Below are positions 1 through 50,856 of a DNA stretch of 50,856 nucleotides, one piece after another; position 1 is the first letter of the stretch, and each line of letters opens with the position of its first letter. The stretch comes from a virus. Taxonomy: Duplodnaviria > Caudoviricetes. The notes below the pieces were generated by a model that searched no databases, had not been told where the DNA came from, and saw nothing but the letters and a program-made list of their open reading frames with translations. The DNA lies in the IMG/VR virus record IMGVR_UViG_3300028806_000015, positions 1 to 50,856 of that record. The stretch is one strand, 5' to 3'. The translations under genes were made by a program, and so were the position numbers.

Positions 1-143
1 TAGGGCAAGAGGAGGTTCCATCAATATGAAAAAACAGGCAAAAAGATTGCAAAGTTTAGGGCGCCATGGAGATACAATCCTGGCTCATATCAATCCTATT
101 GAAGCTATGATGTTGAAGAGAATGGGTGGAAGTGGAACTATTA
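1..143. repeat. Terminal direct repeat (left copy); circular-assembly overlap
   Basis: 1-143 equals 50714-50856 except T17 vs C50730. Confidence 0.95.
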
Positions 144-1576
144 ATCCTCATACCAAATTACCTGAATTCGGTTTTATGGATAGTCTTATAGATTTTTCAA
201 AAGGACTCACGCATTTTTTAGGTCCTGTTGGGGATGCGATTGGAAATGGCTTACCTCACCTTTTTGGGGAAGCCGGGATTGATGAGATGGGGTCATCTCC
301 AGAGGCACCTCGTGCCCTTCCTCCTGTCCCAATGACATTGAATGATTGGTATAATAAAGTTCCTTCTCCAACTCTAGATGATTGGAAGAATGTGCCGCAT
401 GGAAGTAGTGTTCAGCCCTTTCAACAAAATACTCAGTATCCTGAACAAAATCAGTCAATGGATCCTTATGGATACAAAAGAGGAGGAATGACGCATCACG
501 AAACAAGTTTAGGGCATACTCTTTCTAGATTAGGTCGTTATGGTGATACAATGATTGCTCACATTCATCCTCATCAAGCACGTATGCTTCAAAGAGCTGG
601 AGGAAGTGGCACGATTAATCCCAGAACTGGATTGAGAGAATATGGACCTCTTCTCGGTTTTTTAGCACCTCTTGTAGGCAGCATAGCTGGTGCTGGGGTA
701 GCGGCTAATATAGGCCTTGGAGTTATGGGCGGACTTGCATCAACAGCGATTGGAGGAGCATTAGGAGGAGCATTGGGGGCTGGTATCACCGGAGGAAATA
801 TTGGTCGTGGAGCTCTTATGGGAGGTCTAGGAGGTCTTGGTTACGGTATGATGGGGCCTGTTATGAATATGGCTGGTGAATTCGGAATGCCAAATCTACA
901 AAATCTCTTGAATGCACCAATTACGGGAGCCGGGGCAAAAGGGCTGGGAGGCGCCCTAGGAGGAATTTTCAAGAGTAATCCCATGTTAGCACCTGCTTTA
1001 ATGATGGCAATGGATAGGCCTCGCAGAGAACCAAGCATAGGAGAGGTAATGGCTCAAATGCAACCTCCCCAAAGTATGAGAAGAGAATTTCCGAGAATCC
1101 GATGGGATCAGGTCGATGAACCTAGAAGATATCAAATGGAAGAGCCCAGACGATATAGAACCGGAGGTTTTATAACGGGTCACACTGGAGGACAGGCAGA
1201 TGAAGTCCTGGATGCGATTCCAGAGAATTCTTATGTTATCTCTGCGGATGTAGTAGCCGATTTAGGAGATGGAAATTCTCTAGCAGGAGCCAAGAAACTT
1301 GCTGAACGTTTTGAAGTATCACGTATTCCGCCTCGTTCTATGAAACATGTAAATCATTTTGCAAGAGGTGCGAGTGTTTCAGCGCGTGTTTCAGATGGTG
1401 AGTATATTGTGCCAGTTCATGCTGTGGTCTCATTGGGCAAAGGCAATCCTAGCATAGGAAGTAAAAAGTTAGATAATCTTATGAAGAATGTCAGACATCA
1501 TAAAGCTACTAAAAATTTCCCTCCCAAGGCAAAATCTATCGACTCTTATTTATCGTTAAAAAAAGTTAAAAGTTAA
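26..1576 (+). CDS. 3' part of a junction-spanning putative ejection/internal virion protein (full ORF 49653 across the junction to 1576, 878 aa); ATG26 may also be an internal start
   Basis: Frame is open from position 2 and continuous with 49653-50856; two GR[HY]GDTxxAH...GGSGTINP modules, a Gly-rich hydrophobic stretch and two C-terminal (SDGEY/ENSYV)...LGxGN modules; GAGGAGG upstream of ATG26. Confidence 0.8.
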   Translation: MKKQAKRLQSLGRHGDTILAHINPIEAMMLKRMGGSGTINPHTKLPEFGFMDSLIDFSKGLTHFLGPVGDAIGNGLPHLFGEAGIDEMGSSPEAPRALPPVPMTLNDWYNKVPSPTLDDWKNVPHGSSVQPFQQNTQYPEQNQSMDPYGYKRGGMTHHETSLGHTLSRLGRYGDTMIAHIHPHQARMLQRAGGSGTINPRTGLREYGPLLGFLAPLVGSIAGAGVAANIGLGVMGGLASTAIGGALGGALGAGITGGNIGRGALMGGLGGLGYGMMGPVMNMAGEFGMPNLQNLLNAPITGAGAKGLGGALGGIFKSNPMLAPALMMAMDRPRREPSIGEVMAQMQPPQSMRREFPRIRWDQVDEPRRYQMEEPRRYRTGGFITGHTGGQADEVLDAIPENSYVISADVVADLGDGNSLAGAKKLAERFEVSRIPPRSMKHVNHFARGASVSARVSDGEYIVPVHAVVSLGKGNPSIGSKKLDNLMKNVRHHKATKNFPPKAKSIDSYLSLKKVKS

Positions 1577-1588
1577 GGGAGCAGTACT

Positions 1589-2518
1589 ATGCCAGTTTCA
1601 GCGAGAAGAACCACCTCAGATATTCCTGAATGGCTTGATTTAGCACTCTATGAACAACAACTTGGTGGTCAAAGATTATCTAGACGTCCTTATCAGAGAT
1701 ATACTCCGAGTCAGCATGCTTATCAGCCTTTTCTTGAAAATCCCTATTTAAGACGTTATTACGATATGCAACATATGGGGATAGGTCAACCTCATATGAG
1801 AAGAGCAGCAGAACACCTAGAACAAGCAGCAGTTCCTTTTTCTAGAACTTATGAACAATATCTAGATCCCTATCTAACTGGTAGATTAGGTGATATTAGA
1901 AGAGAACATGAAAGAGCATGGACAGAAAGAATTCTTCCGTCAATTCAACAGGATCAAATTGCTAGAGGAATATTTCATACCAGAGGACCTAATCAAGCAC
2001 GAGAAAGCGCCCTTCGTAATTTAACGGAATCTCTTCAAAGTCAACAAAACCGATTACTGAGCGAGGCGTATGGACAAGCAGGGAGACTTCATGAAATGGA
2101 AAGCAGAGGATACCAATCTCTAGCCGGTCAAAGAGCCGGTCTTGGACAAGAAACTTCTAGACAACATTATATAGATCTAGCCGGTCAAAGAGAAGCGGGC
2201 GAAGCTCTATATCGACAAAGAATGCATGTGGAAGATTTGAAGCGTCAAGAACATGAACGACAAGTGGGACATGGCCTAGACCAATCTAGGATATATGGAG
2301 CAGGATTACGTGGTGTTCCGGTTCAGCCTTCTCAGACACAAGTAGAATATACACCGCCTGCGTCACATCCTGGTGTTATGGGCCAATTAGGCGGTCTATT
2401 AGCAGGTGCACAATCCCAACCTAGATTTTATAGTGCGAGGGGGGGTAGATTGACATTGCCAAAATCTGGATCTCGCAAGACTTCTATGTATCCTAGACGA
2501 TTTAAATTCCCTCTATAA
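1589..2518 (+). CDS. Putative ejection/DNA pilot protein
   Basis: 309 aa, Gln/Arg/Gly-rich helical, GGGAG RBS, located after tail genes as in P22 gp7/gp20/gp16 modules. Confidence 0.6.
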   Translation: MPVSARRTTSDIPEWLDLALYEQQLGGQRLSRRPYQRYTPSQHAYQPFLENPYLRRYYDMQHMGIGQPHMRRAAEHLEQAAVPFSRTYEQYLDPYLTGRLGDIRREHERAWTERILPSIQQDQIARGIFHTRGPNQARESALRNLTESLQSQQNRLLSEAYGQAGRLHEMESRGYQSLAGQRAGLGQETSRQHYIDLAGQREAGEALYRQRMHVEDLKRQEHERQVGHGLDQSRIYGAGLRGVPVQPSQTQVEYTPPASHPGVMGQLGGLLAGAQSQPRFYSARGGRLTLPKSGSRKTSMYPRRFKFPL

Positions 2519-2528
2519 GGAGAGACAA

Positions 2529-3665
2529 ATGATTTCTGATGCTTTGAAATATGTTATGAGCCAATCTCCTGCTAAACAAGGCCAACAGGAGGAGGATGTT
2601 TATGCTCCTTTTATGAAGCAAGTAAATCGACACATGCCAATACGTTCTGAGCAACGTGACGACCCTTATAGACGATATATGGCTAAATTTGCTTCTATGA
2701 TGGGACAACCTGTTCCTGCAGGTACTTATGAGAACAGTGTGGCAGGGAATTTGGCGAGATTCAATTCTGGATGGGCACCAGCTTTAGAGGCGTATGATGC
2801 AGAAAAAGCACGTATCGAGCAACAAAATGCGTTAGCTTTTAAATCTGCGCATCAAATGAGGGAATCACAATTACAGCGAGAAATGAAAAGACAAGAGCAT
2901 GAAGATCTAGTTAAACATAGGAATGCCTCTTTAGCTGAGCAAAAACGATATCATGATCTTTTGAAGAAAACACAAGAATCTCAAATTCCTTTTGAGCCTC
3001 CTTCAGAAGAGCTTAAAAGTAATATGATCTCTATTTCAAGTAAGCCACTTGAAACTCAAAAGCATATTTATAAAGATGCCTATGACTATCAAAATAAAAG
3101 ACGTCCAGCTATTGAAGCTGCGATAGACAACTTGGATAGAATGTCTGAAATTATTGCGGGAAATGAGAATTTAACTAAAGGTTTGGGTGGTTTATTAAAG
3201 CAACATAATTCTAAAGGTTTTTGGAGTTCTGCAGCCAATGCCATTGGAATGAATGCATTATCTAAAAAAGATGAAGCTGATATTGATGAATTTTTGCAGA
3301 AAAGAGCAGAGATAAAGAATTTATTAATTGAAGGATTGGCTGGAACAGGAATTAGGCCTTCTGTCTTTATGGAGCAATTAGAATCTGAACGTGTCGGAGG
3401 AAAGAATATTTCAGCAGAAGGCTGGTGGAGAGTGGGCAGCGCTCTCAGAAGAAATCTTGAAATTTTAAAACAAAAGAAAGATGCTCAAGTAAACGCAATT
3501 GAAAGATATAAATCAATTTTAACTCCTCAATATTTGAATAAAACTGGAAAGGACATTCCTTCAAATTATTATTTAGAGAAGTATAAACACAATCCTAAAA
3601 AAGAGTTATCAGATAAAGAATTAAATGCCATGTCTCCAGAACAATTAAAGGCTCTTTTACAATAG
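2529..3665 (+). CDS. Putative ejection protein
   Basis: 378 aa coiled-coil-rich ORF, AGGAG RBS, operon position. Confidence 0.55.
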   Translation: MISDALKYVMSQSPAKQGQQEEDVYAPFMKQVNRHMPIRSEQRDDPYRRYMAKFASMMGQPVPAGTYENSVAGNLARFNSGWAPALEAYDAEKARIEQQNALAFKSAHQMRESQLQREMKRQEHEDLVKHRNASLAEQKRYHDLLKKTQESQIPFEPPSEELKSNMISISSKPLETQKHIYKDAYDYQNKRRPAIEAAIDNLDRMSEIIAGNENLTKGLGGLLKQHNSKGFWSSAANAIGMNALSKKDEADIDEFLQKRAEIKNLLIEGLAGTGIRPSVFMEQLESERVGGKNISAEGWWRVGSALRRNLEILKQKKDAQVNAIERYKSILTPQYLNKTGKDIPSNYYLEKYKHNPKKELSDKELNAMSPEQLKALLQ

Positions 3666-3676
3666 GATCATTAACT

Positions 3677-5599
3677 ATGGATGAAACATATCGTAAGCGT
3701 ATATTAGAGGCTTTGGCTCGTCAGGAATCTGTTAAAGCACCAGAAGGAGAATCTAAAGAAACGCATCCTACGGAATCTAGTGCATATAAGGATCGTATAA
3801 AAGCAATCTTAGCTCAAAAAGAAAAGACGCCTGAATTATCATTAGGTGAGAAAGCTTTAGATATATTATCAGGTATTGGGAGGGGGGCGTTGTCAGCAAT
3901 TCCTGCATCTGGCGCTCTTGATGTTGGGCGTTCTATTAATCCGGAACATTGGAAAAAGCAGAAAGAAGATGTTCAAGAAATCGATGAATATTTAAATGCG
4001 CCAGCTAAAACAACAGCGGGTCGAATTGGGCACAATGCTACCAATTGGGCAGTAGGAGCGGCTCCTTTTATGGGAGGAGCGTCTACATTAAGAGCGGCTG
4101 CAAAAGGGGTTGGAAAATCGGGTTCATTGGGCGCTCTTGCAGGGGCTTACAAAGAAACTGGAATGAACCCTGTTGTGGCTGATTTAATGGCTATGGCATC
4201 CCCTTATGCAATATCTAAGGCGCCTCAAGCAGTTTCGTCTGTGGGTAAGGGCATTGCATTTCCTTTTTCTAAAAAGGTTAGAGAAAAAGTTAGAACGGCT
4301 TCGGCGGAAAAACAACTAGCTTCTATTCTAGCATCAGAATTAGGAGAGAATCCGACAGCAGTTATTAACCTTCCTGAATATTTATCTAAGCTTCACGCAG
4401 GAGAAGATAAAGTAGATATTGGTAGAATTTTAAGGGGACGTACAAAAAGTGCTGTTGAAGAAGCCGAAAAGTTTAGAGAGCATAAAACTGCTCCTAAATT
4501 TAAAGAAGCAACATCATCTACAGAACCTTTCGCTATTAGTGAAACAGAAGAATTTTTGAAACAGGCTAAACATGAGAATATTGGAACTCGAGAAAGAACT
4601 TACAAGAGGAAGATTTCGGATATTGAAAATAAGAATTCTCATGAGAATTTGACTGTTGCAGATATGGAAAAAATTGCTCCAAATGCCACAAAAGAAGAGC
4701 AACAGAGTCTCTTAAACTTTATTGGTGAAAAGGGACTGGAATTGTTACCTATTCAAGCCCAAAAGAAGTTAGAGGCGCTTAATGATGAAATCGCAGCTGC
4801 TATTCATTCTAAGCAATTCTCTGAGGCTCGAGATTTAATGAAAGAAAAAGAAGCGCTTCTCAAAGATGTTAAAAATAATGCCCCTAAGTTAATTGAAGCT
4901 AGGAATGAATATGCTGAACTTTCGAAGCCAATAAGCGACATTACTGAGCATGATATTTTAGGTAAGTTTGTTTCAAAAAAGAAGAATGGGCAATATGAAT
5001 TAATGTTATCAGATATTCCTGATGTGGTTATGGATAAAGTTATTCAAACGCCAGAATATAGTTCTGATTTACTTAAGTTTGCATATGATAATTTATCTTC
5101 TGCTCAATTAACAAAACTTAGAAACTATATTGAAGGAAAGGTTGCTTTCATGATAAAGAACTCAGAGGGCAACATTAAGAAAGAAACTCTTCATAATTTT
5201 ATTCATGAAAATCCTGGTGCTTTTATTTTGAATCCTGGTTTAAAAAAGAAGTTAAGTAACATTTTCTCTGCTAATTCTTTTATTAATAAGATAGAGAAAA
5301 AATTTAGAACTAGTTCTTTCGATGATCTTCAAAAAGATTATCCTCTTAGTTTAATTGAAAGAATGTATCACAAATTTCCTCTTGTTGGCCCTATTTTTAA
5401 AAAAATTACAAAAATCAATCCTGTAGATAAAATGAACATAAGAGAGAAGGTTTTAAAGAATGTTGTTAATGACCCTGCTTATGCTCAAAAGATAAGACAG
5501 GCTGGAAATATTCCTCCTCTTTATGAAAGGATAACTCCTGGAACGTATTCTGCTTTACCTTCTCTATTAAAAAATATTGGCAGGAAGCCTTTAGGATGA
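3677..5599 (+). CDS. Putative large ejection protein
   Basis: 640 aa, Gly/Ala amphipathic N-region then helical body; last gene of the virion operon. Confidence 0.55.
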   Translation: MDETYRKRILEALARQESVKAPEGESKETHPTESSAYKDRIKAILAQKEKTPELSLGEKALDILSGIGRGALSAIPASGALDVGRSINPEHWKKQKEDVQEIDEYLNAPAKTTAGRIGHNATNWAVGAAPFMGGASTLRAAAKGVGKSGSLGALAGAYKETGMNPVVADLMAMASPYAISKAPQAVSSVGKGIAFPFSKKVREKVRTASAEKQLASILASELGENPTAVINLPEYLSKLHAGEDKVDIGRILRGRTKSAVEEAEKFREHKTAPKFKEATSSTEPFAISETEEFLKQAKHENIGTRERTYKRKISDIENKNSHENLTVADMEKIAPNATKEEQQSLLNFIGEKGLELLPIQAQKKLEALNDEIAAAIHSKQFSEARDLMKEKEALLKDVKNNAPKLIEARNEYAELSKPISDITEHDILGKFVSKKKNGQYELMLSDIPDVVMDKVIQTPEYSSDLLKFAYDNLSSAQLTKLRNYIEGKVAFMIKNSEGNIKKETLHNFIHENPGAFILNPGLKKKLSNIFSANSFINKIEKKFRTSSFDDLQKDYPLSLIERMYHKFPLVGPIFKKITKINPVDKMNIREKVLKNVVNDPAYAQKIRQAGNIPPLYERITPGTYSALPSLLKNIGRKPLG

Positions 5600-5839
5600 T
5601 TTATATCCATACTTTACCCATGATTCTTTTAAGGGAATGTTCTTTTTAGCCGGTTGTTTTCGGGACTTGCTTATATTTTTTAGGGGTTGTTGCTGTTGAG
5701 AAGGCGAAGGGTTGGGAGGATTAACCAAAGGCTCATTACTGATCCTGGTGGTGCTTTTCAAATCCTCTTCCCAATAGACGCTGTTAGAACAAGCGGTTAA
5801 GCTTAGCAATAGCATCCCCCCTAAAAAATATTTAATCAT
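5591..5839 (-). CDS. Small lipoprotein
   Basis: Signal peptide with lipobox LTAC (MIKYFLGGMLLLSLTACS). Confidence 0.7.
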   Translation of the reverse strand: MIKYFLGGMLLLSLTACSNSVYWEEDLKSTTRISNEPLVNPPNPSPSQQQQPLKNISKSRKQPAKKNIPLKESWVKYGYKSS

Positions 5840-5846
5840 TTAAGTA

Positions 5847-6107
5847 TTATTCTTTCTCAATATTGTTTAATTTATTTATTTCTCTTCTTATCCAGACTGA
5901 ATCAAAATAATAAGGAGTAGAATGAGTATAGGGACTATCAATCATTCCGGCATATTCCGATTCTCGAGACATTAGAATATCATTAATTATATCTTTCATC
6001 ATGTTTAAGATACGTTTAGATTGTTCCGATCCATCATATGTAAATTTGGAATCTCTTTCTAAATAAGTATATTTTCTTTCTTCCATATTATTTTTTATAG
6101 GCTGCAA
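5847..6107 (-). CDS. Hypothetical protein
   Basis: ORF tightly packed in the leftward operon; start may be the second Met. Confidence 0.55.
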   Translation of the reverse strand: MQPIKNNMEERKYTYLERDSKFTYDGSEQSKRILNMMKDIINDILMSRESEYAGMIDSPYTHSTPYYFDSVWIRREINKLNNIEKE

Positions 6108-6468
6108 AAGCAGATGTTTGTTTTGGGTCTGTCTTTAAAACATCTCCAGAACGTTTTTTAGGCTCTACGGTAGGCTTTGTTATTGTCTTTGATGGAAACA
6201 GTCTCCTACACACACCAGGCGCCTGTATTTCAACGGCAGAGGGTCTTCTCTCTGCACTGTTTGTTCTTGTTTTTCTAACTAAACGACAGGATGCTCCAGA
6301 AGGGATATTTTTTATATCTACCGGAATCTTTAAAGGAGATAGATTCGATTTAAATACTTCGAGAGCAGATCGTTTTGGCGTTGGGATTAATTGTTCTGGC
6401 GCTGTGTCTGATGCAAAAACAGAAGAAGTAATGGATAAGCATATAATGGGCAGTAAAAATTTTTTCAT
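6088..6468 (-). CDS. Sec-secreted protein, basic and disordered, with CRRLF motif
   Basis: Signal peptide MKKFLLPIICLSITSSVFA|SD; motifs TPKR, SPLK, VCRRLFP. Confidence 0.7.
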   Translation of the reverse strand: MKKFLLPIICLSITSSVFASDTAPEQLIPTPKRSALEVFKSNLSPLKIPVDIKNIPSGASCRLVRKTRTNSAERRPSAVEIQAPGVCRRLFPSKTITKPTVEPKKRSGDVLKTDPKQTSAFAAYKK

Positions 6469-6531
6469 TTTAAGTTTTCCTGTATTTAAGTGTTAAATTC
6501 TATATGTTAATTTTATTTTCCTCCTTTATTG

Positions 6532-7074
6532 TTAAGAACCGTGAAAAGTTTGAATAACTTTATCTGTGTCGTGTGTTTTTGGAGCATCCCCAAGGGGTGA
6601 GGTAAGGGAAGGGATTAATACATGATCCGCGGGGCTTTCTTTAGGGCTTGGAAGGGGATGTGCGGTAGTTGCTGATGCAGCTTCTCTTCTTCCAAATTGT
6701 ATTGCGCGCACTAGATAAGCATCTATAGCCTCTCGTACTTTAGTTGCAAAATCTTCTAAAAAGGCATCTGTTGGAACATAAGAACGTAGGGAGACAGAAT
6801 ATCTAAAGTCTTGGAGCATTCTGACTTCTTTTGCTGGTAGAACAAAGGAGAAGGAAGAATCAGCTTCGTCTTCTAAATACATGGAACTGAGAGGTCGCAA
6901 TAGAGCTTCTTTCGCCCCTGCAGTGACAAAAGGGCGAGGAGCATACACCTCAAAAAGAGAAGATAAGGTGTCAACAACAGCACTTTTGGGGGACTGAAGA
7001 GTCTCATCTTGCGCTGCCAAACAAATAGATTGCGTTAACAATAGAACAATAGCGGGAGTTAAAAACTTTGTCAT
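6532..7074 (-). CDS. Sec-secreted hypothetical protein
   Basis: Signal peptide MTKFLTPAIVLLLTQSICLA|AQD; Ser/Pro-rich tail. Confidence 0.7.
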   Translation of the reverse strand: MTKFLTPAIVLLLTQSICLAAQDETLQSPKSAVVDTLSSLFEVYAPRPFVTAGAKEALLRPLSSMYLEDEADSSFSFVLPAKEVRMLQDFRYSVSLRSYVPTDAFLEDFATKVREAIDAYLVRAIQFGRREAASATTAHPLPSPKESPADHVLIPSLTSPLGDAPKTHDTDKVIQTFHGS

Positions 7075-7388
7075 TTAGGATCTCCTTCTTCTTGAAAATC
7101 TGTTGAATAAATTGAACCTTGAGTGCTCACAGAATATGCCTCTGAGGCATGCGGAGCATACGACCCAGGGCCATGCGAAGCATATTGTTCTGATTTAGCG
7201 CCGACAGAATGAACATCGTCTTGTGTCTTAGTTACTAATTCTTTTAATACACTATCCATAGGAAGTTGATGAGTTTGTGTAGTGGGAATTTGAGTAACAC
7301 TTGATTGAGGACTGGGAGAGAATGGCTCGAGTAAAGGAGGAGCTGAGGATTCCAATAATAGAGCCACTGTAGGAAAGAACAACAACAT
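7071..7388 (-). CDS. Possibly secreted Ser/Pro/Gln-rich protein
   Basis: Hydrophobic N-terminus, GGGAG RBS, ATGA overlap with the next gene. Confidence 0.55.
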   Translation of the reverse strand: MLLFFPTVALLLESSAPPLLEPFSPSPQSSVTQIPTTQTHQLPMDSVLKELVTKTQDDVHSVGAKSEQYASHGPGSYAPHASEAYSVSTQGSIYSTDFQEEGDPK

Positions 7389-7454
7389 TTTACAATTCTC
7401 CCATCTCTTTTTAGTATACTCTCATTTAAGAGCTTAAGGTCATTTTTTTCCAAT

Positions 7455-7664
7455 TTATGCAAATCCTGTTTTAGAATAGAAAATTAAAAATTCTCCTGTG
7501 TCTTTGTCATAATAGCAATCTCCGTCATGGGCGACCTTTGATTCTTCTTCTCGCTGAGATGTGTTAATAACTTTCCATAAATAACCTCCTCCTTCAAACA
7601 TCTTTAGATTATCTTGCTCGATAAAGTGATTTATAATTTTCTTTTGTTCTTTAGTTGATATCAT
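7455..7664 (-). CDS. Hypothetical protein
   Basis: 69-aa ORF in the leftward operon. Confidence 0.5.
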   Translation of the reverse strand: MISTKEQKKIINHFIEQDNLKMFEGGGYLWKVINTSQREEESKVAHDGDCYYDKDTGEFLIFYSKTGFA

Positions 7665-7796
7665 TTCCTAATTTTTCCATTTTGTTCCCTGTAAATATTG
7701 TTAATATACATGGTTGAGCATAAAAGTTAAATAATGGCGTGATCCTTAACATTATTTAATTCTATGCTCAATTATATATACTTTTCATTTGTCTCT

Positions 7797-8057
7797 TTAG
7801 ATTTTTTTAACTATGTATTCTATTTCCCCTAACAGTAGATTCAGAGAATCTATTTGGTTTTGCTCTTCTTCCCCCACCCAATGGCATGGCCTTATGTGCT
7901 CCATCATCTTGTCATAAATAAAATTAGAAGCCTCAATAACAGCTAAAATCATTCTAAGATTAGTTACAAAAGGTGGATTGGACAAATGATAAATGATATT
8001 TTTTAGTTCTTTATAAATTTCTGAATAATATTCAGTGTTATATTCTTTATCTACCAT
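7797..8057 (-). CDS. Hypothetical protein
   Basis: 86-aa ORF in the leftward operon. Confidence 0.55.
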   Translation of the reverse strand: MVDKEYNTEYYSEIYKELKNIIYHLSNPPFVTNLRMILAVIEASNFIYDKMMEHIRPCHWVGEEEQNQIDSLNLLLGEIEYIVKKI

Positions 8058-8060
8058 AAT

Positions 8061-8330
8061 CTAATGCTTTGTCGGTGGAACCCAATTAAATAATCTACGA
8101 ATTGAATTCATGAGATCTGTCTCTGCTAATTTATTTTCATTTAGATGCACTTCTATATCATGTGTTGGAATAATCGCATTATTATAGTGGTTTATTATTT
8201 CATTTTTCTCCTCCTTCAATTCTTTTATTTCTGCCTTAAGCCTTCTTTTGATTTTACTAAGCATATTTAAAATAAATATTAGTGTAAAAAACATTAATAT
8301 TGGCCATATTATTAGAGCTATTGTAATCAT
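8061..8330 (-). CDS. Single-TM membrane protein with coiled coil
   Basis: N-terminal hydrophobic helix followed by heptad-rich segment. Confidence 0.6.
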   Translation of the reverse strand: MITIALIIWPILMFFTLIFILNMLSKIKRRLKAEIKELKEEKNEIINHYNNAIIPTHDIEVHLNENKLAETDLMNSIRRLFNWVPPTKH

Positions 8331-8363
8331 TTCATAAATTTCACTAGTACCAGTAACACAAAA

Positions 8364-8549
8364 TTAGTTGTCTTCATTATCTTGATCTAGCCATTTTTTA
8401 TTTTTTTCGTAACCTAATGGAGGGATTGGCTCGTTAAGAGCGTGCTGGCCTATTCCTATATTTTTACTTAAATAATCCGTTGTAGTGCTATTTAAATTGT
8501 CAAACATTTTTTGTAAAGTATCTGGGTCTATCTTTTTTTTTAAGCTCAT
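8364..8549 (-). CDS. Hypothetical protein
   Basis: 61 aa, ATGA overlap with the upstream gene. Confidence 0.5.
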   Translation of the reverse strand: MSLKKKIDPDTLQKMFDNLNSTTTDYLSKNIGIGQHALNEPIPPLGYEKNKKWLDQDNEDN

Positions 8550-9031
8550 CCATCTTTTTTCTCCAGAAGAGTAATTGCGTGCTCTTGTTTTATCATTGTG
8601 TAATATTTTCTTATATTAGATAAATCTTTTACGAATTCTTGATTTGAAGGATACCTTGCTTTAATAAAATTAATTAAAGATTCTTCCTGTTCTGTCATCC
8701 ATTGTGGCTTAATGATACTTAATCTAACCAATCTATCAAATTCATTCTTCTCCCATAAGATGTCCAGTAGGTTAAGGATTTTTCCATTGGTGTGATCTTC
8801 CTCTATGAGGCCATTATGGGGATCATCCAACAGCCGTTGCAGTTGGACCTGTAGGAAGCTTGTCATGCTTCTTTTTTGCATTCTGCCCATCAACATGATC
8901 CCATAATGCATTTTAGGATATAATCGAAGGCATATCTGTCTTTGGCCACCTGCGGACTTAATAGGGGTAAAATGTGTGCCCATAAAATCTCTTTGGAGAT
9001 TATTCATTTCTGGATTTACTTTAATATTCAT
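8546..9031 (-). CDS. Ribbon-helix-helix-like transcriptional regulator
   Basis: QICLRLYPKMHYGIMLMGRMQKRSMTSFLQ fits the beta-alpha-alpha RHH pattern; lies near the divergence with the replication gene. Confidence 0.55.
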   Translation of the reverse strand: MNIKVNPEMNNLQRDFMGTHFTPIKSAGGQRQICLRLYPKMHYGIMLMGRMQKRSMTSFLQVQLQRLLDDPHNGLIEEDHTNGKILNLLDILWEKNEFDRLVRLSIIKPQWMTEQEESLINFIKARYPSNQEFVKDLSNIRKYYTMIKQEHAITLLEKKDG

Positions 9032-9272
9032 CTGATGTTGTAAGAGTATTTTTAAGGCTTTTCTTTAAAGCGTCACCAGGAACTGTGACTATTTTTCCAT
9101 CCCTTTTGTCTCTAACTACTCTTACTTCTCCTGTTGTCTTATCTTTAGCGGTGAGCATCATTCTGGAAACCACCTTCGCGTTCGGCTGGAAAGGCTCTTC
9201 TTTGATCTCTTCAAGAAGTTCTCCTAAAAAGAGGTCACTACACCTCTCTTTCTCCCGCAGAAACTTGTCCAT
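9021..9272 (-). CDS. Hypothetical protein (start uncertain; ORF track extends to 9506)
   Basis: The MDKFLREK start avoids overlap with the primase gene and its promoter region. Confidence 0.4.
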   Translation of the reverse strand: MDKFLREKERCSDLFLGELLEEIKEEPFQPNAKVVSRMMLTAKDKTTGEVRVVRDKRDGKIVTVPGDALKKSLKNTLTTSDEY

Positions 9273-9441
9273 ATTGTATGTCGCTCTAAAATCTGTCTTC
9301 CATGTTTCTTGTATATAGCAATGTGATAGAAAAAGATATAAAAAAATATCATCACTTTTTGAAAATATCGTTTTACGGAATGATAAATAACTTCGTAGAG
9401 TGGGAATTATATTAATTATTAGCCAAAAAGGGAGATGATGG

Positions 9442-11940
9442 ATGGGTCCAAAAGCACCAAGACTAACAGGAGACGTGAATCCATTTGGTGATTTTGGAAT
9501 AGACATTTATCGGATTGCTGAGGCATTGGGCAAGCCCCAGAAGAGTAAGGATGGATGGATGTGCTGCTGTCCAGCCCACGATGATAAGAACCCTAGCTTA
9601 TCCATTAGGATGCGAGATGGTCGCATTCTTTTGTATTGTTTTGCTGGCTGCAAGTTTACGGATATTATTTATGAGATACGTGAACGAGGATTGCTTGTTA
9701 CGGATTCCTGTAACACCCCTCCCAAATCGTGTTACGGAACTCCTAATTTTAGTTACAACTCTGTTACAAGAAAAAGAGACGACGGTGTTACGGCTACTGT
9801 TACAGGGTCTGTTACAGACTCTTCTTCTCTTGCTTTAAGAGATAATTATCATATTGAATCTAATGAAGAAAATATTTTATTAAAAAACTCTTTGCAAGAA
9901 GATATTTTTTCTGATACCCTCTTATCAAGTAACTCAGTTACTAATATATCAGTAGATAAGTTACTTAATAATACAGTAACTGATATATCTGTTACTGAAG
10001 TAACAAATATCTCTACTACTGATGTAACATATATTCCTACTACTGAAGTAACAGAAATCTCTACTATTTCAGTAACTAATATCCCTAAAAAGAATAACTT
10101 AGTAACAGAAATTACTAATATTAATGAAGTAACTTATATATCTAATATACCAGTAACTGATATTATTAATAGTAATATTACTATAGATTCATCAGATTTT
10201 AAGAAAAACTTAACTACTGTCCCTTATGCTCCAATAAAAAAACAAGTAGTAGAAGATAATTTATCTAAAGAATTATTCAAAAAAGATCAAGAAACATTAG
10301 ATAATATTAAATCTATTTGGGATTATGGTATTAATGTAACTGAAACTCTTGGTGAAATTTATTTAAATACACGAGGTATATTTATTGAAAATATTATAGA
10401 CAAGATAAATTCTTGTATAAGATTTAATAAATCTGTGTTTCATCCTTTTTTAAAGGAAAAAATGCCTTGTTTGCTTTCGAAGATAGTTGACAAAGAGAAT
10501 AATTTTGTAGGAATACAGAATATTTATCTTGATAATCAAGGCAATAGGATATCAAAGGATCAACGTAGTAAGATTACTCGTGGGAAGATCAAGGGGAACT
10601 ATTTTGCGATTGGTGAGTTTCAGGAGAGGATGATCATCTCTGAGGGTGTGGAGGATGCCGTTTTTTTGGCCACCAGATGCCCGGAACGGTCTGTCTTGGC
10701 ATCTCTGGGCACATCCACCTCTATTGCCCTTCCAGAGGTCGTAAAAGAGGTAATAATTGCAGCTGATGCTGATGTGGCTGGTAGGAAGCATGCTAGTCGC
10801 TTAAAGAGATATCTCCAAGATAGCGGAAAATCAGTAAATATAATCTATCCTCCTACATGTAAAGATTTTAATGATTATTACCTTGAAAAAGAAGATATAA
10901 AAATAAAGGAACAAAGAAACAATAAAATATTAGATTTAATAAATAATATTAGATTAGAAATATCTAATACATTTAGTATGTATACTGATTTTAATTTTAT
11001 TACAAAGAATCAAGTAGCAAATTCAGATTTTTTGATAGATTCGATACTTCCAAGAGTTGGTGTGTCAATCCTTCTTGGCCATCCCAAGATTGGGAAAAGT
11101 TGGATAGCTCAAGGCTGGATTACTGATATCCTTTTGGGTAAAAAAGTATTCGAAACTTTCGATACAAACAAAGTAGGGGTTTTATTTTATGCTTTAGAAG
11201 ATAATGCTTCTAGACTAAAGACAAGATTCTCTAAACTAAATCCAGCATTATACTTTGATGAAAATATGTTTGATGTTATTACTCATTGTTCTTCTCTTGA
11301 TCAAGGAGAACTCAACAGGTTGCGAGAATATTTAGAATCTCATCCTCATATTAGATTTATTGTTATAGATCCTTTTGAAAAGATTCGTCCTAATGGCACT
11401 ACAGGTAAGTCAGCTAATGCATATCAAACAGATTATCGAGATATAAGTTTATTGAAAGAAATAGCTGAAGAATTTGAGATATCTATTCTGCTAGTTCATC
11501 ATCTTAAGAAAGAAACAACTGGTGATTCTATTCGAGATGTTAATGGTTCTATTGGAATGACTGCTTCCGTTGATGCAATCTTTATGCTAACTAAAAAAGA
11601 TGAAATATATACCTTCGATAAGAAAGGAAAAGACATAGATGCAGAAACCTTCAGAATGGAATTCGATTACGAGTCTGGAAGATTTTTAATAGCAGAAGAT
11701 CTGCAAGAGGAAAAAGTGAATTTACAAAATAAGATTTTAGAATATATAAAATTATCTCAATCAATTGTTTCTAATGCTTGTTTGTATAGATCTTTGGGCA
11801 AGACTTCTGAAGCAGGTAAAGTTCAAGTTAGGAGAGCTCTAAAATATTTAACAGATAAAAAAGAAATTGATCGAGTAGATAATGGTGTTTATAAAATATC
11901 TGAGAACTCTGTAATAATTAATGATTGGTGGAATAATTAA
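9442..11940 (+). CDS. Primase-helicase replication protein (Zn finger + TOPRIM + RepA/AAA_25-type helicase + C-terminal wHTH)
   Basis: CCCPAHDDKNPSLS...YCFAGC zinc-binding domain; EGVEDA and AADAD TOPRIM motifs; Walker A GHPKIGKS, Walker B IVIDP, LLVHH. Confidence 0.9.
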   Translation: MGPKAPRLTGDVNPFGDFGIDIYRIAEALGKPQKSKDGWMCCCPAHDDKNPSLSIRMRDGRILLYCFAGCKFTDIIYEIRERGLLVTDSCNTPPKSCYGTPNFSYNSVTRKRDDGVTATVTGSVTDSSSLALRDNYHIESNEENILLKNSLQEDIFSDTLLSSNSVTNISVDKLLNNTVTDISVTEVTNISTTDVTYIPTTEVTEISTISVTNIPKKNNLVTEITNINEVTYISNIPVTDIINSNITIDSSDFKKNLTTVPYAPIKKQVVEDNLSKELFKKDQETLDNIKSIWDYGINVTETLGEIYLNTRGIFIENIIDKINSCIRFNKSVFHPFLKEKMPCLLSKIVDKENNFVGIQNIYLDNQGNRISKDQRSKITRGKIKGNYFAIGEFQERMIISEGVEDAVFLATRCPERSVLASLGTSTSIALPEVVKEVIIAADADVAGRKHASRLKRYLQDSGKSVNIIYPPTCKDFNDYYLEKEDIKIKEQRNNKILDLINNIRLEISNTFSMYTDFNFITKNQVANSDFLIDSILPRVGVSILLGHPKIGKSWIAQGWITDILLGKKVFETFDTNKVGVLFYALEDNASRLKTRFSKLNPALYFDENMFDVITHCSSLDQGELNRLREYLESHPHIRFIVIDPFEKIRPNGTTGKSANAYQTDYRDISLLKEIAEEFEISILLVHHLKKETTGDSIRDVNGSIGMTASVDAIFMLTKKDEIYTFDKKGKDIDAETFRMEFDYESGRFLIAEDLQEEKVNLQNKILEYIKLSQSIVSNACLYRSLGKTSEAGKVQVRRALKYLTDKKEIDRVDNGVYKISENSVIINDWWNN
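9697..10157. repeat. GTTAC/GTAAC iteron-like array, putative replication origin inside the primase gene
   Basis: About 20 copies by my count (10 GTTAC, 10 GTAAC); 24-bp spacing at 9976-10072. Confidence 0.65.
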
Positions 11941-12620
11941 TGACAACCTTTGTAAGGTCAATAGATATACCTGATATATATGATACTATAGTCTATAGAT
12001 GGATTAATTATCCAATATTCTTAATGCATAGAAACAATGCAGTAGAAGAAACATATAAGAATTTATATAAGAGAGAATTTCTAATATTCCATAATGAAAA
12101 AATAGAACCATTAGAGTTTGATGGTAAATTATTTTTACCTATTGTTGTAGATCAATTACACTGGCCCGATACATATAGCACGGAGAATTATTCTATAATG
12201 ATAGAAGATTCAAAATATAAGAATGAACATTTTATAAAATATACAAAACAATCAGAACATCTTGCGACCAGAGAATGTATTACGGAGGAAAGAGATTTGC
12301 AAACAAGTAAATTAACCGATCAGATATTTAAAGATTTAGCGAGAGAAATTAAAAGGATTAACTTACTTGCAGAAGAACAAATTATACAAGAATTAAAAGG
12401 ACTCTCAAGTAATTTAGAAAAACAGATTGAAAACGATGTTAAAGACTTTGAGGTATGTTATTTTAGTATCGAAGATGAAACGAGAACTATAGGAGTTAAA
12501 GTAACTCATATTCCAACGCAAATTGCACATACTCAAATAGATCATTCAGAAAATCTAGATCCTGATAAATCTATTCAGATATTAAGAGAAATACTCAACA
12601 GGTTTAAGGAGAAAAAATGA
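11940..12620 (+). CDS. Protein with C-terminal degenerate release-factor (RF-1-like) domain, no GGQ
   Basis: DFEVCYF...IGVKVTHIPTQI resembles RF DLRIDTF...[12 protein letters not shown]. Confidence 0.55.
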   Translation: MTTFVRSIDIPDIYDTIVYRWINYPIFLMHRNNAVEETYKNLYKREFLIFHNEKIEPLEFDGKLFLPIVVDQLHWPDTYSTENYSIMIEDSKYKNEHFIKYTKQSEHLATRECITEERDLQTSKLTDQIFKDLAREIKRINLLAEEQIIQELKGLSSNLEKQIENDVKDFEVCYFSIEDETRTIGVKVTHIPTQIAHTQIDHSENLDPDKSIQILREILNRFKEKK

Positions 12621-13015
12621 CATCTTCTAAAAGAAAATTAAAATATATTAAAGAAGAAGACTTACAAATCGATATTTACAAACTGGACGATGATTCCGTC
12701 TTGGCCGGATGTTCAGCCGTGCGTGTTACACATCTTCCTAGTGGCAAGATTAGTTGTGCAGCTGGGAGTTTCGTAATAACCACCAATGGCATTACTATGG
12801 ATGTATCAGAGAATGTAAGGGTTGCTGTAAAGGATCTGGAAAAACAGTTAAAGAAGGAAAACACTAAAAACAAATGGACATGCAAATGTGAACATTGTGA
12901 GGAAATAATAAAATTCGAAGAAGAGATTTCTAATGACTCTTCGTATGATTCAATTGGTGCAAGAACTTTAGCATCTTGTCTTTGTGATCACTGTTTTCAA
13001 AGAAGGATGATATGA
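12617..13015 (+). CDS. RF-1-domain-like protein lacking GGQ, with C-terminal Cys4 Zn finger
   Basis: EEDLQIDIYK...SAVRVTHLPSGK...ENVRVAVKDL; CEHC and CDHC pairs. Confidence 0.7.
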   Translation: MTSSKRKLKYIKEEDLQIDIYKLDDDSVLAGCSAVRVTHLPSGKISCAAGSFVITTNGITMDVSENVRVAVKDLEKQLKKENTKNKWTCKCEHCEEIIKFEEEISNDSSYDSIGARTLASCLCDHCFQRRMI

Positions 13016-13198
13016 AAACTATTATCCCTATAAATTATGAGTTACAATTCGAAAAGGGACTTCTTACTAATCTAAGGATTATTTATTCATCATGAGACGA
13101 TACGGATTAAGAAAAACTGATCCACAAAGAAAATCATAGTTTTTAGATGAAAGAATGTTTTATAATAGGTAATGGGAATATGTATCTCCGCAATTCTC

Positions 13199-13327
13199 AA
13201 GAGTAAAAGGGATTTAGATAAATAATTTATTAAGTAGATTTTATATCTTTTTAGTTTCATTTTGGATATAAAAAATCTTTTAAGCGACCTTCTATTAATA
13301 AGATCTTATCTAATCTCTTTTATTCTT
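13199..13327 (+). ncRNA. Candidate structured RNA (nested long hairpin)
   Basis: GAGTAAAAGGGATTTAGATAA pairs with TTATCTAATCTCTTTTATTC using G-U pairs; inner stems; TATAAT at 13161. Confidence 0.4.
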
Positions 13328-13407
13328 TAAATAATTGTAAATTAAGTCCACTACAAACACAGTTGTATAGATTAAACAACATCCTATAAATACATCCAAT
13401 ATTGCGA

Positions 13408-14016
13408 TCATGGAAGGCCTTTCGGGTCTGGCTCCATGAAGTAGATAAGGTCTTTAGTTGCATCAGTTAATCTCGTAAAGGTGTACTCAAAGGCTGGTAC
13501 AGACCTTGTGCAATGAACCTCAATCCCTAGAGAGGTCAATGCTTGAGTAAAGGTAGACATTGGTTCCTCTAAGAGCTTCTCGAGCCTCTTTTGGTCTTCT
13601 AAAGGCAATGCACGAGTAACTAATCTTCTAAATCCACTCGTCTCGCAAGAAAGAGATCTTATTTTTAAGATAACGTTTTTATTTTCTTCAAGTTCTTTAA
13701 TAATCTGTGGAATAATTACATCGGGGTTTTCTCTATATTTTCCAGATAGCTCTAATCTATGATACCTCTCCTCTATAATACCCTTAATCCAAGTATAGTA
13801 AGATACTCCAGATGATTTAGACATTGACTTGTCTTCTTCTGATAATATCTCCTCGAATAAAGCATCGAATATTTTCATAAATTCAGAAGTTTTCACGTAG
13901 TCAGTATTCTTCTTTTCTGAACCTTCTGTTTCTATACTTCTCATTTTTTCTATAAACTCTAAAGGAGACTTACTGATTGTCGTGATTGTTTCTTTGTTAG
14001 TATCTTTAATTCTCAT
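13408..14016 (-). CDS. Hypothetical protein
   Basis: 202-aa ORF ending the leftward operon. Confidence 0.7.
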   Translation of the reverse strand: MRIKDTNKETITTISKSPLEFIEKMRSIETEGSEKKNTDYVKTSEFMKIFDALFEEILSEEDKSMSKSSGVSYYTWIKGIIEERYHRLELSGKYRENPDVIIPQIIKELEENKNVILKIRSLSCETSGFRRLVTRALPLEDQKRLEKLLEEPMSTFTQALTSLGIEVHCTRSVPAFEYTFTRLTDATKDLIYFMEPDPKGLP

Positions 14017-14043
14017 CTTTAGGATCTTCTTTTATGTTCTTCA

Positions 14044-14280
14044 TTATTTTTCCTTTCTCCATTTAATTCCTGTGGAATCTGCTATCTTTGGAAGTAGTTC
14101 TGATTTACAAGCTGCTTCTAATATTAGAATACCAACAAATATATATATTAGTATGGGAATTAGTATGTTAAGAACAAAATATCCTATATAGTATATTGGT
14201 GCAAATATTGAATAATATAAAACATTAAATACAATGTATCTGGTTTTTGTCTTAAATTCTTCATTATATCTATTTGTCAT
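14044..14280 (-). CDS. Small membrane protein
   Basis: Long hydrophobic segment; overlaps the recT-like stop. Confidence 0.55.
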   Translation of the reverse strand: MTNRYNEEFKTKTRYIVFNVLYYSIFAPIYYIGYFVLNILIPILIYIFVGILILEAACKSELLPKIADSTGIKWRKEK

Positions 14281-15406
14281 AGTGTTCCAATATCTTATTA
14301 GCAGCAGCTTCCGAGATATACTTCAAAGAATCCGCGTTTAGCCTCTTCAACCACTCTTGTTGCGTGAAGTTTGAGATTCCTTTCTCCTTGATTAATGCAA
14401 TCACCTTGAAATAAGTCTCCGGTGTAACTCCATTATCTGCTGGACCCTCTTCATCAGCGTCGTAATTTGTGCTCTCTGTTTCGTCATCTTCTTGGCGATT
14501 AGTTAGTTTATTTAAAACTATCTCAGGTGTTGTGGCTGCAGAATCAGCGATTACATCCGCTCTAATGGGCGTACAGTCGATTGCTTCTTCCCACGCCATG
14601 ATCCCTGACAGGTTATCCGAGAACTTGTCACGGAGTGCCCAACTACGGGCTCGCATCTGCAACATTCTCTTGGGGTATGAACTCCAGGGGCCCGGTTTCC
14701 CCCACAATCTAGCTGTTATGGCATCTAATTGAGAGAACTCCCGCGTATGCGGATCTTCGCCTTTTCTGTAGACTATACAAATAGCCACAGGCATTGAGAT
14801 GTACTCGAATTGAGGGAAAACAACATCTCTTTTACGTTTTAATGCCTCTTGAATAATTTCTTTTACATCAAATTTATCTATTACATTGTCAAGTACATCT
14901 AAAAGATCATGAGCAACTAATACTTCATGTAAGATTCCGTATGCGGTAAGCTTATCAATGAATGCTCCTTTGTGCTTTATAAAGATTCTCTGTTCAATGG
15001 TCTCTGCTATTTGCTGGAATTCTCTATTGATCCTACAAATAGCAAGCAAACTATCTCCATACACACAAGGTTTCCCATTTACAAAATAAATACTCTTTAG
15101 AGATTCCATAGGGTTTAGCCCAACACTTCGACCGTAAAGCATTCTTCCCAAAACCTCATAAGGCCTTTTAAAGATCTCTTTTGGACAAATCTCGGACATC
15201 TCAGAAAAGAATGTAGCTATTTTAAAATCATTCTCTATATCCCTAAAATCATGTGGATTAACATTCATTCTTTGAGCTGCACCAACAGTTCTCTCTGGCG
15301 GATCTGTTCTGTGTACTAGGTTGTGCATTGGATAGTTAGAAGCCGTATGCGTTGCATCTGTGATTCCCTCTTGGCCAATTACACCGTTTTCTGTAAATTC
15401 TTTCAT
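14270..15406 (-). CDS. RecT-like single-strand annealing protein
   Basis: GLNPMESLKSIYFVNGKPCVYGD and GPWSSYPKRMLQMRARSWALRD motifs; near the YqaJ exonuclease gene. Confidence 0.75.
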   Translation of the reverse strand: MKEFTENGVIGQEGITDATHTASNYPMHNLVHRTDPPERTVGAAQRMNVNPHDFRDIENDFKIATFFSEMSEICPKEIFKRPYEVLGRMLYGRSVGLNPMESLKSIYFVNGKPCVYGDSLLAICRINREFQQIAETIEQRIFIKHKGAFIDKLTAYGILHEVLVAHDLLDVLDNVIDKFDVKEIIQEALKRKRDVVFPQFEYISMPVAICIVYRKGEDPHTREFSQLDAITARLWGKPGPWSSYPKRMLQMRARSWALRDKFSDNLSGIMAWEEAIDCTPIRADVIADSAATTPEIVLNKLTNRQEDDETESTNYDADEEGPADNGVTPETYFKVIALIKEKGISNFTQQEWLKRLNADSLKYISEAAANKILEHYDK

Positions 15407-15439
15407 TTTAAATTCTCCTGTGCTGTAAATATTATAATC

Positions 15440-15634
15440 TTATTCATATTTGTTCTTCCTATAATAACGATAACCCAAAGATCCTACGTATCCCCCTGCT
15501 ATAAAATTAATTAAAGATCGCCATAATAATCCAAATTCATTTAAATACTCATTTGTAAGGAGATCAATAGCAATGATACAACTTAGTCCAATAATGATAA
15601 TACCTAATATTAATATAAAGTTGTGATTTTTCAT
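15440..15634 (-). CDS. Small two-TM membrane protein
   Basis: Two hydrophobic helices and a basic C-terminus. Confidence 0.55.
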   Translation of the reverse strand: MKNHNFILILGIIIIGLSCIIAIDLLTNEYLNEFGLLWRSLINFIAGGYVGSLGYRYYRKNKYE

Positions 15635-16548
15635 TAGAAGATACTCTTGTTATTAAAGGTTAGTCTAATATTGTCCCTCTCAGGAACTGTGTAAGAATTT
15701 ACATGAATGCTTTTTCTCATGCAGATACTTCCATCGGGAAATACCGCCTTAGAAGCATTCTCCATCTCTTTTAGAATATGAGCTTTAGCTGAATCTGCTA
15801 ACGCTTTGTTCTGTGTTACTAGCTTAGTATGTTTAAGATAGTTTTCTTTATGTTTAAGTACATCTTTTGATAAGAAAATTTCTTTTTCCTCGATTGTGGA
15901 ATAATACTTAAGGAGAGAATTTTTGCTATGGGCGTTAGGTATAAAAGTGGGGGGGATTTTTTTCTCGACATGCTGTCTCCAAAATCTAGTGGATTCTTCT
16001 TCTATCTTATCTCGAATTGAACTTATTTTCTCATCATTATGAAAAGTTTTAATAAGAAGTTTATTACCCCCTATTAAAGCTGCAATATCCCAACTATCAA
16101 AACCTGTCACCAATATGTAATGGACAATTTGAATCAGATATTGCTCTGGAATAATTAATCTAGATTCATCTCCCCATAAATGAGCTTGTCTATACCCAAC
16201 GTTTTTAATCTCAAGGCCTTTATCGGTTCCTTTAATTAATCGGTCTGGATGCGCAAATAAGTACGGATACAAAGGGTGATAAATCGTATCACTCTTAGTA
16301 GTCATAAAACCGGTTCTCTTTTCATATCCTTCCGCAATCGCATCCTCAAGGGCATTGCCCCAGTATTTAGGGCCTAATTCTTCCTCAGGGCTTGCGTCTG
16401 CTTCCTCCTCTTGGCCAACTAAAACAGGCGACGTTTTATCAAGATAAATATCATAAGCTGTCCTATAAGGATCTAATCCTAGGATCGCTGCAATGTCCGA
16501 ACCTCCTAATCCATTCTTCCGTCTGATGAGTTGTTCTGTTGTTAACAT
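15634..16548 (-). CDS. YqaJ/lambda-exonuclease family protein
   Basis: RRKNGLGGSDIAAILG, WGNALE, AHPDR, GLEIKN, YLIQIVHY; GGAGG RBS before ATG16548. Confidence 0.92.
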   Translation of the reverse strand: MLTTEQLIRRKNGLGGSDIAAILGLDPYRTAYDIYLDKTSPVLVGQEEEADASPEEELGPKYWGNALEDAIAEGYEKRTGFMTTKSDTIYHPLYPYLFAHPDRLIKGTDKGLEIKNVGYRQAHLWGDESRLIIPEQYLIQIVHYILVTGFDSWDIAALIGGNKLLIKTFHNDEKISSIRDKIEEESTRFWRQHVEKKIPPTFIPNAHSKNSLLKYYSTIEEKEIFLSKDVLKHKENYLKHTKLVTQNKALADSAKAHILKEMENASKAVFPDGSICMRKSIHVNSYTVPERDNIRLTFNNKSIF

Positions 16549-16961
16549 GAGACATCCTCCGCAAACCACTCGTCATAATCATCATCTAAGCTATTTAAAA
16601 TATTAGTTAGAATAGTCTTTAATTCACTAGGGGTTGCTGAAAAACTATCGAGATATTTTGTACAATCATCTCCCCGGAATTTAATACTGCAGTTACGAAA
16701 TTCTATTTTGTCATGTAGTTCCTTTATCAGAATTACGTATTCTACGGGTCTTTTTTGTTTTTGTTCTATTTCATTGCGTTCTATTTCATTGCGTTCTATT
16801 TCATTGCGTTTGCTTTCTTCTATCTCTTCTAATGTTTTCTCTATAGCTATTATGGATGAAAATATAGGCTTTAATCTATCTTGCTCTTTTGGTGAATAAT
16901 ACACTTCCATTCTCTTAATGATATTTGAAAGGTCTTTTTTAATAATTTCTGCATCTTTCAT
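16542..16961 (-). CDS. Hypothetical protein with (RNEIE)3 repeat
   Basis: 139-aa ORF. Confidence 0.6.
   Translation of the reverse strand: MKDAEIIKKDLSNIIKRMEVYYSPKEQDRLKPIFSSIIAIEKTLEEIEESKRNEIERNEIERNEIEQKQKRPVEYVILIKELHDKIEFRNCSIKFRGDDCTKYLDSFSATPSELKTILTNILNSLDDDYDEWFAEDVSC
16763..16810. repeat. 15-bp tandem repeat x3
   Basis: GTTCTATTTCATTGC three times. Confidence 0.9.
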
Positions 16962-16972
16962 TTTGGTTATTC

Positions 16973-17143
16973 CTATTGTTTATTCTTGTTTACATTTTTT
17001 AATTTTTTGTATTCATCGTCTTTAATAACATCATTTAATAAAGTAACCAGCTTTTCTAATGAGTTGGTGGATTTGTCTACTAAACGAGCGATGTTACTCA
17101 ATTTCTCTGTTAGAAATAATGGTTCTAATTTGGGGTCATACAT
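16973..17143 (-). CDS. Small hypothetical protein (56 aa, not in ORF track)
   Basis: MYDPKLEPLF...; AGGAG RBS. Confidence 0.5.
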   Translation of the reverse strand: MYDPKLEPLFLTEKLSNIARLVDKSTNSLEKLVTLLNDVIKDDEYKKLKNVNKNKQ

Positions 17144-17181
17144 AATCTTCTCCTAATGTTGTTTGTCTAATAAATTTTGTT

Positions 17182-17403
17182 TTATCTATCTTCATGGTAT
17201 AAACTCCACTCTTCATAACTTGGACCGTCCTCGTCATCTTCTGAAGTGCCTTCTACATTCAAAAAATCCCATGCGTCCTCTTCATAATGGCTTAAATAAT
17301 TAGCCAGAAATCTATCTAATCTGCTTTCCTCAAGTTCATTAATCTTGAATTCTAATGGGGTGTCTCGAAGCTCTCTGCCCGTATATTTTCTATTCGTTAA
17401 CAT
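17182..17403 (-). CDS. Acidic hypothetical protein
   Basis: 73 aa, AGGAG RBS. Confidence 0.6.
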   Translation of the reverse strand: MLTNRKYTGRELRDTPLEFKINELEESRLDRFLANYLSHYEEDAWDFLNVEGTSEDDEDGPSYEEWSLYHEDR

Positions 17404-18003
17404 CTTCTAGTAATCTCCTTGCCCAATGTTTTGCTTGATTTGAATCTTGCTCTGTTCCTATCCCCTGGCTATATAGATATATTAATTTTCTCACACTGCC
17501 GGCTCTGCGGGGTTTCCATCAGGCAAACCGATTGTACTTTCCACAAACAAAAATTCAAACTGAATCCGGTTTAGCAGCAATCGCATCCGGTTTGTGAAAA
17601 ATTTAATCGGTTTTTCCCGCAAACCCGCAGAATGCCTTAAGCCAAAACCGATCGCGCTGCTTTCAAATAAAAATCAAAACCGCGTCCGGTTTCATGATAA
17701 CTCCATTCGGCCTACTAGCTTAGTAACCGTTATAGATTGTCTCCGACACCAACGACATCCCGCCTTCGCGGCCTTGAGAGTCCATTCAAAGCCTTTTTCC
17801 GCATCAACAGGATCACTGGGGCCGACCATTAAGTTCATCGGCTGTAAATAACGTTGAGCTAATAAGTTCATAGCTCCTACGTACTCTTCTTGTGCAGCCT
17901 CTAAAAGTAAAACCATTCCCATCTCGGTGATTTCTGAGATTCTATCCTCACTACCTATGTCTAAATATCGTTCTGCTAACCTGTATTTATCTCTTGGTGT
18001 CAT
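17390..18003 (-). pseudogene. Sel1-repeat gene interrupted by a 251-bp insertion (segments 18003-17740 and 17488-17390)
   Basis: Joined product ...AAKAGCRWCRR|KLIYLYSQGIGTEQDSNQAKHW matches Sel1 consensus spacing; 120 aa. Confidence 0.8.
17489..17739. mobile_element. Non-coding inserted element with AAACCG repeats and internal inverted repeats
   Basis: Flanked by GAGA direct repeat (minus strand); 7 AAACCG/CGGTTT copies; imperfect ~50-bp inverted arms 17498-17548 and 17590-17637. Confidence 0.6.
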
Positions 18004-18158
18004 TGTGTCGTTCTCCTATTAATGCATGTTATCTACATCTGCATAATGAATTGTTAGTAATCTAGAGAAAAGTTTAATGTTAATGCACTTTTCTACTTGA
18101 TCAAAAGGTTGCATGATGCTAAATCCTTTAATAGATAACGATATATAAAGGAGATTAA

Positions 18159-18593
18159 GTGAATTTAGTAATGATAGAAGGGTTTGTTGGACTTGATCCT
18201 AAATTCATCCCCTGTAAAAATGGGCTCGAATTGGTTAAATTAAGTGTAGCTACTACCGAAAAATGGAAAGATAGAGCCTCCCAAGAGGATCGATCTAAAA
18301 CTGAATGGCACAATGTTACAATTTTTGAATTGGAATGTGTACAATATGTAAAAGAACATGTGCGAAAAGGATCTCTCGTGTATCTGGAAGGACAATTGGT
18401 TACTAATAAATGGCACGACAAAGATGGCGTAAATAAGAAATCAGTAGACATCGTAGTGCTGAAAAAAAATAAACATAAAATATATTTAAAAGAAAAAGGG
18501 GAACAGGTAAATCAAAATAATCAACAAACACAGAATACAGATGAAATTTCTATGTATTCAATGTTTCTAGAAGACGATAGAGTTCCTTTTTAA
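18159..18593 (+). CDS. ssb: Single-stranded DNA-binding protein
   Basis: NLVMIEGFVGLDP, LSVATTEKWKD, TEWHNV, KGSLVYLEGQL; acidic DDRVPF tail. Confidence 0.97.
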   Translation: MNLVMIEGFVGLDPKFIPCKNGLELVKLSVATTEKWKDRASQEDRSKTEWHNVTIFELECVQYVKEHVRKGSLVYLEGQLVTNKWHDKDGVNKKSVDIVVLKKNKHKIYLKEKGEQVNQNNQQTQNTDEISMYSMFLEDDRVPF

Positions 18594-18621
18594 AACTCAA
18601 ATTAAATTGATTGGAAATCCA

Positions 18622-19041
18622 ATGCAAAATGAATTAAAAAAAGAAAAATATTCCAGACATCACGGACCCCACCTGTTTCAGAAGGGACATACCCTCTCAA
18701 AAGGTAAGGGAAGACCTCCTGGAAGTAACGATTCTGGAAGAATAGAACTTACCAAAATGTTCTTACAGAGATGTAAGGAAGATTGGCCAAAGCTTATGGA
18801 TCAAATCTTCGAACAAGCCCATAAAGGTAACCAGAGGATGCTGGCAATGATTGTTGAGTTCGCTATGGCTAAGCCTACACACATTACTATAGAAGCAGAA
18901 GCACCAAGGCAGATCGAGACTCTGGACGATGCAGATAATATGTCAACTACAGAGCTGAGAGCGATTATGACGCAATATGTACAGAGTAAAAGGATCGAAG
19001 GATTACCCATAGATCAGAATGGGGAGCTGCTTGTTGGATAA
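18622..19041 (+). CDS. Probable terminase small subunit-like protein
   Basis: FQKGHTLSKGKGRPPGS motif typical of TerS N-termini; upstream of terL. Confidence 0.55.
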   Translation: MQNELKKEKYSRHHGPHLFQKGHTLSKGKGRPPGSNDSGRIELTKMFLQRCKEDWPKLMDQIFEQAHKGNQRMLAMIVEFAMAKPTHITIEAEAPRQIETLDDADNMSTTELRAIMTQYVQSKRIEGLPIDQNGELLVG

Positions 19042-19273
19042 AGAACTAGTTAGAGCGCCTCAGTGTTCGATTCCGATTGTTCTGGAAGCGAAAGCACGGA
19101 AGCTCTTATGCATTGCATTAGGAGAAGAGGGTGAAGACATGGCCAACACTCACAACATTGGGTGCGTTATGGTTCCAGAGCATGTGAAGCTTCCTGAAGG
19201 AACAAAGGCATTGATCTTAGATAAAATGACTATTTGTGAATATCGTAATGGAGAATGGGAGAGAGAAGAGTGA
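19019..19273 (+). CDS. Hypothetical protein
   Basis: 84 aa, overlapping operon arrangement. Confidence 0.5.
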   Translation: MGSCLLDKELVRAPQCSIPIVLEAKARKLLCIALGEEGEDMANTHNIGCVMVPEHVKLPEGTKALILDKMTICEYRNGEWEREE

Positions 19274-19506
19274 CAGATGATATGTTTGACATGCCTTTTA
19301 TAGAAAGAAGTCCTTTGTGGAAGACTATTGATCCGGAGCCTGAAGATGAAGAGAAGCTACTTTTTTGGCTCGGGATTGAAAAAGGTGGAATCACAAAGGA
19401 GCAACAGGAAAGATTAGTAGAGATGTCTCCTGGGTTGACACCAGAGGAGTTTCAGGCAGAATATAAAAGAATGGAACAAGAAAATGACTCAAATAACAAA
19501 ATCTAA
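19255..19506 (+). CDS. Hypothetical protein
   Basis: 83 aa acidic ORF. Confidence 0.5.
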   Translation: MGERRVTDDMFDMPFIERSPLWKTIDPEPEDEEKLLFWLGIEKGGITKEQQERLVEMSPGLTPEEFQAEYKRMEQENDSNNKI

Positions 19507-19699
19507 GTCATTGCGAGAACAGCTAGCAGATCCTTCATCATATGTAAGGCCGGCTGTCTCTTGGGATCCTGATAAACAAGAATGGGTAGAATTATCTGTT
19601 CATCCGTATTATAAAAACTTCACTAAAGACGAACGAAATGAGTTAGAAGATTTTATTGTTACGTACTCTACGAACGCGTATTCTCAAAAAGAGGATTAA
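19484..19699 (+). CDS. Hypothetical protein
   Basis: 71-aa ORF. Confidence 0.5.
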   Translation: MTQITKSKSLREQLADPSSYVRPAVSWDPDKQEWVELSVHPYYKNFTKDERNELEDFIVTYSTNAYSQKED

Positions 19700-19799
19700 T
19701 TTCAAGAGTTTCTGTTAGATGTGATTAATAAAGAGAATCCCAATCATTTTATCGAGAGTCAGTATGATAAAAAGTTGGATAAGTGGGTTTTTAAAGTAG

Positions 19800-20006
19800 G
19801 TGAATGTATATTCAAGGTTTTTGATTGGAATGATAGAAGATAAGACGAAAAAGTTACTGGATCCTCGACGTTTAAAGAGACAGGCAAGAAAGAAGAATTG
19901 GGGTAAAAAAGCAGATGCAAAGATGTTAGATGATATTCTGAAGGAGCTGCATAGGGATATTACGCCTTTGGGAAGATTTTTATTGGCAGAGACAATTTTA
20001 GAGTAA
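19800..20006 (+). CDS. Basic hypothetical protein
   Basis: 68-aa ORF; start uncertain. Confidence 0.4.
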   Translation: MNVYSRFLIGMIEDKTKKLLDPRRLKRQARKKNWGKKADAKMLDDILKELHRDITPLGRFLLAETILE

Positions 20007-20018
20007 TGGAGTGTTTTT

Positions 20019-20198
20019 ATGCAAAAGATAATCAAAAATGGTGTCACGGTTGTACTTGAAGAATGTTCCGATGATATAAAGACCATCTCTTTTGAAGATT
20101 CTCCCAAAGAGTTTCAAGAATGGTTTTTAAAAAATCTTCCTGAAATTGAAGAGCAGGTTAATCAGATTCATGAAGCATATTTTTCAACAACGCATTGA
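20019..20198 (+). CDS. Small hypothetical protein (59 aa, not in ORF track)
   Basis: MQKIIKNGVT...; GGAG RBS. Confidence 0.45.
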   Translation: MQKIIKNGVTVVLEECSDDIKTISFEDSPKEFQEWFLKNLPEIEEQVNQIHEAYFSTTH

Positions 20199-20242
20199 AG
20201 TATGCTTTGATTACAACTTGATTGATATTATGGAGTTAATAG

Positions 20243-20428
20243 ATGAAGGATAGTAAGTTTATTGATGAAAGGATCAGATTTAGTGAGGATCCTTTTTCAA
20301 CGGATTATAAACAATATATTCTGTCTCCTGTATTTAAACAACATAAGGGAAGAAAAGCTTTAAAAAAGCTGAGTCTGTCGAAGAAAAGATTTGATTATTA
20401 TGTGGATTCTTTGAGTAGAAACAAATAA
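20243..20428 (+). CDS. Hypothetical protein
   Basis: GGAG RBS; ends immediately before tRNA-Gln. Confidence 0.45.
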   Translation: MKDSKFIDERIRFSEDPFSTDYKQYILSPVFKQHKGRKALKKLSLSKKRFDYYVDSLSRNK

Positions 20429-20502
20429 TGGGGTGTCGTCTAAAGGTAGGACACCTGGCTTTGGACCAGTGAATATAGGTTCGATTCCTGTCGTCCCAAC
20501 CA
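20429..20502 (+). tRNA. tRNA-Gln (TTG)
   Basis: Acceptor TGGGGTG/CGTCCCA, anticodon loop CT-TTG-GA, T-arm ATAGG-TTCGATT-CCTGT, encoded CCA. Confidence 0.92.
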
Positions 20503-20509
20503 GATATAT

Positions 20510-20634
20510 AAGGACATAGCTTAGCGGTAAAGCAACTCGGAATAAGAATTGAGATATTGATTGGCGATGGTAGTAGCACTTATCAAGATTTTTAGGAGAG
20601 GAAGTCATGAGTTCAAATCTCATTGTCCCTACCA
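20510..20634 (+). tRNA. tRNA-like RNA with ~50-nt insertion in the anticodon arm; anticodon unassignable
   Basis: Acceptor AAGGACA/TGTCCCT + ACCA, D-arm GCTT-AGCGGTA-AAGC, T-arm ATGAG-TTCAAAT-CTCAT; 125 nt. Confidence 0.65.
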
Positions 20635-20671
20635 GATAAGAGGATGTTGTCCCTAACAGATAAGAGGATGT
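20624..20671. repeat. 24-bp tandem duplication of the tRNA-like 3' end
   Basis: TGTCCCTA(C/A)CAGATAAGAGGATGT twice. Confidence 0.9.
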
Positions 20672-20672
20672 A

Positions 20673-21194
20673 ATGAGTAAAGAATTGAAAACTAAGGAAG
20701 AGTTCGAAGAAGTTTTAAAGAATAGAAATATTCAATGGTTCCCTACTGGTCCTTATGACGGAAGAATTAGCGGCCAATTTGAGGGAGTTTTTGCTGACAT
20801 AGATTTTGATATGAAATTTGAACCCTATCTTGATTATGTACTTACAGCTACTTCGCCTGGTTCGGATAATATGTTGGCAATTACGCTTCAAGAGACTAAC
20901 GACTTTCATAACATGGGATTTGATTATCTAAGAAATAGAATAGATTGCTTAAGCAAATGTTTTAAACAGATAGCTGAAATGGTTGTGTGTGATTATTATT
21001 TTGCGGGATTAGGGTTCACAAAAGACGGCAACACACATGAACAAGACTACGGCGATATTTACTGGGAGTCTTATTTTATAAATATGCAGAATGAAGAATT
21101 GTATTCTAAGATATTTAAAAGAATTCAACAGAATTATCCTGTACCTATACGTGGGAAATTTTGGTGTTGTGAGGACGAGAGAGGAAAGGCTTGA
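20673..21194 (+). CDS. Hypothetical protein
   Basis: 173-aa ORF, GAGG RBS. Confidence 0.7.
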   Translation: MSKELKTKEEFEEVLKNRNIQWFPTGPYDGRISGQFEGVFADIDFDMKFEPYLDYVLTATSPGSDNMLAITLQETNDFHNMGFDYLRNRIDCLSKCFKQIAEMVVCDYYFAGLGFTKDGNTHEQDYGDIYWESYFINMQNEELYSKIFKRIQQNYPVPIRGKFWCCEDERGKA

Positions 21195-21197
21195 TAT

Positions 21198-21584
21198 GTG
21201 ACGAAAAAATTTCTGTATAACTTAGCAAGGAAACATCAATTGGAAGAAAGTTCAAGAGGCATGTGTGCGGAGGAACTTCTGGCGAGAGACGCAAATGTTC
21301 CTGTGGTATCTCTAGAGCAGATTAAAAATTTGCCGAACACTGAAGGAGAACAAGCTTTCATTCGTGACAAAGGTTATGTATGTGAATGGAATGGAAGTAA
21401 ATGGATAAGAGCTAAGTCTTTTGGTCGTGGCGGTATTACTTATCAGGGATGGGTTGAGTCCTTGCCGGCCAGAGATGAAGAAGATGCTCAAAAATATGGA
21501 ATATTTCCTGTTGATGAATTACGTTTAAAAGAAATAGAGAAGAAGCGACAAGATAACAGAAAAAGTTTATCGATCAATGAATGA
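21198..21584 (+). CDS. Hypothetical protein
   Basis: 128 aa; GEQAFIRD...EWNGSKW motif resembles ORF 19019 and the fibre termini. Confidence 0.55.
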   Translation: MTKKFLYNLARKHQLEESSRGMCAEELLARDANVPVVSLEQIKNLPNTEGEQAFIRDKGYVCEWNGSKWIRAKSFGRGGITYQGWVESLPARDEEDAQKYGIFPVDELRLKEIEKKRQDNRKSLSINE

Positions 21585-21662
21585 TATGGATATCGTTATT
21601 AATTGAAAAATAAGTAAGTGTGTATTAAATATTAAACAAATGTTCTTAGTCTTAAGGAATTT

Positions 21663-23252
21663 GTGGAAAGAGAATACACAGAAGCAGAAATAGCAATCGT
21701 AGCAGAGGCCCTTGAAGCAAGGCTTGCTGCTGAAGAATCCCTGTACGAGTTCACTAAACAAGCATGGCCGTCTGTTGAGGGGAATATCCCTTTTGTTGGT
21801 GGCTGGCACATGGAGATTATCTGCAAATGCCTTGAATCTCTCTTTAGACGTGAGTTTAAAGACGGCTTGTTCAATGTCCCGCCAGGCACTAGCAAGACAA
21901 CCTTGATAAGCATTATGTTCCCTGTGTGGTGTTGGATTCATGATGTTGAAGAAACGTTCATGTGTGCATCTTATGCCGCTGCTGTGTCTTTGGAACAATC
22001 TTTGAAGTGTAGACGATTATTGGAGTCTGAATGGTTTCAATCAAGGTGGGGTGATAGAGTTAAGCTGGCTTCAGATCAAAGTGCTAAGGGATTCTTCTAC
22101 AACAGTTGTTTTGGGTATAGGATTGCAACCTCTGTTACTGGTGCTACAACTGGGCGACGGGCTGCAATTAAGATTGCAGATGATCCGAATGATGTGAATG
22201 ATGCTTATTCAGAAGTAAAAATACAAGGTGCTGCTAATTGGTGGAACCAGGTATGGCCGAGCAGGTCTAAGGATCCAAAGAAAGACATTCGTATTGTGGT
22301 TCAACAAAGAGTGGGCGAGAGAGATATTTCTGGATTGATTCTGAATTCTGACAATGCAGATTCATGGTTAAAGCTTATCTTGCCAATGGAGTTTGATCCA
22401 TCTAACAAATGCACGATCACATTCCCTAATGGGGAAGTGTGGGAAGATCCAAGAACTGAAGAGGGACAATTGCTTTGCGAAGATCGTATCGGCCCAAGAC
22501 AGATTGCGAGTTTTAAGTCTCATTTGGGGGAGTATGGATATGCCGGTCAATATCAGCAACGACCTAGCCCAATGGCCGGAGGTATTATTAAGAGGCATTG
22601 GTTTATCTTGTGGGATAAATTAACTCCTCCGGACATTGAATATGTGGTGCAGAGTTGGGATACAGCTTATGGGGAAAAGGAATCTAATTGCTATTCTGCA
22701 TGCACTACGTGGGGAATATTCAAAATATCTGGTGACACACGCGGATTAATTTTGTTAAGTTTATGGAGAGGGCGCGTAGGTTTTCCAGAACTAAGGGTAA
22801 TGGCACAACGTCTTTATAGAGATTATAGAGATGACGGGGAAATTACTTTGACTCCTAGCACGAACTTTAGACCGGACTATGTGTTAATAGAAGAGAAGAT
22901 GACGGGAGGACCTTTAATACAAGAATTAACCAGAGCGGGAATTCCGGTCATAGGATTTAATCCAGGAAAATATGGGGACAAATCTAAAAGGGTTCATATG
23001 ATAACGCCTCTGTTAGAAGCAGGCCGTGTGTACGTTCCGGGGAAGCCTCCTTTTTATAAGGAACCACGGAAATTTGCTGAAACTTTGGTAGAAGAGTGCG
23101 TTAAGTTTAACCCTCTTAGCATAACTGATCGCGACCTTGTGGACACCATGACGCAAGCTTTGATTAGACTGAATCGGTCTGGTTGGATTATGCATCCAAG
23201 TGACGATGACAGGTCTGATACAAGCATTAGAATTAAGAAACCGATTTATTAA
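21663..23252 (+). CDS. terL: Terminase large subunit
   Basis: NVPPGTSKT Walker A, IADDP Walker B, VVQQR, YAGQYQQRP, QSWDTA nuclease motif, DLVDTMTQAL. Confidence 0.96.
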   Translation: MEREYTEAEIAIVAEALEARLAAEESLYEFTKQAWPSVEGNIPFVGGWHMEIICKCLESLFRREFKDGLFNVPPGTSKTTLISIMFPVWCWIHDVEETFMCASYAAAVSLEQSLKCRRLLESEWFQSRWGDRVKLASDQSAKGFFYNSCFGYRIATSVTGATTGRRAAIKIADDPNDVNDAYSEVKIQGAANWWNQVWPSRSKDPKKDIRIVVQQRVGERDISGLILNSDNADSWLKLILPMEFDPSNKCTITFPNGEVWEDPRTEEGQLLCEDRIGPRQIASFKSHLGEYGYAGQYQQRPSPMAGGIIKRHWFILWDKLTPPDIEYVVQSWDTAYGEKESNCYSACTTWGIFKISGDTRGLILLSLWRGRVGFPELRVMAQRLYRDYRDDGEITLTPSTNFRPDYVLIEEKMTGGPLIQELTRAGIPVIGFNPGKYGDKSKRVHMITPLLEAGRVYVPGKPPFYKEPRKFAETLVEECVKFNPLSITDRDLVDTMTQALIRLNRSGWIMHPSDDDRSDTSIRIKKPIY

Positions 23253-23267
23253 AGGAGAATTAAATGG

Positions 23268-23744
23268 ATGGAAGATAAAGAACACATAACGTATTGTGTA
23301 AATGAGTATTTAGAAAATAATATAGATGAATTAATTATTAAAATAAAAGAAAGGGAAAAAGAAATGGAAGACAATGGAATTATTCAAGAGCAAGCCGCAC
23401 CCATTAGCACAGGAGAGGCATCTATTACTGATGTTGAGGAGATTTTAGAACAATCTGCATCAGATTCTGAAACACAAGAAGAACAGGCTGCTGAACCCCC
23501 CACTATTCCTGTACATGAGACTTTTACGGTGCAAGACAATCTAAATGGACAGAATTTTCTCTACACGATTGATGTACCTACTTATCATATCAGCAAGATG
23601 CTAGGACAAATGGCTTTCATTTTGAATGCAGTTAATGAGAACTTATCTTCTTTTAATGCGCATATGGATTCTCATGGAAAAACATTTGATGGAATGTGCA
23701 ATAGATTGACGGATATTTACACAGCACTTGATAGAGCGAAGTAA
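23268..23744 (+). CDS. Acidic hypothetical protein
   Basis: 158 aa, AGGAG RBS. Confidence 0.6.
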   Translation: MEDKEHITYCVNEYLENNIDELIIKIKEREKEMEDNGIIQEQAAPISTGEASITDVEEILEQSASDSETQEEQAAEPPTIPVHETFTVQDNLNGQNFLYTIDVPTYHISKMLGQMAFILNAVNENLSSFNAHMDSHGKTFDGMCNRLTDIYTALDRAK

Positions 23745-23803
23745 TCTAATACTAGATTATGGAATAGTAGACTAAACAATTTAACTACCGGGAGCAAAAT
23801 GAA

Positions 23804-24307
23804 ATGGAATTAGAGACAAAAATAGAGTCAATGCGTGCTTTGTTGGAACTTTTGAATGAGTTAGATAAACCAAATGGGTGTGTTCAGAAATTAGGTTCTG
23901 ATGATTCAGATGACATAAGTAATATATATAAATCGCAAAAAGATATTAATATTAGATTAAGTAGTATAGAAGATAAAATATCAAGGATAGTTGATGTTTT
24001 TGAATTTAATATTCAAGATTTGAAAGATAAAATTGATGTAATATTGAGTCGATCTAATTCTTTAATAAAAATTTCCACTAAACAAAATGTTTTTTTAGAC
24101 TTTGATTCAGCAAAGCAAGAAGTTTTAAATTTCTTTCAAAATCACAATAAGACAGCACAGCCAGCTTATGTAATGCGGAGATTAAACAAAACGATTGATA
24201 AAGACAAGAAGCAAGTTCGGAATGCTATATTGTCTCTTCTTCATGAAGGGAAGTTAAGGAATGTGGCTCGTGGGCATTATGAGATTGTGAGAGAGCAAGA
24301 AGAGTAA
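23804..24307 (+). CDS. Coiled-coil + winged-helix DNA-binding protein
   Basis: C-terminal QVRNAILSLLHEGKLRNVARGHYEI wHTH pattern. Confidence 0.65.
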   Translation: MELETKIESMRALLELLNELDKPNGCVQKLGSDDSDDISNIYKSQKDINIRLSSIEDKISRIVDVFEFNIQDLKDKIDVILSRSNSLIKISTKQNVFLDFDSAKQEVLNFFQNHNKTAQPAYVMRRLNKTIDKDKKQVRNAILSLLHEGKLRNVARGHYEIVREQEE

Positions 24308-24326
24308 GACTTAAGGAATATATTGG

Positions 24327-24355
24327 TTGATTTTTGGTGTTTGTTGAGACAAAAT
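24327..24355 (+). promoter_or_regulatory. Sigma70-like promoter for sRNA cassette 1
   Basis: TTGATT-17 bp-CAAAAT. Confidence 0.4.
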
Positions 24356-24360
24356 TAGGA

Positions 24361-24500
24361 GTACTTTACTTTTACCGTTAATCTAGTACAAAATGCTTTT
24401 GATGTGATTAAGACTAAAGATCTTGACACATCAAGAGTTTACAAAACAGCCCCTCTTAATATCTCCTAAATATATTTACTACACAAGGGGGACTGTTTTT
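24361..24500 (+). ncRNA. Candidate sRNA 1 (three hairpins, last one terminator-like)
   Basis: Stems 24361-24389, 24396-24437 and 24443-24499 followed by a U-tract; CTCCT in the last loop. Confidence 0.45.
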
Positions 24501-24503
24501 CTA

Positions 24504-24532
24504 TTGACTCAATAGTTGATTTGTTTTAGGAT
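24504..24532 (+). promoter_or_regulatory. Sigma70-like promoter for sRNA cassette 2
   Basis: TTGACT-17 bp-TAGGAT. Confidence 0.45.
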
Positions 24533-24540
24533 TCGAGAAT

Positions 24541-24668
24541 ACTTAATTGTCCAAAGCTCAATTAAGTTAAGGGTATTCTTGTTTTTTAATAATGTTCCAA
24601 GAATACTCTATTATAATCCTTACCGTGTATTATTGATTTCTGTTCTATACTTCTCGGTAAGGATTATA
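24541..24668 (+). ncRNA. Candidate sRNA 2 (three hairpins)
   Basis: Stems 24541-24567, 24571-24608 and a perfect 14-bp stem 24612-24625/24655-24668. Confidence 0.45.
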
Positions 24669-24690
24669 TTGTTCCGACTATAAAACTGTA

Positions 24691-25167
24691 TCATTTGTTT
24701 TCTTTATAAATATGAGCATGCGTTAGAGCAATTGCTAAAGCATCTGATGCGTCGGTTGTCAGGTCTTCGGGGCACTCCTTGATTAAAAATTTCATTAGAG
24801 TGTAGACCTGATGTTTCTCTGCGTGTCCATACCCTGTTATAGTCTTTTTTACATGAGTAGATGTGTATTCGGTTATAGGAATGTCATTCATGGCGGCAGC
24901 CAGCAAAAAAGGACCTCGAGAAATTGCGAGCAATAAACTTGATGATCCACTTACGTTTATAAACGTTTTCTCTATCGCCATTTGAGAAGGCTTAAATTCT
25001 TCTATAACTTTCATGGTTTCTAAGTAAATATGTTTAAGTCTTTTTTCAATGGTTTCTCTTGGATTGGTCTTTATCAATCCATGAGCAATATAAAGAGGTT
25101 TGGGGGCATTCTCAATGAGCCCCCAACCACTTATAGTTAGAGCTGGATCAATCCCTAAGATCTTCAT
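24691..25167 (-). CDS. ruvC: Holliday junction resolvase RuvC
   Basis: ILGIDP, MAIEKTF, VKKTITGYGHAEKHQV, DASDALAIA. Confidence 0.97.
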   Translation of the reverse strand: MKILGIDPALTISGWGLIENAPKPLYIAHGLIKTNPRETIEKRLKHIYLETMKVIEEFKPSQMAIEKTFINVSGSSSLLLAISRGPFLLAAAMNDIPITEYTSTHVKKTITGYGHAEKHQVYTLMKFLIKECPEDLTTDASDALAIALTHAHIYKENK

Positions 25168-25522
25168 TCATTTTTTCCTCGCGTTGCATTTTCAAAAAAT
25201 CCTCTAATGGAATGCCGAATTTAAATTTTGTTATTAAAAACATTTTTTCGATCTCAGATATTGTTTGTTGGTTTATTGGTGTAACTAAGCCACTGGAATC
25301 TGGATATTTTCTGTGTATTTTTATCTGTTCAAATTCTTCACGTGTCCAAGAAACAAGATCTCTCATAGTTCTTATGCCTATTTCTATTAATTCCATTCTA
25401 GTATATATAGATAAATAAGGAATATTTATAATCCAAGATTCACAATTTATTTCGTTATACATTTGCATGTGGGAACTGAATTTTTTTGCATTCAAGTCGT
25501 ATTCTATGTCTTTTGTTAGCAT
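25148..25522 (-). CDS. RNA polymerase alpha-CTD-like protein
   Basis: LSIYTRMELIEIGIRTMRDLVSWTREEF...TISEIEKMF...KFGI parallels the RpoA CTD pattern. Confidence 0.55.
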   Translation of the reverse strand: MLTKDIEYDLNAKKFSSHMQMYNEINCESWIINIPYLSIYTRMELIEIGIRTMRDLVSWTREEFEQIKIHRKYPDSSGLVTPINQQTISEIEKMFLITKFKFGIPLEDFLKMQREEKMNEDLRD

Positions 25523-25668
25523 TCCACTTCTTTCTTTTTTTTGAGGTTTTATTAATATTACTGACGAATTTTGATGTAATCATATTTTATCAAAAAATAA
25601 TATGTTCAAAAGATGATTTATTAGTTGTAAAGTAGGATGAGTTGTTTCTCAAAAAGTGATGCTTATTC

Positions 25669-28041
25669 GTGGACACATTAAATTCTACTCCTTTTGTAAA
25701 GATAGAAGATCTTCCGGATGGCTCTAGTGTCTATGAAATGGGCGATGATCAGGATGAGAATGTACTTTATCCAAATTTTGGAAAGGTGAATTTTGGAGAG
25801 AATCTAGCTGAAACACTTAATCCTTCTGAACTAGAGCGAATAGGATCGCAACTACTAGAGGATATAGTCCAGGACAAAGAATCTAGAGTTGAATGGGAAC
25901 AGGCTTATCTTAAGGGTATTAAATATTTAGGATTTAAATTAGAAGAATTCAAAGATGTTCCGTTTATTTCTGCTTGTCGTGCTGTTGATACGACTCTTTC
26001 TACCTCTCTTATTCGTTTTTATGCAACTGCGCGCGCAGAATTATTTCCGCAAAAAGGACCTGTCGAATGTGAATTATTAGGATATCCAAATCCAGAGTTG
26101 GAACAACAATCGGATCGTATTAAGAGTTGGATGAATTATTATCTAACTGAAGAAGACAAAGAATATTATTCAGACTCTGAGAGACTATTGATTTATTTGG
26201 GTATAGTTGGATGTGCATTTAGAAAAGTATACGTTGATCCCATTACTCAAAAACCAGTTGCTAGATTTATTGATCCTCAAGATTTCATTGTAAATAATAG
26301 TTGTGTTAGCATTTTAAGCTCTAGTCGTTTAACTCATGTTCTGTCGTTGACGAAGAAAGATATTAAGATGCGTCAAATGACGGGTTTTTATAGAGAGATG
26401 TCTCTGGAAGGTCTTAATGACGAAGATGAAGACGAAAATCTTCAAACGACTAAAACAATCAAGAAATTAGAAGGTATTCAAACAGGAAGTTATGAAAAAC
26501 AATCTATTTTCAAGATATTTGAAGTTCATACAGATCTTGTTATAGAAGATAGAAGTAAAAAAATGGAGGAAGAGCAATTGCCTCTTCCATATATAGTATC
26601 AATTTGTGAATCTACAAGAAAAATATTATCAATTAGAAGAAACTGGGAAGAAGGAGACTCTTTATTTAAAAGAAAGAATTATTTCATACAATATAATTAC
26701 TTACCAGGATTTGGATTGTATGGATTAGGATTATCGCATCTTCTTGGGAGCAATGCAGTTGCTTTAACGAGTGTTTTGAGACAATTAATTGATGCTGGAA
26801 CCTTGAAGAACTTTCCTGGTGGTTTAAAGGTAAAGGGCCTTCGAACTGAGTTCAATGACAAACCCATAGGACCAGGTGAGTTCTGGGATATTGAGACAGG
26901 TGGGTTGCCGATTCAGCAAGCAATTATGCCAATGCCTTATGGAGAGCCGTCTCAGGTTTTAAATGAACTCAGAAAAGAATTAATACAACAAACACAGAAT
27001 CTAGCATTGACTGCAGATACTCAACTCGCAGAAGACAAACAAAATGCAGCAGTTGGAACAACGTTAGCTTTATTAGAGGTTGCAAATTTAGTTCAATCTT
27101 CCATTTTAAGATCACTTCACATCTCATTAAGTCGAGAATTTGGATTACTTTATGAATTGTTTGCACAAAGCTTTCCAGAGAATCCTGTATCGTTTCCGAT
27201 TAAAGGACAGATTAATTCTGTTACACGACAAGATTTTACTCCTAATATTCGTATTATTCCTGTTTCAGATCCTTCTATTAATACTTCTTCTCATAGATTA
27301 ATCAAGGCATCTTCTTTAATTCAAATAGCTGAAAAGGCTCCTCAACTCTATGACATGAGACAAGTTCATTTGCGTGCATGTGAAGCAATGAAGATGGAGA
27401 ATATAGAACAGATTTTACCGCCTCCTCAAGAATCGCCAACAGTTGATCCGATTCATGAAGTTATGAATGCAATGCAAGGAAAGGCGTCAAAGGCAGCTAT
27501 CTGGCAGGACCATCCGTCTCACATTACGGTTCTCTCTGGTGCTGATCCTCAAGGACAGAATCCTCTTATTCAGTCGTTAATCCATGAACATCAAGCGATG
27601 CAATATTATGTTGAAATGCAAATGCATATGGGCATCCAGTTGCCTCCTTTAGATCAGATGCAAGATCCAAATATCCAGAATGAAGTGGCTTTAAGAGCTG
27701 CAATGGCAACACAACAGCAACAACAACTTCAGCAACAACAGTTAGAGCAGATGGCGGCTCAACAGAATCCACAACCTCAAATCGATCAATCAACTCTCAT
27801 GTTGGCGGACATTCAGCAGCAACAAGAGATTGCAAAGACCAAAGCTGAAACAGACTTGATGAAAGAAAAGATGAAGCTAGAGTTGGATAAGTATAAAACT
27901 GATATTCAAAAGTTAATAGCGGATGAAAAGAATGAAACAGACATAGCAATTCAAAATATGAAAATAGAACTAGATCTGATTAAGCACTCACATGAAGTTG
28001 ACAAACAAAATATGTTTCAAAATTCACCAGCGGAGATTTAA
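25669..28041 (+). CDS. Portal protein (P22-like, long Gln-rich C-terminus)
   Basis: 790 aa; SRVEWEQAY, GCAFRKVY, PGFGLYGLG, LRQLIDAGTL, VGTTLALLE motifs; downstream of terL. Confidence 0.88.
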   Translation: MDTLNSTPFVKIEDLPDGSSVYEMGDDQDENVLYPNFGKVNFGENLAETLNPSELERIGSQLLEDIVQDKESRVEWEQAYLKGIKYLGFKLEEFKDVPFISACRAVDTTLSTSLIRFYATARAELFPQKGPVECELLGYPNPELEQQSDRIKSWMNYYLTEEDKEYYSDSERLLIYLGIVGCAFRKVYVDPITQKPVARFIDPQDFIVNNSCVSILSSSRLTHVLSLTKKDIKMRQMTGFYREMSLEGLNDEDEDENLQTTKTIKKLEGIQTGSYEKQSIFKIFEVHTDLVIEDRSKKMEEEQLPLPYIVSICESTRKILSIRRNWEEGDSLFKRKNYFIQYNYLPGFGLYGLGLSHLLGSNAVALTSVLRQLIDAGTLKNFPGGLKVKGLRTEFNDKPIGPGEFWDIETGGLPIQQAIMPMPYGEPSQVLNELRKELIQQTQNLALTADTQLAEDKQNAAVGTTLALLEVANLVQSSILRSLHISLSREFGLLYELFAQSFPENPVSFPIKGQINSVTRQDFTPNIRIIPVSDPSINTSSHRLIKASSLIQIAEKAPQLYDMRQVHLRACEAMKMENIEQILPPPQESPTVDPIHEVMNAMQGKASKAAIWQDHPSHITVLSGADPQGQNPLIQSLIHEHQAMQYYVEMQMHMGIQLPPLDQMQDPNIQNEVALRAAMATQQQQQLQQQQLEQMAAQQNPQPQIDQSTLMLADIQQQQEIAKTKAETDLMKEKMKLELDKYKTDIQKLIADEKNETDIAIQNMKIELDLIKHSHEVDKQNMFQNSPAEI

Positions 28042-28044
28042 GCA

Positions 28045-28299
28045 ATGAGTGAATATATTACAATGGATGGGGATATTGAAATTAGAAGCGAGTATCCGCT
28101 TCATACGTATACCATAGAGCCAAAGACGGCTTGCAACGATGCGCTGGAAAGATACGTAGCTATTAGCTGCAAGATTAAAAGAGAATTAATAAAAGGAAGA
28201 TCTTTGGATGATATTTATCGTGAATTCAGATCTGAAATTTCTGAATTTAGAAAAATTATACCAAGAGAAGATTATTTAAAACTTATAAATACTAATTAA
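28045..28299 (+). CDS. Hypothetical protein
   Basis: 84-aa ORF. Confidence 0.55.
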   Translation: MSEYITMDGDIEIRSEYPLHTYTIEPKTACNDALERYVAISCKIKRELIKGRSLDDIYREFRSEISEFRKIIPREDYLKLINTN

Positions 28300-28324
28300 T
28301 TACTTATCAAACAAGGAGACTATA

Positions 28325-29512
28325 ATGTCTGATGCTACTTTATACAAATTTATGAGCGGTTACCATGGTACCGATAATATGAGAGCCAAAGCACAAAAGA
28401 TGCTTGGAGGAGAATTCGCTAATACTAGTATGTCGCCAAGATCGAGCGCCTCAGCACCTTCTAGAACTCCTATGCGTGAATATAAAAGGGGTGGCCACGT
28501 AGAGCATTTTGAAGCTTCTCGTGAACGTCATCATGAGCATCAGGGCATGCCTAAGAAGAGACATCCTCATGGGCATAGAGAACGCTATCCTTCAGAACAT
28601 GAGATTCAAGGAGGTCATCTAACAAATCTTTATATTCCTCATGAAATGCAAATGGAAAGAGATGGACGAGAGTATAGGGTGCCTCATTCGGGATCGCACA
28701 GAAGGCGTCATACACATGGCGGTGAAGCTCTAGCGCATGGGATTTCAGTTCCAAATGCGGCCGTTGGTGGTAGAATGTCAAAAGGGGGATATGCGTATCC
28801 GGAATCAGATAGAGGAAGCTCTTCTTATGGCAGAAATAGAGAAGATTATCCCTCGGATGAAAGGGAAAGTGCTGCTAAAAGAGGTGGGAGTTTGCATTCT
28901 CATCACCCTCATCACAGGCATTATTCAGAAGGTGGATTCGATAAAGAACATGGCAGAGCTTATGATCTGGGTGGTCATCTAAAAAAGGGTGGTCATTCGG
29001 GACATCGTAGGGGACGGTGTTACGCGGATGGTGGCATGGTGGAAGAAGATCCATTCTCCAATATGACTCTGGGAATGCCTGAAGAAAATCTTCCTCAAGA
29101 ACCCATGCATCAAGAGCAAACTCAACAAGGATTCCCCGTTGAAGAGCACCAGGGAATGGGACTGCCCAATCCTTTTGCTAATATGGGCGCTGGTCAAATC
29201 AGAGCCAAGATGGGCTTAGAGCACCCAGAAATGGGCACCCCAATGAGAAGGGGCGGCAGAGCTCATCATCACCATGATGGTCATCATTCAACCAGAACTC
29301 GTAACGAAAGCGGAATGAGTGCTGCTTTGAACTTTGAAACCTTTCCTCATGGGGAAAGAGGGTATGGAGACAAACGTTCTCATGGTGAACATGAAGCTCG
29401 TCGTGGCAGATATGCCATGGGAGGCGTTGGAAAGATGCGTCATGGGCAAATGACTCCCACTGGAAAGCAATTAGGTAAAAGAGGAACAAGAACTTTGAGT
29501 GAAACTTATTAA
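28325..29512 (+). CDS. His/Arg/Gly-rich disordered protein with multiple x-x-x-GG motifs
   Basis: AGGAG RBS; YKRGG, MSKGG, AKRGG, YSEGG, LKKGG, YADGG, MRRGG, YAMGG. Confidence 0.75.
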   Translation: MSDATLYKFMSGYHGTDNMRAKAQKMLGGEFANTSMSPRSSASAPSRTPMREYKRGGHVEHFEASRERHHEHQGMPKKRHPHGHRERYPSEHEIQGGHLTNLYIPHEMQMERDGREYRVPHSGSHRRRHTHGGEALAHGISVPNAAVGGRMSKGGYAYPESDRGSSSYGRNREDYPSDERESAAKRGGSLHSHHPHHRHYSEGGFDKEHGRAYDLGGHLKKGGHSGHRRGRCYADGGMVEEDPFSNMTLGMPEENLPQEPMHQEQTQQGFPVEEHQGMGLPNPFANMGAGQIRAKMGLEHPEMGTPMRRGGRAHHHHDGHHSTRTRNESGMSAALNFETFPHGERGYGDKRSHGEHEARRGRYAMGGVGKMRHGQMTPTGKQLGKRGTRTLSETY

Positions 29513-29596
29513 GTTTTAATATATTAAACTTTGATAAAATGGTTTTAATAAAGTATAAATGTATTAATATCTATATATAAGAAGATAGAGGTTTTT

Positions 29597-29845
29597 TTGT
29601 TACATAAATTTTATGAAGCTATTCGAATTTCTCTTCAAGAAAGAAAAATAGACGTTATAAAGCATTTGAGAATGGGAAACTGTGGGTCATATGAGGATTA
29701 TCGTTTTAATTGTGGGAAGCTAAATGCTTACGATCATTTTACGATTATCCTTGATGATCTTTATGATAGGTTCCAAATGGGAAAATCTCCTGAATTAAAT
29801 AAAAAACATATTCCACAAGAAGAAAGAGAGGAACTGGGTGAGTAA
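29597..29845 (+). CDS. Phage hypothetical protein preceding GroES-like gene
   Basis: GNCGSYEDYRFNCGKLNAY motif; GAGG RBS. Confidence 0.65.
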   Translation: MLHKFYEAIRISLQERKIDVIKHLRMGNCGSYEDYRFNCGKLNAYDHFTIILDDLYDRFQMGKSPELNKKHIPQEEREELGE

Positions 29846-30485
29846 TAAAGCGATAGCTCCAGAAGGATTGAAAATTATTGATCATTCCAAGCAAGAAGAC
29901 ACATCATTCCTTATGGTGCATAATATTCATAATTTCATAGAAGACGAAGATCTTTTGTTTGATTTATTATATCTTGGAATTACTCAGATCAAAGATCTTG
30001 TTTATTTTAGTAGAAGTAATTTAATTGAGCACTATAAGTTTTCTAAGGATCAAGTTGATAAAATTCAAAGTATTTTAAAGTCATACAATCCAAATTTGAT
30101 GTTAGGAATGGATGTTAATAGAATAATGAGAAGAAATATCGTGAGAGAATTAGGTTTTTTTCCGCCTCCGGTTGCGGGATATAAATTTATAGTTCAGCTA
30201 TATATCGAACCCAATACAACGGCAGGAGGGATTTTTATCCCAGATACAATAATGGAATTTAAGAAATTTAATTCTATTTCAGGAAAAGTAATTGCTATGG
30301 GGCCCGATTGTTATGAACATCCACGATTCCGCTCAGGTCCTTGGATAAAACTTGGAGACATCGTATCTATTAATAGAAATGAGGGTACACAGCAATCTTA
30401 TAGAGATATTCAAATAATGATAATAGATGACGATAAATTACTTCTTCCTAGATTAGAAGATCCAACCTATGTAAAGAGGAATTAA
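29838..30485 (+). CDS. GroES-like co-chaperonin with N-terminal alpha-CTD-like domain
   Basis: PVAGYKFIV...TTAGGIFIPD...GKVIAMGPD...GDIV; N-part LGITQIKDLV...LMLGMD. Confidence 0.85.
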   Translation: MSNKAIAPEGLKIIDHSKQEDTSFLMVHNIHNFIEDEDLLFDLLYLGITQIKDLVYFSRSNLIEHYKFSKDQVDKIQSILKSYNPNLMLGMDVNRIMRRNIVRELGFFPPPVAGYKFIVQLYIEPNTTAGGIFIPDTIMEFKKFNSISGKVIAMGPDCYEHPRFRSGPWIKLGDIVSINRNEGTQQSYRDIQIMIIDDDKLLLPRLEDPTYVKRN

Positions 30486-30488
30486 TTT

Positions 30489-31442
30489 ATGGAAACTGAT
30501 AATAATTTAGATCAATCAGAAAATAATTTAGAAAACACTTCTTTTCAGATTGTAGATAACCCAGAAGATAACTTCACAAATGAAATAAACGCAGAATATA
30601 AGCATAAAACTCATAGACTTCAGAAAGAAAAATATCGAATTCTTAAGGAAGCTCAAGATTGGCAAGATGCTGCTTATTATTGGAAGTCTGAGGCGGATAA
30701 ATTGCATAGATATGCAACGGATTCGTCTGATGCGGCTTTAGCTCAAGCAGACCAAAATGTCTATCATATTATTGAACAAGCTAGAGAAAATAAACGACGC
30801 GCATTAGAGGAAGGTGACACAGATTTAGCTGTGCAGGCTGATTTTGATCTTAGTACAGCTGTTGCTCGATTGGAGACAATCAAAAATAAGCAGACAGAAA
30901 GAGATTATGAAAAACAGAAGTATCTAAATGCCATTGAAGAAGCTGAAATTGCCAAGCAATATCAATATTCGGCACCTCCTATTGCTCAGTATACTCCTGA
31001 AGTAGATGTTCCTGTTGAAGCAGAATATTTAGTTAAAGCAAATCCTTGGATGAATCCTGCTAGGCCAGAATATGATCCAAATAAGGTTAATACTTTGTAT
31101 CAATTTACAAAGGAATTGGATGAAAATTTATATAGGCAAGGTAGAGGGCATGAATATTTTTCACCAGCTTATATAAGTGAGGTAAATAATTTTATAAGAA
31201 GTAATTTTTCAGACTCTGATAGTAATAGATCAAATTCTAATAACAAATCAAATTACAATAATGTTTCTCCTGTAAGTAGGGGGAATTCGTCATATTCTAA
31301 CTCAAAACCTAAAGAACGTTATGTTTTGACGGAGGATGAAAAGTTCATGGCCCGCAATGCGGGGTTGTCTGAAGAAAGCTGGTTGAAGCACAAAATAGAA
31401 GACATGAAGAAGAGAGGGGATAGAAATACTTATGGCCAATAA
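30489..31442 (+). CDS. Probable capsid scaffolding protein
   Basis: Acidic N-terminus, coiled coil, NPW motif, C-terminal LTEDEKFMARNAGLSEESW helix pair. Confidence 0.65.
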   Translation: METDNNLDQSENNLENTSFQIVDNPEDNFTNEINAEYKHKTHRLQKEKYRILKEAQDWQDAAYYWKSEADKLHRYATDSSDAALAQADQNVYHIIEQARENKRRALEEGDTDLAVQADFDLSTAVARLETIKNKQTERDYEKQKYLNAIEEAEIAKQYQYSAPPIAQYTPEVDVPVEAEYLVKANPWMNPARPEYDPNKVNTLYQFTKELDENLYRQGRGHEYFSPAYISEVNNFIRSNFSDSDSNRSNSNNKSNYNNVSPVSRGNSSYSNSKPKERYVLTEDEKFMARNAGLSEESWLKHKIEDMKKRGDRNTYGQ

Positions 31443-31917
31443 AAGAGAATACATTAAAGATAGATTCCAGGAAACACGAAAGTTTCAAGAAAGATCTGCT
31501 GAGGAAAGAGATGCAATTATTAAATCGCACTTAACTATGACTTCAAAGAATCTTCTAGATATTGATCCAAGTACAATTCCAGTTGATAAAGATTACTGTT
31601 ATATTCGTGAAAGCCTTATGGGGAATCCAGATCATTATTCTTTAGACGAAGCTGCTATGAAAGGCTGGGAACCTGTTACATCGCAACACAGACCTGATTT
31701 AGCCTCCGCTTATAGTGGAGGAGGGCATATGCCGGCTTATATTAGACGCAGAGAGTTGATTTTACATCAAAGAGATAAGAAGTATGGGCAAATCGAAAGA
31801 CAATCTCGTCAAGAGCAAACCAATCAGATGATGAATACTCTACCTGGTCAAGACCACTTTATGGATGATCCTTCTATGCCTATGAAGGTTATTCATAATA
31901 GCAGCAAGTATTCTTAA
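31432..31917 (+). CDS. Head-module hypothetical protein
   Basis: YCYIRES...GWEPV motif; follows scaffold. Confidence 0.65.
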   Translation: MANKREYIKDRFQETRKFQERSAEERDAIIKSHLTMTSKNLLDIDPSTIPVDKDYCYIRESLMGNPDHYSLDEAAMKGWEPVTSQHRPDLASAYSGGGHMPAYIRRRELILHQRDKKYGQIERQSRQEQTNQMMNTLPGQDHFMDDPSMPMKVIHNSSKYS

Positions 31918-32069
31918 ATATGGATGGTAAATAATGGAAAGCATAGAAAAAGAAAACAAAGAAGATTTTGAATCAAAAGATAAGAGCATTACAAATAAAA
32001 TAGTAATTATTGATGTGCCTATAAAAGGTAAAAATTTTCAAATGCAGTTTGAGGAAGTAACAGAATAAA

Positions 32070-33182
32070 ATGTCTACTTATACAAATATTTTTGGTGGGA
32101 ATCAAGTTAGTCCAGCATTTAGTTCTTATGCTAACATAACATTGTCTGCAAATTTACAGTTGCAATGGCCAACTTCATTTCAGGATACGGCGAATGTTGT
32201 GGCTAGTATTATGGATGTAACGCCAACTGGAGCTGGATTGACTCTTACATTGCCGGCAGTTGCAACTAACCCAAGTCCTCCTGCTGCTCCTGCTGGAATT
32301 GTTTCTGTTGGCACCAATTTTATTATTAATAATCTAGCAACTGCTTATAGTCTCCAACTTAATACAGCTGATAATGCTCCTCTGCTCACAATTGTTCCTG
32401 GAACTGCGTATTATATTTATCTTAGTGATAATACAACGGTTGCTGGAACTTGGAGGAAATTACCTATAGCTTTGGGAGCTTCTGGTCCTATCACTAGTTT
32501 AACTATGACAGGAGATCCGAGTGGATCACTAACCATTACACCTGCTTCTATTACTTCTAGTGGGGGATTTTCGTTTATGTTATCTCCGAATCTGGATGCA
32601 GTTTCTGGGTTAGCAACTTCAGGGCTTGTGGCATACAATAGCGGAACTAAGACATTTTCGGCCGTCACTCTTATTAATGGGGGTAATATTTCCATTACAA
32701 ATCCTCAGGGGATTTCCGGAAATCCAACCATTGGCTTGATAAATCCTTTCGTATCACCTGTTACGATCGGCAATATTGTGTTGTCTGGCCACACCATAAC
32801 AACGACTCCGGCCCACACCAATCTGAATGTAGGCGATGGTTCTCAACAAGTTATCTTTTCTGCTAATTCAATCGATTCTCCTCAAGTTTTAATAGCGGCA
32901 GGGAATGTTAGTTCAAGTGGTGCTCCTAATTATCTAACTTCTAATGTGAGTGGAATAGTTAAACCAGCTATGACGACAGGAACGTATTTAATTAATTATA
33001 CCAGCTTAACAGGAACAGCGGATGTGATAGTGGGATCATGTGCTCCTGTTGGTGGAACCATCTACTCATTTAATCCTGTTACAACATCGGCAATTTATCC
33101 TCAAGCAACTGTCTATACCTACAATATGAGTGTTAGTCCACCTGTTTTGGCTGATGCAGCTTTTACTTTTATGATTTGTTAA
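32070..33182 (+). CDS. Virion structural protein (beta-rich, fibre/proximal tail-like)
   Basis: Thr/Ser/Gly-rich; ISITNPQGISGNPTI fibre-type motif. Confidence 0.65.
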   Translation: MSTYTNIFGGNQVSPAFSSYANITLSANLQLQWPTSFQDTANVVASIMDVTPTGAGLTLTLPAVATNPSPPAAPAGIVSVGTNFIINNLATAYSLQLNTADNAPLLTIVPGTAYYIYLSDNTTVAGTWRKLPIALGASGPITSLTMTGDPSGSLTITPASITSSGGFSFMLSPNLDAVSGLATSGLVAYNSGTKTFSAVTLINGGNISITNPQGISGNPTIGLINPFVSPVTIGNIVLSGHTITTTPAHTNLNVGDGSQQVIFSANSIDSPQVLIAAGNVSSSGAPNYLTSNVSGIVKPAMTTGTYLINYTSLTGTADVIVGSCAPVGGTIYSFNPVTTSAIYPQATVYTYNMSVSPPVLADAAFTFMIC

Positions 33183-33526
33183 TTATTCTTTACGCAATTG
33201 AGCAGTTTTACTGGCTCCTCCTTTTTTTTTCCCATCGCTACATATCCTTCATGTCCTAATTGAGCAGCTTTAGCGGCTCCTCCTTTTCTTCCTATGGCTA
33301 CATATCCTTCATGTCCTAATTGAGCAGCTCTAGCGGCTCCTCCTTTTCTTCCTATGGCTACATATCCTTCGCGTCCTAATTGGGCGACTCTACTTGCTCC
33401 TCCTTTTTTCCCTAATTCCTTAACTCTTTCAGGCGACATCGCCGCAAATCCACGCTTCTGCTTTAGTACAGCCTGGTTGGGAGCCTCTGCATCCATTGAA
33501 ACTTCGTTTTCTGTCTTTATTGTCAT
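33179..33526 (-). CDS. KGG-repeat general stress protein (YciG/GsiB/LEA group 1-like)
   Basis: RGFAAMSPERVKELGKKGG plus 20-aa repeats G[RH]EGYVAIGRKGGAAxAAQL. Confidence 0.85.
   Translation of the reverse strand: MTIKTENEVSMDAEAPNQAVLKQKRGFAAMSPERVKELGKKGGASRVAQLGREGYVAIGRKGGAARAAQLGHEGYVAIGRKGGAAKAAQLGHEGYVAMGKKKEEPVKLLNCVKNN
33231..33413. repeat. 60-bp tandem coding repeats
   Basis: GCTACATATCCTTC...CCTAATTG...GCTCCTCC recurring every 60 bp. Confidence 0.9.
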
Positions 33527-33693
33527 AGCTTTTTTTCCTTTTTGCCTATTGCGTTGGTTTTTTTATATACCAGTGTTTGTGCCTATTAGAAAGTTTAATT
33601 TTTCCCAAGTTTTCCCACGCATAAGCGAATTCATTCATTTTTTTATTGATAAATTTTATTGTCTTTTTTTGATTAATGTTGTTTAATATTAAC

Positions 33694-33896
33694 TAATGTC
33701 GGGCGAGACATTAAATCGCTGGCTCAGATTTTAATCTGAGTGAGAGTCATACTCATAATATGACACGTCGAGCGAGACGGTCTTAAATCGCGAGGGGAGT
33801 TCAGCTCTCCGGTTCGCGGTATATCCATAAAATATCGAATATTAACATTGTGTTGGCTTTGCCAATTAATTTTTTATTATTTTATGGAGATATTCT
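33694..33896 (+). promoter_or_regulatory. Structured 5' leader with two pseudoknot motifs and an anti-RBS
   Basis: Two GTC-GRGCGA-GAC...TAAATCGC copies; TCCATAAAATA (33824-33834) complementary to 33878-33888. Confidence 0.6.
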
Positions 33897-35153
33897 ATGT
33901 CTTATGGCACGAATGCGTCCCAAGGATTACAACCCGTCAGACGAATTGATGGGACCTTATGGAATGGCGCAACTAATGATTATCCTATTCCTAGTGGATA
34001 TGCAACTTCTCTGTTTAATGGAGATCCGTTAACTTTTGTTGGAAATGGGAATGTTGGACTTGCTTATAGTCCGCCCAACACAAGCGTTAATCCTCCAATC
34101 GCGGCTTCGTGGCTTCCAATTATGGGTGTTTTTCAAGGAGTTAAGTATTATGATGTGAATAATAATTATGTCACAGCGGATATGTGGAAAGCTGGAACTG
34201 TAACCGTTAATGGTGGACCAGCTTTTGTAAGTGTTTGTGATGATCCTTGGGTTTTATTTAATATTCAGGTTTCGAATTATAATGCACTTACTTCTGGTGT
34301 TCGTCTTACAGATTTGTTTTTTAACTATAATGTTAGCGTGGGCGGAAGCGGAGTTTCTCCTGGTTTAAATCCATCTCCCCCAACAAATCCTCCTGCGGGT
34401 GATGCTTTTTCACAGAAATCAGGTTTTTATTTAGATTATTCTACCTCAACAACTTCTTCAGCTTCTGTATTTAAGGTTATTTCCTTAACTCCACAACCTG
34501 GAAATATGTTTGCGGTAGCAGAACCTGCTATTAATGGAACATTGGTTGGGCCTGGTGCTTATAATAATGTACTGGTACTTGCAAACAATCATCTTCTAAA
34601 GAATGCAAGTCCAGGACAAGGTAATTTTAGTGGTCCTTTAACTGGTTCATTTACCGTAGCTGGAGTGGGGTCTCCGCCATTAACACCGGCGGTTCCTTTT
34701 CCTGTAAACAATACTGCGTTTCCCGTTGCTGGGCCCACCTCTGGTTTTATTCCTGTTCAGCTTGTTCTTCCTGAAGCTCCTAGTGTTGGATCTGGCATTG
34801 TTTTGGATCCTGTAATTGCGGGACTAATAGATATTCCTTATTCAGGATCTTATTTAGTTAATGCAACTGCACAGATTGAAAATACGACTGGAGGACCTAC
34901 CCAATTCTTTATGTATGCTGTTGTTTATAATCCAACTACAAATGCATACGTTGGTTCTACTTTAATGGATTTCTCCATTACTGGAGGAACAGGAGACAAC
35001 ATGCAGGGAGCTGTAGTAGTTCCTCTTCTATCAGCGGCCAAAATAGGAATTGTGATTTGTACTAATAATGGTGGAACTGGGCAATTTCAAGAATTCAATT
35101 CAGTGACTGGTTCTTATGTGACTTTTGTTCAAGTTTCCAGAATCGCTTATTAA
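33897..35153 (+). CDS. Capsid decoration/auxiliary head protein with C-terminal extension
   Basis: GLQPVR, LFNGDP, GVFQGVKY, VCDDP motifs; immediately precedes the major capsid gene. Confidence 0.65.
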   Translation: MSYGTNASQGLQPVRRIDGTLWNGATNDYPIPSGYATSLFNGDPLTFVGNGNVGLAYSPPNTSVNPPIAASWLPIMGVFQGVKYYDVNNNYVTADMWKAGTVTVNGGPAFVSVCDDPWVLFNIQVSNYNALTSGVRLTDLFFNYNVSVGGSGVSPGLNPSPPTNPPAGDAFSQKSGFYLDYSTSTTSSASVFKVISLTPQPGNMFAVAEPAINGTLVGPGAYNNVLVLANNHLLKNASPGQGNFSGPLTGSFTVAGVGSPPLTPAVPFPVNNTAFPVAGPTSGFIPVQLVLPEAPSVGSGIVLDPVIAGLIDIPYSGSYLVNATAQIENTTGGPTQFFMYAVVYNPTTNAYVGSTLMDFSITGGTGDNMQGAVVVPLLSAAKIGIVICTNNGGTGQFQEFNSVTGSYVTFVQVSRIAY

Positions 35154-35166
35154 GGAGTAATAAATA

Positions 35167-36066
35167 ATGGCAATTAATACTGGCGAAATAGCGAATCTAT
35201 TAAGACCTGGACTCGCTGCCGTTTTTGGGGACTATCCAATGTACCCCGCACAATGGTCTGAATTTTATGAAGTATACGAATCCGATAAGGCTGTTGAAAT
35301 CGAAGTCGAAATGAAGATGTTGGGGCTTGCTCAAATTCGAGCTGAAGGCGCTGCAACTGCTATGGACGATATGGGTCAAAGAATTATCACAAACTATGTG
35401 CATAAGTACTTGGCTCTTGGTTTCATTATCACAAGACAGGCTTTGTTGGATAACCTTTATAAAACAAGGTTTCCACTTCAAGCAAAGGCACTTCGAAATT
35501 CTATGGCTCAAACCAAAGAAGTTCTTGGAGCTGCTGTTTTGAATAATGGATTCAATGGGGCATTCCCGATTGGTGACGGGCAGCCCGTTTTCAGCACTTT
35601 GCACCCAATTGATACTGGAGTTTTGAGCAATACATCTGTAGCTGCTCAATTGAGTGAAACCTCACTCGAGACTGCGATTACACAGACTCAACAATTCCGA
35701 AATCAAGCTGGATTGATCGTTATGACGAAACCTCAGAAATTGATTGTGCCTCCACAACTTCAATTTACTGCTTGTCGTTTGCTTGAATCTTCTTTCAGAA
35801 CTCAAACAGCTGATAACGATATAAGCGCGATCTACAATCTGTCTGCAGTCCCTCAAGGGTATAGAACCAATCAATTTTTGACGAGTCCGACCGCATGGTT
35901 CTTGTTCACTGATGCACCTGACGGTTTCAAGCATTATGTTCGTGAAAAAATCGAAACTGATGTCTATACCGATTTTGCAACAGACAACCTTATGGCGAAA
36001 GCAGTTGAGCGGTATTCCTTCGGTGTCTCTAACCCAAGAGCCGCTTACGGAAACATGGGAGCTTAA
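35167..36066 (+). CDS. Major capsid protein (Mu gpT-like HK97 fold)
   Basis: LLRPGL, YLALGFIIT, DNLY, GDGQPVFSTLHP, PQKLIVPPQL, AWFL, ERYSFG. Confidence 0.92.
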   Translation: MAINTGEIANLLRPGLAAVFGDYPMYPAQWSEFYEVYESDKAVEIEVEMKMLGLAQIRAEGAATAMDDMGQRIITNYVHKYLALGFIITRQALLDNLYKTRFPLQAKALRNSMAQTKEVLGAAVLNNGFNGAFPIGDGQPVFSTLHPIDTGVLSNTSVAAQLSETSLETAITQTQQFRNQAGLIVMTKPQKLIVPPQLQFTACRLLESSFRTQTADNDISAIYNLSAVPQGYRTNQFLTSPTAWFLFTDAPDGFKHYVREKIETDVYTDFATDNLMAKAVERYSFGVSNPRAAYGNMGA

Positions 36067-36069
36067 TAT

Positions 36070-36759
36070 ATGAGACCCGTTATATATAATTGGCCTGCAG
36101 AAAATCCTCAAGCTTTGATGGTAAATCAAACTGTAACTGCACCTGGAAACATTCCTTTAAATGGACCTTATGGGCTTCAGCCATTTCCAGGATTTTCTAG
36201 GACAGTTACGGTTTCATCGAGCACAGGAGCTTTTCCAGGATTCCAATTTACTATAACGGGCTTATATCAAACGCAACCATTAACTGTTGTCTTTCCAAGT
36301 ACTGCTTTAGTTGGAGGTTCATTCGAAACTACAGCTTATTTTGATGTAGTTACCTCTATTTCTATTGTTTCAACAGGGGGAACTTTTCCTCTTCCTCCGA
36401 CTTTTAGTGCTGGGTGGGGAGTAACGGGACATACTCACTACTTTGTATGGAATACATATACTAATCATCCCTCTTCCTCAACTGCAGTTCAAGTTGTTGT
36501 TAATGGAGGAGGAACAATAGCATATGGTTGTTTTGGATCTTTATTTGATCCATCCTTGGTTTATCCGCCTACTTATCTTGATGGTGAGCCACCTACATTG
36601 CCCAATAGTTATCTTGTGAATGCGGTTTCAACAATGGCGTCTGGGACAACTATATCGGCATTTGGATATGCCAGCCTTTTGAATTATATAGCTATTTTTG
36701 TTGAGGCAGGCCAACCCGGAACGAACTTTACAGCAATATTTTGTCAGCAAGGAATTTAA
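36070..36759 (+). CDS. Virion structural protein
   Basis: Beta-rich 229 aa directly after the capsid gene. Confidence 0.65.
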   Translation: MRPVIYNWPAENPQALMVNQTVTAPGNIPLNGPYGLQPFPGFSRTVTVSSSTGAFPGFQFTITGLYQTQPLTVVFPSTALVGGSFETTAYFDVVTSISIVSTGGTFPLPPTFSAGWGVTGHTHYFVWNTYTNHPSSSTAVQVVVNGGGTIAYGCFGSLFDPSLVYPPTYLDGEPPTLPNSYLVNAVSTMASGTTISAFGYASLLNYIAIFVEAGQPGTNFTAIFCQQGI

Positions 36760-36761
36760 TA

Positions 36762-36953
36762 ATGAGTAGAGCAAAGAAAATGTGGATTCAAGGTGCGATT
36801 AAAAGCCCAGGAGCGCTTCACAAGCAATTGCATGTGCCAGCTGGCCAAAAAATCCCTGAGGGAAAGCTAGAGAAGGCAGAGAATTCTAAAAATCCTCTTT
36901 TGAGAAAGAGAGCAAATCTCGCTGAAACTTTAAAGGGGTTCCACAAGGGGTAG
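36762..36953 (+). CDS. Small basic phage protein
   Basis: WIQGAIKSPGALHKQLHVP...RANLAETLK. Confidence 0.7.
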   Translation: MSRAKKMWIQGAIKSPGALHKQLHVPAGQKIPEGKLEKAENSKNPLLRKRANLAETLKGFHKG

Positions 36954-36991
36954 TCACTTATTGACTTATTTGTTTGGGAAATTATTAAATA

Positions 36992-38158
36992 ATGCCAACT
37001 GCTTCGAATTCTTATAATTTTGAAAATACAATTGTTCAGCAATTCATTGATGATGCATTTGAAAGAATTGGCATTCTTCCTGATTTAATTACGGCCGAAC
37101 AGATTCAATCAGCTCAAAGAAGCGCGAATCTTCTTTTGTCTGAATGGATCAATAAGGGATTAAACCTATGGAGCACTAATATTGAGATGATCAATATGGT
37201 GCAAAATAAGGCTGTTTACGAGCTTCCTATCCCAACTAGTAAGGTTTTAGATGTTTGCAGAAGAACTAGCACGCGTCAATTGAATGGGACGGCTTCTTCC
37301 TATATTCCACCTTCAACAACTCCTAATGGAATCGCTAAAAATGCATTTGATGGGGATCCTACAACTTCTTGTATGCAAACGTTGCCTAATGGAGCTATTC
37401 AATATGATTATGGTCAAAATCCAACAACTCCTCCGACGCCTATTCAGATATGTTTGTCTTTAGTTGGTGTACAATCAAATGAAGACGCCAATTACAAGTT
37501 AGAGTTTGAAACTTCAAATGATGGAACAAATTGGAATTCTGCCCAAGCTCTTTCCGTACCTTATTCTTATCCTCCTAATAATTCTCCTGCTTTCCCTAAG
37601 GGGCAAATAATTTGGTTTAAGTTGTTTAATACAACGGGATATAGATATTTTAGGATTGTTGAGACTGATGGATCAACATTAGATATACAAGAACTTTATT
37701 TTAATAATAATCTTCAAGATATTATCTTAGGTGAAATATCAAGATCTGAATATTTAGCTTATCCTCAAAAAGATCAAACAGGGATTCCAACTACTTATTG
37801 GTTTGATCGTCAAATCAATCCTTTGATTCATTTGTGGCCTGTTCCTTATCAATATTATAATGCGGTTGCTTCTCCTTTGAATGCAACTCCTCAAAATTTG
37901 ACTCTTCTTTTTACAAGAGTTCGAATGTTGGAAGATATTGGTTCCTTCTTGAATCTAGCTGAGGTTCCTCAAAGATTTTATGAACCTTTGGTGGCGGGAA
38001 TCGCGTTCAAGATTGCCGTTAAATATGCGCCAGACAGAATACAAACATTGAAAGCTCTTTATGACGAGGCTTTTGCATTGGCAGCCTCTGAAGACAGTGA
38101 ACGTGTTCCTCTGCGCATTGATGGAAGCTACTTAAGAGAATGGGTGGGGATTAACTAA
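36992..38158 (+). CDS. Head-tail adaptor-like protein with inserted F5/8-type-C (discoidin-like) domain
   Basis: AFERIG...SANLLLSEWINKGLNLW; insert NAFDGDPTT...SNDGTNW...YRYFRI...IQEL; VPQRFYEPLVAG. Confidence 0.7.
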   Translation: MPTASNSYNFENTIVQQFIDDAFERIGILPDLITAEQIQSAQRSANLLLSEWINKGLNLWSTNIEMINMVQNKAVYELPIPTSKVLDVCRRTSTRQLNGTASSYIPPSTTPNGIAKNAFDGDPTTSCMQTLPNGAIQYDYGQNPTTPPTPIQICLSLVGVQSNEDANYKLEFETSNDGTNWNSAQALSVPYSYPPNNSPAFPKGQIIWFKLFNTTGYRYFRIVETDGSTLDIQELYFNNNLQDIILGEISRSEYLAYPQKDQTGIPTTYWFDRQINPLIHLWPVPYQYYNAVASPLNATPQNLTLLFTRVRMLEDIGSFLNLAEVPQRFYEPLVAGIAFKIAVKYAPDRIQTLKALYDEAFALAASEDSERVPLRIDGSYLREWVGIN

Positions 38159-38565
38159 TGTCTTATCGTCCTAAAGGTAAAAATGTTTTCATTAATCCGG
38201 AAGATCCGGTCGGTGTTGCTCTTTGTGACAATTCTGATTTTGTTTATCAACATCAACAGCTCAATAAGCAGCTTGAATGGCGTGGGAATGCTCTTATTTG
38301 GACTGGTTTTTTAGCAGCTGGAGATCATTTGGATGTTCCTAATGAACAATTGAGACCTCCTCTCTTAAAGCCAGATCCGGTCCCTTTAACTAATCCACGC
38401 TTCCCTCAAGAAATAACGACGAATTTGGTTAATTGGGCGATTGATTATCCCCCTTATTCAAAGGTAACCACGACGTCAAATTTTTATGTAGTTCCACCGC
38501 CTGCTCTTCCAGAAAACGTACGACTGACGCTTCTGCAAAATGCTCAATGGCAAACTCAACCTTAA
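38158..38565 (+). CDS. Phage hypothetical protein
   Basis: ALCDNSDF...QLEWRG...DVPNEQLRP; coupled to the adaptor gene. Confidence 0.7.
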   Translation: MSYRPKGKNVFINPEDPVGVALCDNSDFVYQHQQLNKQLEWRGNALIWTGFLAAGDHLDVPNEQLRPPLLKPDPVPLTNPRFPQEITTNLVNWAIDYPPYSKVTTTSNFYVVPPPALPENVRLTLLQNAQWQTQP

Positions 38566-38577
38566 AGGAGATAATAA

Positions 38578-40335
38578 ATGGCAATCACCACTCTACCGAC
38601 TGCTCAGCACCCAACTCATTTAGATAGGCTTGCCGTAGGTCCTTATGGAACGCCCGATGTTCCTAATACTATTTTGCAGCTGACATCAGATGATTCTGCC
38701 TTTCTGTTGCCGAATTTGACTACAGCGCAAGCAACAGCTGCGTTTTTGAATCTTGTATCTGATCCAACAGGTGCAACTACGCAAAATGCTGCTGCTGGTA
38801 TGGAAATATTTGTGACAGATGGAACTGGTGGATCGGGTGGATCCAATTTGTTCAATCATGGGCAGGGAGTCTATTACTGTTCTCAAACATCAGCAGGCCC
38901 TCCTCCTGTATTTACATGGACAAAGTTTGGAACTGGTGGTGTAGGATCTCTTCCAGGGCCTGGCGTCATCGTAACTGATGGTGCTGGAAACCCAAGCGCT
39001 ATTTCAATGTTGGTTACACCTGGAACAAATAATATCGGACTGGGTGTGGGATCTTTATCAGCGGTTACAACAGGAAGTAATAACGTTGGTTTTGGTTTTA
39101 ATGCATTACATACCATTACAACTCAATCGGCTAATATCGCAATCGGTGTTCTTGCTCAGCAAAATGCCACAGGTCAAGGAAACGTTGGAATTGGAGGAGG
39201 AACGCTTCTAGCTGTTAGTGGATCAAGCAATGTTTCCTTAGGAAATAGTTGTTTAACTCAAACCACTCTTGGAAGCTTTAATACAGCAGTTGGATTTCAG
39301 GCATTAAATGCTAACATCGGAATGGCTTTGCCAAGTGCTGTTGGATGGAACAATACAGCTATTGGGTCTAATGCAGGTTTAACGCAAAGTACTAACTCTA
39401 ATTGTACTTTTGTTGGATCTGGCTCAGATGCGATTTCACCAAACTTAACAAATGCAACCGCCATTGGTGCTTCTGCTACTGTTTCTACTTCTAATACACT
39501 GGTTTTGGGAAGTACAGGAGGAACAGGAACCAATGTTGTTGTTGGAAACACAACTAATGACTTTGCGAATCTAGCTATATTTTCTATCTTTTCTACAGTT
39601 AAGGGTTTCTTGCCCCCTCAGATGAGTCAGATGAATCGTACAACTATTAGCGCAATTCCAGGTAATGTGCCTGATGGTTTGCTTGTTTATGATATAACCA
39701 ATCATGCTCCTTATTATTGGAACGCAAATACGCTTGCTTGGGTTCCATGGGGAACTGGTGGAGGCTCTGGAACCGTGACGTCGGTTGGGACAGGAACCGG
39801 CTTGACAGGTGGTCCTATTACCACTAGTGGAACCATCTCTCTAGCTAATACAGCTGTTACTCCTGGCACCTATACTCTTGCCACTGTCACTGTAAACGCT
39901 CAGGGACAGATTACCTCGGCAAGTAATGGATCTGCTGGTTCTGGAACAGTAACCAGTGTTGGAAGTGGAACAGGATTGTCAGGAGGACCTATTACCTCTA
40001 GCGGAACGCTTTCAATTGCTAATACAACTGTAACGGCTGGAAGTTATACGAATGCCAATATCACGGTAAATGCTCAAGGTCAGCTTACAGCGGCAAGCAA
40101 TGGAAGTGGTGGAACAACTCCGACAACTGGTTCAGGAACCCTAACTGCTGGAACATTAACTGTTTCAGCAACTCAAGTAACTGCAAGTTCTAAGATATTT
40201 ACGACAAACACAACATTCGGAACAGGCGTTGTTGGCATTTTGAGTATTTCATCTCAAACTCCAGGAACAGGATTCGTTGTTACTTCGTCTTCTTCTACTG
40301 ATAATAGTTCTTTTGCATGGGTAATAATTGGTTAA
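38578..40335 (+). CDS. Tail fibre/spike protein 1
   Basis: YadA-like NxAxG beta-roll repeats; GTVTSVGTGTGLTGGPITTSGTISLANT..VNAQGQIT modules; KGFLPP..GLLVYD. Confidence 0.8.
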   Translation: MAITTLPTAQHPTHLDRLAVGPYGTPDVPNTILQLTSDDSAFLLPNLTTAQATAAFLNLVSDPTGATTQNAAAGMEIFVTDGTGGSGGSNLFNHGQGVYYCSQTSAGPPPVFTWTKFGTGGVGSLPGPGVIVTDGAGNPSAISMLVTPGTNNIGLGVGSLSAVTTGSNNVGFGFNALHTITTQSANIAIGVLAQQNATGQGNVGIGGGTLLAVSGSSNVSLGNSCLTQTTLGSFNTAVGFQALNANIGMALPSAVGWNNTAIGSNAGLTQSTNSNCTFVGSGSDAISPNLTNATAIGASATVSTSNTLVLGSTGGTGTNVVVGNTTNDFANLAIFSIFSTVKGFLPPQMSQMNRTTISAIPGNVPDGLLVYDITNHAPYYWNANTLAWVPWGTGGGSGTVTSVGTGTGLTGGPITTSGTISLANTAVTPGTYTLATVTVNAQGQITSASNGSAGSGTVTSVGSGTGLSGGPITSSGTLSIANTTVTAGSYTNANITVNAQGQLTAASNGSGGTTPTTGSGTLTAGTLTVSATQVTASSKIFTTNTTFGTGVVGILSISSQTPGTGFVVTSSSSTDNSSFAWVIIG

Positions 40336-40347
40336 AGGAAATAAATA

Positions 40348-41049
40348 ATGTCTGCATATTTAGTCACACAGTTAACTGCCACTCAAATCGCAGCGCTGAC
40401 TCCAACAAATGGAATGGTTATTTATAATACCACGACGAATCAATTCCAGTTCTATCAGAATGGAAGCTTTTTAATAGTTACGGGTGGAATTGTAACCTCA
40501 GTTGCAAGCGGAACTGGTTTGACGGGAGGACCTATTACTTCCAGTGGAACGCTTTCGATAGCCAATACAGCAGTAACACCAGGGAGTTACACCTATACGT
40601 CTTTAACGGTAAATGCGCAGGGCCAGATCACCGCTGCGAGCAATGGAACAGGACCAACTGGAACCGTGACGTCGGTTGCGACAGGAACGGGGCTTACTGG
40701 TGGTCCGATCACTACGAGTGGCACTATTTCTTTAGCAAACACAACAGTGACGCCTGGGACCTATAATCTTGCAACCGTGACAGTGAATGCTCAGGGGCAA
40801 GTGACTGCTGCCAGTAATGGCACTGCTTCAGGATTAACTTATGGTGTTGCAGGACCTTTAGTTGCTGGAACTCTGACGGTTAATACAGCAGATGTTCAAA
40901 CAACTTCATCATATTCAGTTACTTATCAAACTTTTGGAGGCATTCCGGGAGCTTTGAGTGTGAGTTCGTTCGTTGCGGGAACAAGTTTTACTGTTACTTC
41001 AACTTCAAATGCCGATACGAGTACGTTTTATTGGTCAGTTATTAATTAA
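40348..41049 (+). CDS. Tail fibre protein 2
   Basis: Same repeat modules as neighbouring fibre genes. Confidence 0.78.
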   Translation: MSAYLVTQLTATQIAALTPTNGMVIYNTTTNQFQFYQNGSFLIVTGGIVTSVASGTGLTGGPITSSGTLSIANTAVTPGSYTYTSLTVNAQGQITAASNGTGPTGTVTSVATGTGLTGGPITTSGTISLANTTVTPGTYNLATVTVNAQGQVTAASNGTASGLTYGVAGPLVAGTLTVNTADVQTTSSYSVTYQTFGGIPGALSVSSFVAGTSFTVTSTSNADTSTFYWSVIN

Positions 41050-41060
41050 GAGGAACTTGA

Positions 41061-42347
41061 ATGTCGTCATATCAAGTAACACGGTTAACAAGTTCTCAGA
41101 TCAGTGGTTACACACCGACTAATGGTCAAATTGTGTACAATACAACGACTAATCAGTTTCAATTCTATCAAAATGGCTCGTGGGACATTATTACTGGTGG
41201 ATTTGTTACATCTGTTGCAACGGGGACTGGCTTGACGGGTGGACCTATAACGTCTACAGGAACAATCTCTATCGCAAATACTGCCGTTTCTGCTGGTTCT
41301 TATAATGTTTCCAATATCACGGTGAACGCACAAGGCCAGATTACGGCAGCAACAGGTTTATCAAGTGCTGGTGTGGTTGTAACGAATGGTTCTGGCGTTC
41401 CTAGTGCTGTTTCAAATTTGATAGATACAGGATCGGGGGGAAATCTTGGTCTTGGATTATTGATTTATCCATCAATTACAACAGGAACCAATAATATAGC
41501 GATAGGGTATCAATCGCAGAATGCAGTGACGACTGGAATTGCTAATACGTCTGTTGGATATCAAAGTTTAGTATTAAATGCGGCAGGGCAAGAAAATTGT
41601 GCTTTTGGAGCCGGAGCTTTAAAAAGCTTAAATGCTGCTGGAAGCAACAACAATGTAGCGGTTGGTTGGGAATCTGGATTTGCGATTACAACTACGAATA
41701 GCGCCAATAACACTTTTGTTGGGTCTCAATCTGGGGGGGCCAGAACATCCTATTCTAGCTGTACGTTAATCGGAGCTCTTGCGGATTGTACTTCTAATGG
41801 TTTGAATCATTCTGTTGCAATTGGCTCAGGTGTAACGGTTGGCGCCTCTAATTCGTGTGTAATTGGTCAGGCAAATTCTACAGGTTTTGTAACGGTTGGA
41901 CTTAATATTGTAACTCCTGTAGGGAATGGTCTTCACATAGGAAATGCGGGTGGGGCTAAAAATCCTGCCTTAGTTATTGATACGTCAACAAGTGCTCTCA
42001 CAACACCTGCAACAACCAATCAAATTCAGATTAATAGTTTCAATGGCACGCCCGCTTTAGCGGCCAACGTGAGTCAATATAGCGGAACTGTTGTTACGGC
42101 TCAGAATACGACTTCTGCTTCAGCAACATGCGGAACCGCTACTTTAAATGGGGCGACTGCTGTCGTTATCTCGACGACTTCTGTTCAAACCACTTCTTTA
42201 ATATTCGTTACTCGAAATGCTGGAACTGGAGCCCCGAATTCAGGGACTGCCGTTGGTGTTGGCAGCATTGTGGCGGGTACAAGTTTTTCTATAGTTTCTA
42301 GCATGTTAGACACAGCAACAGTTAATTGGTTAATTATAAACCCATAA
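41061..42347 (+). CDS. Tail fibre protein 3
   Basis: Shared N-terminal TxLT..YNTTTNQFQFYQ domain and NxAxG repeats. Confidence 0.78.
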   Translation: MSSYQVTRLTSSQISGYTPTNGQIVYNTTTNQFQFYQNGSWDIITGGFVTSVATGTGLTGGPITSTGTISIANTAVSAGSYNVSNITVNAQGQITAATGLSSAGVVVTNGSGVPSAVSNLIDTGSGGNLGLGLLIYPSITTGTNNIAIGYQSQNAVTTGIANTSVGYQSLVLNAAGQENCAFGAGALKSLNAAGSNNNVAVGWESGFAITTTNSANNTFVGSQSGGARTSYSSCTLIGALADCTSNGLNHSVAIGSGVTVGASNSCVIGQANSTGFVTVGLNIVTPVGNGLHIGNAGGAKNPALVIDTSTSALTTPATTNQIQINSFNGTPALAANVSQYSGTVVTAQNTTSASATCGTATLNGATAVVISTTSVQTTSLIFVTRNAGTGAPNSGTAVGVGSIVAGTSFSIVSSMLDTATVNWLIINP

Positions 42348-42366
42348 GTACTAAGGAGTATTTAGA

Positions 42367-43800
42367 ATGTCATCTACTTTAACAACTCAGCTAACCTCTA
42401 CACAGATTTCTGCTATTACTCCTGTTAATGGAAGTATTATTTATAATACAACTTCTGGACAGTTTCAGCTCTATCAAGCAGGAAGTCCTCTTATTGTGAC
42501 TAATGGGATTGTATCGCAAATATTGACAGGGGCTGGCCTTAGTGGAGGCCCGATTACCTCTGCCGGGACCATTTCCTTAGCTAATACAGCAGTGACCCCA
42601 GGAAGTTATACTTTAGCTAATCTAACTGTTAACCCACAAGGTCAGATTACGGCAGCCAGCAATGGAAGTGCTGTTACAAGTGTCACGGCTGGAACCGGTT
42701 TGAATGTAGGAGCAGGACCCGGTGGAACAATTACGACCTCTGGCACGATTTCTCTAGCGAATACAGCCGTGACCGCTGGCAGCTACACTAACGCCAATAT
42801 TACGGTTAATGCACAGGGCCAGATCACAGTTGCTTCTAATGGTTCTTCTAGTGGTGGTGTTACAAGTGTCACGGCTGGAACTGGTTTGAATGTAGGAGCA
42901 GGGCCCGGCGGAACAATTACGACCTCTGGCACGATTTCTATGGCCAATACAGCTGTAACTGCGGGGTCTTATACGTCTGCCAACATTACAGTAAATGCTC
43001 AAGGTCAAGTTACCGCTGCGAGCAATGGAACTGCTATTGTCCTGCCAGGCCCCGGTGTCATTGTGACCAATTCTGGAGGTACTCCCAGTGCTGTTAACGT
43101 GAATTTAACTGATGTCAATGGTTCCTTAGCATTAGGAAATAATGCAGGAAATCCAGGTGGGGGCGCTTCATTTAATACCTTTATAGGAGATTCTGTTGGA
43201 ATTTCAGCGACCGGAAATCAAAATACTGGACTTGGATTTCAAGCTTTACATTCCTTAACTTCAGGAACTAATAACGTTGCAGGTGGTTATCAGTGTTTAA
43301 GTACAATTACTACTAACACAGGTAATACTGGATTTGGAGCGTTGGCTTTAACAGCTCTTCAGGGGGGATCTAACAATAATAATACGGCTTTTGGTTTGAA
43401 TGCTTTAAGTACTCTTCAAACAGGAAGTGGAAACATAGGGTTTGGTGTTAATGCAAGCGTAGGTACCACTGCAACCAATTGTATAGCCATTGGTTCTAAT
43501 GCTTCTGTTTCAAGTGGCCTGACAAATGCATCTGCAATTGGGACAAGTGCATCAGTTACTACCAGTAATACGATGGTTTTAGGGGCCATTCCGACATATG
43601 TTGTGATCGGTGCAACTACCAATGATGCTAATAATACGGCTGTTTTGTCAGTCTTTTCAACGACGCAAGGATTTTTGCCTCCCTCGATGACAACCACCCA
43701 GAAGAATGCGATAGCATCCCCTGTGGCTGGATTAATGGTTTATGACAATACTTTAAATGCTATCAGTTATTTCAATGGTACAAGTTGGATATCAGTGTAA
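42367..43800 (+). CDS. Tail fibre protein 4
   Basis: Shared modules, internal duplication, QGFLPPSMTTTQKNAI C-terminus. Confidence 0.78.
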   Translation: MSSTLTTQLTSTQISAITPVNGSIIYNTTSGQFQLYQAGSPLIVTNGIVSQILTGAGLSGGPITSAGTISLANTAVTPGSYTLANLTVNPQGQITAASNGSAVTSVTAGTGLNVGAGPGGTITTSGTISLANTAVTAGSYTNANITVNAQGQITVASNGSSSGGVTSVTAGTGLNVGAGPGGTITTSGTISMANTAVTAGSYTSANITVNAQGQVTAASNGTAIVLPGPGVIVTNSGGTPSAVNVNLTDVNGSLALGNNAGNPGGGASFNTFIGDSVGISATGNQNTGLGFQALHSLTSGTNNVAGGYQCLSTITTNTGNTGFGALALTALQGGSNNNNTAFGLNALSTLQTGSGNIGFGVNASVGTTATNCIAIGSNASVSSGLTNASAIGTSASVTTSNTMVLGAIPTYVVIGATTNDANNTAVLSVFSTTQGFLPPSMTTTQKNAIASPVAGLMVYDNTLNAISYFNGTSWISV

Positions 43801-43855
43801 TGAATATTTATTATTTAAGTAATAATACATCTTTTTATTAAATGGAGTTATTCTA

Positions 43856-45292
43856 ATGTCCTCTTCCTTAACCACACAATTGACATCTACACAGATTTCA
43901 GCTTTAAGTGCTTCTGATGGATTGATTGTTTATAATTCGACGACGAATCAATTCCAATTTAGGCAGCAGGGAAGTTGGCTGACAATAACTAATGGGATTG
44001 TATCGCAAATATTGACAGGGGCTGGCCTTAGTGGAGGCCCGATTACCTCTGCCGGGACCATTTCCTTAGCTAATACAGCAGTAACACCAGGGAGTTACAC
44101 CTATACGTCTTTAACGGTGAATGCGCAGGGCCAGATCACCAGTGCTTCTAATGGATCTTTTTCTAATGTGACCAATATCGCAACAGGAACCGGTTTGATA
44201 GGTGGTCCTATTACATCTACAGGCGCTATTTCTCTTGCAAATACAGCAGTAACACCAGGAAGCTATACATCTGTAAGCTTGACGGTAGATTCTCAAGGAC
44301 GCGTTGCTGCTGCTAGTAATGGAAGTGGGGGGGGAGTTACTGAAGTTTTTACGGGGACTAACTTAAGTGGTGGTCCAATCACTTCAACGGGTACTATTTT
44401 TATTTCTCCTAGTGGCGTAACTGCGGGCACTTATGCGGTTGCGGATATTACAGTAAATGCCCAAGGACTCATTACAGCTATTTCTCGAAATTTGCCTGGG
44501 CCGGGCGTTATTACAACAAATTCTGTTGGCACTTCAAGTGCTGTTTCCAATTTGGCTTACGGCTCAAGTTCAGCTCTTTTTCTAGGTCTTAACGCCGGTA
44601 CGAATGGAAGCAGTTTAACTGATATGATTGCTATTGGAGATAATGCGTTAACAGATGATGGTGGTGCATCCGCTGGCGTGATTTTTGGGTACAATTCTTC
44701 ACATACTAGTAATCAATCAGGTATTGTTGGTTCCAATTATTCTATGTTTGGAGACAACAATTTGCCCCTGTGTCCATGCAGCTTTGGTTGTACTACATTA
44801 GGTTCAAATATTCTTCCTAATTTTACTGGACCTTCTCTAGCAGATCAGTTTGTTGTTCTTGGCCACAATGCTATGCTTAGTACAACTACTAATGGTACCA
44901 ACTCTCTATTTCATGCTATTGGTACAAACATAACCATAAATACTGCAGGTAGTAATACCTTGTATCCAACTTTAATTGGAACTCAAGCATCTTGTTCAGC
45001 TAACATTACTAATGCTTATGCTATTGGCGCATTTGCATCAGTTACTGTGGGCAATAGAATAGTTCTAGGTGGCACTGGCGCCAATGCAATCTCTGTTGTA
45101 ATTGGTGCTACAGCAAGCACACCTTCTGCTGTTTTGTCTATTGCATCTACCACACAGGGCTTTTTACCTCCTTCCATGACAACCACCCAGAAGAATGCCA
45201 TCAGCAGTCCAGCTCCTGGGTTGATTGTTTATGACAACACTCTAAATAAGCCCTATTTTTACAACGGAAGTTCTTGGGTTCAGTTTACATAA
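43856..45292 (+). CDS. Tail fibre protein 5
   Basis: Shared modules; DNA segments identical to fibre genes 2 and 4. Confidence 0.78.
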   Translation: MSSSLTTQLTSTQISALSASDGLIVYNSTTNQFQFRQQGSWLTITNGIVSQILTGAGLSGGPITSAGTISLANTAVTPGSYTYTSLTVNAQGQITSASNGSFSNVTNIATGTGLIGGPITSTGAISLANTAVTPGSYTSVSLTVDSQGRVAAASNGSGGGVTEVFTGTNLSGGPITSTGTIFISPSGVTAGTYAVADITVNAQGLITAISRNLPGPGVITTNSVGTSSAVSNLAYGSSSALFLGLNAGTNGSSLTDMIAIGDNALTDDGGASAGVIFGYNSSHTSNQSGIVGSNYSMFGDNNLPLCPCSFGCTTLGSNILPNFTGPSLADQFVVLGHNAMLSTTTNGTNSLFHAIGTNITINTAGSNTLYPTLIGTQASCSANITNAYAIGAFASVTVGNRIVLGGTGANAISVVIGATASTPSAVLSIASTTQGFLPPSMTTTQKNAISSPAPGLIVYDNTLNKPYFYNGSSWVQFT

Positions 45293-45316
45293 TATTTTTT
45301 TTTTGGGATTATTTTA

Positions 45317-46006
45317 ATGTCTTCTTTAACAACGCAATTAACAGATACTCAGATTTCAGCGTTAGCGCCAACTGATGGAACAATTGTTTATGACACAACG
45401 AATGGCCAATATCAATTGAGACAAAACAACGCATGGGTTGCATTAATTTCTGCTCCTACTGCAAATTTCTTTTTTGGCTCTAACGGTTTACCCGTTACAG
45501 CAATCGGAGAATTTAATTGTGGATTCGGCCTTAATGTTATGACGGGAAATGGGTTTGGAGGTAATGGAAATACTGGAATTGGTTATAATGCCCTACAGGA
45601 AAATTTAAATTCTTACAATACATCTGTAGGTTACACAGCTGGAAGTCTTAGGGTTTCTTATCTTGGATGCACCTTTTTAGGAGCAAACGCAGATTCAACT
45701 GCTAGTGGGCTTAGTTACTCGTCTGCCATTGGATATAATGCATCATTTTCTAAAAACAACATAATGGCTCTTGGGGCTCCAAATGGTTTTACAGGAACCG
45801 TATCAGTTGTGATCGGTGCAACTACCAATGATGCTAATAATACTGCTCAATTAGCAATGTATTCAACAACGCAAGGATTACTTCCGCCCGTTATGACGCA
45901 AGCACAGCGTCTGGCTATAACAAGTCCCGCCGAAGGATTAATGGTTTACGATACAACCAATCATTCTCCTTATTTTTTCAATGGAACCGCTTGGGTTGCT
46001 TTTTAG
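45317..46006 (+). CDS. Tail fibre protein 6 (short)
   Basis: Shared N- and C-terminal domains around short NxGxG repeats. Confidence 0.75.
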   Translation: MSSLTTQLTDTQISALAPTDGTIVYDTTNGQYQLRQNNAWVALISAPTANFFFGSNGLPVTAIGEFNCGFGLNVMTGNGFGGNGNTGIGYNALQENLNSYNTSVGYTAGSLRVSYLGCTFLGANADSTASGLSYSSAIGYNASFSKNNIMALGAPNGFTGTVSVVIGATTNDANNTAQLAMYSTTQGLLPPVMTQAQRLAITSPAEGLMVYDTTNHSPYFFNGTAWVAF

Positions 46007-46018
46007 GTATTATGTATA

Positions 46019-46675
46019 ATGGCAATCACATACAATTCTTTGGTAGCTCAGATCACTGCATATTTAGATAGAACAGACCCATCGACTCTTAATCAAATCC
46101 CGAATTTTATTAGTCAAGCTGAAGAAAGAATTTGTCGTGAATGTAAAACAATAGGACTAGAAACATATGTTACTGGAAATTTTACAACAGGAGTTAACGT
46201 ACTTCAAAAGCCTGGGCGTTGGCGCGAAAATATTACTCTCAACTTTGGGACTGTTAACACTGCTGTTATCCCTCCTACTACTGATAAAAATTATGTTAAT
46301 CAATTATTTCTCAGATCTTATGAATATATAAGAAATTATTGGCCGGATTCAACAGTTCTGGGACTTCCTTTGTTTTATGCGGATTATGGTTATAATAATA
46401 TTATAGTTGCACCGACTCCTGATCAAGCTTATCCATGGGAGTGGTCTTATTTAGAAAGGCCTCTTCCTTTAAGTATACTTAATCAAACTAATTGGTTAAC
46501 TGATTTTGCACCTGATATTATTCTTTATGGATCTCTTTTAGAAGCTATTCCTTATTTGAAGGACAATGAAACTATTGCTGTGTGGCAGCAATATTATAAG
46601 TCAGCTTTGGATAGTCTTAATTCTCAAGATTCTCAGAGATTTCTTGATAGAGCTAGTAATAGGACACAAGATTAA
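46019..46675 (+). CDS. Tail adaptor/tubular protein
   Basis: TYNSLVAQITAYLDR..IPNFISQAEERI..APTPDQAY..TNWL..LYGSLLEA. Confidence 0.75.
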   Translation: MAITYNSLVAQITAYLDRTDPSTLNQIPNFISQAEERICRECKTIGLETYVTGNFTTGVNVLQKPGRWRENITLNFGTVNTAVIPPTTDKNYVNQLFLRSYEYIRNYWPDSTVLGLPLFYADYGYNNIIVAPTPDQAYPWEWSYLERPLPLSILNQTNWLTDFAPDIILYGSLLEAIPYLKDNETIAVWQQYYKSALDSLNSQDSQRFLDRASNRTQD

Positions 46676-48303
46676 TGACTGATGTTCTTCATCCATTACT
46701 AATCCAACCAGGCATTCAGCGAGATGGAACTAATCTTGCTAAATCAACTTGGATTGATGGGCAATGGGTTAGATTTCAAAGAGGATTGCCTCAGAAAATG
46801 GGAGGTTACAAACAGATTTGTGGGTATACAAATTCATTAATCACATCTGTTCCTCGCGGCTTGTTCATAGTTGCCAACAATGAGAATTTTAATATTTATG
46901 TTGGAACAGCATCTACAATAGGTTATTACACTATTGATAATAATGGTAATTTTTTGTCGTATACAGATTTAACAGCTCAAGCTATGGCTGCTAATCCTTT
47001 CATTCCCGATCCAAATAATCTTTGGACATTTGATACGATTGTTAATAGGGCATCAACGCCGCCGGCTCCTATTATTATAATGAGTGTGGCTCCCAATCTT
47101 GCTGGTATTAACCAATCTACTCCTGGTCCTGTTTATTATTACAATCAAAAATTTAATATTATGGAACCATTAGGAATAGGCGCTGTTGGTGTTCCTCTTG
47201 TTGTTACTGATGGTGGGGTCGTTAATTTAGATCCTTATTTGATGATTTATGGATCGAATGGATCTATCCGAATCCAAGATCCCGAAAATCCTAATCAACC
47301 ACTTCCTCCTCTTATCTATCCTGCCAATATAATTTATCAGGGTATTTCAAAGATTGTGACAGCAACTGTTACTCGTGGTGGTAATAGTTCTCCTGCTGGG
47401 TTGTTTTGGAGTTTAAGCAGTCTTATTAGATGCACATTTGTTCCTGCAACAGCTACTCAGCCAATACCTTTTGTTTTTGATGTTATCTCTGATCAAATAT
47501 CTATTCTGTCTAGTAGGTGTATGATTGAATATGATGGATTATTTTATTGGTGCGCTACTAATAGATTCTTGGTTTATACTGGCGTTGTTCAAGAAATGGG
47601 AAATGATTCTTCTATAAACTATTTCTTTAACAATCTAAATTTTGATCAAGCTAACAAAGTCTGGGCAACAAAGGTGCCTCACTATGGAGAGATATGGTGG
47701 CATTGGCCAATGGGAACAGCTACAGAATGTAATAAGGTTTTGATTCTAAATGTGCACGTGAATCAATGGAGTATCAGAGATCATAACTGGTATGACACTT
47801 CATTTAATACGATTGATGGAGTAGCTCAAGGCAGAAGTTGTGGTTTTTATAATCAGATCTTTGAAAGCCCTATTTACGCAGATTCTTATCCGAATCCGGC
47901 TTTTGGGAACAATTATGCGCTTTGGCAACATGAATTTGGCGTTGACCAAAATGTTGACGGTCAATTAACAGCGATAGATTCTTTTGTTGAATCTAATGAC
48001 ATTTCTTGGGTAATTCCGAATGCACAAATACCGCTTCAACCTGTTGATCGGTGGGTTTATTTGTATCGTATTGAATTAGATATGATTCAAGATCAAGCTA
48101 TGACTCTTTTTGTTAATGGTCAAGAATACGCAAGATCACCTGTTGTTTCTATTTCTTATGTATTCCAACCAACAGATGTAAAAATTGATATGCGAGAGCA
48201 ACGACGCTTAATGACACTTCGTTTCGAAAGTAATGCCATTGGTGGTTATTACGAATTTGGAAGAAATCTTTTGAATATAAAGATAGGGGATGCGAGACAA
48301 TGA
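46675..48303 (+). CDS. Tail nozzle / P22 gp10-like stabilisation protein
   Basis: PGIQRDGT..WIDGQWVRF..KMGG; YGEIWW; beta-propeller-like composition. Confidence 0.7.
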   Translation: MTDVLHPLLIQPGIQRDGTNLAKSTWIDGQWVRFQRGLPQKMGGYKQICGYTNSLITSVPRGLFIVANNENFNIYVGTASTIGYYTIDNNGNFLSYTDLTAQAMAANPFIPDPNNLWTFDTIVNRASTPPAPIIIMSVAPNLAGINQSTPGPVYYYNQKFNIMEPLGIGAVGVPLVVTDGGVVNLDPYLMIYGSNGSIRIQDPENPNQPLPPLIYPANIIYQGISKIVTATVTRGGNSSPAGLFWSLSSLIRCTFVPATATQPIPFVFDVISDQISILSSRCMIEYDGLFYWCATNRFLVYTGVVQEMGNDSSINYFFNNLNFDQANKVWATKVPHYGEIWWHWPMGTATECNKVLILNVHVNQWSIRDHNWYDTSFNTIDGVAQGRSCGFYNQIFESPIYADSYPNPAFGNNYALWQHEFGVDQNVDGQLTAIDSFVESNDISWVIPNAQIPLQPVDRWVYLYRIELDMIQDQAMTLFVNGQEYARSPVVSISYVFQPTDVKIDMREQRRLMTLRFESNAIGGYYEFGRNLLNIKIGDARQ

Positions 48304-48530
48304 TCATGCCACAATATAGTTCTGCCAAAATATGGGCTGCCTCATTAGTAATAGATTTTCCCAATGATAATGTTCCTATATTAAATAATGAAAAAGATTG
48401 GAGATTGTGGGGAGATTTTCTTGTACAATCAAATAGTTTTACAATAAATAACGCCCCTTTTCCAAAAGGATCTTCTAGTTGGGATCAATGGTCACAGTCG
48501 GTTTATAAAAATATGAACGATTTTAGTTAA
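48300..48530 (+). CDS. Small Trp-rich tail-module protein
   Basis: ATGA-coupled to the nozzle gene. Confidence 0.6.
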   Translation: MIMPQYSSAKIWAASLVIDFPNDNVPILNNEKDWRLWGDFLVQSNSFTINNAPFPKGSSSWDQWSQSVYKNMNDFS

Positions 48531-48563
48531 TAACTGATAATATAAAACAAAAGGGGAATTAAA

Positions 48564-49619
48564 ATGCCAGGATTTTCAGATATTTTAGCCGGATTAGCAC
48601 CTGTTGCGGGTGGCTTTTTGGGGAATCTTTTTGGGGGTGAAAAAGGAGCACAAATTGGACAAGGATTAGGGTCTATGGCCGGAAATATGTTTGGGGGGGG
48701 ACAACAGTCCCAACAGGCGCCCCAACCTCAAATGAGTCCACAATTACCCGCTCCTTCTATGGCTCTTCCTCAACAATCTCAGATGCCTCAACAATCTCAG
48801 CCCCAAGGATTTAATTTTGGACAATCTCTTGGAAGAGGAATTGGGGGAATTGCTGATAAATACCTTCCTAAACAATTTCAAGGAATGGGTAGTATGTTGG
48901 GTAATTTGGGAGGATCTATGGCAGATAGATTCGCGCAACCATATATGAACAAATTCGCTAATAATCCTATGTTTCAACAAGCTCAAAATATGTTGCCACA
49001 GGTTTTTTCACAAGGACCTCAAATGTTATCAGGGCTCGGTGGACAATTAGGAAACAGCAGTAATCAATATTTAAGAGGATTAGGAGGAGCCATGAGTGGT
49101 TTAGGTAATGTTATGAGAAATCCATACGCAGGAAAATTTAATAGAGGCGGAGCAATTCCAATGTCTCACGGTGGGATGCATCACCCACATTATGGGGTTG
49201 GCGGAATGATGTTAGGGCATTCTTTGATGGGGCCCGCTGGTGGTCTTTTGGGCGAAATGTTGCCTTTTGCAAGAGGGGGAAGTCCTCTACATGCTCATGA
49301 AGATCAGATGGTTCCTGGACATGGTGGTATGGATCATTGGCCATGGCCTCCTCACATGAGTGGAGGTTATAATCCTACACAAGGAGAATATCATCCTTAT
49401 CATCCTTATGCTGAACATTTTGCTATGGGCGGCTCGCCTCATATGGCAATGGGCGGAGCTCACATGGCGGGTGGTGGAACCGTTCCTAATCTTTCACAGT
49501 TAATGCAGATGGTGATGCAATTGGCTCCTTATGTAGCGAAAGAAGTTGAGCCTTTGGTTGGTGGTAATCGCAGACATGAGGGACATGGAATGATGCCAGA
49601 AATGGGACATGTAAGATAA
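48564..49619 (+). CDS. Gly/Met/Gln-rich putative ejection protein with x-x-x-GG motifs
   Basis: GGGG RBS; amphipathic Gly-zipper-like segments; FNRGG, FARGG, FAMGG, MAMGG. Confidence 0.7.
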   Translation: MPGFSDILAGLAPVAGGFLGNLFGGEKGAQIGQGLGSMAGNMFGGGQQSQQAPQPQMSPQLPAPSMALPQQSQMPQQSQPQGFNFGQSLGRGIGGIADKYLPKQFQGMGSMLGNLGGSMADRFAQPYMNKFANNPMFQQAQNMLPQVFSQGPQMLSGLGGQLGNSSNQYLRGLGGAMSGLGNVMRNPYAGKFNRGGAIPMSHGGMHHPHYGVGGMMLGHSLMGPAGGLLGEMLPFARGGSPLHAHEDQMVPGHGGMDHWPWPPHMSGGYNPTQGEYHPYHPYAEHFAMGGSPHMAMGGAHMAGGGTVPNLSQLMQMVMQLAPYVAKEVEPLVGGNRRHEGHGMMPEMGHVR

Positions 49620-49652
49620 TTTATATTAAGTGATTTTTATAGGATAACGACT

Positions 49653-50856
49653 ATGACTACACGTCTTGATCGATATGGAATGCCATCTTATGAAGATCCT
49701 GAAGGCATGGAATTGCCTCCAGAGTTTAGACATGTACGTCAACCCGTCATGCGAGTTAGGCGATCTCCTCCTACTAGAGATGTGTGGGATATGGGTCATA
49801 GAGAAATCTATGGCAATCCATGGGATGTCTATGAACCCAACGAAAGTCCGTATTTTTCTAATATAAATCCTTTCACATATTGGGTTCCTCCTTCAGGCGA
49901 AGCACCGCCAGGAAGAAGATTATTTGGGCACGGTGTTCCTGCAGCCCTCCCAGTTCCTCCTTCAGGCGAAGCACCGCCAGTATTTGGCATGTTAACGTCC
50001 CTACCTGCGGCAGCCGCCATGGCAAGAGAGTCACATGCTTCTGGGGCTCATCCTAGACGAGAAGATCCGTATTCTTTGGTTTATGGGGAACCTCTTCGTC
50101 GCGTCTTAACTGGCCAGGTTCCTCGTTTGGATGTGGAAGGACATCCTGCTTTTGAAGAAGAACATGTTAGTCCAAGACGAGGTGCTTCTCCCCTCCCTCC
50201 TACAGTTCTTCGCACTTCAGGTGAAGCAGCACCAGGAAGAAGATTATTTGGGCCAGGCGAAGCACCGCCAGGAAGAAGATTATTTGGGCCAGGCGAAGCA
50301 CCGCCAGGAAGAAGATTATTTGGGCACGGTGTTCCTGCAGCCCTCCCAGTTCCTCCTTCAGTCGAAGCACCGCCAGGAAGAAGATTATTTGGGCCAGGCG
50401 AAGCACCGCCAGGAAGAAGATTATTTGGGCCAGGCGAAGCACCGCCAGGAAGAAGATTATTTGGGCACGGTGTTCCTGCAGCCCTACCTGCGGGAGCTAC
50501 AGGATCGTCTGCGGCCCCTGCTGCTGAAATGGGCGAAAGGGGAATACATCAGGCATTAGATCCGTTATTAGATCTGGAACTAATCAGACAAATCGAACTT
50601 ATAGGTGGAGCAGAAGGAATAAGAAGACACGAGCAGGAACTACGTGTGCATGGTATGACGGATGAACAATTCCAAGAAATGCTGAGAGTTGCAAATGCGC
50701 TAGAACCTAGACGTAGGGCAAGAGGAGGTCCCATCAATATGAAAAAACAGGCAAAAAGATTGCAAAGTTTAGGGCGCCATGGAGATACAATCCTGGCTCA
50801 TATCAATCCTATTGAAGCTATGATGTTGAAGAGAATGGGTGGAAGTGGAACTATTA
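49653..50856 (+). CDS. 5' part of the junction-spanning 878-aa protein (GEAPPGRRLFGP repeats); missing from ORF track
   Basis: ATG49653 with AGGA RBS, no stop to the window end; ATG50739 (equivalent to position 26) is in frame, 362 codons downstream. Confidence 0.85.
   Translation, partial: MTTRLDRYGMPSYEDPEGMELPPEFRHVRQPVMRVRRSPPTRDVWDMGHREIYGNPWDVYEPNESPYFSNINPFTYWVPPSGEAPPGRRLFGHGVPAALPVPPSGEAPPVFGMLTSLPAAAAMARESHASGAHPRREDPYSLVYGEPLRRVLTGQVPRLDVEGHPAFEEEHVSPRRGASPLPPTVLRTSGEAAPGRRLFGPGEAPPGRRLFGPGEAPPGRRLFGHGVPAALPVPPSVEAPPGRRLFGPGEAPPGRRLFGPGEAPPGRRLFGHGVPAALPAGATGSSAAPAAEMGERGIHQALDPLLDLELIRQIELIGGAEGIRRHEQELRVHGMTDEQFQEMLRVANALEPRRRARGGPINMKKQAKRLQSLGRHGDTILAHINPIEAMMLKRMGGSGTI
49884..50486. 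repeat. 36-bp coding repeats with a 141-bp higher-order duplication
   Basis: GGAAGAAGATTATTTGGG at 49911, 50235, 50271, 50307, 50376, 50412, 50448. Confidence 0.95.
50714..50856. repeat. Terminal direct repeat (right copy)
   Basis: Matches 1-143 with one mismatch. Confidence 0.95.

What the first reader, a model, noticed from the sequence alone, without database searches (positions are those of the whole stretch)
11940..13015. Two tandem release-factor-domain mimics that lack the catalytic GGQ
Seen: ORF 12617 has EEDLQIDIYKLDDDSVLAGCSAVRVTHLPSGKISC...ENVRVAVKDL, and the C-terminus of ORF 11940 has KDFEVCYFSIEDETRTIGVKVTHIPTQI. Established: class I release factor domain 3 (also ArfB/YaeJ) reads [33 protein letters not shown]..., and GGQ is essential for peptidyl-tRNA hydrolysis. 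In both phage proteins the GGQ loop is replaced by an acidic loop (DDDS, EDE); one adds a Cys4 Zn finger. They are translationally coupled to the primase. Inference: catalytically dead mimics that block termination or ribosome rescue, act as decoys for PrmC or defence proteins, or reuse the fold for another function.
Basis: partly seen in the sequence, partly recalled or inferred. Interest (0 to 1): 0.75.

Follow-up and report, generated by a model that had tools for sequence, protein, structure and literature searches.

The report
Tandem phage release-factor domains lacking GGQ
Two neighbouring phage genes carry copies of the peptide-releasing domain of bacterial release factors that have lost the catalytic Gly-Gly-Gln loop, so they probably bind a target rather than cut it, and what that target is remains unknown.

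Summary
ORF2 (12617-13015) is a divergent but statistically secure homologue of the RF-1/GGQ domain of RF1/RF2. Its GGQ loop is replaced by a shorter acidic loop, and a Cys/His-rich tail follows. The C-terminus of ORF1 (11940-12620) is a more eroded copy, which I rate probable, not certain. Both genes overlap their upstream neighbour's stop codon and follow a primase-helicase gene.

Support is from sequence only. Foldseek did not recover a release-factor fold from a medium-confidence model.

The pair is not unique in kind. It belongs to a widespread phage family of stand-alone RF domains without GGQ: Myrna gp2, Pseudomonas phage 73 ORF037 and a 78-aa protein of Acinetobacter T4-like phages. 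Databases label these "RF-1 domain" or "peptidyl-tRNA hydrolase". This scan has noted the family before on other DNA (87 notes). I found no paper describing it.

New here are the tandem pair, the Cys/His tail, the strongly acidic domains and the link to a primase.

Function is untested. My best guess (about 0.35-0.4) is a non-catalytic binder of the translation apparatus. Rivals are a replication accessory or a decoy for a protein that recognises RF domain 3.

The parts
9442..11940 (+). Primase-helicase fusion gene (context). It is the first gene of the three-gene string.
   Evidence: Pfam: CHC2 zinc finger, DUF7146, Toprim_3/2, AAA_25. Its stop TAA at 11938-11940 overlaps the ORF1 ATG.
11940..12620 (+). 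ORF1, 226 aa. An orphan N-terminal region of about 165 aa, then an eroded RF-like domain at the C-terminus.
   Evidence: No homologue beyond near-identical copies. No family hit for the N-terminal part.
12441..12617 (+). ORF1 RF-like domain, residues 168-226: strand KDFEVCYF, short loop, strand VKVTHIPTQ, then SEN and a helix.
   Evidence: The GGQ-less-family HMM aligns residues 168-198. The canonical HMM aligns 186-226. hhalign. BLASTP.
12465..12494 (+). ORF1 loop SIEDETRTIG, in the place of the GGQ loop.
   Evidence: Alignments.
12606..12611 (+). AAGGAG Shine-Dalgarno-like site, 5 nt before the ORF2 start and inside the end of ORF1.
   Evidence: Read from the sequence.
12617..13015 (+). ORF2, 132 aa: RF-1-type domain without GGQ, plus a Cys/His-rich tail.
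   Evidence: The ATGA overlap with the ORF1 stop is visible. The identical protein is on record on 8 contigs.
12644..12868 (+). ORF2 RF-1-type domain, residues 10-84.
   Evidence: AF2 model: E16-22, E33-39, E52-56, H63-84, with pLDDT of roughly 70-89 over most of the core.
12683..12712 (+). ORF2 loop LDDDSVLAGC, which replaces the GGQ loop and is 3 residues shorter than in RF1.
   Evidence: BLASTP to E. coli RF1. HMM alignment. hhalign.
12881..12994 (+). Cys/His-rich module: two CxCxHC knuckles (C89, C91, H93, C94 and C121, C123, H125, C126), 26 residues apart. Probably binds zinc.
   Evidence: Positions. No zinc-finger family hit; the only match is a weak GpA_ATPase hit, E 0.0073. Low pLDDT in the model.

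Best explanation
ORF2 is a divergent stand-alone copy of the bacterial release-factor peptidyl-hydrolase domain (RF-1/'GGQ' domain). It is of the RF1/RF2 type rather than the ArfB type. The catalytic GGQ loop has been replaced by a shorter acidic loop, and a Cys/His-rich, probably zinc-binding, tail is fused to it.

ORF1 ends in a second, more eroded copy of the same domain, behind an orphan N-terminal region.

Both genes appear to be made from the primase-helicase transcript through overlapping stop and start codons.

They are outlying members of a widespread phage family of GGQ-less stand-alone RF domains (phrog_20323 and phrog_32571).

Without GGQ they cannot hydrolyse peptidyl-tRNA. The retained framework is D..D in strand 1, R/K-x-T-H-x-P in strand 2, and S plus the helix. 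I read this as a binding module.

Most likely they act without catalysis on the translation apparatus early in infection. The target could be the ribosome, a tRNA, or a partner of release factors.

Shown: homology, loss of GGQ, gene arrangement and family membership.
Inferred: loss of catalysis, co-expression, and everything about the target.

Odds: ORF2 is an RF-domain homologue, about 0.9. The ORF1 C-terminus is one, about 0.75. The target lies in the translation apparatus, about 0.35-0.4.
For: Homology:
- See the observation check.
- With an HMM of 15 GGQ-less proteins, none from this window, ORF2 scores E 1.5e-8 and ORF1 E 0.0012 among 3309 segments from 39 sources.
- A profile of 10 GGQ-less proteins (ORF2 as the first row) hits 45 distinct PDB sequences at E<=0.001. 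All are named release factors (RF2, RF1, mitochondrial RF1 types, release factor H, C12orf65), best E 2.5e-16.
- The 4-row profile A2 retrieved 1244 proteins at E<=0.01. Every listed hit beyond the seed family (the window's two proteins and Myrna-like P0005-P0008) carries PF00472.

RF1/RF2 type: prfA E 0.0086 against prfB 0.1, and no alignment to E. coli ArfB.

Family:
- Myrna gp2 and Phabba gp2 lack GGQ.
- So do 9 further small proteins among the 120 listed hits.
- So do 9 of 27 IMG/VR loci: 8 by string, plus L031, whose only GGQ lies outside the domain.
- So do phage 73 ORF037, ZZ1, PhT2 and Ac42.
- ORF2 shares the family's LExxL...(K/G)W motif after the helix.

Link to translation or RNA in other members:
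- The gene lies inside tRNA clusters of Acinetobacter T4-like phages.
- An 'RF-1 domain' CDS is the core of Mycobacterium G1 tRNA arrays (PMC5966550, passage).
- RlaP and HIT are neighbours in Phabba, and a PNKP phosphatase lies near the L032 gene.

Precedents for Gln-less release-factor homologues that bind without cutting: MRPS35 and Dom34 (PMC6514570, passages), Balon (PMC10901736, passages) and PrfB3 (PMC5897788, passages).
Against: - Pfam's own cut-off is not reached: 12.3 against 35 bits. The six-frame PF00472 search of the record found nothing at E<=0.001. phmmer of ORF2 against PDB found nothing at E<=10.
- ORF1 has no RF hit in Pfam, PHROGs or NCBIfam. It falls outside E<=0.05 with the canonical HMM in the larger set of 3309 segments.
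- Foldseek with the pLDDT-69.6 model found no release factor in PDB (best E 0.66, COMMD9) or BFVD.
- The Atlas search by features gave no RF cluster.
- Both domains are acidic and their loops are short. They have no codon-recognition domain and no ArfB-like basic tail, so it is unclear what would hold them on a ribosome.
- In this window the only context is DNA replication. The tRNA genes lie 7.4 kb away.
- Both proteins are orphans. Only near-identical copies exist in 1.84 billion representative proteins, so conservation cannot be assessed.
Confidence: 0.45

Rival explanations
1. Fold reuse in DNA replication. The RF-like beta/alpha module plus the Cys/His tail acts as an accessory of the primase-helicase, for example as a loader, an ssDNA or primer binder, or a regulator. 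It would have nothing to do with translation.
For: - Both genes are stop/start-overlapped with the primase-helicase gene.
- Pseudomonas phage 73 ORF037, also GGQ-less, lies directly downstream of a DNA primase that is not detectably homologous to this one. BLASTP best E is 5.2, so the adjacency arose twice.
- In L028 the GGQ-less gene overlaps the start of a T4 gp59-type helicase loader.
- Acidic small proteins with zinc modules are common in phage replication modules (general knowledge, not tested here).
Against: - Most other members sit in tRNA clusters or beside RNA-repair genes.
- There is no hit to any DNA-binding or replication family.
- Phage early and middle operons often mix replication genes with host-takeover genes, so adjacency is weak evidence.
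Confidence: 0.2
2. Decoy. The acidic RF-domain copies titrate a host protein that recognises domain 3 of RF1/RF2, such as the methyltransferase PrmC or a defence or toxin protein that senses or modifies release factors.
For: - The framework outside the catalytic loop is retained while the loop itself is replaced.
- The domains are acidic, unlike the 108 canonical domains, which suits protein binding better than rRNA binding.
- Two copies are made together.
Against: - PrmC's substrate is the Gln of the GGQ loop (established knowledge, recalled), and that loop is exactly what is missing.
- There is no match to any PADLOC defence family: 0 of 5 proteins. This only shows that they are not known defence components.
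- No candidate target was identified.
Confidence: 0.15
3. No current function. ORF2 is a decaying remnant of a captured release-factor fragment, and the ORF1 resemblance is a chance match to the short motif VKVTHIPT.
For: - Both are orphans.
- ORF1 scores only about 10-16 bits and has no library hit.
- The structure searches gave nothing.
Against: - Both ORFs are intact and tightly packed, with an SD site.
- ORF2 is identical on 8 contigs.
- The positions invariant in the GGQ-less family (D15, D19, T38, H39, P41, G43, L74, E75, L78 in ORF2 numbering) are kept.
- ORF1 is the second-best hit of 426 segments with two independent HMMs and lies next to the best hit.
- The same loss of GGQ recurs across many phage lineages with conserved replacement loops.
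Confidence: 0.1

Closest known systems
Domain 3 (RF-1 / GGQ peptidyl-hydrolase domain, Pfam PF00472) of bacterial class I release factors RF1 and RF2
   Same: The strand-loop-strand-strand-helix order is shared. So are the D-L-x-I-D strand, the R-x-T-H-L-P-(T/S)-G strand and the S...L helix. ORF2 aligns to E. coli RF1 213-252 and to canonical profiles.
   Different: There is no GGQ, and the loop is 3 (ORF2) to about 5 (ORF1) residues shorter and acidic. There are no codon-recognition or GTPase-interacting domains. The domains are acidic rather than basic. The score is below Pfam's cut-off.
Phage stand-alone RF-1 domains without GGQ: Myrna gp2 and Phabba gp2 (phrog_32571); the Acinetobacter T4-like 78-aa protein, Ac42p144 and Pseudomonas phage 73 ORF037 (phrog_20323)
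   Same: These are stand-alone RF1/RF2-type domains with the same retained framework and no GGQ. ORF2 hits both PHROGs and Myrna gp2 at BLASTP E 1e-8. ORF2 shares the short loop, the acidic character and the LExxL..W tail with the actinophage subgroup. Phage 73 ORF037 also follows a primase.
   Different: ORF2 has no Trp in the loop, whereas about half of the members seen here do. It carries a Cys/His tail not seen in the others. It is paired with a second copy in the upstream gene, and no adjacent second copy was found in the 38 other loci examined. It is not in a tRNA cluster.
ArfB (YaeJ) / ICT1: stand-alone GGQ domains with a basic C-terminal tail
   Same: The RF-type domain stands alone, without codon-recognition domains.
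   Different: ArfB keeps GGQ and is an active hydrolase anchored by a basic tail (PMC6514570, passages). ORF1 and ORF2 have neither. BLASTP to E. coli ArfB finds nothing for ORF2 and only noise for ORF1.
Gln-less release-factor homologues that work without catalysis: MRPS35 and plant PrfB3 (bacterial-type domain); Dom34/Pelota and Balon (archaeo-eukaryotic type, a different fold)
   Same: The catalytic Gln is lost and the scaffold is kept for binding. The roles are a structural ribosomal protein, an RNA-3'-end protector, and A-site factors (PMC6514570; PMC5897788; PMC10901736; passages only).
   Different: Those are cellular or organellar multi-domain proteins with known targets. These are small phage proteins with an unknown target. 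Dom34 and Balon are analogues, not homologues.

Membership tests
RF-1 domain (Pfam PF00472) | Score at or above Pfam's gathering cut-off (35 bits) | tested here: not met
   ORF2 scores 12.3 bits, E 0.17. ORF1 has no hit. The six-frame search of the record found 0 matches at E<=0.001.
RF-1 domain (Pfam PF00472) | Significant profile similarity over the domain in directed tests with controls | tested here: met
   ORF2: 21.5 bits, 0/1000 shuffles reach it, rank 1 of 426; hhalign 93.9%; the family profile hits 45 release-factor sequences in PDB. ORF1 is only borderline: 10.3 bits, rank 2 of 426 at E 0.0098, hhalign 64.6%.
RF-1 domain (Pfam PF00472) | GGQ motif in the loop between strands 1 and 2 | tested here: not met
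   ORF2 has LDDDSVLAGC and ORF1 has SIEDETRTIG at that place.
RF-1 domain (Pfam PF00472) | Three-dimensional fold superposes on RF domain 3 | tested here: inconclusive
   The AF2 model (pLDDT 69.6) has the expected order of strands and helix. Foldseek found no RF in PDB or BFVD. The Atlas's own model is nearest to RF-1 clusters at TM 0.49 and 0.48. The VIA-align libraries were not available.
RF-1 domain (Pfam PF00472) | Ribosome binding and peptidyl-tRNA hydrolysis | not testable with these tools
   This needs biochemistry.
Phage GGQ-less stand-alone RF domains (phrog_20323 / phrog_32571) | Match to the PHROG profiles | tested here: met
   ORF2: phrog_32571 E 3.6e-5 and phrog_20323 E 2.2e-4. 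ORF1 has no PHROG hit, but scores E 0.0012 with my own HMM of 15 members.
Phage GGQ-less stand-alone RF domains (phrog_20323 / phrog_32571) | Framework kept (D..D strand, T-H-x-P-(T/S)-G, S + helix Leu) while GGQ is absent | tested here: met
   ORF2 keeps all columns that are invariant in the 10-row alignment. ORF1 keeps D169, T189, H190, P192, T193 and S204, but has Q194 in place of G.
Phage GGQ-less stand-alone RF domains (phrog_20323 / phrog_32571) | Trp at or near the place of the catalytic Gln (W-loop subgroup) | tested here: not met
   Neither loop has a Trp. Trp is present in Myrna, Phabba, P0007, P0008, L015, L023, L032, phage 73, ZZ1 and PhT2. It is absent in P0009-P0011, P0101, P0104, L020, L025, L028, L031/L034 and Ac42.
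Phage GGQ-less stand-alone RF domains (phrog_20323 / phrog_32571) | Location in or beside a tRNA gene cluster (seen in the Acinetobacter T4-like members) | tested here: not met
   The window's tRNA-Gln and the tRNA-like gene lie at 20429-20631, which is 7.4 kb away.
ArfB / ICT1 | GGQ plus a basic C-terminal tail that enters the mRNA channel | tested here: not met
   No GGQ. The ORF2 tail is Cys/His-rich and the protein's pI is 6.3. There is no BLASTP alignment to E. coli ArfB.
Zinc ribbon / zinc finger | Two pairs of metal ligands in knuckles, and a match to a zinc-finger family | tested here: inconclusive
   Two CxCxHC knuckles are present. No zinc-finger family matched in Pfam, NCBIfam or PHROGs. 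The nearest Atlas clusters by features include small zinc-finger proteins, but only at scores of 0.83-0.84, which count as leads only. The model is low-confidence in this region.

The most novel reading that the evidence does not exclude
ORF1 and ORF2 are two made-together subunits of a viral inhibitor built from release-factor domain 3. It would be an acidic, loop-less mimic that occupies the docking site of RF1/RF2 domain 3, either on the 50S subunit or on a host protein that recognises that domain. It would thereby reprogram termination or ribosome rescue, or disarm a translation-targeting defence, while the phage replicates. If so, the whole GGQ-less phage family would be a new class of translation-directed phage effectors.
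Probability: 0.15. Interest if true: 0.8.

Novelty: new variant of a known kind. Interest (0 to 1): 0.5.

Why it matters
Databases label members of this phage family "peptide chain release factor" or "putative peptidyl-tRNA hydrolase". Every member I inspected lacks the residue that does the chemistry, so those labels are probably wrong.

The most thorough survey of release-factor evolution that I could read lists only MRPS35 as an inactive bacterial-type domain. Its main text never mentions phages (PMC6514570, passages; its supplements were not seen).

A recurrent, conserved and catalytically dead copy of the release-factor active domain, found in many unrelated phages, suggests an unexplored way of manipulating translation or RNA metabolism.

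This window adds an extreme variant to the family: a tandem pair, acidic, carrying a Cys/His tail, and joined to a primase. That widens the range of the family. It also cautions that its role may not be the same everywhere.

Tried and rejected
Homologue searches. Both proteins are orphans.
- The word-indexed searches returned only the proteins themselves or a one-residue variant, P0003.
- The exhaustive phmmer search of 1.84 billion representatives returned ORF2 itself and P0004.
- P0004 is a 1660-aa autotransporter-like protein made of near-identical repeats. Its E of 4e-16 comes from 14 copies of a short low-complexity match, so I reject it as a homologue.
- blastn of the region and tblastn of ORF1 against phages gave nothing.
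- IMG/VR scans with ORF2 and with the primase found no relatives.

Structure.
- The single-sequence AF2 model of ORF2 was unusable, with pLDDT 44.
- The Atlas model of ORF1 is poor (pLDDT 0.42) and its neighbours are uninformative; RF-1 clusters appear only at TM 0.30 and 0.24.
- Foldseek searches of PDB and BFVD gave no significant match.

Other negatives.
- Complex prediction on ORF1 plus ORF2 returned no verdict, with score 0.00 against the mark of 0.32. I do not count this for or against binding.
- PADLOC gave no hits for 5 proteins.
- ArfB shows no similarity.
- The primase of phage 73 is not homologous to this one.
- The simple scans found no terminator-like site after ORF2 on the + strand. 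Promoter-like sites were fewer than in shuffles, 16 against a mean of 22.6, so no internal promoter is supported.

Context. I found no single conserved gene context across the GGQ-less loci.

Literature. The searches found no paper that describes GGQ-less RF domains of phages.

Full report
What is there. The window is a whole IMG/VR virus record of 50,856 bases, estimated 93% complete. On the + strand an 832-aa primase-helicase gene runs from 9442 to 11940. It has a CHC2 zinc finger, DUF7146, Toprim and AAA_25 domains. ORF1 follows at 11940-12620 (226 aa), then ORF2 at 12617-13015 (132 aa). The primase stop overlaps the ORF1 start (TAATG). The ORF1 stop overlaps the ORF2 start (ATGA), with AAGGAG 5 nt upstream. 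No + strand gene follows ORF2; the next genes converge from the other strand. The simple scans give no terminator-like site after ORF2 and no excess of promoter-like sites. Co-expression with the primase is therefore a reasonable inference, not a result.

ORF2 is an RF-1-type domain.
- Three libraries give weak hits that agree on the same region. Pfam RF-1 gives E 0.17, 12.3 bits, below the 35-bit cut-off. phrog_20323 'RF-1 domain peptide chain release factor' gives E 2.2e-4 and phrog_32571 gives E 3.6e-5. TIGR00019 prfA gives E 0.0086, mapping ORF2 residues 11-81 to prfA positions 219-292.
- To test this directly I fetched E. coli prfA and arfB. ORF2 aligns to RF1 213-252 with E 3e-5 and 17/44 identities. 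RF1's GGQ (233-235) faces a gap and unrelated residues. Nothing aligns to ArfB.
- An HMM built from seven GGQ-bearing domains scores ORF2 at 21.5 bits, and 0 of 1000 shuffles reach that.
- hhalign against 36 canonical domains gives probability 93.9%, E 1.5e-7.
- Results on the other side: phmmer against PDB finds nothing at E<=10, and the six-frame PF00472 search of the record finds nothing at E<=0.001.

The ORF1 C-terminus is probably a second copy.
- No library reports an RF hit for ORF1.
- Directed tests are positive but modest. BLASTP to RF1 244-274 gives E 0.021, to Myrna gp2 E 0.001, and to ORF2 E 0.015.
- The canonical HMM gives 10.3 bits (0/1000 shuffles reach it) and the Myrna-family HMM gives 10.9 bits (1/1000).
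- hhalign probabilities are 64.6% and 75.9%.
- The best control uses all 426 stop-to-stop segments of the window, which share its composition. With two independent HMMs, ORF2 and ORF1 rank first and second (E 3.2e-6 and 0.0098; 4.1e-7 and 0.008). The third is at 0.68 and 2.3.
- With an HMM of 15 GGQ-less proteins from elsewhere, ORF1 scores E 0.0012 among 3309 segments. With the canonical HMM in that larger set it falls outside E<=0.05.
- The two HMMs together align ORF1 residues 168-226: strand 1, loop and strand 2 with the GGQ-less HMM, and strand 2 plus the helix with the canonical HMM.
- That the second-best segment is the gene next to the best one adds weight.

Loss of GGQ and other features.
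- In RF1 the loop between the two strands holds [13 protein letters not shown]. ORF2 has LDDDSVLAGC there and ORF1 has SIEDETRTIG. Both are shorter, acidic and without Gln.
- The domains have net charge -2 (ORF2) and -4 (ORF1), each with pI 5.2. For 108 GGQ-bearing domains returned the median is +2, the range is -1 to +10, and the lowest pI is 6.3.
- ORF2 ends in two CxCxHC knuckles 26 residues apart. No zinc-finger family matches.

Structure.
- A single-sequence model failed, with pLDDT 44.
- With an alignment of ten GGQ-less proteins the model reached pLDDT 69.6 and pTM 0.56. It has strands at 16-22, 33-39 and 52-56 and a helix at 63-84. That is the order expected for the RF domain, and confidence over most of this core is roughly 70-89.
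- Foldseek nevertheless found no release factor in PDB (best E 0.66) or in BFVD. The aligner that does not depend on Foldseek was not installed.
- The ESM Atlas's own model of ORF2 (pLDDT 0.60) is nearest to two RF-1 clusters at TM 0.49 and 0.48. Its feature search gave no RF cluster.
- The fold is therefore consistent with the RF domain but unproven.

The family.
- tblastn of ORF2 against phages gave six weak hits, all to residues 11-49. One is mycobacteriophage Myrna gp2, annotated 'putative RF-2', which itself lacks GGQ. Phabba gp2 has GGE at that place.
- ORF2 against Myrna gp2 gives BLASTP E 1e-8, and phrog_32571 is that family.
- A profile of ORF2, Myrna gp2, Phabba gp2 and the ORF1 C-terminus retrieved 1244 proteins at E<=0.01. 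Of the 120 listed, 11 lack GGQ: the window's two proteins and nine others. The other 109 are ordinary RF-1 proteins.
- In IMG/VR, 27 loci were confirmed. Nine of them encode a domain without GGQ in the loop: eight by string search, plus L031, whose only GGQ lies far outside the domain.
- The 78-aa protein of locus L023 has tblastn matches in 121 phage records, 67 of them Acinetobacter phages. The weaker matches include full-length RF genes in unverified records. Annotations in the listed records include 'RF-1 domain peptide chain release factor', 'putative peptidyl-tRNA hydrolase' and 'prfB'.
- I inspected four further lineages: Pseudomonas phage 73 ORF037, ZZ1, PhT2 and Ac42. All four lack GGQ.
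- About half of the members I saw have a Trp at or next to the place of the Gln. ORF1 and ORF2 do not.
- The members with a long W-loop are basic (phage 73 +4, ZZ1 +3). The short-loop actinophage members are mostly acidic, like ORF1 and ORF2.
- ORF2 also shares the LExxL...(K/G)W motif after the helix with the actinophage group.
- A profile of ten GGQ-less members hits 45 distinct PDB sequences, all of them release factors.

Context in relatives.
- In the Acinetobacter T4-like phages the gene lies inside or beside the tRNA cluster. In L023 and PhT2 it is 0.7-1.3 kb from a tRNA with a CUA anticodon.
- In Phabba it lies between a HIT protein and an RlaP RNA-repair nucleotidyltransferase. In L032 a PNKP phosphatase domain is two genes away.
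- A published survey reports an 'RF-1 domain' CDS as the core gene of one type of Mycobacterium tRNA array (PMC5966550, passages).
- On the other side, phage 73 ORF037 follows a DNA primase that is not homologous to this window's. In L028 the gene overlaps the start of a gp59-type helicase loader.
- Only this window has two adjacent copies among the 39 sources scanned. L010 has a weak second hit 3.4 kb away.

What is known.
- By the passages I read, Burroughs and Aravind (PMC6514570) list RF1, RF2, ArfB and PrfH as Gln-bearing bacterial-type domains. They list MRPS35 as the one inactive version.
- PrfB3 of plants lost SPF and GGQ and protects an mRNA 3' end (PMC5897788, passages).
- Balon, of the other release-factor fold, lacks GGQ and sits in the A site of hibernating ribosomes (PMC10901736, passages).
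- A 2026 paper links the T-even tRNA region and SegB to escape from a tRNA-cleaving defence. I saw only its listing and the start of its abstract (PMC13096335).
- My searches found no paper on GGQ-less phage RF domains.
- This scan has noted the family before on other DNA: 87 notes in at least 80 genomes. These include Acinetobacter phages, an actinophage and a crAss-like phage where the gene overlaps IF3.

Reading.
- Shown: ORF2 is an RF1/RF2-type domain homologue without GGQ. ORF1 very probably carries a second copy. Both belong to a recurrent phage family.
- Inferred: they are catalytically dead and are made together with the primase-helicase.
- The target is unknown. Family-wide context leans towards translation and RNA, which is why I rank a non-catalytic binder of the translation apparatus first (about 0.35-0.4).
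- The acidic, short-looped domains and the replication context of this particular pair keep two rivals alive: a replication accessory (0.2) and a protein decoy (0.15).
- A relic without function is unlikely (0.1).

Noticed in passing
window 20510-20631 (+), 7 nt after tRNA-Gln(UUG) at 20429-20502: A second tRNA-like gene about 122 nt long matches Rfam tRNA end to end at 41 bits (gathering score 29), but ARAGORN does not call it. It must carry a large insertion.
   Followed up: partly
L023:4191-4265 and L039:1196-1268: Acinetobacter T4-like phages carry a tRNA with a CUA (amber-reading) anticodon, called 'tRNA-Pyl'. It lies 0.7-1.3 kb upstream of the GGQ-less RF-domain gene in the same tRNA cluster. 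A link between amber suppression and an RF-domain mimic would be worth testing.
   Followed up: no
L010:1-1910 and L004:1-1767 (Phabba and Myrna genome starts): HIT-domain protein, the GGQ-less RF-domain protein and an RlaP-type RNA-repair nucleotidyltransferase form an overlapping gene string.
   Followed up: partly
L015:4995-5612: A GGQ-less RF domain is fused to a C-terminal domain of phrog_8298/phrog_16645 (function unknown). tRNA-Lys and tRNA-Trp lie 4 kb downstream.
   Followed up: no
window 9442-11940, primase residues about 150-260: Between the CHC2 zinc finger and the DUF7146/Toprim part, the primase-helicase has a long low-complexity stretch of repeated V-T-(D/E/N)-I-(S/P)-like units. 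It is visible in the translation.
   Followed up: no
L003, L005, L006, L008, L009 ('UNVERIFIED' phage records): The tblastn hits in these records are full-length RF1/RF2 genes with GGQ, 338-371 aa. They are probably bacterial DNA in unverified phage assemblies, not phage release factors.
   Followed up: no
P0004: A 1660-aa autotransporter-like protein made of about 14 near-identical 86-residue repeats produced a misleading E of 4e-16 against ORF2 through repeat inflation.
   Followed up: yes

Follow-up and report, generated by a model that had tools for sequence, protein, structure and literature searches.

The locus and its surroundings

The window, by which is meant the whole 50.9-kb stretch of DNA analysed here, comes from an uncultured peat-bog phage and carries on its minus strand a small Sel1-repeat gene that is split by non-coding DNA (Table 1). 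The present open reading frame (17692..18003) encodes 103 amino acids and is made up of 88 Sel1-like codons, the last of which is AGA (17742-17740), 15 unrelated codons and a TGA stop codon (17694-17692). The tetranucleotide GAGA can be read directly at each junction. After the downstream copy, the Sel1-like sequence resumes with KLIYLY and runs to VNE and a stop codon. As the insert is 251 nt in length, or three times 83 plus 2, the frame is broken. Deletion of exactly these 251 nt generates a frame of 120 codons, the end of which shares 14 nt with the next open reading frame (73 amino acids, ATG at 17403). Both halves of the Sel1 gene are undamaged, being free of stop codons and frameshifts. 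The original prediction had described a Sel1 gene split by a 251-nt element with matched AGA codons and GAGA sequences at its junctions, two intact halves, and a 120 amino acid product on removal of the element that overlaps the start of the next gene; its coordinates have been reproduced here.

The N-part of the gene is the first in a leftward early operon and is preceded by an AGGAGA ribosome-binding site. Strong AGGAG ribosome-binding sites are used by this phage. The only start codon available to the C-part is a GTG (17494-17492), which has no ribosome-binding site upstream. The product of the next gene has no match in Pfam or PHROG.

The insert is located 270-510 nt inside the first gene of a divergent early region, which adjoins the genes for SSB, an exonuclease, and RecT. 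The phage has a recombination set that includes RecT-like, YqaJ, and RuvC proteins, which would be compatible with the capture of foreign DNA. It also carries its own tRNA-Gln(UUG), which reads CAA. A tRNA gene 2.8 kb away from the insert has about 50 extra nt in its anticodon arm. Among the 35 open reading frames scanned, there is no recombinase, no transposase, including those of the Y1/HUH type, and no RNA ligase or splicing endonuclease. There is no homing-endonuclease gene near the insert.

Table 1. Features of the interrupted Sel1 gene, its insert, and the adjacent gene
Feature	Position	Strand	Basis
Sel1-repeat gene, N-part, 88 codons	17740..18003	-	Pfam Sel1 at residues 44-82; matches Sel1 proteins of loci L002-L004
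Upstream GAGA of the 4-nt direct repeat, on the target side	17740..17743	-	Direct reading
Insert, 247 nt plus second GAGA; non-coding, hairpin-rich, single copy	17489..17739	-	Composition, fold, copy search
Fifteen insert-encoded codons and TGA ending the present 103-aa product	17692..17739	-	ORF translation
Terminator-like hairpin and T-run, starting at the TGA of the truncated ORF	17675..17694	-	Consensus scan; predicted
48-nt hairpin unit, copy 1 (AAACCGG...CGGTTT)	17645..17692	-	Direct-repeat family D1; helix H2 in fold
Long interrupted inverted repeat, arms 17504-17548 and 17590-17631	17504..17631	.	Inverted repeats I1 (24 nt, 83%) and I5 (11 nt, 91%); predicted folds
Sigma-70-like promoter match (TTGAAT, 16 nt, TACAAT), towards downstream genes	17531..17558	-	Consensus scan; a lead only
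48-nt hairpin unit, copy 2	17525..17572	-	Direct-repeat family D1
Downstream GAGA of the direct repeat, counted as the final 4 nt of the insert	17489..17492	-	Direct reading
Sel1 gene, C-part, 32 codons and stop	17390..17488	-	Pfam Sel1 match; gapless repeat continuation once joined
Next gene, 73 aa, no family	17182..17403	-	ORF; AGGAGA ribosome-binding site inside the Sel1 C-part

Sel1 identity and the register of the join

Against the Pfam Sel1 family (PF08238), the N-part scores 19.0 bits (E 0.0021) and the C-part 20.6 bits (E 0.00067), both of which are below the gathering cut-off of 30.7 bits. The two halves were joined with an X at the break and compared using phmmer with three natural multi-repeat Sel1 proteins, from loci L002-L004. 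For each of these targets there is one gapless stretch that crosses the junction, with scores of 31.1, 28.8, and 32.1 bits, respectively. The N-part alone scores 20.7, 19.3, and 16.7 bits on the same three targets. By itself, the C-part has negative scores on L002 and L003; on L004 its best stretch reaches 11.9 bits, and its whole-sequence score of 30.0 is summed over five repeat hits. Eight registers were compared, from -3 to +4 residues at the join, and the 120 amino acid register has the top score on all three targets. A join that is one codon shorter (119 amino acids, the -1 register) scores below it. The Sel1 repeat register is continuous across the junction, as had been proposed from the spacing of the conserved residues.

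Composition, structure and signals of the insert

The insert has a G+C content of 0.446, compared with 0.380 for the window, and its AT skew is reversed, being positive on the plus strand where that of its neighbours is -0.2 to -0.4. All three AAACCGGA sites in the window are inside the insert, as are three of the five AAACCGAT sites. The composition of the insert is foreign.

The insert is built from AAACCGG/CGGTTT hairpin units. Its two 48-nt units are 71% identical, are 120 nt apart, and lie 46 and 36 nt from the ends of the insert. The interrupted inverted repeat forms the large 3' domain of the predicted fold. In the sense orientation the RNA is predicted to fold at -84.4 kcal/mol (z -3.59), with G-U pairs making up 12 of 89 pairs, while the antisense RNA folds at -58.5 kcal/mol (z -2.12) with 2 G-U pairs out of 61. 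Such a bias towards the sense strand is the pattern expected from an RNA-level function in the orientation of the gene. When the insert is folded with its flanks, no helix pairs the two junctions.

The absence of terminal inverted repeats was borne out. Ungapped comparison of the ends gives 35% identity or less, and local alignment of the 45-nt ends gives a score of 8, against a shuffle mean of 10.4, with 498 of 500 shuffles reaching 8. A search of 17300-18100 against Rfam 15 at E <= 10 identified no intron or ribozyme family, only four chance hits that were far below threshold.

Terminator-like sites number three in 1.4 kb by consensus scan, compared with 0.9 +/- 1.1 in shuffled sequences, and the terminator-like hairpin at the TGA contains just 3 G-C pairs in its stem. 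For promoter-like sites there is no enrichment, with 2 observed and 4.6 in shuffled sequences.

Occupied and empty sites in peat samples

The 3' junction of the insert is bridged by an independent Logan contig (X10 record 5) and the 5' junction by two others (X10 record 6 and X12 record 21), all with 0 differences. These contigs are from two further peat runs. The insert is therefore not an assembly artefact. The empty-site joint was sought in the contigs, rather than the raw reads, of four peat runs (X9-X12) that had been chosen for their intermediate word shares. It was found in none of them, at a depth of about 2-6x that gives weak power; the contigs of X9 cover next to none of the sequence, and those of X11 leave the insert itself uncovered. 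All samples that could be examined contain the insert.

Relatives of the insert and of the interrupted gene

The phage record contains one copy of the insert. No relatives were found in INPHARED phages or PLSDB plasmids, and no related copy was found in E. coli genomes or, using four exact or degenerate patterns, in IMG/VR. A three-motif pattern of the insert produced 14 chance hits in GTDB genomes and 2 unrelated tandem repeats in IMG/VR. The latter are 24-nt tandem repeats of giant viruses. In 401 Alphaproteobacteria genomes there were 0 hits, and in 400 Gammaproteobacteria genomes there was one 34-nt match of 85% (G673), which is inside a coding sequence and is read as chance. From our reading of its translation, this coding sequence is presumably for a resistance-type nucleotidyltransferase. 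A 21-nt A/T-rich match in another genome (G003) is also chance. One translated frame of the insert had no relative in the protein collection. Thus no second copy has been identified anywhere searched, by exact-pattern scans or in genome samples, which do not prove absence.

The exact 103 amino acid protein was found on 10 contigs and is the sole close protein in the clustered protein collection. The 120 amino acid form is absent among 5.8 billion clusters and 1.84 billion representatives. Using HMMER, the N-part identifies 11 proteins, one of which is its own; the other 10 are long, multi-repeat Sel1 proteins that range from 306 to 1448 amino acids. In IMG/VR, 4 stretches match the pattern of the N-part and none is a relative; in JGI metagenomes, all that emerged from 172 pattern matches was 3 generic Sel1 proteins. 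The collections searched yielded neither an intact nor a split orthologue of the gene. For the neighbouring YqaJ gene, 12 stretches in IMG/VR match the pattern and none is a relative, and a blastn search of INPHARED with the 5.2-kb early region found nothing. The terminase most resembles those of Roseobacter, Paracoccus, Pelagibacter, and Aeromonas phages, with which it shares 30-40% identity. The interrupted gene is an accessory ORFan.

A probable single insertion of non-coding DNA

Most probably, the gene has experienced a one-off insertion of non-coding DNA that has shortened the Sel1 protein, and conceals neither an intron nor a ribosomal hop. The foreign composition, the exact restoration of the register upon removal, and the flanking 4-nt repeat together fit a non-autonomous insertion best. 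This part of the original prediction, an insertion with a 4-bp duplication, has stood. The insert is at most putatively mobile, as it has no terminal inverted repeats and no second copy was found.

Through such an event, 247 nt of foreign non-coding DNA, in which AAACCGG...CGGTTT hairpin units are duplicated and accompanied by one long interrupted palindrome, would have entered a small accessory gene once, in its third Sel1 repeat. The DNA may have entered in a transposition-type event, with duplication of GAGA, or GAGA may have supplied the microhomology for an illegitimate recombination. The GAGA repeat reads as a target-site duplication, and microhomology at one junction would look alike. 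We infer that the insert is retained in both the DNA and the mRNA. Translation would then proceed through the 15 insert codons to the TGA that opens the terminator-like hairpin, with a product of 103 amino acids that retains two Sel1 repeats in full, and the final 32 codons would be an untranslated remnant. The downstream genes keep their own ribosome-binding sites and might be transcribed by read-through or from the promoter-like site in the insert.

Several observations count in favour of a plain insertion. The 103 amino acid form is the only one recorded, with no 120 amino acid form in the collections searched. A ribosome-binding site precedes the next gene but not the C-part. Essential conserved genes are the usual sites of phage introns and bypass cassettes. 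That the interrupted gene is an accessory ORFan therefore counts for a plain insertion over an intron or a bypass. The lack of terminal inverted repeats, the failure to find a second copy, the undamaged state of both halves, the sense-biased fold, and the presence of the insert in every sample examined count against it.

Hairpin-based derivatives of single-strand transposons include the palindrome-associated elements of the IS200/IS605 group and the REP/BIME clusters that are moved by RAYT. Like these, the insert has no terminal inverted repeats, has similar hairpins in direct orientation towards both of its ends, has hairpin units clustered in both orientations, and is preceded by a tetranucleotide that is repeated at its 3' end. 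Elements of the IS200/IS605 or REP/BIME kind duplicate nothing beyond the target tetranucleotide. The distances of the hairpins from the ends are greater than those in IS608. No Y1/HUH transposase was seen in the open reading frames scanned, and the insert is known from one copy. REP elements are extragenic.

The insert also shares features with MITEs, which the survey of Nadal-Molero et al. (NAR 2024, PMC11602168) describes as small non-coding elements of 50-800 bp that form hairpins and have a short direct repeat where they are inserted. By this description, it resembles a MITE in its size, its lack of coding sequence, its hairpins, and its GAGA direct repeat, and differs in having no terminal inverted repeats, a single copy, and no family that could be found. 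It is also intragenic, in contrast to about 90% of the surveyed MITEs, which are intergenic (PMC11602168).

Alternative explanations

It is possible, although unlikely, that the phage keeps the insert as a functional RNA or regulatory cassette, with an intrinsic terminator after the new stop codon and either a promoter or a small structured sense RNA. Such a cassette would split the early leftward operon into two units, with the last Sel1 repeat lost as a by-product. The terminator-like hairpin begins exactly at the TGA, the TTGAAT-TACAAT match, with its spacing of 16 nt, faces downstream, and the fold is biased towards the sense strand with 12 G-U pairs. Its position in the first gene of the divergent early region, beside SSB, exonuclease, and RecT, and its presence in all samples seen also agree with a regulatory role. 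However, promoter-like sites show no enrichment, the terminator stem has few G-C pairs, and there is neither an Rfam family nor a relative that could show covariation.

The insert could instead be a removable spacer of an undescribed kind, either cut from RNA with ligation of the exons or acting as a recombinase-independent DNA switch, so that the phage could make both the 103 and the 120 amino acid Sel1 proteins from one locus. The same processing system would then also act on the nearby tRNA with its enlarged anticodon arm. This is improbable. Removal at the RNA or DNA level has no support beyond the exact junction and the sense-biased fold.

Removal from the mRNA specifically, through novel self-splicing or through cutting and ligation by host or phage enzymes, would produce the full 120 amino acid Sel1 protein and is judged very doubtful. 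Exact excision restores the frame, both halves are intact, the structure is strong and sense-biased, and the extra nucleotides in the nearby tRNA gene are a weak hint of unusual RNA processing. The insert is also within the range of about 200-400 nt of group I introns, which have strong RNA structure and interrupt phage protein genes. In group I introns, a U precedes the 5' splice site and the intron ends in G, and group II introns have a GUGYG 5' end, an AY 3' end, a domain V, and a length of more than about 400 nt. The boundaries of the insert that restore the frame have neither the U before the 5' site nor the GUGYG and AY ends. Within the 4-nt ambiguity of the junction, the exon ends in G or A, and the use of U and G ends would give the 119 amino acid join and its worse-scoring register. 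Compared with group II introns, the insert starts with CAAUC, ends with GAGA, is only 251 nt long, and has no Rfam match. The absence of group I or II ends was thus rightly noted in the original prediction. Neither the group I core (P3-P9) nor any other intron or ribozyme family was matched in Rfam even at E <= 10, the fold with flanks has no helix uniting the junctions, and there are no guide-like matches between insert and flanks. Neither an RNA ligase nor a splicing endonuclease is encoded in the 35 open reading frames scanned, and the gene that is interrupted is not a conserved or essential one.

It is very unlikely that the insert is an excisable DNA element or switch whose precise deletion between the GAGA copies restores the gene in some genomes. 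Precise excision of the IS492 type is the analogy for such a switch, and elements of the IS110/IS492 type have short flanking core repeats and bridge RNAs. The insert resembles these in having no terminal inverted repeats, a short direct repeat at each end, and a structured, non-coding RNA-like body of ~200 nt, and its excision would restore the gene exactly. It differs from them in having no recombinase gene and no other copies. The longest exact match to either flank in either orientation is 7 nt, a length reached by 174 of 300 shuffles, and the terminal 14 nt at each end of the insert find no match of 6 nt or more within it; bridge-RNA-like guides to the target or donor ends are therefore not in evidence, and a bridge-RNA element was rejected. 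A 4-nt repeat is very short for spontaneous deletion. Neither a recombinase nor a transposase was found in the open reading frames scanned, and the 120 amino acid form is absent from the protein collections. The excisable DNA spacer that had been suggested is unsupported, with no joint in the contigs of the four peat runs, where the depth is too low to exclude it.

A bypass like that of T4 gene 60, with take-off at AGA (17742-17740), 251 nt skipped, and landing at AGA (17491-17489), is barely credible. It had been suggested from the matched codons, and these remain, with a resumed frame that is correct. As in T4 gene 60 and its MobA-borne homologues, the segment breaks the frame of a phage gene and has identical codons at its edges (Manning and Atkins, bioRxiv 10.1101/2022.08.31.505936). 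The gene 60 cassette is described there as having a stop codon or a rare 'hungry' codon directly after take-off, a take-off codon in the 5' side of a stem-loop, and a gap of about 50 nt, with the known cassettes being A+U-rich in their 3' part (bioRxiv 10.1101/2022.08.31.505936). By comparison, the insert is five times longer, its 3' part is G+C-rich and contains CCCCGCAGAGCCGGCAG, no homing-endonuclease gene is nearby, and the gene is an ORFan rather than an essential conserved enzyme. The codon after take-off is CAA, neither a stop nor rare, and is supplied by the phage tRNA-Gln(UUG). The take-off codon is outside the 5' arm of any hairpin in the predicted fold, and ribosomes that read on meet a stop codon only after 15 codons. 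Bypass cassettes of the gene 60 type also have a nascent-peptide signal that acts in the exit tunnel.

Also rejected were a CRISPR-like mini-array, because the repeats have a length of 48 nt and share only 71% identity, and a bulge-helix-bulge intron, as the fold with flanks has no junction helix. A replication origin with iterons or a partition site is considered unlikely, since the segment, for all its repeated motifs, breaks a frame and is flanked by a direct repeat.

Significance

If the ordinary reading of a plain insertion is right, this is a further case of small non-coding DNA inserted into an accessory gene of a phage. Phages seldom carry such insertions; MITEs occur occasionally in phage genomes and were carried by 0.01% of the viral sequences in the survey cited above (PMC11602168). 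The insert would be useful mainly as a marker that could link the phage to a host, once other copies have been found. The case would carry far more weight were the insert removed from the RNA or the DNA; a 251-nt intervening sequence lacking group I and group II features, in the mRNA of a bacterial virus, would be a new processing mechanism.

The interrupted Sel1 gene

Every feature described in the original prediction was found in place in the sequence. The 32 codons of the C-terminal part have only a GTG upstream, without a ribosome-binding site.

Features of the interrupted Sel1 gene and of other loci in the window
Feature	Coordinates	Strand	Description
Sel1 ORF	18003 to 17692	-	88 Sel1-like residues ending ...CRWCRR, then 15 unrelated residues and TGA
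Last Sel1-like codon, AGA	17742-17740	-	Read from sequence
GAGA, two copies	17743-17740 and 17492-17489	-	Read from sequence
Intervening 251 nt (insert)	17489-17739	-	Breaks the frame
C-terminal frame after second GAGA		-	Reads KLIYLYSQGIGTEQDSNQAKHWARRLLEDVNE, then stop
Next ORF, 73 aa		-	Starts 14 nt ahead of the Sel1 stop; AGGAGA ribosome-binding site within the C-terminal part
Interrupted inverted repeat in insert	about 17504-17548 and 17590-17631		Long repeat; coordinates are those of its arms
139-aa ORF, downstream	16542-16961	-	Short tandem peptide repeat, NEIER x3, near 16763-16807
Second tRNA gene	20510-20631	+	7 nt past tRNA-Gln(UUG)
585-aa protein	38578-40335	+	C-terminal K1 capsule lyase domain, PF24146, 58.6 bits

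Taken separately, the two halves score 19.0 and 20.6 bits with Pfam Sel1, both below the cut-off of 30.7. They were joined by script, with an X at the break, and aligned with three natural multi-repeat Sel1 proteins from metagenome contigs (L002, L003 and L004), giving in each case a single stretch that spans the junction (31.1, 28.8 and 32.1 bits, respectively). The N-terminal part alone scores 20.7, 19.3 and 16.7 bits; the C-terminal part alone makes no contribution on L002 or L003, and its best stretch on L004 reaches 11.9 bits. As had been proposed, the join continues the Sel1 repeat: the junction aligns without gaps, and of eight registers scanned, which range from a loss of three residues to a gain of four, the 120-aa one is the best on all three targets. 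The alignments indicate that the gene is a formerly continuous one to which exactly 251 nt (247 plus one GAGA) have been added. The insert is not an assembly artefact, because independent contigs from other runs bridge both junctions with 0 differences (records 5 and 6 of X10 and record 21 of X12, both Logan contig sets from peat runs). Further downstream, the Logan assemblies of 4 out of 4 runs break into 45-nt contigs exactly at the NEIER repeat region.

The phage and its sampling

The 50,856 bp are the entire IMG/VR virus record, with an estimated completeness of 93% (CheckV). The phage is tailed, the nearest large terminase being that of Roseobacter phage CRP-901 (39.8%), and it also encodes a primase-helicase. 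The 585-aa protein may be a tailspike against capsular polysaccharide, as its C-terminal domain suggests. Gene orientation flips at about 18,050, with minus-strand genes to the left and plus-strand genes to the right. This places the Sel1 gene at the head of the leftward early operon, across the divergent region from the SSB gene. The disrupted gene lies amid a full set of recombination genes in 13408-18593 and 24691-25167, namely SSB (79.5 bits), a YqaJ exonuclease (97.4 bits), a RecT-like annealing protein (PHROG 561, 72 bits) and RuvC (122 bits). Short contigs of 52-53 nt from three runs (depth 17-19, 4 differences) cover 18462-18497 and stop in an A-run, with loose ends at 18497; these probably stem from other organisms in which the low-complexity sequence at the tail of the SSB gene recurs.

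The second tRNA gene matches the Rfam tRNA model over its full length (41 bits, gathering score 29), with 59 nt in the anticodon arm against 9 in the model. By default ARAGORN makes no call here; allowing introns, it proposes an unusual tRNA-Asp(atc) whose 41-nt intron sits at a non-canonical position.

The phage comes from peat: parts of the window occur in 24 public runs, none on record as RNA, of which 22 carry the label of peat metagenome and 2 that of soil; 11 of the 24 have half or more of its sampled words. In four peat runs, picked for intermediate word shares, the junctions covered are filled and no empty-site junction was found; these are contig sets at a depth of 2-6x, so a minority form lacking the insert would be invisible.

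The insert and the search for relatives

The composition of the insert is foreign, with a GC content of 0.446 against 0.380 for the window and an AT skew (plus strand) that is positive within it and lies between -0.2 and -0.4 in the genes on either side. Two 48-nt units, 71% alike and 120 nt apart, start with AAACCGG and end with CGGTTT; a third AAACCGGA lies 21 nt from the second. The insert contains all three AAACCGGA sites of the window (expected number 1.1; at least 3 in 7/100 shuffles) and 3 of the window's 5 AAACCGAT sites.

The reported lack of terminal inverted repeats was confirmed, the 45-nt termini aligning at a score of 8 against a shuffle mean of 10.4, and judged by its ends a classical MITE is ruled out. 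A U ahead of the 5' site, with U...G boundaries, marks group I introns, and GUGYG...AY ends mark group II introns. The frame-restoring boundaries show neither, so the insert belongs to neither class, and the nearest U...G boundaries give a 119-aa join, one codon shorter, that scores worse than the 120-aa register. With Rfam 15 (17300-18100, E <= 10) no intron, ribozyme or riboswitch was found, only four far-sub-threshold chance matches. Known RNA families were rejected on this result, which agrees, like the boundary bases, with the reported absence of group I or II ends. Bridge-RNA elements would be expected to carry guide segments; the insert shows none matching either the flanks or its own ends (longest match 7 nt, equalled by 174/300 shuffles).

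The record holds one copy of the insert. The blastn search for others, suggested with the original prediction, gave 0 matches in 50,697 phage records, 72,556 plasmids and 5,426 E. coli genomes. Exact or degenerate patterns gave 0 matches in IMG/VR, and a three-motif pattern hit 14 scattered GTDB contigs and two giant-virus tandem repeats, with no similarity past the pattern. There were 0 matches in 401 Alphaproteobacteria genomes and one of 34 nt, by chance within coding sequence, in 400 evenly drawn Gammaproteobacteria genomes; one translated frame of the insert shares words with no protein. That no copy was found differs from none existing, the searches being of samples or by exact, brittle patterns, with records very near the window left out.

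Among 5.8 billion protein clusters the sole close match is the 103-aa protein in its truncated form, which 10 contigs carry; the only additions from a full HMMER search of 1.84 billion representatives are 10 long, generic Sel1 proteins. Neither set holds an orthologue, intact or split, or an assembled 120-aa allele. By these comparisons the Sel1 gene itself is an orphan.

Probable origin and effect of the insertion

The probable explanation is that foreign non-coding DNA, rich in hairpins, was inserted once. The main rival, itself unlikely, has the same origin but a functional insert, retained as a regulatory or RNA cassette. A promoter-like match (TTGAAT, 16 nt, TACAAT) is predicted, oriented downstream, and a terminator-like hairpin with a T-run is predicted to start at the TGA that ends the truncated ORF. 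The enrichment of terminator-like sites is only slight (3 versus 0.9 +/- 1.1), and promoter-like sites show none (2 versus 4.6).

It is doubtful that the insert represents a new type of removable spacer, perhaps connected with the nearby interrupted tRNA gene; no motif is common to the two inserts. Removal at the RNA level is improbable, and a DNA excision switch is about as improbable. What speaks for both is that the junction is exact and the fold biased to the sense strand: the predicted sense RNA has three domains (-84.4 kcal/mol, z -3.59, 0/200 shuffles as good; 12/89 pairs G-U), and the antisense RNA is weaker (-58.5, z -2.12, 6/200; 2/61). Against both stand the failed family tests and a gene that is accessory and orphan; the fold modelled with 40-nt flanks has no helix uniting the junctions. 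Ribosomal bypass of the gene 60 type is scarcely credible, since of the features that Manning and Atkins (bioRxiv 10.1101/2022.08.31.505936) describe the insert has the matched codons only, and differs in its gap of 251 rather than 50 nt, a post-take-off CAA decoded by the phage's own tRNA-Gln(UUG), a G+C-rich 3' part and a take-off codon outside any predicted hairpin 5' arm.

For the favoured single insertion, the 4-bp duplication originally predicted is one of two routes: entry at GAGA in the third Sel1 repeat could have been by a transposition-type event duplicating 4 bp or by illegitimate recombination via GAGA microhomology. The insert appears to lie outside every family identifiable here; by anatomy its closest kinds are presumably hairpin elements lacking terminal inverted repeats, such as IS200/IS605 derivatives or REP/BIME clusters. 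Small insertions disrupting phage accessory genes are a known kind of event, rare in phages according to PMC11602168. This one would persist in DNA and mRNA, giving a 103-aa protein in which a 15-residue tail follows two complete Sel1 repeats, and the stop codon of this protein would open the terminator-like hairpin. The C-terminal part would be a remnant, with the next gene retaining its own ribosome-binding site. Both halves would be intact because the insertion is young; the sampled copies are essentially identical across the bridging contigs, and there would therefore have been no time for decay.
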